The notes under the pieces: generated by a model
What the model was told of the DNA's origin: nothing
The model's input: the letters and a program-made list of their open reading frames with translations, nothing else
The model's database searches: none
Virus record (IMG/VR): IMGVR_UViG_2645728091_000021
From: a virus
Lineage: Duplodnaviria; Heunggongvirae; Uroviricota; Caudoviricetes
Length of the DNA stretch: 9,487 nucleotides
Direction: 5' to 3' (one strand)
Shown here: positions 1 to 9,487 of the stretch, one piece after another
How positions within the stretch are numbered: the stretch's first letter is position 1
Layout: each line of letters begins with the position of its first letter
Position numbers and translations under genes: made by a program

Positions 1-1020
1 CTACTTACTGACCACAAGCGGCAAATCCAGTGTTGGTGTGATTTTGGTTTTACGATCGTAAATCAACACCTGATTTTCTGTTTTGTGTCCACTGAAAATT
101 TGTTTGTCGCGACTGCTGCCTTCGTAATCTGAAATCCCTTTGGCTTTTATGTCATGAAAATTACATCCGAACGGAACGCCTGCTTTTTGCTCGGCTGCGC
201 GTTTAGCCTGATTCCACCAGTTGTTCAGCGTTTTAGCGATGACTTTCCCGCCTTTGGTTGTGCTGATCACATACTCGCATGTGCCGGAAGATACATTTCG
301 GGCTAACTGGATCGCCGTACGTAATCGCGGAGACCATTCCTTGATTTGTTTGGTGCCTGTTTTGTTTTGCTCAATGTAGATCCCTTTATCCATAATATCC
401 TGCCATTTTAGCTCGAGAACATCACCGAGCCTTGCCGCACAAAGATAGGAAATCTCCATTGCAATGCGTAACTGTGGAATTGCTTCCGCGTATATCGCCG
501 CATACTGTTCATCGGTTATGTAAACAGTGCGGGCTTTAAGCGTGAATTTTCTGACGCCTTTGCATGGATTATTTTTCACATACCCACGCTCATATCCCCA
601 TCCGTATACGCGACTCAGGCTTGCCAGCTCATGGTTTGCCTGGGTCTTGCTCTCAAGTCCCCGCTTATCCATGAAAATTCTTACTTGCTCAATTTTTACA
701 TTATCAGCAAGCACTTTACCGAATACCGCCAGCAACGCCCTCTGATGTTGTCGATAATCTTTTTGGGTTCGGGGTGCCAGTTCTGTAAATGCAGGGGAGT
801 CCATAAACATGTGCCATAATTTAGCGACGGTCATTATGTTGTGGAGTTTTGCTTTTTCCAGTTCATAATTTTGCCAGACTTTAGCTACGCTGGTTTCCCG
901 TACTCTTCCGAGCCCTATAGTTCTTGTGCTTCCTTCGGGTTTCCACACGTAACTGTAACCATTCGATCTAACACGCGGTGGTAGTGCATTATCTTTTTTG
1001 TTTTTTCTTGGTCTTCCCAT
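1..1020 (-). CDS. int: Tyrosine recombinase / phage integrase, lambda Int family (339 aa)
   Basis: Complete minus-strand ORF; its stop codon is the complement of bases 1-3. By-eye similarity to the lambda Int catalytic core (ours AARLGDVLELKWQDIMDKGIYIEQNKTG vs recalled lambda TGQRVGDLCEMKWSDIVDGYLYVEQSKTG), plus a C-terminal SGH...LIYDR region consistent with the His/Tyr catalytic box. Start overlaps the upstream small ORF by 32 nt, the classic xis-int arrangement. Confidence 0.92.
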   Translation of the reverse strand: MGRPRKNKKDNALPPRVRSNGYSYVWKPEGSTRTIGLGRVRETSVAKVWQNYELEKAKLHNIMTVAKLWHMFMDSPAFTELAPRTQKDYRQHQRALLAVFGKVLADNVKIEQVRIFMDKRGLESKTQANHELASLSRVYGWGYERGYVKNNPCKGVRKFTLKARTVYITDEQYAAIYAEAIPQLRIAMEISYLCAARLGDVLELKWQDIMDKGIYIEQNKTGTKQIKEWSPRLRTAIQLARNVSSGTCEYVISTTKGGKVIAKTLNNWWNQAKRAAEQKAGVPFGCNFHDIKAKGISDYEGSSRDKQIFSGHKTENQVLIYDRKTKITPTLDLPLVVSK

Positions 1021-1240
1021 TGTTCAGCGCCTCAAAATCGGGTTCAGCGGAAACCAGCTCAGCTGCTTTTGGCATCGTTGTCAGTCCGTGTGGAATATCC
1101 CTGCGAAGAACTATTGGTTCGTTTTTAGGACCGATTACAAATGGGATGCCGTGCAGCCTTAACTGGTGTTGCTGTTTTGTGTATCGCTCGTATTTCGTGA
1201 TCTCTTGAATCTCTGCTGGCGATAGAGTTAATTCGTACAT
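989..1240 (-). CDS. xis: Excisionase-like small DNA-binding protein (83 aa)
   Basis: Small ORF immediately upstream of int and overlapping its start (989-1020); basic C-terminal tail KTKKKQKR. Assignment rests on position and size, not on a recognised motif; SD is weak. Confidence 0.62.
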   Translation of the reverse strand: MYELTLSPAEIQEITKYERYTKQQHQLRLHGIPFVIGPKNEPIVLRRDIPHGLTTMPKAAELVSAEPDFEALNNGKTKKKQKR

Positions 1241-1306
1241 GTGGTCACGTGCCTTACAGCATGACCGCCGCCAATATAATTCAGAGACGGCGATCAGGGT
1301 TGAACA

Positions 1307-3766
1307 TTAAAAATCAACCGGATTCGGGATCAGTTTTTGCCAGATTGCTGAAACGTATTTTGCCTGGTGACGGGCGTCATCCAGTGCATTGTGGCGAACG
1401 CCTTCGAATGGAATAACGGTTCTAGCATCAAAGTCGATTGTTTTTCCCAGCTCAACGATTGTGCGTACATCGCGATCGTTGTGGTAGCGCCACGGGCAGG
1501 GGATTCCCTGTCGTTCGTATGAACGGCGTAAAATTACGTTGTCGAAACTGGTTCCGTTGCCCCAGACCTGAACAAAAAACTCACCGGAGTTTTCGTCGAT
1601 AAATTCCCGTAATTGCAACAGTGCATCATCTAACGGGATTTCATCAGCCAGAATGGCAGACTGCGCTTCGCGCGATTGCTTCAGCCACCACTTAACGGTG
1701 TCCCTGTCAATGACACCGCCAGCAGTATCCAGATCGATGGTCTTACTGAATTCTGGCCCAATATCTCCGGTTTGCGGATCGAAAAATATTGCACCTATTG
1801 AGATAACTGCAGCATCAGGATTTTTTCCCATGGTTTCCAGGTCGATCATCATATGAGTCCACATTCTGTTGCTGGTGGATATGTATTTATGATGACTGTT
1901 CACCGTAATTAGGGGATTTGCCGTCTCGCCAGTTTCATCACTGCTATTGCCATGCTGAGCGTCACCAGCGCTCTCCTTACGAGAATGCGCAGTGCTTTCC
2001 ATTTTCTCCGAATCTTTTTCAGCCAGATTTTCTTCATCGAATGTTTCCTGATATGTTGTGTTACCCATAACAGGCCCGCAGTCCGGACATTTTCCGCCGC
2101 CAGCCCGGCCGCAAGTATTGCAGCTTTTTTCAGTCTCCTGTTGTGCTGTTGGCTCTGACTGTTGCACTTCTGGCCCGTTTTGTTGCGCATCCGGGCTGTT
2201 TTGTTCCGCTTTCTGGTCGTTCTGTTCCATTTCTTGCTGATTCTGGTACACAGAATCGCGAGTCTGGATCCCCTCAACCCACTTCGGATCATTCGGGTCG
2301 CTAATTCCTTCAACAAATTCACCACGTGATGCAGCAAGCACTTTGTCTGCATCAGGCAGATTTTCTGTCTCCATTTTTTTATTTGTTTCGACCGTGTTAA
2401 CTTTTACCGGCTCTGGTTGTTCAGAGTTTTGTGCGGCATTGGTATTTTGCGGTAAGCCTGTGTATGTGCCATTTTTTCGGGCGACGTATTCTTCTTTGGT
2501 GATTTCAGTAGCCCCGGCAGCCAGAGCCTTATTCAGACCAGACAGTTTGTTTGCGCGACCGTATTTTTCGCTGTCCTTATCGGTAAAGAGGAAGTAGAAC
2601 GGTCCTTCACGCTCTACAGATGGTTCAGCTTCCAGTGCGCTTTCATTTTTTTGGGTGCCAGATACTTCTGTTTCCACTGCATCAGTTTGTGTTGCTGACG
2701 ACCGGAGAACATCAGCAGGACTCTGATCCGTTTCTTCATCTTCAAACACGCCTTTTGTCGTCAGGTATTCAGTGATGTATTTGTTCAGCGCCACGGGATC
2801 TTTGTGAATGTTGAGCGGACGTTCGCGAACAAGACCAAAAATCGTCTGACGGCTGTAGCGAAGCGCATCAGGCTGTTTGCGCATTGATGCGGAGATACGC
2901 TTCCAGTCTTCTCGGTCGTTGTCGATAACTTCATTTTTTGCCCAGCGATGGATACTGCCGTCAATGTTTCCGGCATCAATATCACCAGGCCAGAGGGCGC
3001 AGGCCAGTTCGCCATCCAGTGTTTTCCATGTCTGCTTGTATTCGCGATGAATGACAGCAGTTACGGAGTCAGTTTTTCCTGCAGAGTTTTCAGTGCCTTG
3101 CCGGTTGACTCTGGCGCGGGCAAGATCGACGACGGAATTATATGCTCCACCTTCTTTGCGCTCCTTTTCCATGCGTTTTTTACGTTCGAGAAAATACGCC
3201 TGAACGTCGGGCCATTTGGCTGTTGGTTTTAAATCACGTCTGGCATCGTTGATGTACTCAGTCTGACGCTCAGGATATATGGCGTTAATTTCTTTAGTCC
3301 TGATAATTGCTTCAGTGAGGTGTCCATCAAAAGTCGTCATCTCGTCATCGCCGAGAAGCCCGCTTGCATTGATGACCATATCCACGGTGATGTTTTCATG
3401 TGTACCGAACCTGACAAGGACAGCAGCCCGCTTGTCTTCAGATAACTGATTAAAGTTAACAGTTTCTGTATCCGGTTCAGGGTCGACCGGAACAAAGGAA
3501 GCCGACTCCTCATTCCAGCGGTTTTCCTGCATATATTCGGAATCCCAGGAATCGAGAGCAGGGCGGGCCATGCCGGGTTTATCCTCGCAGACAAGAAATT
3601 TATAAGCACAGTCCTGAGCTTCCGGGTATTGTTCCAGAAATAACCAGCTAAATTTGGCTCTTGCCCGGCGTTCGTCGCCTGCTTCAATGGCAGTGGCCAC
3701 AGGTTTAGCGCCTTCTGCTGTTGCCTGTTCGTCCGGAATGGCGGCGCAAATAAAGACTTTACTCAT
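1307..3766 (-). CDS. RecE-like (exodeoxyribonuclease VIII family) mosaic protein with C-terminal DEDDh (DnaQ-like) 3'-5' exonuclease domain (819 aa)
   Basis: Single long minus-strand ORF with a GAGG SD upstream of ATG 3766. The C-terminal ~181 aa (about 1310-1852) carry the three DEDDh motifs in order: MIDLET (Exo I), WGNGTSFD (Exo II), HNALDDARH (Exo III, H-x4-D). The centre has a Q/E-rich low-complexity linker and a C-x2-C-x7-C-x2-C zinc ribbon (CNTCGRAGGGKCPDCG, about 2075-2122), preceded by ...LAASRGEFVEGISDPNDPKWV..., which I recall from the central region of Rac RecE. Sits between the dicB cassette and xis-int, where lambdoid recombination genes normally lie. Confidence 0.8.
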   Translation of the reverse strand: MSKVFICAAIPDEQATAEGAKPVATAIEAGDERRARAKFSWLFLEQYPEAQDCAYKFLVCEDKPGMARPALDSWDSEYMQENRWNEESASFVPVDPEPDTETVNFNQLSEDKRAAVLVRFGTHENITVDMVINASGLLGDDEMTTFDGHLTEAIIRTKEINAIYPERQTEYINDARRDLKPTAKWPDVQAYFLERKKRMEKERKEGGAYNSVVDLARARVNRQGTENSAGKTDSVTAVIHREYKQTWKTLDGELACALWPGDIDAGNIDGSIHRWAKNEVIDNDREDWKRISASMRKQPDALRYSRQTIFGLVRERPLNIHKDPVALNKYITEYLTTKGVFEDEETDQSPADVLRSSATQTDAVETEVSGTQKNESALEAEPSVEREGPFYFLFTDKDSEKYGRANKLSGLNKALAAGATEITKEEYVARKNGTYTGLPQNTNAAQNSEQPEPVKVNTVETNKKMETENLPDADKVLAASRGEFVEGISDPNDPKWVEGIQTRDSVYQNQQEMEQNDQKAEQNSPDAQQNGPEVQQSEPTAQQETEKSCNTCGRAGGGKCPDCGPVMGNTTYQETFDEENLAEKDSEKMESTAHSRKESAGDAQHGNSSDETGETANPLITVNSHHKYISTSNRMWTHMMIDLETMGKNPDAAVISIGAIFFDPQTGDIGPEFSKTIDLDTAGGVIDRDTVKWWLKQSREAQSAILADEIPLDDALLQLREFIDENSGEFFVQVWGNGTSFDNVILRRSYERQGIPCPWRYHNDRDVRTIVELGKTIDFDARTVIPFEGVRHNALDDARHQAKYVSAIWQKLIPNPVDF

Positions 3767-3859
3767 TTTGTTTTAACCTCATTACAGATTTAAGGGTGAA
3801 CAAATCCCTGCCATTGCTGACATATAAAAATAAAACCGGATATTTATTATGGGGCTGTT

Positions 3860-4051
3860 TTAAAGGCCTGCCGGGATTTCGTTATTGTTCATGCGAATAA
3901 CTTTGTCGACAGGATAACAGTTCCCGGGAATTTTTTGCTCTGCCGCGGCAGTCATGCATTCTTCCATTGAGTCATGTATGTCAATAACAAGATCAATCGG
4001 TTCACCAGAAACAAAAAAAACAGTCAGAACGAGTACAAATGCCGTATTCAT
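3860..4051 (-). CDS. ydfD: YdfD-like small membrane protein (63 aa)
   Basis: Product MNTAFVLVLTVFFVSGEPIDLVIDIHDSMEECMTAAAEQKIPGNCYPVDKVIRMNNNEIPAGL has an N-terminal hydrophobic helix. Its ATG (4051-4049) overlaps the dicB stop (4050-4048) as ATGA, implying translational coupling. Length and position immediately downstream of dicB match my recollection of Qin YdfD. The longer in-frame start at 4105 was rejected. Confidence 0.7.
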   Translation of the reverse strand: MNTAFVLVLTVFFVSGEPIDLVIDIHDSMEECMTAAAEQKIPGNCYPVDKVIRMNNNEIPAGL

Positions 4052-4236
4052 TGCCTGCATCCTGTTTGCATCAGACGTAAACGGGCCAGCATCGAAACAA
4101 TGCATATTTTATTTAGCAGTTCCTGTTCGTGTTTTCTTTTATTAATGGCATCTTCAGTAAATATCTGATTGCTGATAGTGACACCAATTTCAAAACAACC
4201 TTCAGACGTATTAACGTTTGGTAATAACGTTTCCAT
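4048..4236 (-). CDS. dicB: Cell-division inhibitor DicB (62 aa)
   Basis: Product METLLPNVNTSEGCFEIGVTISNQIFTEDAINKRKHEQELLNKICIVSMLARLRLMQTGCRQ is near-identical to my recollection of E. coli DicB (62 aa). GAGGA SD lies 7 nt upstream of ATG 4236-4234. The 97-aa extended ORF from 4341 is not supported. Confidence 0.9.
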   Translation of the reverse strand: METLLPNVNTSEGCFEIGVTISNQIFTEDAINKRKHEQELLNKICIVSMLARLRLMQTGCRQ

Positions 4237-4405
4237 TATCGCGTCCTCAACAATGAATTTTGTGATGCGGTGCCTGGTGCCTCCAGGTGACGTTAACCAG
4301 TTAACAATTAACGCCGGATACAGAGAATCCACCCATAACACTGTTTTTGGTTTTAACTGTTCCGCGTGCGCTGAGCCGCATTCACCGCATCACAAAATTC
4401 ACTTT

Positions 4406-4446
4406 AAAAAGGGCGGACATCAGTTCATGGGCAAACAGATGCCGCC
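4406..4446 (-). terminator. Intrinsic terminator forming the DicF 3' end
   Basis: On the minus strand GGCGGCAUC...GAUG(U)CCGCC forms a ~9-bp stem with one bulge and a 16-nt loop, followed by UUUUU (plus 4406-4410 is AAAAA). Confidence 0.7.
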
Positions 4447-4461
4447 AAACGTCACCAGAAA
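4406..4461 (-). ncRNA. dicF: DicF small regulatory RNA (ftsZ-targeting sRNA)
   Basis: Minus-strand sequence UUUCUGGUGACGUUUGGCGGCAUCUGUUUGCCCAUGAACUGAUGUCCGCCCUUUUU. The 5' ~20 nt and the terminal GCCGCCCUUUUU match what I recall of E. coli K-12 DicF; the central part differs. It lies ~170 nt upstream of dicB, as in Qin. Confidence 0.85.
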
Positions 4462-4765
4462 ATTGATAACAGAGGGCGTTGCAGCGGGGTTGTCACTTAA
4501 GCGTATGGTCAACCTGACAACCCGGTGTCCTCAACGGGGAAGGAATAACCCCGCCATACTTACCGCCGCGCCATTTCGCGGAGTGCCACAACCGGAAGCG
4601 CACGGTCGACGAAAATTTAACGACAGGCTATCTATGAACCAGCTACCTCGCCGTGCGCTTTCGCGTTATGGTCTGACTTTTCAGGGAAATATCCTTTCAG
4701 TAAACTGTCAGTGCCGGATGCTCACCCGTGTCCGGCGCACGCACTCTACCTCACCCGTGAATAAA

Positions 4766-5140
4766 TTAATGATTAATTGATATTTTATAGGTGGATTCAA
4801 CTTTCCCATCGGATGTGTGATGCTTTAAATCACAGGAATTAATACTGCTTGCTGTAAAGTGATTTTTAAGGGGGGCTATTCGAATCCCTTTCTTTTTCAT
4901 TAACAGGCCAAATCCCTTATTAATGATGTCCATTAATTCCAGACAGTATTTTTCATGTAAATCCTGGTTATCAGAGAGCTGCTTCTCTTCGTATAGCCCG
5001 ATAAAGGCTCGGCGCACGTTACCGGATATATTATCGATGGTTTCTTTTTCTACGGTACTCAGGTCAAGAGTAGCCAATTGAGAACGAACTATATTCGCTG
5101 CCATTTCCTGGAATGGTATTGGTAAATCTTTAAATTCCAT
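4766..5140 (-). CDS. Hypothetical protein (124 aa), AT-rich cargo gene in the dicB operon
   Basis: Minus-strand ORF; preferred start is ATG 5140-5138 (MEFKDLPIPFQ...), preceded by GAGG with a 6-nt spacer. The alternative ATG at 5152-5150 overlaps the upstream gene stop as TGATG. Visibly AT-rich relative to flanking genes. No motif I recognise. Confidence 0.6.
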   Translation of the reverse strand: MEFKDLPIPFQEMAANIVRSQLATLDLSTVEKETIDNISGNVRRAFIGLYEEKQLSDNQDLHEKYCLELMDIINKGFGLLMKKKGIRIAPLKNHFTASSINSCDLKHHTSDGKVESTYKISINH

Positions 5141-5151
5141 CGTCAACCTCA

Positions 5152-5304
5152 TCAGTCAGTGTTTCTGGCTAACCAGCGACGCGCGCCAGATTCGGTTTTA
5201 AGCGTTTTGCTTTTGGTATACGTCATTGCGGTGAACGTACCGTCCTGGTTTGGGAACACGCCGCACACCAGAGATTCGTTGTTGCCAAGATCGATAGTAT
5301 TCAT
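5152..5304 (-). CDS. ydfA: YdfA-like small protein (50 aa)
   Basis: Product MNTIDLGNNESLVCGVFPNQDGTFTAMTYTKSKTLKTESGARRWLARNTD; GAGG SD 5 nt upstream of ATG 5304-5302. It is the first gene after the leftward promoter, as ydfA is in Qin, and resembles my recollection of the YdfA (DUF1391-type) family. The upstream in-frame Met at 5358 lacks an SD. Confidence 0.6.
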   Translation of the reverse strand: MNTIDLGNNESLVCGVFPNQDGTFTAMTYTKSKTLKTESGARRWLARNTD

Positions 5305-5381
5305 GCTGACCTCATTTCCCCTTAACGCCGGGGTAGCTGAACTGTTTGCTGAGAACACCGTGCGGTGTCTTGGTGGAGATT

Positions 5382-5436
5382 AATTTAGAATAACCTAACA
5401 AATGTGGCAAGTATTTTTTGTTAGATTGGTCTAACA
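5382..5436 (-). promoter_or_regulatory. Leftward early promoter (PdicB-like) with two DicA-type operator palindromes
   Basis: Minus-strand -35 TTGCCA (plus 5405-5410), 17-bp spacer, -10 TAAATT (plus 5382-5387). A degenerate operator TTAG-N6-CTAACA (5383-5400) sits in the spacer; a perfect TGTTAG-N6-CTAACA palindrome (5419-5436) sits just upstream of the -35. Confidence 0.5.
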
Positions 5437-5472
5437 AAAAGAGTGAGGGAATCTAAGTATCTGAAAGGAGTG

Positions 5473-5880
5473 TTATTTTATTGATTTGTTTTTACGTGCT
5501 TTAAGCATTTCTTCGAAGAGTTTATTGAAATTTTCTACTCTTGCGCGCATTTCAGACAGTAAGGCTTCCTGCTCGGAGGAGGGAAGAGCATCGAATAATT
5601 CGATCAATTCTTTGTGGCTGGGAGTTAACTCGGTTTCCACATGAAGTTCTTGTGCTGGCACTGGTGCCTTGTCTTCGTCACCAAACATTAGCCATGTAGG
5701 CGAGCACTTCAGCGCATCAGCTAAAGCAAATAACCGCTTCCCGACCGGTTGGGTTTCGTCTCTTTCCCATTGTGAAATTGTGACGTGAGCTACCCCAGCG
5801 AGGCGTGCAGCTTCTCGTTGTGTTAGGCGTAATTCTTTTCGTCGTGCCAGAACTCGCTGGCCTAGGGTTCTTGTATCCAT
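5473..5880 (-). CDS. dicA: DicA-like HTH (XRE family) prophage repressor (135 aa)
   Basis: Product carries an N-terminal HTH (LTQREAARLAGVAHVTISQWERDETQP). The C-terminal part (...LFALADALKCSPTWLMFGDEDK...LPSSEQEALLSEMRARVENFNKLFEEMLKAR...) closely matches my recollection of E. coli DicA, which is also 135 aa. Divergent from the cro-like gene. No SD; a TAGAAT -10 lies 9 nt upstream of the ATG, suggesting a near-leaderless mRNA. Confidence 0.9.
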   Translation of the reverse strand: MDTRTLGQRVLARRKELRLTQREAARLAGVAHVTISQWERDETQPVGKRLFALADALKCSPTWLMFGDEDKAPVPAQELHVETELTPSHKELIELFDALPSSEQEALLSEMRARVENFNKLFEEMLKARKNKSIK

Positions 5881-5957
5881 AGTTAGGTAATTCTAATTTT
5901 TCTTGACTTAGGTATCCCGCGCACATTACTGTTAGGAATATCTAACAAGAGGGGGCT
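5881..5957. promoter_or_regulatory. Divergent immunity promoters (PdicA-like leftward, PdicC-like rightward) with operator palindrome
   Basis: Perfect palindrome TGTTAG-gaatat-CTAACA at 5930-5947 and a weaker AGTTAG-N6-CTAATT at 5881-5898. Rightward -35 TTGACT at 5903-5908 with a weak -10 near 5926-5932. Leftward -10 TAGAAT (plus 5890-5895) just upstream of the dicA-like ATG. Confidence 0.5.
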
Positions 5958-5960
5958 TTG

Positions 5961-6188
5961 ATGCTTAAAGTTGACGCAATTACTTTTTTTGGCAGCAAAA
6001 CAAAACTTGCCAATGCCGCAGGAGTGAAACTGGCAAGTGTTGCTGCATGGGGGGAACTGGTTCCTGAAGGTCGCGCGATGCGCCTGCAAGAGGCATCCGG
6101 CGGGGAACTTCAGTACGACCCCAAAGTTTATGACGAATATCGTAAGGCAAAGCGGGCGGGGCGGTTGAACAATGAAAATCACCCCTGA
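5961..6188 (+). CDS. dicC: DicC-like Cro-type regulator (75 aa)
   Basis: Product MLKVDAITFFGSKTKLANAAGVKLASVAAWGELVPEGRAMRLQEASGGELQYDPKVYDEYRKAKRAGRLNNENHP matches my recollection of DicC. GAGGGGG SD 5 nt upstream of ATG 5961; the TTG at 5958 in the ORF track is less likely. Divergent from the dicA-like gene. Confidence 0.85.
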   Translation: MLKVDAITFFGSKTKLANAAGVKLASVAAWGELVPEGRAMRLQEASGGELQYDPKVYDEYRKAKRAGRLNNENHP

Positions 6189-6693
6189 ACAGGTTTGTGA
6201 GGCTCTGGATGCCTGGGTATGCCGACCAGGAATGACACAGGAGCAGGCGACGATATTAATCACGGAAGCATTCTGGGCTCTGAAAGAACGCCCGAACATC
6301 GATGTTCAACGCGTCACGTTTAATGATGGCGAGGTTGATCAACGGGCGTTGGGCGTTAACCGGGTGAAGATATTCGAACGCTGGAAAGCTATCGACACCA
6401 GGGATAAGCGGGAAAAATTCACGGCGCTGATTCCGGCAATTATGGAGGCTATCCGGATCAGCGATTTCAGGTTGTATTGTGAAATTACTGACGGAAAAAG
6501 CATTACGTACATGATCGCCGGGTTAAACAAAGAATATGGTGATGTGGTGGAGTCCGGGCTGCTTTTTGCGGATCCATCTGTTGTGGAACGTGAGACTGAC
6601 GAGCTTATAGAAAAAGCTATTGCTTTCAAGCATGCGTATCGTCAGCAATACCAACAAAAAGCTGGATGGAATTATGAGCCTTCTTTTTGCTGA
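6172..6693 (+). CDS. YdaT-like / CII-position regulatory protein (173 aa)
   Basis: ORF overlaps the dicC-like 3' end by 17 nt and the replication initiator start by 20 nt, i.e. the CII position of a lambdoid right operon. The segment ...KIFERWKAIDTRDKREKFTALIPAIMEAI... resembles what I recall of Rac YdaT; the family call is tentative. Confidence 0.6.
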   Translation: MKITPEQVCEALDAWVCRPGMTQEQATILITEAFWALKERPNIDVQRVTFNDGEVDQRALGVNRVKIFERWKAIDTRDKREKFTALIPAIMEAIRISDFRLYCEITDGKSITYMIAGLNKEYGDVVESGLLFADPSVVERETDELIEKAIAFKHAYRQQYQQKAGWNYEPSFC

Positions 6694-7639
6694 ACGCCCA
6701 CTGGTTATAAACACACAGCTTGCGATGAAGATTGGCTTAAATGAAGCCATTGTGTTGCAGCAGTTGCATTACTGGTTGAGAGATACCAGTTCCGGTATGG
6801 AATGTGACGGGGTTCGCTGGATTTATAACACAACAGAACAATGGCTGGAACAGTTCCCGTTCTGGTCAGAGTCAACGTTAAAACGCGCATTTGCAAGTCT
6901 GAAAACGCTGGGGCTTTTGCGTTGCGAAAAGCTCAACAAATCAAAGCGTGATATGACTAATTTTTACACGATTAATTACGAGAGTGAGCTTTTAGATGGT
7001 GGCAAAGTGAGCGAATCCATCAGGTCAAAATGCGCCGCTCCATCGGGTCAAAATGACACGATGGAAGAGGTCAAAATGGCACGATCCATTGGTTCAAAAC
7101 GACCCAATGTCATCGGGTCAAAATGGCCTGATGATCTTACAGAGAATACAACAGAGATTACTACAGAGAATAAAAACACTTCTCGTCCGGAAGCTTCGCA
7201 ACCGGACCCGCAGACGGCTGAACAGGATTTTTTAACCCGACACCCTGACGCGGTTGTGTTCAGTGCGAAAAAACGCCAGTGGGGAAGTCAGGAAGATTTG
7301 GCGTGCGCACAGTGGATCTGGGGACGAATCGTGAGTCTTTACGAGCAGGCTGCCAGCGATGATGGCGAGATCACGCGACCGAAAGAACCAAACTGGACCG
7401 CATGGGCCAATGACGTGCGCACAATGCGGATGCTGGATGGCAGAAGCCACAGACAAATTTGCGAAATGTTTGGTCGGGTACAGCGAGATCCATTCTGGGT
7501 AAAAAACATCATGAGCCCGTCAAAGCTTCGCGAAAAATGGGACGACCTGGTCATCCGCCTGGGGCGTTCACCTGTACAGTGTTGTGTGAATCATATTTCT
7601 GAACCGGATACCGAAATTCCGCCTGGTTTCAGGGGATAA
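6674..7639 (+). CDS. Replication initiator (O-like origin-binding N-terminal domain, DnaT-like C-terminal domain), 321 aa from ATG 6674
   Basis: N-terminal domain MSLLFAERPLVINTQLAMKIGLNEAIVLQQLHYWL...LKRAFASLKTLGLLRCEKLN looks winged-helix-like. An iteron array lies inside the gene (see repeat feature), as for lambda O. The C-terminus ...SEPDTEIPPGFRG matches my recollection of the E. coli DnaT C-terminal tail (...EPDSQIPPGFRG). Alternative starts at 6620 (TTG) and 6632 (ATG) are possible. Confidence 0.8.
   Translation: MSLLFAERPLVINTQLAMKIGLNEAIVLQQLHYWLRDTSSGMECDGVRWIYNTTEQWLEQFPFWSESTLKRAFASLKTLGLLRCEKLNKSKRDMTNFYTINYESELLDGGKVSESIRSKCAAPSGQNDTMEEVKMARSIGSKRPNVIGSKWPDDLTENTTEITTENKNTSRPEASQPDPQTAEQDFLTRHPDAVVFSAKKRQWGSQEDLACAQWIWGRIVSLYEQAASDDGEITRPKEPNWTAWANDVRTMRMLDGRSHRQICEMFGRVQRDPFWVKNIMSPSKLREKWDDLVIRLGRSPVQCCVNHISEPDTEIPPGFRG
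7023..7125. repeat. Replication origin iterons: five copies of GGTCAAAATG-type core at ~23-bp spacing, followed by an A-rich ACAGAGA triple repeat (7139-7172)
   Basis: Cores at 7023-7032, 7046-7055, 7069-7078, 7091-7100 (variant GGTTCAAAAC) and 7116-7125, each within a longer repeated unit (cat-cGGGTCAAAATG-...). Immediately downstream, ACAGAGA recurs at 7139, 7151 and 7163 in an A-rich tract, resembling the AT-rich unwinding region next to the lambda ori iterons. Confidence 0.75.
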
Positions 7640-7679
7640 GTGGTGATTTTAGGGCATAAAGTAATGTTCAGGAGGACTT

Positions 7680-8087
7680 ATGGCAAAAGTATTTACACAG
7701 GAAGAGCGGGAAAAAATTAAAGGACAGGTGGTGGAACTCGTGCGCCAGAGCGGTCGTGAGACGTTACGGCAACTGGAAGCTAAAACAGGTGCGACAAGAT
7801 ATCTGATGAGCGTTCTTGCCAGAGAGCTGGTTGCCAGTGGTGATGTATATCACTCTGGCTATGGGGTGTTCCCGTCAGAACGGGCTCGTAAGGACTGGCA
7901 AAACGCCCGCAAAAAACTCTCGAGGGCAAAGGTGAAGAAACCTGTTGTGGTTGATCCGGGCCTTATCTGGACATTACCCGACGGAGAAATACGTCGCTAC
8001 GACAGGCGTATGAACATAATCTGTCGCGAGTGCCGGAAGAGCGAAGTTATGCAGCGTGTATTGGCGTTCTATCAGGGATATGCCTAG
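7680..8087 (+). CDS. Hypothetical protein (135 aa), backbone-like GC, possibly DNA-binding
   Basis: Strong AGGAGG SD 5 nt upstream of ATG 7680. Basic C-terminal half (KKLSRAKVKKP, RRYDRRMNIICRECRK). Sits where a helicase loader (P/DnaC-like) would normally follow the initiator, but is far too small for an AAA+ loader. No motif recognised. Confidence 0.65.
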   Translation: MAKVFTQEEREKIKGQVVELVRQSGRETLRQLEAKTGATRYLMSVLARELVASGDVYHSGYGVFPSERARKDWQNARKKLSRAKVKKPVVVDPGLIWTLPDGEIRRYDRRMNIICRECRKSEVMQRVLAFYQGYA

Positions 8088-8133
8088 AATTGTCACAGGT
8101 AATGAAATTAAAGAGTATTGGTTCGGATATGAA

Positions 8134-8163
8134 TTGACATTTTCGCGGCACAGAGCTAAAAAT
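8134..8163 (+). promoter_or_regulatory. Candidate sigma70 promoter in the AT-rich spacer upstream of the SIR2-like gene
   Basis: -35 TTGACA (8134-8139), 17/18-bp spacer, -10 TAAAAAT (8157-8163). A transcript from here would carry a ~290-nt leader before ATG 8456. Confidence 0.4.
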
Positions 8164-8455
8164 AGCCTACTTGTTGGTTTTGTGTGAAAAGCAGACATTT
8201 TGAGGCTCAGGATTTGTTATCAAATAAGACCAATACTTATCTATATTAATACACATTAAATACTGTGCAATACATTATTGCATTTTATTAGATAAGCGAT
8301 ATTTAGGGAAAAGAAAAGTCATAGAAAACAGGCCGCTATTTGTTGTTGGATTTTATAGGCTATATCTAGATTATCTTGCCACTGCGGTCTCTGTTTACCT
8401 AACAGCTTGGGCTTCTTTGCATGCAAGTTTGTAATAACAAGTGTAATCAAACGGA

Positions 8456-9487
8456 ATGTCTATTAATCCTAAACTTAAGCGTATCGCGCGACGCTATCCA
8501 GCGTTATTCCAATATGAGTCCCCCTATATGGCAAGAAAATTAATAATATTCGGCAACGGTCTCGGTATGGCTTTAGATCCTGCTCACTTCTCCTTAGACA
8601 GAGCGTTGGAAGAAATTTGGCATCGCCCCAATTTTTTAAAAGATATCCACAAGCAACTTATCGAGCGTTGTCTTCAGCGGCAAGGTCCACCAGAAGGAGA
8701 ACATGAGTTGGATACCCTTCACCAGGCTGTCACATATTGTAAAGCTCTTGCTCAAATTGGAGAGGGGAACGTGCATTGGCTTACTGAAGATGGACTAAAC
8801 TTCCCCAAAATTACCGCCACTTATATTCACAAAGTTGCAACCAGGTTGCATAATTACGATAAAGGTTTGCCACAAAGATTCGAAAATGCGCTTGTGGAGT
8901 TTGTAAAGAACACACACTCACATATCGCGACATTAAACTATGACAAATTATTATACAATTCATTCATAGATAATGATATATTCAACGGGTATGATGGGGT
9001 TTTAGTTGATGGGATGCTAAGCCACGGATTTTCCTCTGCAGCGCTCGAACGGAAATACAATCGTAGGTTTGGTTATTATTTGCACTTGCATGGTTCACCA
9101 CTATTTATTAATCAGCATGAAAATGTTTTAAAACTTTCACGCTCACAACTTACTCTTGACATAGATGAACCTAGTGAGCATATAGTGTTAACTCATATAA
9201 AAAGAAAACCGTCAGTTATAGCAGCATCTAATGTTCTTTCTACGTACTGGGATTATTTGCAGTTTGCATTATTTGAATCAGAAGAAATAATATTGTTTGG
9301 TTACTCTGGTCTCGATATTCACCTTAACCTGCTTATTCGACCTTACCTAACCTCTAAGCCTTTAAGAGTAATTGAGTGGAGCGGTGCTGGTGAACAAAAC
9401 GCTCGTGAGATATATTGGAAAAACCAGTTGAGACGGGAAGTTACTGTAATTAGGTTGGATAACATCACTGATTTTATTGATTGGTAG
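8456..9487 (+). CDS. SIR2-like (SIR2_2-type) domain protein, candidate NAD+-consuming anti-phage effector (343 aa)
   Basis: Complete ORF; its stop TAG is the last three bases of the window. Ordered motifs: glycine-rich loop IIFGNGLG (res 31-37), TLNYD (159-163, putative catalytic Asn161), HLHGS (210-214, putative catalytic His212), FGYSGLD (281-287). These parallel the ThsA SIR2 motifs I recall (FAGAGLS, TTNYD, KMHGD, FVGFSFTD). The gene and its 368-bp upstream spacer are visibly AT-rich compared with the phage backbone. SD is weak; M25 (8528) is an alternative start. Confidence 0.75.
   Translation: MSINPKLKRIARRYPALFQYESPYMARKLIIFGNGLGMALDPAHFSLDRALEEIWHRPNFLKDIHKQLIERCLQRQGPPEGEHELDTLHQAVTYCKALAQIGEGNVHWLTEDGLNFPKITATYIHKVATRLHNYDKGLPQRFENALVEFVKNTHSHIATLNYDKLLYNSFIDNDIFNGYDGVLVDGMLSHGFSSAALERKYNRRFGYYLHLHGSPLFINQHENVLKLSRSQLTLDIDEPSEHIVLTHIKRKPSVIAASNVLSTYWDYLQFALFESEEIILFGYSGLDIHLNLLIRPYLTSKPLRVIEWSGAGEQNAREIYWKNQLRREVTVIRLDNITDFIDW

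Follow-up and report, generated by a model that had tools for sequence, protein, structure and literature searches.

The products of dicB and kil are cell-division inhibitors, and their expression kills or arrests the host. Ragunathan et al. found no internal promoter in the dicBF operon, and a transcript spanning dicF and dicB was undetected under the conditions they used (10.1101/2023.04.14.536235). In its account of earlier work, the same paper places the RNase III site of the operon upstream of dicF, where it makes the 5' end of a 190-nt species (10.1101/2023.04.14.536235, citing Faubladier 1990). By its title, Faubladier 1990 credits termination of transcription with producing part of the DicF. 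The general rules for RNase III substrates are given in the introduction of PMC6212723. As for RNase III mapping on dicF, dicB and kilR, PMC6212723 and PMC5371410 refer to dicF in their main texts solely by citing Faubladier 1990 as a precedent. Separate studies have described a family of prophage-borne small RNAs. STnc100 copies are transcribed in EHEC, and a Northern blot confirmed one of them (PMC5331693). PasD, an abundant sRNA that depends on Hfq (PMC8550237), has structural homology to STnc100 (10.64898/2026.05.13.724894). Association with Hfq and base-pairing sRNA activity have been reported for PasD (PasD1 and PasD2 in EPEC) and EcOnc27 (EcOnc27/sRNA103 in EHEC) (PMC8550237, PMC12711010). 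Our literature search found no paper linking the dicF-dicB or kil leader to STnc100. Here we describe a structured RNA domain between DicF and dicB. It is a divergent leader-type variant of the already-known STnc100/PasD family, with new support for a pseudoknot in the fold.

The window (the whole stretch of DNA analysed, 9487 nt) contains a single perfect repeat among the inverted repeats listed for it, which is also the top one. Its arms, TGAATTTTGTGATGCGGTG (4254-4272) and CACCGCATCACAAAATTCA (4383-4401), are 19 nt long, 100% complementary and separated by a 110-nt spacer. The chance expectation for perfect 19-bp inverted repeats with spacers of up to 200 nt in 9487 nt is ~7e-6, and the repeat is non-random. 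The initial annotation had reported this repeat and its distances to the neighbouring signals, all of which are correct by coordinates. The 5' arm of the minus-strand RNA (from 4401) begins 4 nt past the U-tract of the DicF terminator. The 3' arm ends (4254) 17 nt before the dicB ATG, upstream of the GAGGA Shine-Dalgarno (SD) sequence. When the 21-nt 3' strand of the full helix is considered, these distances become 8 nt to the SD and 15 nt to the AUG. A partial repeat (535-557 and 4387-4409, 78% complementary) looks like chance similarity. A 97-aa ORF that crosses the element and continues in frame into dicB was rejected as coding because homologues show indels, covarying stems and other downstream cargo. 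ARAGORN found no tRNA-like or tmRNA genes in the window, nor any at the elements of seven related loci, one of which (L248) has five tRNAs upstream.

The neighbours of the repeat are a DicF homologue and dicB. A permissive Rfam scan matched 4460-4411 on the minus strand to the DicF family RF00039 over its full length (model positions 1-52, E 3.4e-8), with 43.5 bits falling just below the gathering score of 48, and the dicB product matches its Pfam family strongly (Table 1). The DicF copy beside dicB is a variant loop copy, and its hairpin is present in the minimum-free-energy fold. In E. coli O157:H7, the RefSeq annotation of a 99.3%-identical locus runs repressor, ydfC, hypothetical, dicB, DUF1482, exonuclease, xis and int, with ompW adjoining. 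A simple scan revealed no sigma-70-like promoter on the minus strand near the element. It also revealed no terminator-like site after the domain, although the same scan missed the DicF terminator because the stem of that terminator is interrupted. The upstream RNase III site of the dicBF operon probably corresponds to an imperfect hairpin at ~4590-4665 on the minus strand of the window. The initial annotation described the flanking sequence as conserved beside E. coli dicF, and the genomes agree: at least 80% of the 271-nt region 4200-4470 is covered in 4058 of 5426 complete E. coli genomes. Copy number is high, with 10,750 places in 4,653 E. coli genomes, with a maximum of 9 per genome.

The initial annotation treated the 110 nt between the arms as a loop and proposed RNA folding of the minus strand as a check. 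The minus-strand RNA has a predicted folding energy of -93.3 kcal/mol (z = -5.9), and the repeat closes a multibranch structure rather than a loop. The 19 bp of the repeat are extended by a G.U and an A-U pair to give 21 consecutive pairs, which we call P1. Inside P1 are four covarying hairpins, P2, the variable P3, P4 and P5, which together with P1 form a five-way junction in the RNAalifold consensus. The interior also contains a pseudoknot and invariant loop nucleotides. The coordinates of these features and their neighbours are listed in Table 1.

Table 1. Elements of the DicF-dicB intercistronic region, in window coordinates
Feature	Position	Strand	Remarks
DicF sRNA homologue (seed + terminator hairpin)	4412-4461	-	Rfam RF00039; outside the fold, upstream neighbour
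C + U5 tract of the DicF intrinsic terminator	4406-4411	-	from fold and coordinates
P1 5' strand, AGUGAAUUUUGUGAUGCGGUG	4383-4403	-	includes arm 4383-4401
J1/2, AAU	4380-4382	-	invariant family-wide, at least 95% identity in 65 sequences
P2 hairpin	4364-4379	-	5 bp + one bulged nucleotide, loop UNNGC
P3	4316-4363	-	3-bp base GGA/UCC, pseudoknot 5' half CAGUUAA (4353-4359), length-variable hairpin
P4 hairpin, GGCGUUAA / UUAACGUC	4289-4315	-	loop L4 UUGUUAACUGG (4297-4307)
P5 hairpin, CCUGG-AGGCA-CCAGG	4273-4287	-	near-invariant in the family; abuts P1 3' strand with zero spacer
P1 3' strand, CACCGCAUCACAAAAUUCAUU	4252-4272	-	includes arm 4254-4272
dicB initiation region	4234-4248	-	SD GAGGA 4244-4248, AUG 4236-4234
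dicB, 62 aa	4048-4236	-	the leader's cargo gene; Pfam PF05358, E 4e-39

Covariation across homologous loci, the second check proposed at the outset, supports this fold. Over 65 homologues, 93.8% of the cells in paired columns are compatible with pairing; shuffling the columns lowers this to 71.8%, and sliding the partners to 39-45%. Double-sided changes are found in 34 of the 44 pairs. These pair counts are inflated somewhat in favour of the structure, since the 65-sequence alignment was fitted to the covariance model. The covariation score is 0.428 versus 0.123, and none of 500 shuffles reached the observed value. An initial ten-sequence MAFFT alignment already contained 10 compensated pairs. 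Among the individual helices, P2 (helix 3) is 100% paired with double-sided changes in three of its five pairs, three P2 pairs flipping from C-G to G-C between subfamilies, and P4 (helix 5) has double-sided changes in nine of ten. P5 follows the family consensus CCnGG-AGGCA-CCnGG, and the single A that precedes it (4288) is invariant.

The pseudoknot pairs the junction strand at the 5' side of P3 with UUAACUG (4298-4304) in L4, which is its 3' half. Complementarity between the junction and the loop of the same sequence averages 5.44 nt, compared with 3.99 nt for non-self combinations, and none of 5000 permutations reached the self value. The two partners change together among homologues: CAGUCA/UGACUG, UUAACC/GGUUAA, CUAACC/GGUUAG, ACUGGAUA/UAUCCAGU and UGGCCAGG/UUUGGCCG were all found. 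Combining this pairing with the hairpins explains the tandem GTTAAC-ca-GTTAAC noticed in the initial annotation. Its position (4292-4305) was given correctly, but it is not a separate motif, because one copy is the pseudoknot loop in L4 and P4 uses the second as its 3' strand. In other members of the family the P4 copy is lost by compensatory change.

P1 itself is maintained in the dicB sense, as the annotation had assumed when it placed the repeat in the minus-strand transcript. In K-12, P1 (GAUGUGGUG/CACUGCAUC) contains two G.U pairs; E. albertii has one, and Scandinavium has three in the outer helix. On the opposite strand these wobble variants become A-C mismatches. P1 is therefore selected as RNA in the dicB sense, since the variants pair through G.U on that strand only. 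Elsewhere a helix of equal length is rebuilt from unrelated arms, as in Citrobacter, where AGCAGGCUUUAAGGUGCGGUG/CACUGCACCUUAAAGUCUGUU forms 21 bp with an unrelated outer sequence, and in Klebsiella-type phages. Loci L136 (21 bp), L240 (22 bp) and L170 (22 bp) also have unrelated outer sequences, and the kil-type P1 has 22 bp with one bulged A. With lengths measured by anchoring to alignment columns, most sampled copies of the lambdoid leader have a P1 of 19-22 bp, and several unrelated sequences form it. Three Klebsiella-type copies have 15-16 bp. P1 is 9 bp in the P1-like phages (P7, L146 and L248), 9-10 bp in L133-type loci, and 6-12 bp across sRNA-type copies and canonical STnc100. The length of P1 is context-dependent. 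Because P1 is short in the P1-like and sRNA-type copies, the helix of about two turns belongs to most of the sampled lambdoid intercistronic leaders and not to the fold itself.

The relation to STnc100 emerged from profile searches. A scan of the window against Rfam at gathering thresholds found no family. In the permissive scan, RF02076 (STnc100) matched 4413-4204 on the minus strand over model positions 1-206 (E 1.3e-6), at 37.7 bits against a gathering score of 47, and two close relatives of the window copy also scored under this threshold. The helices of RF02076, with P1 closing P2-P5, are reproduced in the cmscan structure line, by RNAalifold and in an alignment made jointly with canonical members. 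The dicB start region aligns to the 3' part of the RF02076 model, and the window copy is without a terminator hairpin of its own. A pattern scan over one genome per species was followed by a covariance model, R1, built from ten leader-type (dicB or kil) copies only. R1 identified seven loci at E values of 1e-12 to 1e-6, and at those positions Rfam scores STnc100 above gathering, while leader-type copies fall below it. Above 120 bits, R1 returned close relatives in E. albertii, E. ruysiae, Shigella, Pseudescherichia, Scandinavium, Klebsiella and Citrobacter; between 25 and 62 bits, it returned canonical STnc100 in Kosakonia, Enterobacter, Pantoea, Erwinia, Salmonella diarizonae and others. Tandem arrays are frequent among canonical copies (five at one locus, four at another), and many of these copies adjoin tRNA genes. 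The many pattern-scan matches in GC-rich non-enterobacterial genomes are chance matches, none of which matched the covariance model. As judged from these alignments, the domain is a divergent leader-type relative of RF02076 STnc100, a gammaproteobacterial sRNA family that includes or overlaps PasD and EcOnc27.

The initial annotation presented the element as a device of the dicF-dicB pair. BLAST searches of phage and E. coli collections revealed instead a core that moves without being tied to dicF or dicB. In Rac-like and Stx phages the domain lies ~20 nt upstream of kil/kilR, with a DicF-like terminator hairpin before it. In phage P7 it is located between tRNA genes and terB/tciA in the ban operon. 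It also precedes rha/ash-type genes, and small ORFs follow it in Klebsiella and Citrobacter phages. Some of these copies, for example those of P7 and the Klebsiella-type phages, are without a DicF terminator upstream. A scan of viral contigs added 120 loci, 106 of them with enough flank to analyse, and gave 67 distinct leader-type sequences. The ORFs after leader-type copies encode DicB, Kil, a 280-aa Rha/Ash protein, TerB, a DUF5983-like protein and small uncharacterised proteins. The distance from the domain to the start codon is 15-30 nt for dicB, kil, rha/ash, terB and other ORFs, and each lambdoid leader copy has an SD and an ORF directly after the domain. An SD/start context, GGAGAUAAYUAUG, moves with the domain before different cargo genes. 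At the upstream end, the domain of L136 starts 4 nt past a stop codon. In the L133-type loci the order differs: the domain, with its short P1, is followed by a DicF-like seed and terminator. Tandem arrays of the domain without ORFs also exist. The orientation is always that of the downstream gene, and the position is always syntenic.

We propose that P1 of this ~150-nt pseudoknotted, STnc100-like leader is an RNase III or insulation helix that separates the DicF RNA, a stable core and the dicB message, a proposal to which we give roughly even chances. Polymerase that passes the DicF terminator would transcribe the domain, which would fold autonomously because it is clamped by the 21-22-bp P1 (about two A-form turns). 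P1 would then be cut by RNase III, or would itself act as the insulating helix. The expected products are an upstream DicF-containing RNA, the stable STnc100-like core and a dicB mRNA that carries a short leader. In the dicB type, the cut would in addition free a partly paired SD: cutting P1 in the model raises the probability that this SD is unpaired from 0.16-0.19 to 0.80. The model also predicts weak pairing between CUUU of the terminator and the dicB SD in the read-through RNA, and places the dicB AUG within a small hairpin. SD occlusion is predicted for the dicB type only, and not for the kil, Klebsiella and P7 types. We had considered general sequestration of the SD by an extended P1, which holds only for the dicB type.

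The 21 consecutive pairs of the window P1 correspond to the two helical turns or so (20-22 bp) of the usual RNase III substrate. The initial annotation had called the duplex a plausible RNase III substrate, and this idea stays plausible because the predicted 21-22-bp duplex satisfies the usual size requirement. The near-constant two-turn length fits recognition by RNase III or another dsRNA-binding enzyme. Not all copies that precede an ORF have a long P1, as it is 9 bp in P7 and 15-16 bp in a few Klebsiella-type copies. A processing or insulating role alone does not account for the pseudoknot or the invariant loop nucleotides. The conserved core probably binds something or acts in trans, as PasD and EcOnc27 do with Hfq, and so has a function of its own, for example as a protein-binding RNA or a trans-acting sRNA.

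If the function in trans were the main one, the domain would be an Hfq-associated sRNA of the STnc100/PasD/EcOnc27 type embedded in the operon transcript, the repeat would only define and protect its ends, and any effect on dicB would be incidental. The fold is homologous to that of STnc100, PasD and EcOnc27 bind Hfq (PMC8550237, PMC12711010), and the L133-type loci, where a short P1 is followed by a DicF-like seed and a terminator, have a typical sRNA layout. The window copy, however, has neither a terminator of its own nor a single-stranded seed. The SD and ORF that directly follow every lambdoid leader copy also argue against this interpretation, as does the initiation context that accompanies the domain across cargo genes. 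We consider it possible, yet rather unlikely, that the sRNA is all there is to the window copy.

Alternatively, P1 may function without RNase III. The domain would then be an insulator or stabiliser that keeps the 175-nt untranslated gap folded, blocking Rho loading and RNase E scanning and keeping upstream structure and ribosome traffic away from the dicB ribosome-binding site. Its intercistronic location in all leader copies, which in L136 extends almost to the preceding stop codon, is consistent with such a role, and so is the high stability of the predicted fold (-93 kcal/mol, z = -5.9). Silencing of kilR by Rho/NusG, cited as background in PMC12711010, also points in this direction. Insulation does not need invariant loop and junction nucleotides or a covarying pseudoknot, and it leaves the tandem ORF-less arrays unexplained. 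On balance, insulation as the whole function is unlikely.

The conservation pattern of the domain resembles that of an aptamer or a ribozyme, with covarying stems, invariant nucleotides in J1/2 (AAU), L2 (UNNGC), J4/5 (A) and L5 (AGGCA), and a pseudoknot. In principle, the dicB/kil leader, STnc100 and PasD could form a single, widespread class of complex-fold phage RNA whose core senses a ligand or protein or processes itself, gating toxic prophage genes and stx-adjacent genes, with a hitherto unrecognised copy in K-12 between dicF and dicB. We regard this broad proposal as quite unlikely. More narrowly, the domain could be a riboswitch- or ribozyme-like element in which the junction binds a small molecule or protein, or self-cleaves, to gate toxic phage genes. 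It is located directly upstream of an SD in the leader type or a terminator in the sRNA type, and it occurs in tandem arrays. Yet no Rfam riboswitch or ribozyme family matched in the window scans, and the cargo genes are without a common metabolic theme. At 21 bp, P1 greatly exceeds in stability the ligand-sensitive P1 of known riboswitches. A conserved alternative fold, mutually exclusive with the first, was not found, as SD occlusion is not general. When an expression platform was looked for, pairing of the SD was predicted in the dicB type only, and the terminator here precedes the domain. A sensor or catalytic RNA in this strict sense is doubtful.

The interpretation closest to the initial annotation is a plain hairpin with a 110-nt loop, at which RNase III matures the DicF 3' end and so couples DicF to dicB expression. 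It would explain a perfect duplex placed 4 nt past the DicF U-tract and 17 nt before the dicB AUG, and RNase III does act on the dicBF operon (10.1101/2023.04.14.536235). However, the interior is a conserved, multi-helix, pseudoknotted domain, and kil and other genes have this domain, long P1 included, ahead of them, while it is also found without DicF. The described cut of the operon falls on the upstream side of dicF, and part of DicF is owed to termination according to the title of Faubladier 1990. None of the sources consulted reports RNase III-dependent maturation of the DicF 3' end. We therefore set aside the proposed coupling to DicF 3'-end maturation, and the plain hairpin as a whole appears improbable.

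A DNA-level element, either a MITE/ERIC-like repeat or a cruciform or recombination site at a mosaic module boundary, is barely credible: terminal inverted repeats around a ~110-bp core, high copy number and a domain found before different genes, as expected of a module junction, would suit it, but we reject it because pairing is maintained through G.U on one strand only, the orientation is fixed relative to the downstream gene, the flanks of the arms (AAAG and TTGT) contain no target-site duplication, and the covariance model scores the antisense strand at 32.6 bits against 178 for the sense strand, while the internal helices and the pseudoknot covary as well.

Returning to the structured leader with P1 as a candidate processing or insulation helix, several consequences follow for the biology of these prophages. 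The genes dicB and kil and several prophage accessory genes have in common a portable, highly conserved structured leader. This leader belongs to the fold family of the pathogenic E. coli prophage sRNAs STnc100, PasD and EcOnc27, the last of which lies beside stx2. The tractable K-12 dicBF operon offers one concrete RNA for study. The analysis also refines the RF02076 model by adding the pseudoknot, the covariation in P2 and the context-dependent length of P1. The current Rfam threshold misses a subfamily that is found in most E. coli genomes, K-12 included.

Comparison with known systems places the domain more precisely. ERIC/IRU elements are imperfect palindromes of ~120-150 bp in transcribed intergenic regions, and in this respect they are similar to the domain. 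The canonical STnc100 start GTGAATCCCC presumably resembles the ERIC consensus, with only ~10 nt in common. In contrast to ERIC, which is a near-complete palindrome, only P1 is palindromic here, and the element occurs in prophages only, always in one orientation. Among phage RNase III signals, the T7 R1.1-type sites, the lambda N-leader hairpin and the lambda cIII leader have, like P1, a helix of about two turns between early cistrons, directly before a ribosome-binding site. At the lambda N-leader hairpin, RNase III cleavage raises N translation. Those signals are simple hairpins with internal loops, whereas P1 closes a conserved five-way junction with a pseudoknot and is a candidate site only. 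The upstream dicBF site shares with P1 the transcript and the candidate enzyme, but lies in a different place, upstream of dicF.

The closest relative is STnc100 itself. The window copy differs from it in three P2 pairs that are flipped, in a P1 of 21 bp compared with 6-12 bp, and in having an SD and an ORF directly after the domain instead of a 3' terminator hairpin. Their locations differ as well: the window copy is part of an early-left operon, whereas STnc100 is found near tRNAs, stx and lysis genes. Both are prophage-borne and have the same helix order, with P1, P2 with its UNNGC loop, a variable P3, P4, and P5 of the form CCGGG-AGGCA-CCCGG, and the invariant motifs GGUGAAU and CACCnGGAGGCACCnGGCACC are common to both.

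The RNA encoded upstream of the structured domain, the ~150-nt pseudoknotted fold ahead of dicB, is clearly a DicF homologue despite its sub-threshold Rfam score. Its hairpin loop and stem differ from the K-12 sequence, and it scores slightly under the Rfam gathering score (43.5 against 48 bits). An imperfect hairpin of ~22 bp lies about 130–200 nt upstream of DicF and probably corresponds to the RNase III site described in the literature, where cleavage sets the 5' terminus of the 190-nt species of DicF (10.1101/2023.04.14.536235). At L170, another locus with a related domain, a GCGCUUCCGGUUG-like segment resembling this hairpin is found upstream of a DicF-like RNA.

The dicB start codon is held in a predicted small hairpin, where its predicted pairing probability exceeds 0.9 with or without the upstream leader. 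A GTG-initiated ORF of 97 aa crosses the RNA domain in frame and continues into dicB. It is probably non-coding, because homologues carry indels and covarying stems in that stretch.

Features in the window and at related loci
Feature	Location	Strand
Small hairpin with dicB start codon, GAUAAUGGAAACGUUAUU	window 4222-4240	minus
97-aa ORF, GTG start	window 4048-4341	minus
DicF copy	window 4411-4460	minus
Imperfect hairpin, AACGCGAAAGCGCACGGCGAGG / CGUCGACCGUGCGCUUCCGGUU	window about 4590-4665	minus
Five tandem 23-nt direct repeats, CATCGGGTCAAAATG...	window 7018-7133	
DicF-like RNA	L004 about 2490-2548	
DicF-like RNA	L133 about 8260-8340	+
DicF-like RNA	L170	
28-nt segment, TTTTTAAAGTGAATTTTGTGATGCGGTG, two copies	L006 2408-2435 and about 2510	
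STnc100 array	L125 920-1987	

Elsewhere in the window, the five direct repeats look like origin iterons. By position, they are near or inside the replication (O/DnaT-like) gene.

Two phage records with related sequences have host assignments that look doubtful. L006 was deposited as an Actinobacillus phage, and the neighbouring genes resemble Rac-type phage genes from E. coli; a 28-nt segment comprising the terminator tail and the 5' arm of P1, the long helix of the domain, is present twice in it. The record of Aeromonas phage AP1 contains a dicF-dicB region that is 94% identical.

Canonical domains of STnc100, the related prophage sRNA family (RF02076), form head-to-tail arrays at six loci (L125, L117, L088, L072, L105 and L100). 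The Pantoea plasmid L125 has five copies in 1.1 kb, some of them separated by just 10–12 nt. The arrays frequently lie right downstream of tRNA genes, adjoining isrI.

At Rac-type loci and several IMG/VR loci there is an RNA (AUUGCUGUGUGUAGUCUUGGCGG...hairpin...CCGCCCCUUUUU) that resembles DicF but has another single-stranded segment at its 5' end. This RNA is upstream of the structured domain in the Rac-type loci; in the L133-type loci it follows immediately 3' of the domain. It appears to be a DicF paralogue, an sRNA with another seed.

Follow-up and report, generated by a model that had tools for sequence, protein, structure and literature searches.

An AT-rich gene between ydfA and DicF in a DicA-type prophage operon is one allele of an uncharacterised two-module protein family

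The DNA analysed here (the window, a single stretch of 9,487 nt) carries dicA, ydfA, an AT-rich gene hereafter called the target gene, DicF and dicB, in that order. The question that this locus raises is what occupies the interval between ydfA and DicF, and what its product might do. The features of the operon are as follows.

5473..5880, minus strand: DicA-type repressor of 135 aa, HTH_3 (NCBIfam NF007257, E 4.6e-67, 224 bits against a cut-off of 101)
5152..5307, minus strand: ydfA-like gene, DUF1391, 51 aa (PF07151, E 2.8e-28), near-identical to K-12 ydfA
4766..5140, minus strand: target gene, 124 aa plus stop, MEFKDLP...ISINH, soluble and free of transmembrane segments
4461..4759, minus strand: untranslated leader that separates the target gene from DicF; conserved
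4411..4460, minus strand: DicF sRNA (Rfam RF00039, 43.5 bits, E 2.7e-8, full model length; gathering score of 48 not reached)
4048..4236, minus strand: dicB, 62 aa (PF05358, E 2.2e-38; NF049927)
3860..4051, minus strand: ydfD-like gene, DUF1482 (PF07358, E 8.2e-23; phrog_1092, 63/63 positions)

An earlier note on this DNA had placed the ORF at the position of ydfB and ydfC, and the comparison with K-12 Qin bears this out: the target gene lies between ydfA and the DicF leader, both of which are near-identical to K-12 Qin, while the segment between them is unrelated. The homology to K-12 Qin restarts 6 nt past the target stop codon. The leader, put at about 300 nt and described as non-coding, is conserved, and the distance from the target gene to DicF is 305 nt. 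DicF itself was missed at the Rfam gathering threshold and was recovered by an E-value threshold; the copy in the window is a variant with a different terminator hairpin.

The same note had put the gene downstream of a repressor-controlled promoter. The region around dicA was found to contain the following elements.

5382..5410, minus strand: dicBp-like sigma-70 promoter, with -35 TTGCCA, a spacer of 17 nt and -10 TAAATT (consensus match only)
5385-5398 and 5421-5434: two operator-like palindromes, TTAG-N6-CTAA, one overlapping the promoter and the other just upstream
5883-5896 and 5932-5945: two further TTAG-N6-CTAA palindromes, between dicA and the cro-like gene

The promoter-like site aligns with the position of dicBp in K-12. 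The palindrome had four matches, all within the two intergenic regions that flank dicA, compared to 0.09 expected (four or more were seen in 0 of 200 shuffles). A promoter-like site overlapped by palindromes confined to the surroundings of dicA points to control by the repressor, as the note proposed. On the coding strand between 4000 and 6000, a consensus scan found no promoter-like site besides the dicBp equivalent. In K-12, dicBp is repressed by DicA, drives a single polycistronic ydfA...dicF-dicB transcript and exhibits about 1% spontaneous switching (PMC10448788).

The extent of the gene depended on the choice of start codon, for which the junction with ydfA was inspected.

5141..5154, minus strand: ydfA/target junction; ydfA stop TGA at 5154-5152, a second in-frame TGA next, GAGG at 5149-5146, ATG at 5140

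A reading of 128 aa on the minus strand (4766..5152) begins at an in-frame ATG (5152-5150) that overlaps the ydfA stop as TGATG, which the earlier note had taken as the start. The 124-aa reading begins at the ATG at 5140-5138, 6 nt past the GAGG. This shorter reading was preferred because RefSeq annotates a CDS of 375 nt in a 99%-identical locus, the PHROG profile begins at residue 5 of the 128-aa reading, MEFKDLP is the N-terminus of every homolog, and the four codons upstream of MEFKDLP are missing in the Stx-phage, PPompW and Evi contexts. The ATG at 5140 is therefore probably the one used, and the overlapping ATG probably goes unused. When junctions were compared, ctgactgatgaggttgacg ATG was seen to be kept in the ydfA-linked loci. 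The likely start is 11 nt beyond the ydfA stop, a gap that, judged by its length, is close enough for coupled translation or re-initiation.

No recognisable motif had been seen in the protein, and searches with it gave the same picture. No match was found in Pfam or NCBIfam, no family in PADLOC-DB 2.0 was hit at E<=0.1, and neither a single-sequence nor a 74-sequence profile search of the PDB returned anything below E 0.19; neither a fold nor a defence or anti-defence family was matched. Ten other family members were likewise without a match in Pfam at E<=1, and a literature search returned nothing on the gene or its relatives. The PHROG profiles were informative. Residues 5-128 of the 128-aa reading matched phrog_6937 over its positions 1-124 (full length, E 7.5e-76), and the first 55 or so residues also matched phrog_1363, 2151, 9419 and 33007. 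All five profiles are annotated 'unknown function', and the family proteins are "hypothetical" in all databases, with the 121-aa class bearing the name 'Ybl81' in UniRef. Two modules are distinguished.

4976..5140, minus strand: head module, residues 1-55, a helical hairpin (H8-23, H32-54) with MEFKDLP...NVRxAFxxLY
4766..4975, minus strand: allele-specific C-terminal module, residues 56-124, ending in ...ISINH, 33% GC

In the AF2 prediction the head had a pLDDT of 86-92. The head is acidic (pI 4.65), with residues M1, L6, P7, Q11, A14 and F46 invariant and A14-A15, L49 and Y50 also conserved. For the C-terminal module, a third helix at 59-83 was modelled with a pLDDT of about 80, while the tail fell below 55 (low confidence); residues 56-124 are modelled as one amphipathic helix followed by a flexible tail. 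The hydropathy maximum of the protein was 0.53 (Kyte-Doolittle, 19-aa window). The gene is AT-rich, as the note had it, with a GC content of 37.3% (head 42%, remainder 33%) compared to the window's 45.7%; ydfA is at 50% and the leader at 54%.

When 1.84e9 representative proteins were searched exhaustively with an HMM, only 60 relatives were returned, nearly all of which matched only positions 1 to about 60. A head HMM, built from an alignment of 18 heads that included the window's own, found the head in the window and in 78 loci. The head was fused to at least six unrelated C-terminal modules, and was also found in short proteins of 50-73 aa that consist of the head only. Exchange was seen in both directions: the head of the window is paired with unrelated tails in P0095, P0103 and P0118, and its tail with the heads of P0085, P0093 and P0074. 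Mosaic DNA breakpoints were located inside the ORF at nt 20, 57, 68 and 160. The target thus represents one allele within a small, uncharacterised family of two-module proteins from enterobacterial prophages.

Polymorphic toxins, too, combine a constant N-terminal region with C-terminal modules that vary. The protein could accordingly be such a toxin, or the toxic half of a toxin-antitoxin-like pair with YdfA, its N-terminus serving as a trafficking or neutralisation handle and its C-terminus as the toxin. The unrelated C-termini, the breakpoints at the domain border and the small upstream gene with an overlapping or adjacent stop and start are all in keeping with this. However, no immunity ORF lies downstream, where the conserved leader begins 6 nt past the stop, no secretion or toxin domain was matched, and head-only members exist. 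In addition, YdfA occurs without the head family in K-12 Qin, in Rac (ydaF) and in locus L020, and the head family without YdfA in L089, L090, L093 and the Stx phages. An obligate partnership with YdfA was rejected, since each occurs without the other, and a toxin of either kind is highly improbable.

The next matter was whether the ORF is a gene at all. An ATG-initiated ORF of at least 124 aa arose in only 4 of 2000 shuffles of a 500-nt region. Among 10 alleles of the window's class, with dS reaching about 0.6, pN/pS was 0.29 over the whole ORF and 0.17, 0.29 and 0.37 in the head, residues 56-87 and the tail, respectively. The exact protein is recorded in 17 contigs, the 90% cluster containing it has 640 members, 124-aa homologs share 80-94% identity with it, and intact 124-aa ORFs occur in hundreds of genomes. 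The ORF is therefore a real protein-coding gene of 124 aa under purifying selection. As selection within the allele class is purifying and not diversifying, nothing apart from the swapping of modules positively indicates an arms race. Truncated or frame-shifted variants (68-, 89-, 106- and 109-aa forms) are many, and the carrier may be a cryptic prophage, its integrase being frameshifted in the closest E. coli relative; both would suit a non-functional ORF decaying in a defective prophage. Given the pN/pS of 0.29 at a dS of up to about 0.6 and the hundreds of intact copies, this is scarcely credible, and it also sits poorly with the functional phage mEp460_ev081, which has the same gene layout as the window, and with the presence of the family in Stx phages that are inducible, the O104:H4 outbreak phage P13374 among them.

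The gene shares its slot, between ydfA and the DicF leader, with ydfB and ydfC of K-12, and homology to their products was examined by BLASTP and hhalign. For YdfB (b1572, 42 aa) there was no BLASTP alignment at E<=100 and an hhalign probability of 0.12%; for YdfC (b1573, phrog_1744, 72 aa) the BLASTP E was 1.9 over 7 residues and the hhalign probability again 0.12%. The target is thus unrelated to both. YdfB and YdfC, themselves small and functionally uncharacterised, are expressed from dicBp (PMC5069750). PPompW and Evi prophages carry a head-family gene next to a ydfC-type one, and protein P0158 is a fusion of the two.

How far the slot varies was assessed in 81 ydfA loci. The IMG/VR part of this sample comprised those 80 loci, of at least 579, whose YdfA most resembles that of the window, and as they were chosen by YdfA similarity, the class frequencies are biased towards the allele of the window. 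A head-bearing ORF directly followed ydfA in 66 of the 81, compared to a single locus with a ydfB-type start, which suggests that K-12 may be atypical at this position. Slot length ranged from 391 to 1360 nt between prophages and one slot was empty. The suggestion of a variable cargo slot therefore stands in part: the length does vary and a slot can be empty, but the cargo is not free, with one head family in most loci and only the C-terminal part swapped.

Beyond these loci, six distant members were looked up, one of them on a contig too short to reveal gene context. In the remaining five the gene was early in the post-repressor operon (three times as the first gene, once as the second, behind DUF1391, and once further along), and four of the five had it upstream of Kil, KilR or a RecE-type exonuclease. 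Overall, the head family occupies the promoter-proximal end (first or second gene) of the early leftward operon, upstream of DicF/DicB, Kil or KilR. The prophages concerned are lambdoid ones of the Qin, Rac and CP-933 types, with Cro/YdaS and YdaT genes right of the repressor. The exception is the Stx phages, where the gene sits in an accessory region distal to exo. The places found for ydfA numbered 6,586, and E. coli strain A25 is one carrier of the window's allele. The window's C-terminal class was found in 679 of 5426 complete E. coli genomes and adjoins 8 of 13 unrelated clusters of upstream ORFs (repressors); a 99%-identical copy of the target adjoins a non-DicA repressor. An immunity-specific partner, such as an antirepressor or co-repressor, was rejected, the same C-terminal class being found beside at least 8 unrelated repressor types.

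A place so close to the promoter raises the possibility that the gene serves the expression of its own operon, either as an N-like antiterminator or with its translation merely shielding the mRNA from Rho ahead of DicF and dicB. The gene comes first or second behind the promoter, as do N in lambda and gene 24 in P22, the ydfA 5'-UTR hardly differs from that of K-12 Qin and has two short inverted repeats by eye, the first 20 nt of the ORF are conserved at all synonymous sites, and dicB expression needs read-through of the DicF terminator (PMC5069750). Unlike lambda N and P22 gp24, however, the head has no N-terminal arginine-rich RNA-binding motif (residues 1-25 include 2 K/R) and its pI of 4.65 marks it as acidic. 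An empty slot exists, Stx phages have the gene at a long distance from the promoter, and K-12 Qin, which lacks the family, makes the ydfABC-dicF-dicB-ydfD transcript and displays the DicB and DicF phenotypes (PMC5069750, PMC10448788). Purifying selection on the amino acids across the whole ORF further argues against a purely cis role, and altogether a role in operon expression is very unlikely. As DicF and DicB are still expressed from a K-12 Qin without the head family, and derepression there leads to DicF- and DicB-dependent filamentation (PMC5069750, PMC10448788), the target gene is an accessory one.

One known system for comparison is the superinfection exclusion protein SieB of lambda, Rac and P22, which occupies a comparable early-left place and in Rac directly follows the DUF1391 gene ydaF. 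SieB resides in the membrane and is expressed from a promoter of its own. In Rac, sieB runs on the opposite strand, whereas the target gene has the orientation of the repressed operon, and the target has neither a promoter-like site of its own (by consensus scan) nor a hydrophobic segment.

Protection of the lysogen, by superinfection exclusion or abortive infection with the gene expressed at a low level or in a derepressed subpopulation and the tails recognising different invaders, has more than the sieB position to recommend it. DicB of the same operon is reported to protect against phages when expressed (PMC6832061), and the C-terminal module is AT-rich and swappable, like many defence morons. 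An intrinsic terminator was looked for between dicA and the promoter without success, so that low-level read-through expression in lysogens is possible, and ydfA transcripts are detectable in stationary-phase K-12 (PMC10448788). Against this, the gene is coupled to a repressed operon that encodes lethal division inhibitors, which would make sustained expression in the lysogen costly; no PADLOC family was matched; the protein is without the membrane segment of SieB-type proteins; and the existence of head-only members indicates that the variable part is dispensable for the core function. A lysogen-protective factor was considered unlikely.

The alternative of a modulator of the lysis-lysogeny decision centres on the head. 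Lambda CIII is a helical protein of about 54 aa, encoded in the early leftward operon, that binds a host protein through an amphipathic helix and acts as an FtsH-inhibitory lysogeny factor. By analogy with CIII and the exo-xis genes, helix 2 of the head would inhibit a host protease such as FtsH, or in another way stabilise YdaT, the regulator in the CII position. The head is small and helical, of about CIII size (54 aa), and its helix 2 is strongly amphipathic; within that helix, ARNVRDAFxxLY resembles by eye the CIII core TRKLRDGWKRLI. No CIII homolog was present in the complete left operon of the window nor in the 97 loci fetched, although these span few kb and the absence is firm for the window only. 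YdaT lies right of the repressor in the window and in the five distant-member look-ups. The Stx-phage members lie distal to exo, near ea22-like genes, and exo-xis region genes are reported to affect lysogenisation (PMC3824215, PMC7093339). On the other hand, the resemblance extends over a short motif and may have arisen by chance. The head gave no match to Pfam Lambda_CIII even at E<=1, and the CIII gene adjoins kil, is not promoter-proximal and has no variable C-terminal modules. Homology to CIII (PF02061, core ESLLERITRKLRxGWKRLxDILNQPGVP) was rejected at a profile-profile hhalign probability of 0.36% (pairwise E 0.17), with no Pfam match, and a CIII-like role was kept as a functional analogy that is quite unlikely to hold.

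Taking these results together, the best joint explanation is an accessory, two-module, soluble early protein that acts through a target bound by the head, in host takeover or counter-defence; it is put forward tentatively, at somewhat less than an even chance. Transcription would come only from the DicA-repressed dicBp-type promoter, and translation from coupling or re-initiation after ydfA, which together would deliver the protein within minutes of derepression or infection, or in a small derepressed subpopulation. Being soluble and without a catalytic motif, the protein would most likely act stoichiometrically. The conserved target bound by the head would probably be a host protein, and a second specificity would be added or tuned by the C-terminal module, which is interchangeable. 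With low confidence, we read the product as a soluble immediate-early protein with a host target bound via the head; the idea of a binding protein draws on a product that is small, helical and free of motifs, and on the analogy with other small early phage proteins. The note had guessed at superinfection exclusion, anti-defence or host takeover. Early host takeover or phage counter-defence would be the most likely role, rather than protection of the lysogen, and expression and action of DicF and DicB would proceed without the gene.

A stronger form of this proposal, and a rather unlikely one, is that the head is a so far unrecognised immediate-early effector domain of enterobacterial lambdoid phages that docks on one conserved host hub (a protease, a defence sensor or the division machinery, for example). 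Recombination at fixed junctions would shuffle the unrelated C-terminal modules, which would serve as exchangeable 'warheads' or decoys. If true, the family would be the phage counterpart of polymorphic effector families and be present in a large share of E. coli genomes; it would have been missed because K-12 Qin has ydfB and ydfC instead.

The dicBF operon serves as a model of the way in which products of cryptic prophages, DicF and DicB, reshape E. coli physiology and phage resistance. To our knowledge all dicBF experiments so far have been carried out in K-12, where the promoter-proximal genes are ydfA, ydfB and ydfC. With no Pfam model, structure or paper to its name, the head family amounts to well-defined and abundant 'dark matter'. 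As a hypothetical gene the target is of ordinary to moderate interest, and it lends itself well to experiments: its promoter is under repressor control, and null alleles, head-only forms and tail swaps all occur naturally. Should the head prove to have a single host target, a new player in early lambdoid host takeover would be gained; should there be no phenotype, the target would be one more mosaic accessory gene.

Two further names that arose in the searches were set aside: the 'ydfA' of an IncI-plasmid paper is an unrelated gene, and YdaG of Rac bore no resemblance to the head by eye. DicB, Kil and KilR belong to a similar size class and to the same repressed operon, always downstream of the head gene, but are unrelated to the head family in sequence; their targets (MinC/FtsZ) are known. 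Like the head family, Ea22/ead of lambdoid phages is an early-left accessory gene, one of high sequence diversity (PMC7093339). A prolysogenic role is reported for ea22. The sequences are unrelated and Ea22 proteins are larger. In Stx phage P13374 the ea22/ead gene adjoins the head-family gene.

The window belongs to a Qin/CP-933-type lambdoid prophage and spans its left arm, its immunity region and the first part of its replication region; the 124-aa ORF under study (the target) is in the operon next to the repressor gene.

Features of the window
5473-5880, minus strand: DicA repressor (NCBIfam NF007257, E 4.6e-67)
5410-5382, minus strand: sigma-70-like site (TTGCCA, 17 nt, TAAATT) upstream of ydfA
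5152-5307, minus strand: ydfA/DUF1391 gene (E 2.8e-28)
4766-5140/5152, minus strand: target ORF, after ydfA in transcription order
Between target ORF and DicF, minus strand: untranslated stretch of 305 nt
4411-4460, minus strand: DicF (RF00039, 43.5 bits, E 2.7e-8, narrowly missing the gathering score of 48 bits)
4048-4236, minus strand: dicB
3860-4051, minus strand: ydfD-like gene
1307-3766, minus strand: 819-aa exonuclease, then a DUF4224 protein and an integrase, in that order downstream of the ydfD-like gene
Plus strand: P22-Cro-like gene, YdaT-like gene, replication genes, DUF977 gene and SIR2-like ORF

The window has four TTAG-N6-CTAA palindromes, all in the intergenic regions on either side of dicA, and two are at the sigma-70-like site; 0.09 matches were expected by chance, and four were reached in 0 of 200 shuffles. 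The DicF copy keeps its seed region, with a terminator hairpin unlike the K-12 sequence. In the exonuclease, a long N-terminal region that matches no Pfam domain precedes a C-terminal domain of the Rv2179c-like 3'-5' exoribonuclease type (residues 637-809, E 1.3e-65).

The AT-rich, motif-free ORF described in the earlier note was confirmed, on the minus strand. Its GC content is 37.3% (33% in the 3' two-thirds); the window as a whole has 45.7% and the immediate flanks 50-54%. It had no match in Pfam, NCBIfam, PADLOC or the PDB sequences. An ORF of this length arose in 4 of 2000 shuffles. The proposed TGATG overlap with the ydfA stop does contain an ATG, but translation almost certainly begins at the following in-frame ATG, at 5140, which has a GAGG in front of it at 6-nt spacing. 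The RefSeq CDS in a 99%-identical locus is 124 aa long, MEFKDLP is where the PHROG profile and every homolog start, and the four extra upstream codons are absent from family members in other genomic contexts. Across 10 different alleles in the 124-aa class, with dS reaching about 0.6, pN/pS was 0.29 overall, with 0.17 for the N-terminal ~55 residues (the head), 0.29 for residues 56-87 and 0.37 for the C-terminal tail. These values identify a protein-coding gene on which purifying selection acts over the full length; that the ORF is decaying is contradicted by them and is the least probable of the readings considered.

The opening 20 nt of ORFs in the head family (ATGGAATTTAAAGATTTACC; window 5121-5140, minus strand) were compared in 25 distinct forms from the window, the fetched loci L083, L084, L085 and L088, and IMG/VR loci. 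Codons 2-6 were synonymously identical in 24 of the 25, the sole synonymous-site exception being a D5E variant (GAT to GAG); in the Stx-phage form, codon 2 is CAA (Gln). This identity persists where the DNA on both sides is unrelated, every codon is the most A/U-rich synonym, and the innermost of the mosaic breakpoints coincides with this block. Its conservation may stem from selection to keep the translation start unstructured, or the block may serve as an anchor for recombination.

When the window was aligned against MG1655 Qin, ydfA, its 5'-UTR and the leader with DicF were near-identical, the leader (4461-4759, minus strand, ~300 nt) and the 5'-UTR (5308-5381, minus strand) being almost invariant. 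The slot between ydfA and the leader was wholly different, the two sequences being unrelated from the ydfA stop to 6 nt beyond the target stop codon. The ydfB/ydfC position assigned previously was therefore right; a homolog of ydfB or ydfC is ruled out, as BLASTP and profile comparison revealed no similarity of the target to YdfB or YdfC. Among 5,426 complete E. coli genomes, 4,317 had matches to the DicF leader (as many as 8 copies in one genome) and 3,808 to ydfA; the whole target ORF matched in 1,429 and its allele-specific C-terminal half in 679. The K-12 ydfB/ydfC arrangement may not be typical of most E. coli dicBF operons; the main practical value of the target is as a pointer to this atypicality and as a clean experimental target. 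In the slot of one IMG/VR locus (L077), a K-12-type ydfB start (MDFDTIMEKAYEEYFEGLAEGEEALSFSEFKQAL) runs on as a 194-aa ORF, which suggests that the 42-aa K-12 YdfB may be a truncated remnant.

The target belongs to a modular family and is not random cargo. It was matched end to end by phrog_6937 (E 7.5e-76) and over its first ~55-60 residues by phrog_1363, 2151, 9419 and 33007, none of which has an assigned function. Among 5.8e9 proteins, a word-indexed search identified 227 relatives, each 'hypothetical' and from Escherichia, Shigella or Salmonella; when 1.84e9 cluster representatives were searched exhaustively by HMM, only 60 were found, nearly all aligning only at profile positions 1 to ~60. 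By inspection, the head consensus is MEFKDLPxx[IVF]QxIAAxxL...K[EK]...ARNVRDAFxxLY; some members end there (50-73-aa forms), and the others continue into unrelated C-terminal regions, 50-160 residues long. This real gene is accordingly built of two modules, of which the head can stand alone. It is already catalogued as a RefSeq hypothetical protein and as PHROG 6937, with no Pfam or NCBIfam model. No study or structure of the family was found in the searchable literature, nor any description of a head with swappable tails at an almost fixed position behind the repressor; as a kind, mosaic accessory genes without known function are expected content of lambdoid early operons.

The slot was surveyed in 80 IMG/VR loci with a YdfA close to that of the window, and in the window itself. 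The idea of a variable cargo slot held for length (391 to 1360 nt from ydfA to the leader) and content, but not for free cargo, as a head-bearing ORF directly followed ydfA in 66 of the 81 loci. One slot was empty and a ydfB-type start was seen once.

C-terminal classes in the slot survey
121 aa: 20 loci
124 aa (class of the window): 17 loci
112 aa: 10 loci
212 aa: 8 loci
129 aa: 4 loci
133 aa: 1 locus
Truncated forms: 2 loci

By pairwise DNA comparison, the left mosaic junctions fall within the ORF, at nt 20, 57, 68 or 160, and the right junction falls in the leader, 6-85 nt beyond the stop. The head of the window was joined to other tails in three database proteins (P0095, P0103, P0118) and locus L066, and its tail to other heads in P0074, P0085 and P0093; judged from these sequence combinations, head and tail reassort. 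A 149-aa metagenomic representative (P0158) combines a YdfC-like N-terminal domain (phrog_1744, residues 1-66) with a head (residues 91-144), which hints that YdfC and the head family are functionally linked.

The functional temperate phage mEp460_ev081 shares the gene order of the window, with the repressor, a 50-aa ORF in the position of ydfA, a head protein, dicB, exonuclease and xis. In PPompW prophages, as in phage Evi, the head gene follows a ydfC-type gene. Six distant members were looked up by exact sequence, one on a contig too short to show context. In all five readable cases the head gene lay within the operon after the repressor (first in three, second after DUF1391 in one, further down in one), with a Cro/YdaS and YdaT pair across the repressor; Kil, KilR or a RecE-type exonuclease followed downstream in four. 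In Stx phages (Oslovirus-type, ArgO145, PA2, TL-2011c and the O104:H4 phage P13374) it was distal to exo, adjoining ea22-like genes. The C-terminal class of the window adjoined 8 of 13 unrelated upstream-ORF (repressor) clusters, and a 99%-identical copy lay beside a non-DicA repressor, which rules out an immunity-specific partner. YdfA was found without the head family and the head family without YdfA. A polymorphic toxin or toxin-antitoxin pair is highly improbable, given that the target has no immunity gene, toxin domain or obligate pairing.

AlphaFold2 mean pLDDT rose from 57.5 with a 15-sequence alignment to 72.5 with 74 sequences. In the latter model the head forms a confident helical hairpin (residues 8-23 and 32-54, pLDDT 86-92), followed by a third helix (59-83, pLDDT about 80); the model is unreliable over the final ~35 residues. 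Helix 2 is amphipathic and bears a CIII-like motif, the family co-occurs with YdaT, and no CIII homolog was detected in the window or any of 97 loci. A CIII-like lysis-lysogeny modulator is nevertheless improbable, as the hhalign probability was just 0.36%. An N-like or cis-translation role is very unlikely: the head is acidic and without an arginine motif, selection acts on the amino-acid sequence, and K-12, which has no head family, is a natural null.

The target lies promoter-proximally in an early operon under repressor control, independently of immunity type, and is dispensable for the operon. In K-12, dicBp is repressed ~22-fold by DicA, relieved by the antirepressor Rem and switched on spontaneously in about 1% of cells, giving a single polycistronic transcript that starts with ydfA and continues through dicF and dicB (PMC10448788); derepression leads to DicF- and DicB-dependent filamentation (PMC5069750, PMC10448788). 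Through coupling to ydfA, the target protein would be made at once on derepression or infection. Being small, helical, soluble and motif-free, it might act by stoichiometric binding, the invariant head contacting a conserved partner, most likely a host protein, and the exchangeable tail adding or tuning specificity. A lysogen-protective exclusion factor would fit with sieB at the equivalent place in Rac and with the protection against phage reported for DicB itself; it is unlikely, however, for a protein without its own promoter, membrane segment or PADLOC match. Early host takeover or counter-defence for the phage would be likelier, because the target lacks its own promoter and shares a transcript with lethal division inhibitors. 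As a whole, the early-made stoichiometric binder serving the phage is put forward tentatively, at somewhat less than an even chance.

In several head-bearing prophages, a small convergent ORF (66-86 aa) on the opposite strand overlapped the 3' end of the head gene. The corresponding place in Rac is taken by sieB, also on the opposite strand; the window has no counterpart.

Convergent ORF in fetched loci, opposite strand
L084: 4386-4619
L085: 4386-4619
L087: 4335-4535
L090: 4271-4507
L093: 4182-4442
L095: 4377-4595

On the plus strand, a ~370-nt spacer of 31-32% GC separates the DUF977 gene from the SIR2-like ORF (8456-9487), which encodes 343 aa so far and continues past the window end. It scored 26.1 bits on Pfam SIR2_2 (cut-off 24.5), with weak PADLOC matches to Aga_SIR2, PDC-S21 and SIR2 (E 4e-6 to 4e-4), and looks like a defence-type moron of the early-right region.

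Follow-up and report, generated by a model that had tools for sequence, protein, structure and literature searches.

How is a replicative helicase brought to the origin of a lambdoid phage whose replication module encodes neither a helicase nor a helicase loader? This question is raised by an initiator gene of lambda-O-type architecture (6674..7639, + strand; 321 aa, ATG at 6674, stop codon at 7637-7639) in the stretch of viral DNA of 9,487 nt analysed here, hereafter called the window. The initial annotation of this DNA had stated that no P- or DnaC-like loader and no DnaB-like helicase is encoded, and this statement held well beyond the window. When the window, the prophage around it (L001, 42.8 kb) and the complete genome of PhiR42_1 (48.7 kb) were searched by tblastn, neither DnaC of E. 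coli nor a phage DnaC-like protein nor 434 P gave a match, and the annotations of the prophage and of PhiR42_1 contain no P, DnaC or DnaB-like gene. A remnant of dnaC was searched for in the window and not found.

The initiator gene is part of a lambdoid, Qin-like E. coli prophage with DicA/DicC immunity. It is preceded by a DicA-like repressor gene in the immunity region (5473-5880, - strand), a DicC/Cro gene of immunity and early regulation (5958-6188, + strand) and a YdaT/cII-like gene (6172-6693, + strand) whose 3' end overlaps the start of the initiator gene; the gene order is that of cI, cro, cII and O in lambda. The next gene (7680..8087, + strand) starts 41 nt 3' of the initiator gene, and its 135-aa product matched Pfam DUF977 (E = 1.7e-29) and PHROG 142, 'Ren-like exclusion protein'. 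The 321-aa initiator, identified by the ORF call, matched PHROG 391 ('replication initiation O-like'; E = 7.5e-95) and gave no Pfam or NCBIfam match, Pfam being checked up to E 10. The RefSeq name for this ORF is 'hypothetical protein' (WP_000054523.1, in an E. coli prophage that is 99.8% identical), and the copy of the ORF in PhiR42_1 is annotated as 'DNA replication protein O'. An Rfam search of the whole window returned no match.

An origin within the initiator gene

Five 23-bp iterons (CATCGGGTCAAAATGnCnCGATG), presumed to be the initiator binding sites of the origin, were found at 7018..7133 (+ strand). The individual copies are at 7018-7040, 7041-7063, 7064-7086, 7087-7109 and 7111-7133, which gives a spacing of 23/23/23/24 nt, and each unit has inverted ends (CATCG...CGATG). 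The exact 10-mer GGTCAAAATG is present in four of the five iterons, the fourth copy being GTTCAAAACG. Four exact copies compare with 0.07 expected, and this number was reached in 0 of 200 shuffles; the exact search is the valid test, since a search at two mismatches was uninformative (11 found versus 12.8 expected). The iterons are followed by an A-rich, low-GC stretch (7134..7180, + strand; 32-35% GC, AT skew up to 0.63) with three copies of ACAGAGA, at 7139, 7151 and 7163, spaced by exactly 12 bp. By analogy with lambda ori, this stretch is presumed to be the DNA-unwinding element. The initial annotation had described both sets of repeats and had likened the layout to the origin inside lambda O; both points were confirmed, the iterons being located at nt 350-444 of the gene here and at nt 349-417 of the 434 O gene. 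They sit in DNA coding for a disordered linker of the protein (aa 110-178, pLDDT <50 in the AF2 model).

The origin region is also conserved. In an alignment of four relatives, columns 101-186 (window 7105-7190), which take in the fifth iteron as well as the entire A-rich stretch, were invariant except at one site, although one gene in this alignment is only 94% identical overall. The sole substitution, in column 178 (window 7182), falls just outside the A-rich stretch.

A DnaT-type tail on an O-type protein

Four parts make up the initiator: the N-terminal domain is a winged helix, the disordered linker connects it to a C-terminal domain of lambda-O type, and the last ~20 residues form an unstructured tail. 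The N-terminal domain (about aa 11-105; 6704..6988, + strand) is presumed to bind the iterons. In the full-length AF2 model, helices and strands are predicted over aa 14-100 (pLDDT 70-91), and the best Foldseek matches are winged-helix regulators and the N-terminal domains of plasmid Rep/initiator proteins (4pql, 5kbj, 4pt7; E 0.003-0.04, probability about 1). The N-terminal part was also matched by PHROG 6493, 428 and 11233. Together, sequence and model predict a winged helix from a lineage other than Phage_rep_O. The initiator is presumed to be a sequence-specific origin binder. The folded C-terminal domain (aa 179-296; 7208..7561, + strand) is homologous to that of lambda and 434 O (BLASTP against 434 O, E = 7e-27), with tblastn matches also to O of lambda, 434 and phi80.

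The initiator ends in the tail peptide RCVNHISEPDTEIPPGFRG. Its tail CVNHISEPDTEIPPGFRG (aa 304-321; 7583..7636, + strand) is identical to residues 163-179 of E. coli DnaT (VNTVSEPDSQIPPGFRG) at 13 of 17 positions (pairwise E = 1e-7), and both segments are located at the very C-terminus of their proteins. The resemblance to the DnaT tail noted at the outset was thus borne out. A likeness over the C-terminal ~90 aa, which had also been envisaged, was not: when the alignment was run, the similarity was confined to the last ~18-20 residues, aa 179-296 being those homologous to lambda/434 O. The folded C-terminal domain gave no Pfam DnaT match and no match to DnaT in a structural comparison, and hhalign to DnaT with the tail removed gave no significant signal. 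The DNA-binding three-helix domain of DnaT (PF17948) was absent from the initiator in the Pfam search, and outside the tail there was no alignment with the N-terminal oligomerisation domain of DnaT or with its acidic PriB-binding linker. DnaT chains from the PDB (2ru8, 6aep, 9zbt_D) matched the initiator in the tail stretch only. In both models the tail has low pLDDT and no secondary structure.

The profile built from 105 unique tails reads R-D-V-N-x-I-S-x-P-D-x-x-I-P-x-G-F-R-G at the C-terminus. It is hydrophobic and conserved; of the conserved residues in its core, one is basic and several are acidic or polar. When viral contigs were scanned for exact copies of IPPGFRG followed by a stop codon, 119 ORFs in at least six contexts were obtained, variants such as IPAGFRG having come in through protein-based scans only. 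The contexts were the O-type C-terminal domain described here, Phg_2220_C (PF09524), the DnaT domain (PF17948), YdaU/DUF1376 and two without a Pfam match; in one representative (P0171) the motif is present twice. Judged by these contexts, the tail is a portable short linear motif carried by at least five unrelated initiator families. All named relatives that bear it belong to the Enterobacterales; so does E. coli, a species with both DnaC and DnaT. In the literature searched, no paper mentions a PPGFRG motif or treats YdaU together with YdaV in replication, and no report links the DnaT-type tail to DnaC.

Association of the tail with the type of loader

The proteins encoded just upstream of phage DnaC-like genes carry the tail at their C-terminus in 78 of 78 loci. 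A wider sampling took in DnaC-like proteins with ~47-54% identity to E. coli DnaC and upstream proteins from at least four families; here 78 of 79 upstream proteins end in the tail and the exception has two residues after it. Combined, the two samples give 156 tail-ended proteins out of 157 upstream of DnaC-like loaders and none out of 66 upstream of P-like loaders, all 66 of which have the lambda-type tail LTNTDWIYGVDL; the loci counted are not phylogenetically independent, many being close relatives, and because the tail-coding DNA adjoins dnaC, the two may travel together in one recombination module, which could make the association look stronger than it is. Among the tail-bearing loci, a P gene was found in none of 90, a DnaC-like gene lies immediately downstream in 45 and there is none in the other 45. 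The possibility that the tail marks loader-less modules was considered and rejected, a DnaC-like gene being present in half of the tail-bearing loci.

Natural rearrangements illustrate the same association. The C-terminal domain of P0133 is 60% identical to that of the window protein, yet P0133 ends in HWNSAEAWENTL and its gene is followed by a P-like loader gene (E = 3e-45 to 434 P). The initiator gene of locus L173 is 94% identical to that of the window (96% at the amino acid level); DNA homology ends exactly at the initiator stop codon, and an intact 248-aa DnaC-like gene begins 6 nt further on. The same initiator occurs without a DnaC-like gene in the window and in at least eight other loci. 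In the phages compared, the tail is a mark of initiators that operate with DnaC-type loaders, and P-type modules lack it. This comparative link across unrelated initiator families, drawn at the level of sequence and gene order, is what is new here. It points to an exchangeable C-terminal tail, and not the folded O domain, as what determines the loader specificity of lambdoid phages.

Phages also encode full proteins with the DnaT domain and the tail beside DnaC-like genes, so that the host dnaT-dnaC pair looks like a relative of the phage module. The layout is found twice in E. coli K-12, as dnaT-dnaC and, in Rac, as ydaU (ending in ...PDSAIPPGFRG)-ydaV (DnaC-like)-ydaW (DUF977). The notion of mimicry, in which DnaT is copied by the phage, may therefore point the wrong way.

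Possible partners of the tail

The reading that we favour, with a probability of about 0.55, is that of an origin-binding initiator whose tail docks a DnaC-type loader carrying DnaB. The N-terminal domain would bind the iterons, the A-rich stretch would open and the tail would next dock the loader with its DnaB. Phages with their own DnaC-like protein would use their own copy; the phage of the window has lost or never had such a gene and would therefore use the host DnaB-DnaC complex directly. Going by gene neighbourhood alone, it is this complex that the tail most likely docks at the phage origin. The initial annotation had linked the tail to the host helicase system in a phage devoid of a loader. 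The link to DnaC-DnaB is backed by strong comparative evidence, whereas the tail turned out not to be special to loader-less phages, its bearers having a DnaC-like gene of their own in 45 of 90 loci.

If this reasoning is extended to DnaT, its tail becomes a strong candidate for the element that delivers DnaB-DnaC to the PriA-PriB-DnaT preprimosome. Two reports of 2026 (PMC13377028, PMC13220808) state that the way in which DnaT recruits DnaB-DnaC is unknown. In the cryo-EM study of the preprimosome, it is the N-terminal domain of DnaT, not the tail, that is proposed as the recruiter of DnaB-DnaC (PMC13377028), and this proposal counts against the tail in that role. A bolder version of the favoured reading, which we hold tentatively and at somewhat less than even odds, would take the ~19-residue tail as a dedicated DnaC-type docking peptide and the missing DnaT link, the dnaT-dnaC operon as a domesticated phage module, loader-less lambdoid phages as replicating by offering this peptide to DnaB-DnaC of the host, and O-type tails as interchangeable adaptors (DnaT-type for DnaC, W-type for P).

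Alternatively, the tail could dock the initiator on PriA (or PriB), at or near the site of the DnaT C-terminal domain, whereupon PriA, PriB and DnaT would assemble at the opened origin and load DnaB from DnaB-DnaC; phage replication would then need PriA and DnaT. This is rather unlikely in our view. The DnaT C-terminal domain is docked on PriA HD2/CTD by an interface that is conserved and hydrophobic (PMC13377028), as is the tail. Its D-x-x-I-P-x-G-F segment resembles, in our own comparison, the PriA-binding C-terminal tip of SSB, DDDIPF (peptide in PMC4129139). Moreover, the tail core is invariant although phage DnaC-like proteins diverge to ~50% identity, which suits a highly conserved partner from the host, be it DnaB or PriA, no less than DnaC, and since the PriA pathway uses DnaB-DnaC, docking on PriA would also give an association with DnaC-type loaders. 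However, it leaves unexplained the tail on every initiator that adjoins a phage-encoded DnaC-like loader: contact between such an initiator and its own loader is required, and nothing but the tail is common to the unrelated families. The analogy with lambda, where the C-terminal end of O specifies P, likewise speaks against PriA, as W-type tails accompany P-like loaders. The contacts of DnaT residues 160-179 are not stated in the text of PMC13377028, and nowhere in the literature consulted are these residues said to touch PriA.

The tail might instead help the initiator to bind ssDNA or to self-associate once the origin is open, a role like that proposed for DnaT 154-179; recruitment of DnaB-DnaC would then fall to the folded O-type domain or to host DnaA. 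Deletion of DnaT 154-179 reduces ssDNA affinity and cooperativity (PMC4132743), and a DNA-binding or oligomerisation role of the tail may follow from this. Such a role as its main one is nevertheless improbable. A clean split by loader type (156/157 DnaC-like versus 0/66 P) would not be expected, nor would the replacement of the DnaT-type by a W-type tail on a 60%-identical domain when the partner is P-like, and one basic residue among several acidic or polar conserved ones is unusual for a DNA-binding tail.

Status of the loader-less module

The module of the window could also be a defective remnant, in which the loader gene was deleted, the prophage cannot replicate alone and the tail is now functionless. 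The related module of L173, with the same initiator, does have a DnaC-like gene, and many Qin/Rac-like prophages of E. coli are cryptic (Rac is annotated as such). We nonetheless regard decay as very improbable, for the initiator ORF, the iterons and the A-rich stretch are all intact and conserved, and the loader-less form is as frequent among tail-bearing loci as the loader-bearing one (45 versus 45). It is found repeatedly, in initiator families unrelated to one another (A, B, Kati-like); in the group of phage Kati, 66 of 80 loci are likewise without any loader. The loader-less module is present, at a query coverage of at least 80%, in 524 of 5426 complete E. coli genomes. It is also found in PhiR42_1, a deposited complete phage genome with a loader-less module and a full set of lambda-like structural genes. 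The module without a loader is common, and it shows no obvious decay. The viability of PhiR42_1 as a phage is taken from its database record.

That the DUF977 protein of 135 aa, or some other small gene downstream, represents a new type of helicase loader replacing DnaC or P is hardly credible despite its place directly after the initiator gene and the unknown function of the DUF977 family: in agreement with the initial annotation, Pfam and PHROG profile searches gave no ATPase family match for it, PHROG groups it with Ren-like exclusion proteins, it is present in 38 of 45 tail-bearing loci with a DnaC-like gene and in 38 of 45 without, and therefore does not substitute for DnaC, and in DnaC-bearing loci it follows the DnaC-like gene as ren follows P in lambda, K-12 Rac having the DnaC-like ydaV and then ydaW.

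Docking of a DnaC-type loader by the tail, if true, would explain replication free of a loader gene in a common class of E. coli prophages, and it predicts that loader-less phages are sensitive to host dnaC alleles. The comparative pattern singles out one short, easily mutated peptide as a candidate for the hand-over of DnaB-DnaC by DnaT, and nature provides the controls: tail swaps within one domain family, and dnaC present or absent beside the same initiator. Should the tail bind PriA instead, these phages would provide the first known case of a lambdoid phage initiating replication via the restart primosome.

Comparison with known systems

DopC-DopE has been described as a domesticated lambda O/P-like pair by Brezellec et al. 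(2017; PMC5509034), who drew O-P, DopC-DopE and DnaT-DnaC side by side and reported no link between tail and loader type; dnaT is not mentioned in the DciA paper (PMC5109545). Like the window protein, DopC is an O-like HTH protein with a 'DnaT C-terminal motif' (HHpred to 2ru8_A; PMC5509034). Unlike it, DopC lacks iterons, has a P-like protein as its partner and is reported without an O-type C-terminal domain, whereas the window protein keeps that domain and adds the tail only.

With E. coli DnaT, the window initiator shares its final 17 residues (13 identical), and the arrangement in the L173 relative, with a DnaC homologue within 6 nt of the initiator gene, is that of dnaT-dnaC. It differs from DnaT in lacking PF17948 and any likeness to the DnaT N-terminal domain or acidic linker. 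In addition, DnaT is recruited to forks by PriA-PriB (PMC13377028), whereas the window protein is presumed to bind its origin.

The resemblance to lambda and 434 extends to an origin within the initiator gene, with iterons at a matching position and then an A/T-rich stretch, to the homologous C-terminal domain and to the gene order repressor-cro-cII-like-initiator-ren-like. In contrast to 434 O, which belongs to Pfam Phage_rep_O (PF04492; 5.6e-36), the window protein gave no match to this family with its N-terminal domain. Its gene is not followed by a P gene, and it has the DnaT-type ending IPPGFRG where lambda O ends in NTDWIYGVDL.

The YdaU-YdaV-YdaW module of Rac has the same kind of tail, YdaU ending in ...VNTVSLPDSAIPPGFRG, as well as DUF977 (YdaW) and an immunity region of the YdaS/YdaT type. 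The N-terminal domain of YdaU, however, is DUF1376 and its C-terminal region is unrelated, and Rac keeps the DnaC-like YdaV between initiator and DUF977. Phage replication modules of an 'initiator-solo' type were reportedly distinguished in the classification of Weigel and Seitz from 2006, which is said not to explain how the host helicase is recruited. The module of the window resembles this type, being a lambdoid module with an origin-carrying initiator and no adjacent loader or helicase gene, and to that classification its tail adds a candidate mechanism for helicase recruitment.

Initiator gene and internal origin

The initiator ORF (6674–7639; 321 aa) encodes a protein that has no match in Pfam or NCBIfam and is matched by PHROG 391 ('replication initiation O-like') at 7.5e-95. 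Its full-length AF2 model comprises four parts: a winged-helix domain (aa 14–100), a disordered linker (aa 110–178, pLDDT <50), an all-helical domain (aa 179–296) and an unstructured C-terminal end. When aa 182–321 were modelled separately, the helical domain reached a pLDDT of 91 and the last ~25 residues were of low confidence. The best PDB fold matches of the winged-helix domain were winged-helix regulators and the N-terminal domains of plasmid Rep/initiator proteins. Residues 1–129 (window 6674–7060) share ~45% identity with the N-termini of Staphylococcus and Bacillus phage proteins named 'DnaD-like helicase loader', which is unusually high given such distant hosts.

Lambda O-type initiators carry ori inside their own gene, and the initial annotation had proposed the same layout here. 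This proved correct: five direct repeats of 23 nt (7018–7133; spacing 23/23/23/24 nt) lie within the gene, and the exact 10-mer GGTCAAAATG is present in four of these iterons (0.07 expected; none of 200 shuffles reached 4). They occupy nt 350–444 of the gene, nearly the position of the ATCCCTCAA iterons in the 434 O gene (nt 349–417). They are followed by ACAGAGA at 7139, 7151 and 7163, a spacing of exactly 12 bp, in a stretch of 32–35% GC with a strong excess of A; iterons and A-rich stretch are both located in DNA coding for the disordered linker. Across the fifth iteron and the A-rich stretch only one position (window 7182) differed among four relatives compared, although one of their genes is 94% identical overall, which suggests a constraint at the DNA level.

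Prophage context

The window is a portion of an E. coli lambdoid prophage and its initiator gene is a common prophage gene: region 5400–8200 is 99.8% identical to prophages of several complete genomes, and at least 80% of it is present in 524 of 5426 complete genomes. The copy in strain FDAARGOS_1059 adjoins yccA and starts with an integrase, a DUF4224 gene (in the slot of the PhiR42_1 excisionase) and an ExoVIII-like exonuclease, followed by dicB, ydfC and ydfB, then a DicA-like repressor, DicC/Cro and a YdaT/cII-like gene. The initiator gene is next, ahead of DUF977, SIR2, hokD, rem, DUF968, RusA, a DUF1133 family gene and, finally, the lysis and head genes. Escherichia phage PhiR42_1, a deposited complete genome, has the same early region, its initiator being named 'DNA replication protein O'. 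The window also encodes an 819-aa exonuclease (1307–3766, minus strand) with an ExoVIII-like middle region and a C-terminal Rv2179c-like 3'-5' exoribonuclease domain.

The slot after DUF977, occupied in the window by a SIR2_2-domain gene (8456–9487), holds different cargo in seven related loci whose ORF sequences were read by eye (L096, L112, L137, L171, L179, L199 and L200): a KAP-type NTPase, an AAA ATPase, another SIR2-like protein, DNA methyltransferases, a transporter and a transposase. This slot has the appearance of a variable hot spot for defence or moron genes.

Extent of the resemblance to DnaT

The C-terminus of the initiator (CVNHISEPDTEIPPGFRG) and that of E. coli DnaT (VNTVSEPDSQIPPGFRG; taken from the K-12 genome) share 13 of 17 residues (pairwise E = 1e-7), and this stretch is the only part of the protein matching PDB DnaT chains. 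A DnaT-like helical domain was ruled out: PF17948, the DnaT domain, has no match in the initiator, and a 73-sequence profile aligned to DnaT with hhalign gave only E = 0.19 once the tail was removed. The likeness is thus confined to about the last 18–20 residues. Of the ~90 C-terminal residues initially proposed for alignment with DnaT, the end matches and the folded domain does not; the protein is a lambda-O-type initiator with a DnaT-type tail, outside the DnaT family.

A portable tail

Homologues of the C-terminal domain, gathered by exhaustive HMMER search, carry differing short tails: DnaT-type (..IPxGFRG), lambda-type (..NTDWxxGxxL), HWNSxEAWENTL-type and others. An exact DNA scan of IMG/VR, covering the IPPGFRG variant only, found 119 ORFs ending in IPPGFRG-stop, with six or more different contexts preceding the tail: the O-type domain of the window initiator, Phg_2220_C (PF09524), a true DnaT domain (PF17948) with or without a DUF1376 N-terminus, the YdaU/DUF1376 family and two without any Pfam match. 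The profile of 105 unique tails reads R-[DC]-[VI]-N-x-[IV]-S-x-P-D-x-x-[IV]-P-x-G-F-R-G at the C-terminus, its upstream positions, which lie outside the search pattern, being 66–85% conserved. E. coli K-12 has a second example in Rac YdaU (...VNTVSLPDSAIPPGFRG).

In two unrelated initiator families (classes A and B, L086–L205; e.g. L093 and L086) the last 17–20 residues are identical (QRCVNHISEPDTEIPPGFRG) and the sequences just upstream are unrelated (...KLREKWDELVIRLGRSPV versus ...FGPDRNFENPWLLPVSGTNN), suggestive of a recombination joint immediately preceding the tail. The protein encoded at 8648–9568 of locus L204 differs little from the window initiator in its N-terminal domain and iteron-encoded linker, has Phg_2220_C (PF09524) in place of the O-type domain, and still ends in ...YSAIPPGFRG; this reads as domain shuffling around a constant tail. 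A 347-aa protein (P0171) has the motif twice, internally (...DYSIPKGFRG) and terminally (...TEIPHGFRG), consistent with a short linear motif capable of duplication.

Tail type and helicase-loader type

We examined 90 tail-bearing loci whose sequence extends 2.5 kb or more downstream; a DnaC homologue (≥200 aa) was present in 45 and absent from the other 45, and a P gene was found in none of the 90. Among the loci listed, the DnaC homologue starts 7 nt past the end of the tail ORF. In samples whose loci are phylogenetically non-independent, the protein just upstream of phage DnaC-like genes ended in a DnaT-type tail in 78/78 cases, and in 78/79 of a broader sample (in which the DnaC-like proteins share ~47–54% identity with E. 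coli DnaC and the upstream proteins represent four or more families), the exception extending two residues beyond the tail; upstream of P-like genes the tail was DnaT-type in 0/66 and lambda-type in 66/66. The tie is strictly to DnaC-type rather than P-type loaders.

One protein (P0133) has an O-type domain 60% identical to that of the window, but it ends in HWNSAEAWENTL and is followed by a P-like loader gene (E = 3e-45 to 434 P); the partner is tracked by the tail rather than by the folded domain. Locus L449 (3393–5164) encodes an O-type initiator with tail HWNSAEAWENTL, then a divergent P-like loader that shares 37% identity with 434 P. Other W-rich acidic tails of this domain family, WNNREEWEEEFI and EWNTEEGWRGML, may also mark P-type partners.

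Modules without a loader gene

The initial annotation had noted that no loader gene follows the initiator. This extends beyond the window: tblastn searches using DnaC of E. coli, a DnaC-like phage protein and P of phage 434 as queries gave no match in the window, its 42.8-kb prophage context or the whole of PhiR42_1. A close relative, L173 (initiator gene 94% identical in DNA, 96% in protein), loses homology to the window exactly at the initiator stop codon; after a further 6 nt an intact DnaC-like gene (248 aa) begins. The same initiator is followed directly by DUF977, with no DnaC-like gene, in the window and in eight or more further loci.

This DUF977 or 'Ren-like' gene (7680–8087; 135 aa) occurs in 38/45 DnaC-bearing and 38/45 DnaC-less loci, and so is no substitute for DnaC. 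Farther downstream, the larger genes of DnaC-less loci are cargo; by eye, their sequences were recognised as SIR2-like, KAP-type and AAA ATPases, methyltransferases, a transposase and DUF968-like proteins, and no helicase was seen among them.

Phage Kati, together with 66 of the 80 viral contigs related to it, makes up a second loader-less lineage (tail DYSQIPAGFRG). All named tail-bearing relatives are from Enterobacterales, to which E. coli belongs; E. coli itself possesses DnaC and DnaT. Loader-less 'initiator-solo' modules were reportedly already classified by Weigel and Seitz in 2006.

Some O-type initiators (P0283 and P0284, Klebsiella) are named 'primosomal protein I' by NCBI, and that of Kati (L003 1232–2173) 'primosomal protein'; all three are presumed origin-binding initiators distinct from DnaT. 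Such names indicate that the tail has already been picked up by annotation pipelines.

Proposed mechanism and alternatives

Every element first described (initiator gene, iterons, ACAGAGA repeats, DnaT-matching end, next gene that is no DnaC- or P-like loader) was confirmed, and the interpretation, recruitment of host machinery through a DnaT-like tail, is partly supported: the tail is real, tied to DnaC-type loaders and present where a loader gene is absent, on a protein that does not belong to the DnaT family. Most likely, the winged-helix domain would bind the iterons, the A-rich stretch would open, and the tail would bring a DnaC-type loader carrying DnaB to the opened origin, the loader being the phage's own where encoded and, for the window phage, the host DnaB-DnaC complex.

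The chief alternative has the tail docking on PriA or PriB, in which case the restart primosome would serve the phage origin. The DnaT C-terminal domain does dock on PriA (PMC13377028), and the invariant tail core fits a conserved host partner; the contacts of DnaT residues 160–179 are not stated in the DnaT papers examined (including PMC13377028 and PMC4132743). A role of the tail in ssDNA binding or oligomerisation (cf. PMC4132743) is a weaker proposal, as are a defective remnant and a loader function of DUF977.

How DnaT recruits DnaB-DnaC is unknown in the current literature, which favours its N-terminal domain (PMC13377028; PMC13220808). Given the tail pattern, simple experiments can address both this question about replication restart and the puzzle posed by lambdoid phages that lack a loader gene.

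Relation to known systems

Our literature search found no report that describes the tail as a portable motif linked to DnaC-type loaders or that uses it to explain loader-less modules. A 'DnaT C-terminal motif' was noted by Brezellec et al. (2017) in DopC, a domesticated O-like protein, and the same authors drew O-P, DopC-DopE and DnaT-DnaC side by side (PMC5509034).

Phage proteins with PF17948 and the tail (e.g. L133 and L089, viral contigs) are 63% and 50% identical to DnaT 84–179. A DnaC-like gene is next in 2/3 usable loci of the DUF1376-DnaT-domain type and in none of six of the other DnaT-domain type. Two IMG/VR 'viral' contigs (L367 and L368), with DnaC 100% and 93% identical to that of E. 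coli and upstream proteins ending like DnaT, appear to hold the host dnaT-dnaC pair itself and are probably host DNA within the viral collection. The host E. coli operon has the same layout as the phage modules, dnaC lying within 2 nt after dnaT. Since some phage proteins with DnaT domain and tail stand beside DnaC-like genes, the host dnaT-dnaC pair (K-12 locus L005, 4239–5518) looks like a relative of the phage initiator-loader module.

Follow-up and report, generated by a model that had tools for sequence, protein, structure and literature searches.

A stand-alone SIR2-family gene in a mobile cassette of lambdoid prophages: a candidate anti-phage NADase

Genes and features at the locus

The window analysed here (the whole stretch of DNA, 9,487 nucleotides) ends in a SIR2-family gene, carried in a lambdoid prophage of E. 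coli or E. albertii. The features of this end of the window are as follows.

7680..8087, plus strand: DUF977 gene (Pfam DUF977, 1.7e-29), the conserved left anchor of the slot, outside the cassette
8088..8199, plus strand: slot flank common to some prophages with different cargo (homology to loci L012 and L014)
8134-8163, plus strand: promoter-like site TTGACA-18-AAAAAT, 10/12 matches, the best of the region in a promoter scan
8200..8527, plus strand: AT-rich non-coding leader, specific to the cassette and moving together with the gene (allele comparison)
8266-8282: inverted repeat TGCAATA-N3-TATTGCA (palindrome scan)
about 8380-8455: conserved block of the leader (two-allele comparison)
8417-8426: perfect palindrome TTGCATGCAA (palindrome scan)
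8456-9487, plus strand: 343-aa ORF of the window (ORF listing)
8528..9487, plus strand: SIR2-family gene, WP_000101550-type, 319 aa and a TAG stop
8552..8566, plus strand: GNGLG, glycine-rich NAD-binding loop, aa 9-13 of 319 (family conservation)
8930..8944, plus strand: TLNYD motif with the predicted catalytic Asn N137 and with D139 (family conservation)
9083..9097, plus strand: HLHGS motif with the predicted catalytic His H188 (family conservation)
9296..9316, plus strand: FGYSGLD motif within the GYSGxDxHLN block (family conservation)

The initial annotation described a 343-aa protein encoded at 8456-9487 and running off the window end. An ORF of that length is indeed listed on the plus strand, but it is closed by a TAG codon at 9485-9487, flush with the window edge, and the conserved protein is 319 aa long, translated from the ATG at 8528 (M25 of the longer ORF). 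Homologs from other genera are 319-320 aa, with Shine-Dalgarno sequences preceding the matching start, and PGAP also annotates 319 aa. Substitutions in the 24-codon extension fall on the three codon positions without third-position bias (7/5/4, against 23/17/60 in the body), its dN/dS is 0.49 compared with 0.14 for the body, and its pLDDT in the AF2 model is low (54-58). The stretch 8456-8527 is probably an untranslated part of the leader. Starting at 8528 renumbers the catalytic residues to N137 (previously N161) and H188 (previously H212), and extends the upstream spacer to 440 bp. The gene is under purifying selection, and the E. coli copies are annotated as intact without exception (46/46).

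Between two E. coli alleles, the leader shows 77-87% identity and carries 3-nt and 7-nt indels. We therefore rejected a minus-strand 43-aa ORF in the spacer (8319-8450) as a gene; the 7-nt indel of the sister allele falls within it. A search of the spacer against Rfam returned no family. We also looked for an upstream regulatory motif conserved across genera and found none, the TTGCATGCAA palindrome being E. coli-specific. The near-consensus promoter proposed earlier is the best-scoring site of the region, but it does not belong to the cassette: it lies in the flank shared with prophages carrying other cargo, and the -35 element is kept in the 86% allele whereas the -10 is not. The AT-rich stretch as a whole contains nine promoter-like sites against 4.9 +/- 2.1 in shuffled sequence, about 2 sd above.

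A mobile cassette in a prophage cargo slot

The earlier description of the gene as AT-rich cargo, acquired horizontally by the variable region of a prophage, is supported. GC content is 0.49 over 5958-8087, drops to 0.34 across the spacer (8088-8455) and stands at 0.39 in the ORF, and the SIR2 gene keeps a GC content of 0.36-0.43 irrespective of that of its host. The variable region is real: a slot from DUF977 to hokD, which holds this same gene in lambdoid prophages at four integration (att) sites. The DUF977 gene occurs at 5,809 places across 4,001 E. coli genomes and is spanned by homology with prophages bearing different cargo, such as an ABC-3C conflict system, QueH and other genes. While the slot is present at all these places, only 46 of 5,426 complete E. 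coli genomes carry the SIR2 gene.

Homology with other prophages breaks at 8063-8199 on the left (reaching 8152 with L012, which has the ABC-3C cargo, and 8199 with L014, which has QueH) and at about 9516-9682 on the right. The mobile cassette measures ~1.3 kb, from about 8200 to ~30 bp beyond the window end, and consists of the AT-rich leader and one gene. Relatives sit at unrelated positions of other prophages, including late or structural modules, and in Aeromonas and Klebsiella the gene is a lone chromosomal insertion with phage genes absent nearby. With its variable presence, atypical composition and occurrence in unrelated elements, it qualifies as a prophage moron, or accessory cargo. 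Neither a tblastn search of INPHARED phages nor a structural search of BFVD gave a match to the protein, and hence no known phage requires it. The elements over which the cassette has spread include an Stx2e-converting phage.

Fold, family and catalytic residues

In a confident AF2 model, the protein is predicted to be one SIR2 domain of Rossmann type, interrupted between its first and second strands by a helical cap. This is the SIR2 fold with its cap domain. In Pfam we obtained the expected SIR2_2 match (PF13289) and no second domain, the score being 26.1-26.3 bits where the gathering threshold is 24.5 (E 1e-5); the margin is small, and homologs score 23-30 bits on the same profile. The SIR2-like identity first proposed from the motifs is thus upheld by both HMM and fold, as is the absence of a fused sensor domain by Pfam. 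SIR2_2 represents the side of the SIR2 superfamily that contains all known antiphage members. PADLOC matches were weak (E about 1e-5 to 1e-6); that to PDC-S21 (E 8e-6, ~23 bits) is also partial, aligning residues 26-230 with positions 18-210 of a 336-position profile. Searches of PDB sequences, run both with the protein itself and with a profile built from 41 sequences, brought up no relevant entry, and relatives there were recognised by fold comparison only. PHROGs has no family and NCBIfam no model for the protein. We found no papers mentioning WP_000101550 or PDC-S21, and no experiment on the protein or its family in the searchable literature.

Among 1.84 billion cluster representatives, the family counts 358, all of them single-domain proteins of ~310-370 aa that match the profile end to end. 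Identity between homologs of different bacterial orders and classes is 60-80%. Members are common in free-living bacteria of the sea and soil, as well as in E. coli of commensal or environmental origin. The Vibrio homolog has an N-terminal extension that has no Pfam match, is missing from the other 117 loci, and drew a blank in a protein search.

The four motifs of the initial annotation are where it placed them in the 343-aa numbering (GNGLG at aa 33, TLNYD at 159, HLHGS at 210 and FGYSGLD at 281), as are N161 and H212. We scored residue conservation over 58 family members of 30-65% identity, numbering residues from ATG 8528. In the GNGLG loop, G9, N10 and G11 never vary, whereas conservation of G13 is at least 90%; the same holds in TLNYD for the invariant Y138 and D139 and for N137 (at least 90%); L187, H188 and G189 of HLHGS are all invariant. 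The GYSGxDxHLN block has invariant G258, D263 and H265, with Y259, G261 and N267 at least 90% conserved. An Asn/His dyad is also described for Sir2-HerA (PMC11514289). We found no zinc-binding Cys4 small domain; the protein has two cysteines only (C48 and C71) and no CxxC motif. Lacking this zinc-binding module, it is unlike the classical deacylase sirtuins of the CobB or Sir2Tm type.

Search for a partner gene

It had been suggested that the gene might be either a minimal single-gene system or the first gene of a multi-gene system with a partner just downstream. The data favour the former. Downstream of the gene lie hokD, at ~370 bp, and then prophage-variable genes, and a survey of 71 loci from many phyla revealed no conserved neighbour. 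The most recurrent neighbour family occurs at 7 of the 71 loci at most, and is a housekeeping ABC-F ATPase; HerA is not among the top neighbour families. The SIR2 gene is a single-gene, single-domain unit.

Two candidate partners were considered and rejected. A 551-aa ORF upstream of the Rhodobacteraceae copies proved to be the ABC-F ATPase, so its recurrence reflects synteny rather than partnership. A cluster of 124-165-aa ORFs near the Pseudomonas copies was found at six loci only. Some neighbours are defence genes (SoFic, HEPN, SNIPE, Dsr1, ThsA-like and a type I REase), but since the immediate neighbours over the 71 loci are mostly housekeeping genes, the enrichment in defence islands is modest. 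The stable synteny of the distant Rhodobacteraceae homologs is atypical of defence genes and counts against the defence role that we propose below.

Comparison with known SIR2 systems

By fold, the closest structural class is the Sir2 protein of Sir2-HerA, or Nezha (GAO_19; PDB 8w9l, 8yhx, 8j4u, 8sub), followed by KomC and ThsA. The window protein belongs to the structural class of Sir2-HerA but not to the system, which requires an adjacent herA (FtsK/HerA-type ATPase); such a gene adjoins the SIR2 gene at 0 of 71 loci. Sequence identity is 13-15%, the family profile gives no HMMER match, and the PADLOC SIR2 match has E 6e-5. The window protein is also shorter, at 319 aa compared with 360-400 aa for HerA-associated Sir2. 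The latter is autoinhibited and inactive without HerA (PMC11514289), and an orphan of this class may accordingly need an unlinked activator.

A precedent for a small stand-alone protein is sole-Sir2, a single-gene system supervised by CRISPR, which is an NADase in vitro and has a homolog that guards E. coli from T2 and T4 (bioRxiv 10.1101/2024.12.27.630466). The two resemble each other in being encoded by one gene and acting, or appearing to act, as a small Sir2 alone. However, sole-Sir2 is described as ~440 aa long, with a distinct N-terminal substructure and a DSR2-like C-terminal Sir2 domain (bioRxiv 10.1101/2024.12.27.630466), whereas the window protein is 319 aa, all SIR2 domain and HerA-type. 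The Sir2 homolog of Vassallo et al. was considered as well and set aside, as it appears to be one half of PD-T7-2, a two-gene system whose other product is HerA-like.

The remaining defence systems, namely ThsA (type I Thoeris), KomC (Kongming), Avs5, DSR1/DSR2 and the SPARSA Sir2-APAZ, have fused SLOG, STAND, HEAT-like CTD or APAZ domains, or obligate ThsB, KomA/B or pAgo partners. None of these additions is present in the window protein, be it a fused domain for sensing or ligand binding or a partner gene. Thoeris calls for a signal-binding SLOG or Macro domain at the C-terminus of ThsA and for ThsB, a TIR protein, but the window protein has no such domain and its gene no TIR gene nearby; PADLOC gives no Dsr match, and DSR1/DSR2 are far larger (~1,000 aa), their C-terminal part being a sensor region; and a weak Aga_SIR2 match across the SIR2 core (E 3.8e-6) comes with no APAZ domain or pAgo gene.

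A neighbouring sequence family is DUF4917 (PF16263), which includes Campylobacter jejuni SliP and whose members are also stand-alone proteins of ~300 aa. Close homologs of the window protein are borderline on its profile (27.9-29.2 bits against 28), several of them reaching the threshold over ~265 of 311 positions, while the window protein itself has no match at E up to 10. The sliP gene has a type I restriction gene beside it, and only some isolates carry it. Human FAM118B and FAM118A, vertebrate sirtuins of the SIRal/SIRanc type, are a far weaker structural match.

Possible function

We lean, at slightly better than even confidence, towards an autonomous, autoinhibited SIRim-type SIR2 protein that hydrolyses NAD+ to abort phage infection, carried in a mobile lambdoid-prophage cassette. 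The NADase activity, the anti-phage role, the autoinhibition and the trigger are what we infer from family, fold and context. The lysogen would produce the protein in an autoinhibited state, and it would act alone, with no genetically linked partner; upon activation, destruction of NAD+ would starve the infected cell and so abort the infection. By analogy with other SIR2 NADases, we would guess that it is triggered when it binds a phage component directly or is induced to self-assemble. A bolder version, which we put forward tentatively as possible, is that the protein is an immune NADase reduced to the minimum: a Sir2 of the HerA class that works without HerA or any other sensor or partner, and that senses infection itself, via a conserved phage component bound by the helical cap or via self-assembly driven by concentration or a metabolite. 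If so, the unusually high identity (60-80%) would reflect constraints of sensing and of the oligomer interface packed into 319 residues.

Dependence on an unlinked activator, whether a HerA-like or other ATPase of the host or prophage or a signalling nucleotide made elsewhere, would fit the structural comparisons; the nearest structures are of HerA-dependent Sir2, autoinhibited alone, and the next nearest, KomC and ThsA, are switched on by small-molecule signals. The gene would in that case only look like a single-gene system. Such dependence nevertheless seems unlikely, because the protein has no SLOG, Macro or other ligand-sensing domain and none of the 71 loci from many phyla reveals a conserved neighbour. 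The gene also moves by itself, as a cassette, between prophages and genomes that differ widely, which is hard to reconcile with a specific unlinked partner. Perhaps the protein instead modifies other proteins, as a deacylase or ADP-ribosyltransferase serving the lysogen or phage; one form of this would be a secreted effector that, like SliP, targets proteins of the host cell in EPEC, EHEC or ETEC lineages. C. jejuni SliP, the sole characterised DUF4917 protein, is reported to be a secreted lysine deacetylase of host histones, and this counts against our main reading. However, sliP itself shares an operon with the gene for the R subunit of a type I restriction system, and the window protein has neither the zinc module nor a DUF4917 match. 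The fact that the family is common in free-living bacteria of the sea and soil, and in E. coli of commensal or environmental origin, and the location of the gene in the early region, away from the effector loci near the tail genes, also make such a function quite improbable.

A role in the lytic programme of the phage is suggested by the orientation of the gene, which is that of cro, a YdaT-like gene, the replication genes and DUF977 in the early-right operon. Upstream, the plus strand has no terminator-like site, and the one promoter-like site of any strength is part of the flank shared with other prophages. Expression at prophage induction instead of in the lysogen is conceivable, which counts against our main reading; early-right transcription might then deliver a protein that manipulates host NAD metabolism or counters host defence and does not protect the lysogen. 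We give a lytic role little credence, as the gene has its own conserved 330-bp leader, resides in late or structural modules of other prophages, stands without surrounding phage genes in Aeromonas and Klebsiella, and is absent from the INPHARED and BFVD phage data. Its rarity (46/5,426 genomes) and marginal HMM score could also indicate an inert or decaying passenger, but this is hardly credible for a gene with a dN/dS of 0.14, catalytic residues invariant or at least 90% conserved in 58 diverse members, 60-80% identity over bacterial orders and classes, and every E. coli copy intact.

Significance

SIR2 NADases are among the commonest effectors of bacterial immunity, and to our knowledge nearly all those characterised depend for their activation on a partner gene or on a sensor fused to them. 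Here we describe a partner-less, single-domain family of the HerA-dependent structural class, encoded in a 1.3-kb cassette in prophages and in chromosomes of many phyla. Its compactness therefore makes it suitable for testing how a SIR2 domain with nothing attached stays silent and is then triggered. Should the anti-phage NADase reading hold, the gene would be a new defence marker for the cargo slot that Qin/Rac-like prophages of E. coli have in their early region. It would also bear on the reading of DUF4917, whose one studied member, SliP, is described as a virulence factor. A need for an unlinked factor, or a function outside defence, would be equally informative about orphan SIR2 genes.

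Gene structure and prophage context

The window represents the left arm of a lambdoid prophage resembling Qin/Rac.

Features of the window (RNA matches are sub-threshold Rfam matches)
1-1020, minus strand: integrase
1307-3766, minus strand: 819-aa "exonuclease"
Left arm: DUF1482 gene, then the dicB region
4204-4413, minus strand: STnc100-like match
4411-4460, minus strand: DicF match
5473-5880, minus strand: cI-like repressor
5958-6188: Cro
Listed between Cro and the replication-type gene: YdaT-like protein
6620-7639: replication-type protein
7680-8087: DUF977
8456-9487, plus strand: SIR2 gene, long ORF (343 aa)

In the 819-aa protein, an Rv2179c-like 3'-5' exoribonuclease domain is confined to the C-terminus (residues 637-809); the ~630 residues ahead of it have no Pfam match and include a long acidic, Gln/Asn-rich low-complexity stretch. 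A divergent DicF sRNA, missed by the default scan, scores 43.5 bits (E 9e-08) with the full Rfam model, against a gathering score of 48, and the adjoining STnc100-like match scores 37.7 bits against 47.

The initial annotation described an AT-rich block after the replication genes, and GC content indeed changes past DUF977, from 0.49 to 0.34 and then 0.39. Its four SIR2 motifs are also in place (GNGLG at residue 33, TLNYD at 159, HLHGS at 210 and FGYSGLD at 281), as are the putative catalytic residues N161 and H212. However, the ORF does not run off the window end; its TAG stop codon (9485-9487) occupies the last three bases, and the ORF is complete. The proposed size of 343 aa also needs correction, as the conserved form has 319 aa and starts at the ATG at 8528. 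PGAP annotates this form as a "SIR2 family protein" (WP_000101550.1). Homologs of 319-323 aa, covering 93% of the 343-aa query, come from Pantoea, Serratia, Citrobacter, Klebsiella, Aeromonas, Vibrio, Pseudoalteromonas, Chromobacterium and others, and the equivalent start in other genera is preceded by clear Shine-Dalgarno sequences. Compared with a sister E. coli allele (~86% identity), the 24 codons upstream of this ATG carry 7/5/4 substitutions by codon position (dN/dS 0.49), versus 23/17/60 in the 319-aa body (dN/dS 0.14). AlphaFold confidence is 54-58 at residues 1-24 of the 343-aa form and 86 overall. Since the extension is open in both E. coli alleles, a longer, E. coli-specific isoform of 343 aa is conceivable.

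The region has no better promoter-like site than the near-consensus one reported upstream (TTGACA-18-AAAAAT, 8134-8163), but its -10 element is not kept in the sister allele, and it sits in a flank common to prophages with other cargo. The 3' end of DUF977 (8061-8090) carries a second promoter-like pattern, TTGGCG-N17/18-TAGAAT, which recurs upstream of hokD (13568-13596 in L001, one of the loci compared), so that copies of it flank the cargo slot.

A rare occupant of a common cargo slot

Among 5,426 complete E. coli genomes, 46 contain the 1.4-kb region, chromosomally and as a single copy in each. Thirty genomes (O55:H7, O111:H2, porcine ETEC, O139 and O141) carry a copy of at least 99% identity, and 16 assorted commensal and environmental strains carry the ~86% allele. 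An identical protein is encoded in Escherichia albertii NBRC 107761. In every E. coli copy the gene is flanked by DUF977 and hokD, and the lambdoid prophages that carry it are integrated at four sites (yccA, mtfA/tRNA-Ser, rspB and ompW); the ompW-site prophage is Stx2e-converting. It is on this prophage, beside ompW, that porcine ETEC and edema-disease strains carry the gene (L011, ETEC1748, NZ_CP122719.1, 10441-19419), with an IS481-family transposase between it and hokD in that locus.

The DUF977 gene itself is found at 5,809 places in 4,001 E. coli genomes, making SIR2 a rare occupant of a common slot. Other cargo in the sampled prophages (L012-L017) includes an ABC-three-component system with DUF2326, QueH, small nin-type ORF sets and, on the opposite strand, an alpha/beta hydrolase. 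In Qin/Rac-like E. coli prophages, the stretch from DUF977 to hokD is a cargo hotspot, and its ~5,800 occurrences might reveal further candidate defence genes.

Homology with the other-cargo prophages stops at 8063-8199 and resumes 30-195 bp past the window end, delimiting a SIR2-specific cassette from ~8200 to ~9515. It consists of the SIR2 gene and ~330 bp of its own AT-rich leader, which is 77-87% conserved between the two E. coli alleles. A well-conserved leader block (8380-8455) holds the palindrome TTGCATGCAA; small ORFs in the leader were ruled out by frame-breaking indels. The gene has a GC content of 0.36-0.43 in every host, even where the flanks are at 0.56-0.62.

A small family of single-domain SIR2 proteins

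At the sequence level, the evidence for the protein's identity is weak. As the initial annotation had anticipated, a profile-HMM search matched Pfam SIR2_2, and this family alone, but by a narrow margin (26.1 bits, cut-off 24.5). NCBIfam and PHROGs searches gave no match, nor did a PDB sequence search, even with the family profile. PADLOC-DB 2.0 yielded no confident match for the family; the weak PADLOC matches (E 4e-6 to 6e-5) were to a pAgo-associated SIR2, candidate PDC-S21 and a generic SIR2 model. The predicted model shows one Rossmann-type domain, into which a cap made entirely of helices is inserted after the GNG loop and before the TLNYD strand.

Fold comparison scores of the SIR2 protein model
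PsSIR2 (8w9l), 274 residues aligned: 19.2
8yhx: 18.2
Nezha Sir2 (8j4u): 17.2
ThsA: 14.2
KomC: 13.9
Classical sirtuins: 11-13
Avs5: 11.7
Human FAM118B: 10.7

The protein has no zinc-binding module (two cysteines, no CxxC motif). We are highly confident that it is a SIR2-fold NAD-utilising enzyme.

Run exhaustively with HMMER against 1.84 billion cluster representatives, the family profile found only 358 members (197 at E <= 1e-30). Full-length members (310-370 aa) align with the profile over its whole length, which defines a small, sharply bounded and always single-domain family. Close homologs score at the Pfam DUF4917 threshold whereas the window protein itself has no DUF4917 match at E up to 10, so the family is a neighbour of DUF4917 rather than a member. 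In an alignment of 58 members (30-65% identity, 319-aa numbering), G9, N10, G11, Y138, D139, D161, L187, H188, G189, K227, G258, D263 and H265 are invariant, and N137, T135, H186, H218 and N267 are at least 90% conserved. Together with the dN/dS of 0.14 and the intact gene in all 46 E. coli copies, this conservation points to an active enzyme, which would use the Asn/His dyad described for Sir2 proteins with antiphage activity (PMC11514289).

Two Vibrio homologs, P0042 (506 aa, V. parahaemolyticus) and P0044 (541 aa, V. aestuarianus), have an extra ~190-220 aa fused in frame at the N-terminus. These extensions are mutually homologous (30% identity over 122 aa, E 8.5e-12), have no Pfam match and do not occur in the other 117 loci examined. 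A protein search with residues 1-222 of P0044 gave no match, but as it also missed P0044 itself, this carries little weight. The extension may be a lineage-specific regulatory or sensor domain.

The gene travels without a partner

A partner had been suggested just beyond 9487. Downstream, however, lie hokD and then genes that differ between prophages. A wider comparison covered 71 loci with a full-length homolog, from Gamma-, Alpha- and Betaproteobacteria, Chloroflexota, Nitrospinota, Verrucomicrobiota and other groups. Clustering their ORFs within 4.5 kb revealed no recurrent partner; the commonest neighbour family, found in seven loci, is an ABC-F ATPase and was rejected because it reflects Rhodobacteraceae synteny. 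The 139 immediate neighbours are mostly housekeeping genes, with a mobile or defence minority of integrases (4), MvaT silencers (3), Dsr1, ThsA-like proteins, PDC-S31 and a type I restriction enzyme.

The settings are diverse. The Aeromonas homolog is a lone insertion after sucABCD, the Klebsiella homolog lies among metabolic genes, and the Chromobacterium homolog shares a small island with a Bro-N protein. The Serratia homolog adjoins an uncharacterised 680-aa protein and a SoFic-type protein, and the Pseudoalteromonas homolog adjoins HEPN and SNIPE/T5orf172 genes. In other prophages, relatives are found between portal and scaffold genes, beside a DNA methyltransferase past the tail fibre gene, or ahead of an HNH/endolysin/terminase block. 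The SIR2 gene is, in all probability, a single-gene unit.

Two local arrangements were observed. In two independent contigs (Pseudoalteromonas and marine metagenome; L020 3553-5913 and L021 649-3009), four uncharacterised, co-oriented ORFs (82, 172, 172 and 290 aa) are kept immediately upstream of the SIR2 homolog, separated from it by 88 bp; in L020 the block adjoins HEPN_LA2681 and SNIPE/T5orf172 genes. It may form a local operon or a system of its own. In three further loci, a nicotinate phosphoribosyltransferase gene (NAD salvage) immediately adjoins the homolog, a curious link to NAD metabolism. From shared ORF coordinates, we tentatively take these to be L037, L039 and L070 (Pseudomonas viridiflava/syringae group), where the gene would lie just upstream of the homolog and co-oriented with it. 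As the species are closely related, this probably reflects one event.

Proposed function

The SIR2 gene is a mobile single-gene cassette under purifying selection, has a moron-like placement in temperate phages and encodes a SIR2-fold enzyme with intact catalytic residues. On balance, we favour the explanation that its product is an autonomous, autoinhibited NAD+-hydrolysing abortive-infection protein. Hydrolysis of NAD+ leading to abortive infection would be expected, as in every characterised member of the SIRim branch. The protein would presumably be autoinhibited until infection, since a constitutive NADase would kill the cell and autoinhibition is seen in related Sir2 proteins. As it has no sensor domain or partner, triggering would be direct; candidates are a phage protein that binds the helical cap, or an induced assembly into oligomers or filaments, as in ThsA, Avs5, KomC and FAM118B.

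Its structural relatives are HerA-dependent, and the protein could likewise need an unlinked activator, but this seems unlikely for a gene that moves so promiscuously on its own. Slightly less likely again is a protein-modifying sirtuin or a SliP-like secreted effector, as the DUF4917 neighbourhood and the pathogenic hosts might suggest; the lack of a zinc module, a fold closer to NADases and the abundance of the family in free-living marine bacteria all argue against it. The only DUF4917 protein characterised so far, C. jejuni SliP (CJJ81176_0779), is reported to be a secreted histone deacetylase; the sliP gene shares an operon with a type I restriction R subunit and is found in some isolates but not others (PMC10421069). 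This context would fit an anti-phage role too.

We give still less credence to a lytic function serving the phage. Although the gene is co-oriented with the early operon and has no terminator upstream, lone chromosomal copies exist and it is absent from sequenced phages (INPHARED, BFVD). An inert passenger is very improbable given the purifying selection and the invariant catalytic residues.

The domain call itself is already known from the PGAP label, and we found no experimental work on the protein or its family in the searchable literature. Stand-alone Sir2 defence has a precedent in sole-Sir2, a single protein of ~440 aa with NADase activity, a homolog of which protects against T2/T4 (bioRxiv 10.1101/2024.12.27.630466). 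By its description, however, sole-Sir2 differs in architecture from the 319-aa protein, whose own function is a prediction. The latter is best described as an orphan, partner-less Sir2 of the HerA-associated structural class, and offers a compact, clean candidate for asking how a partner-less SIR2 is activated.
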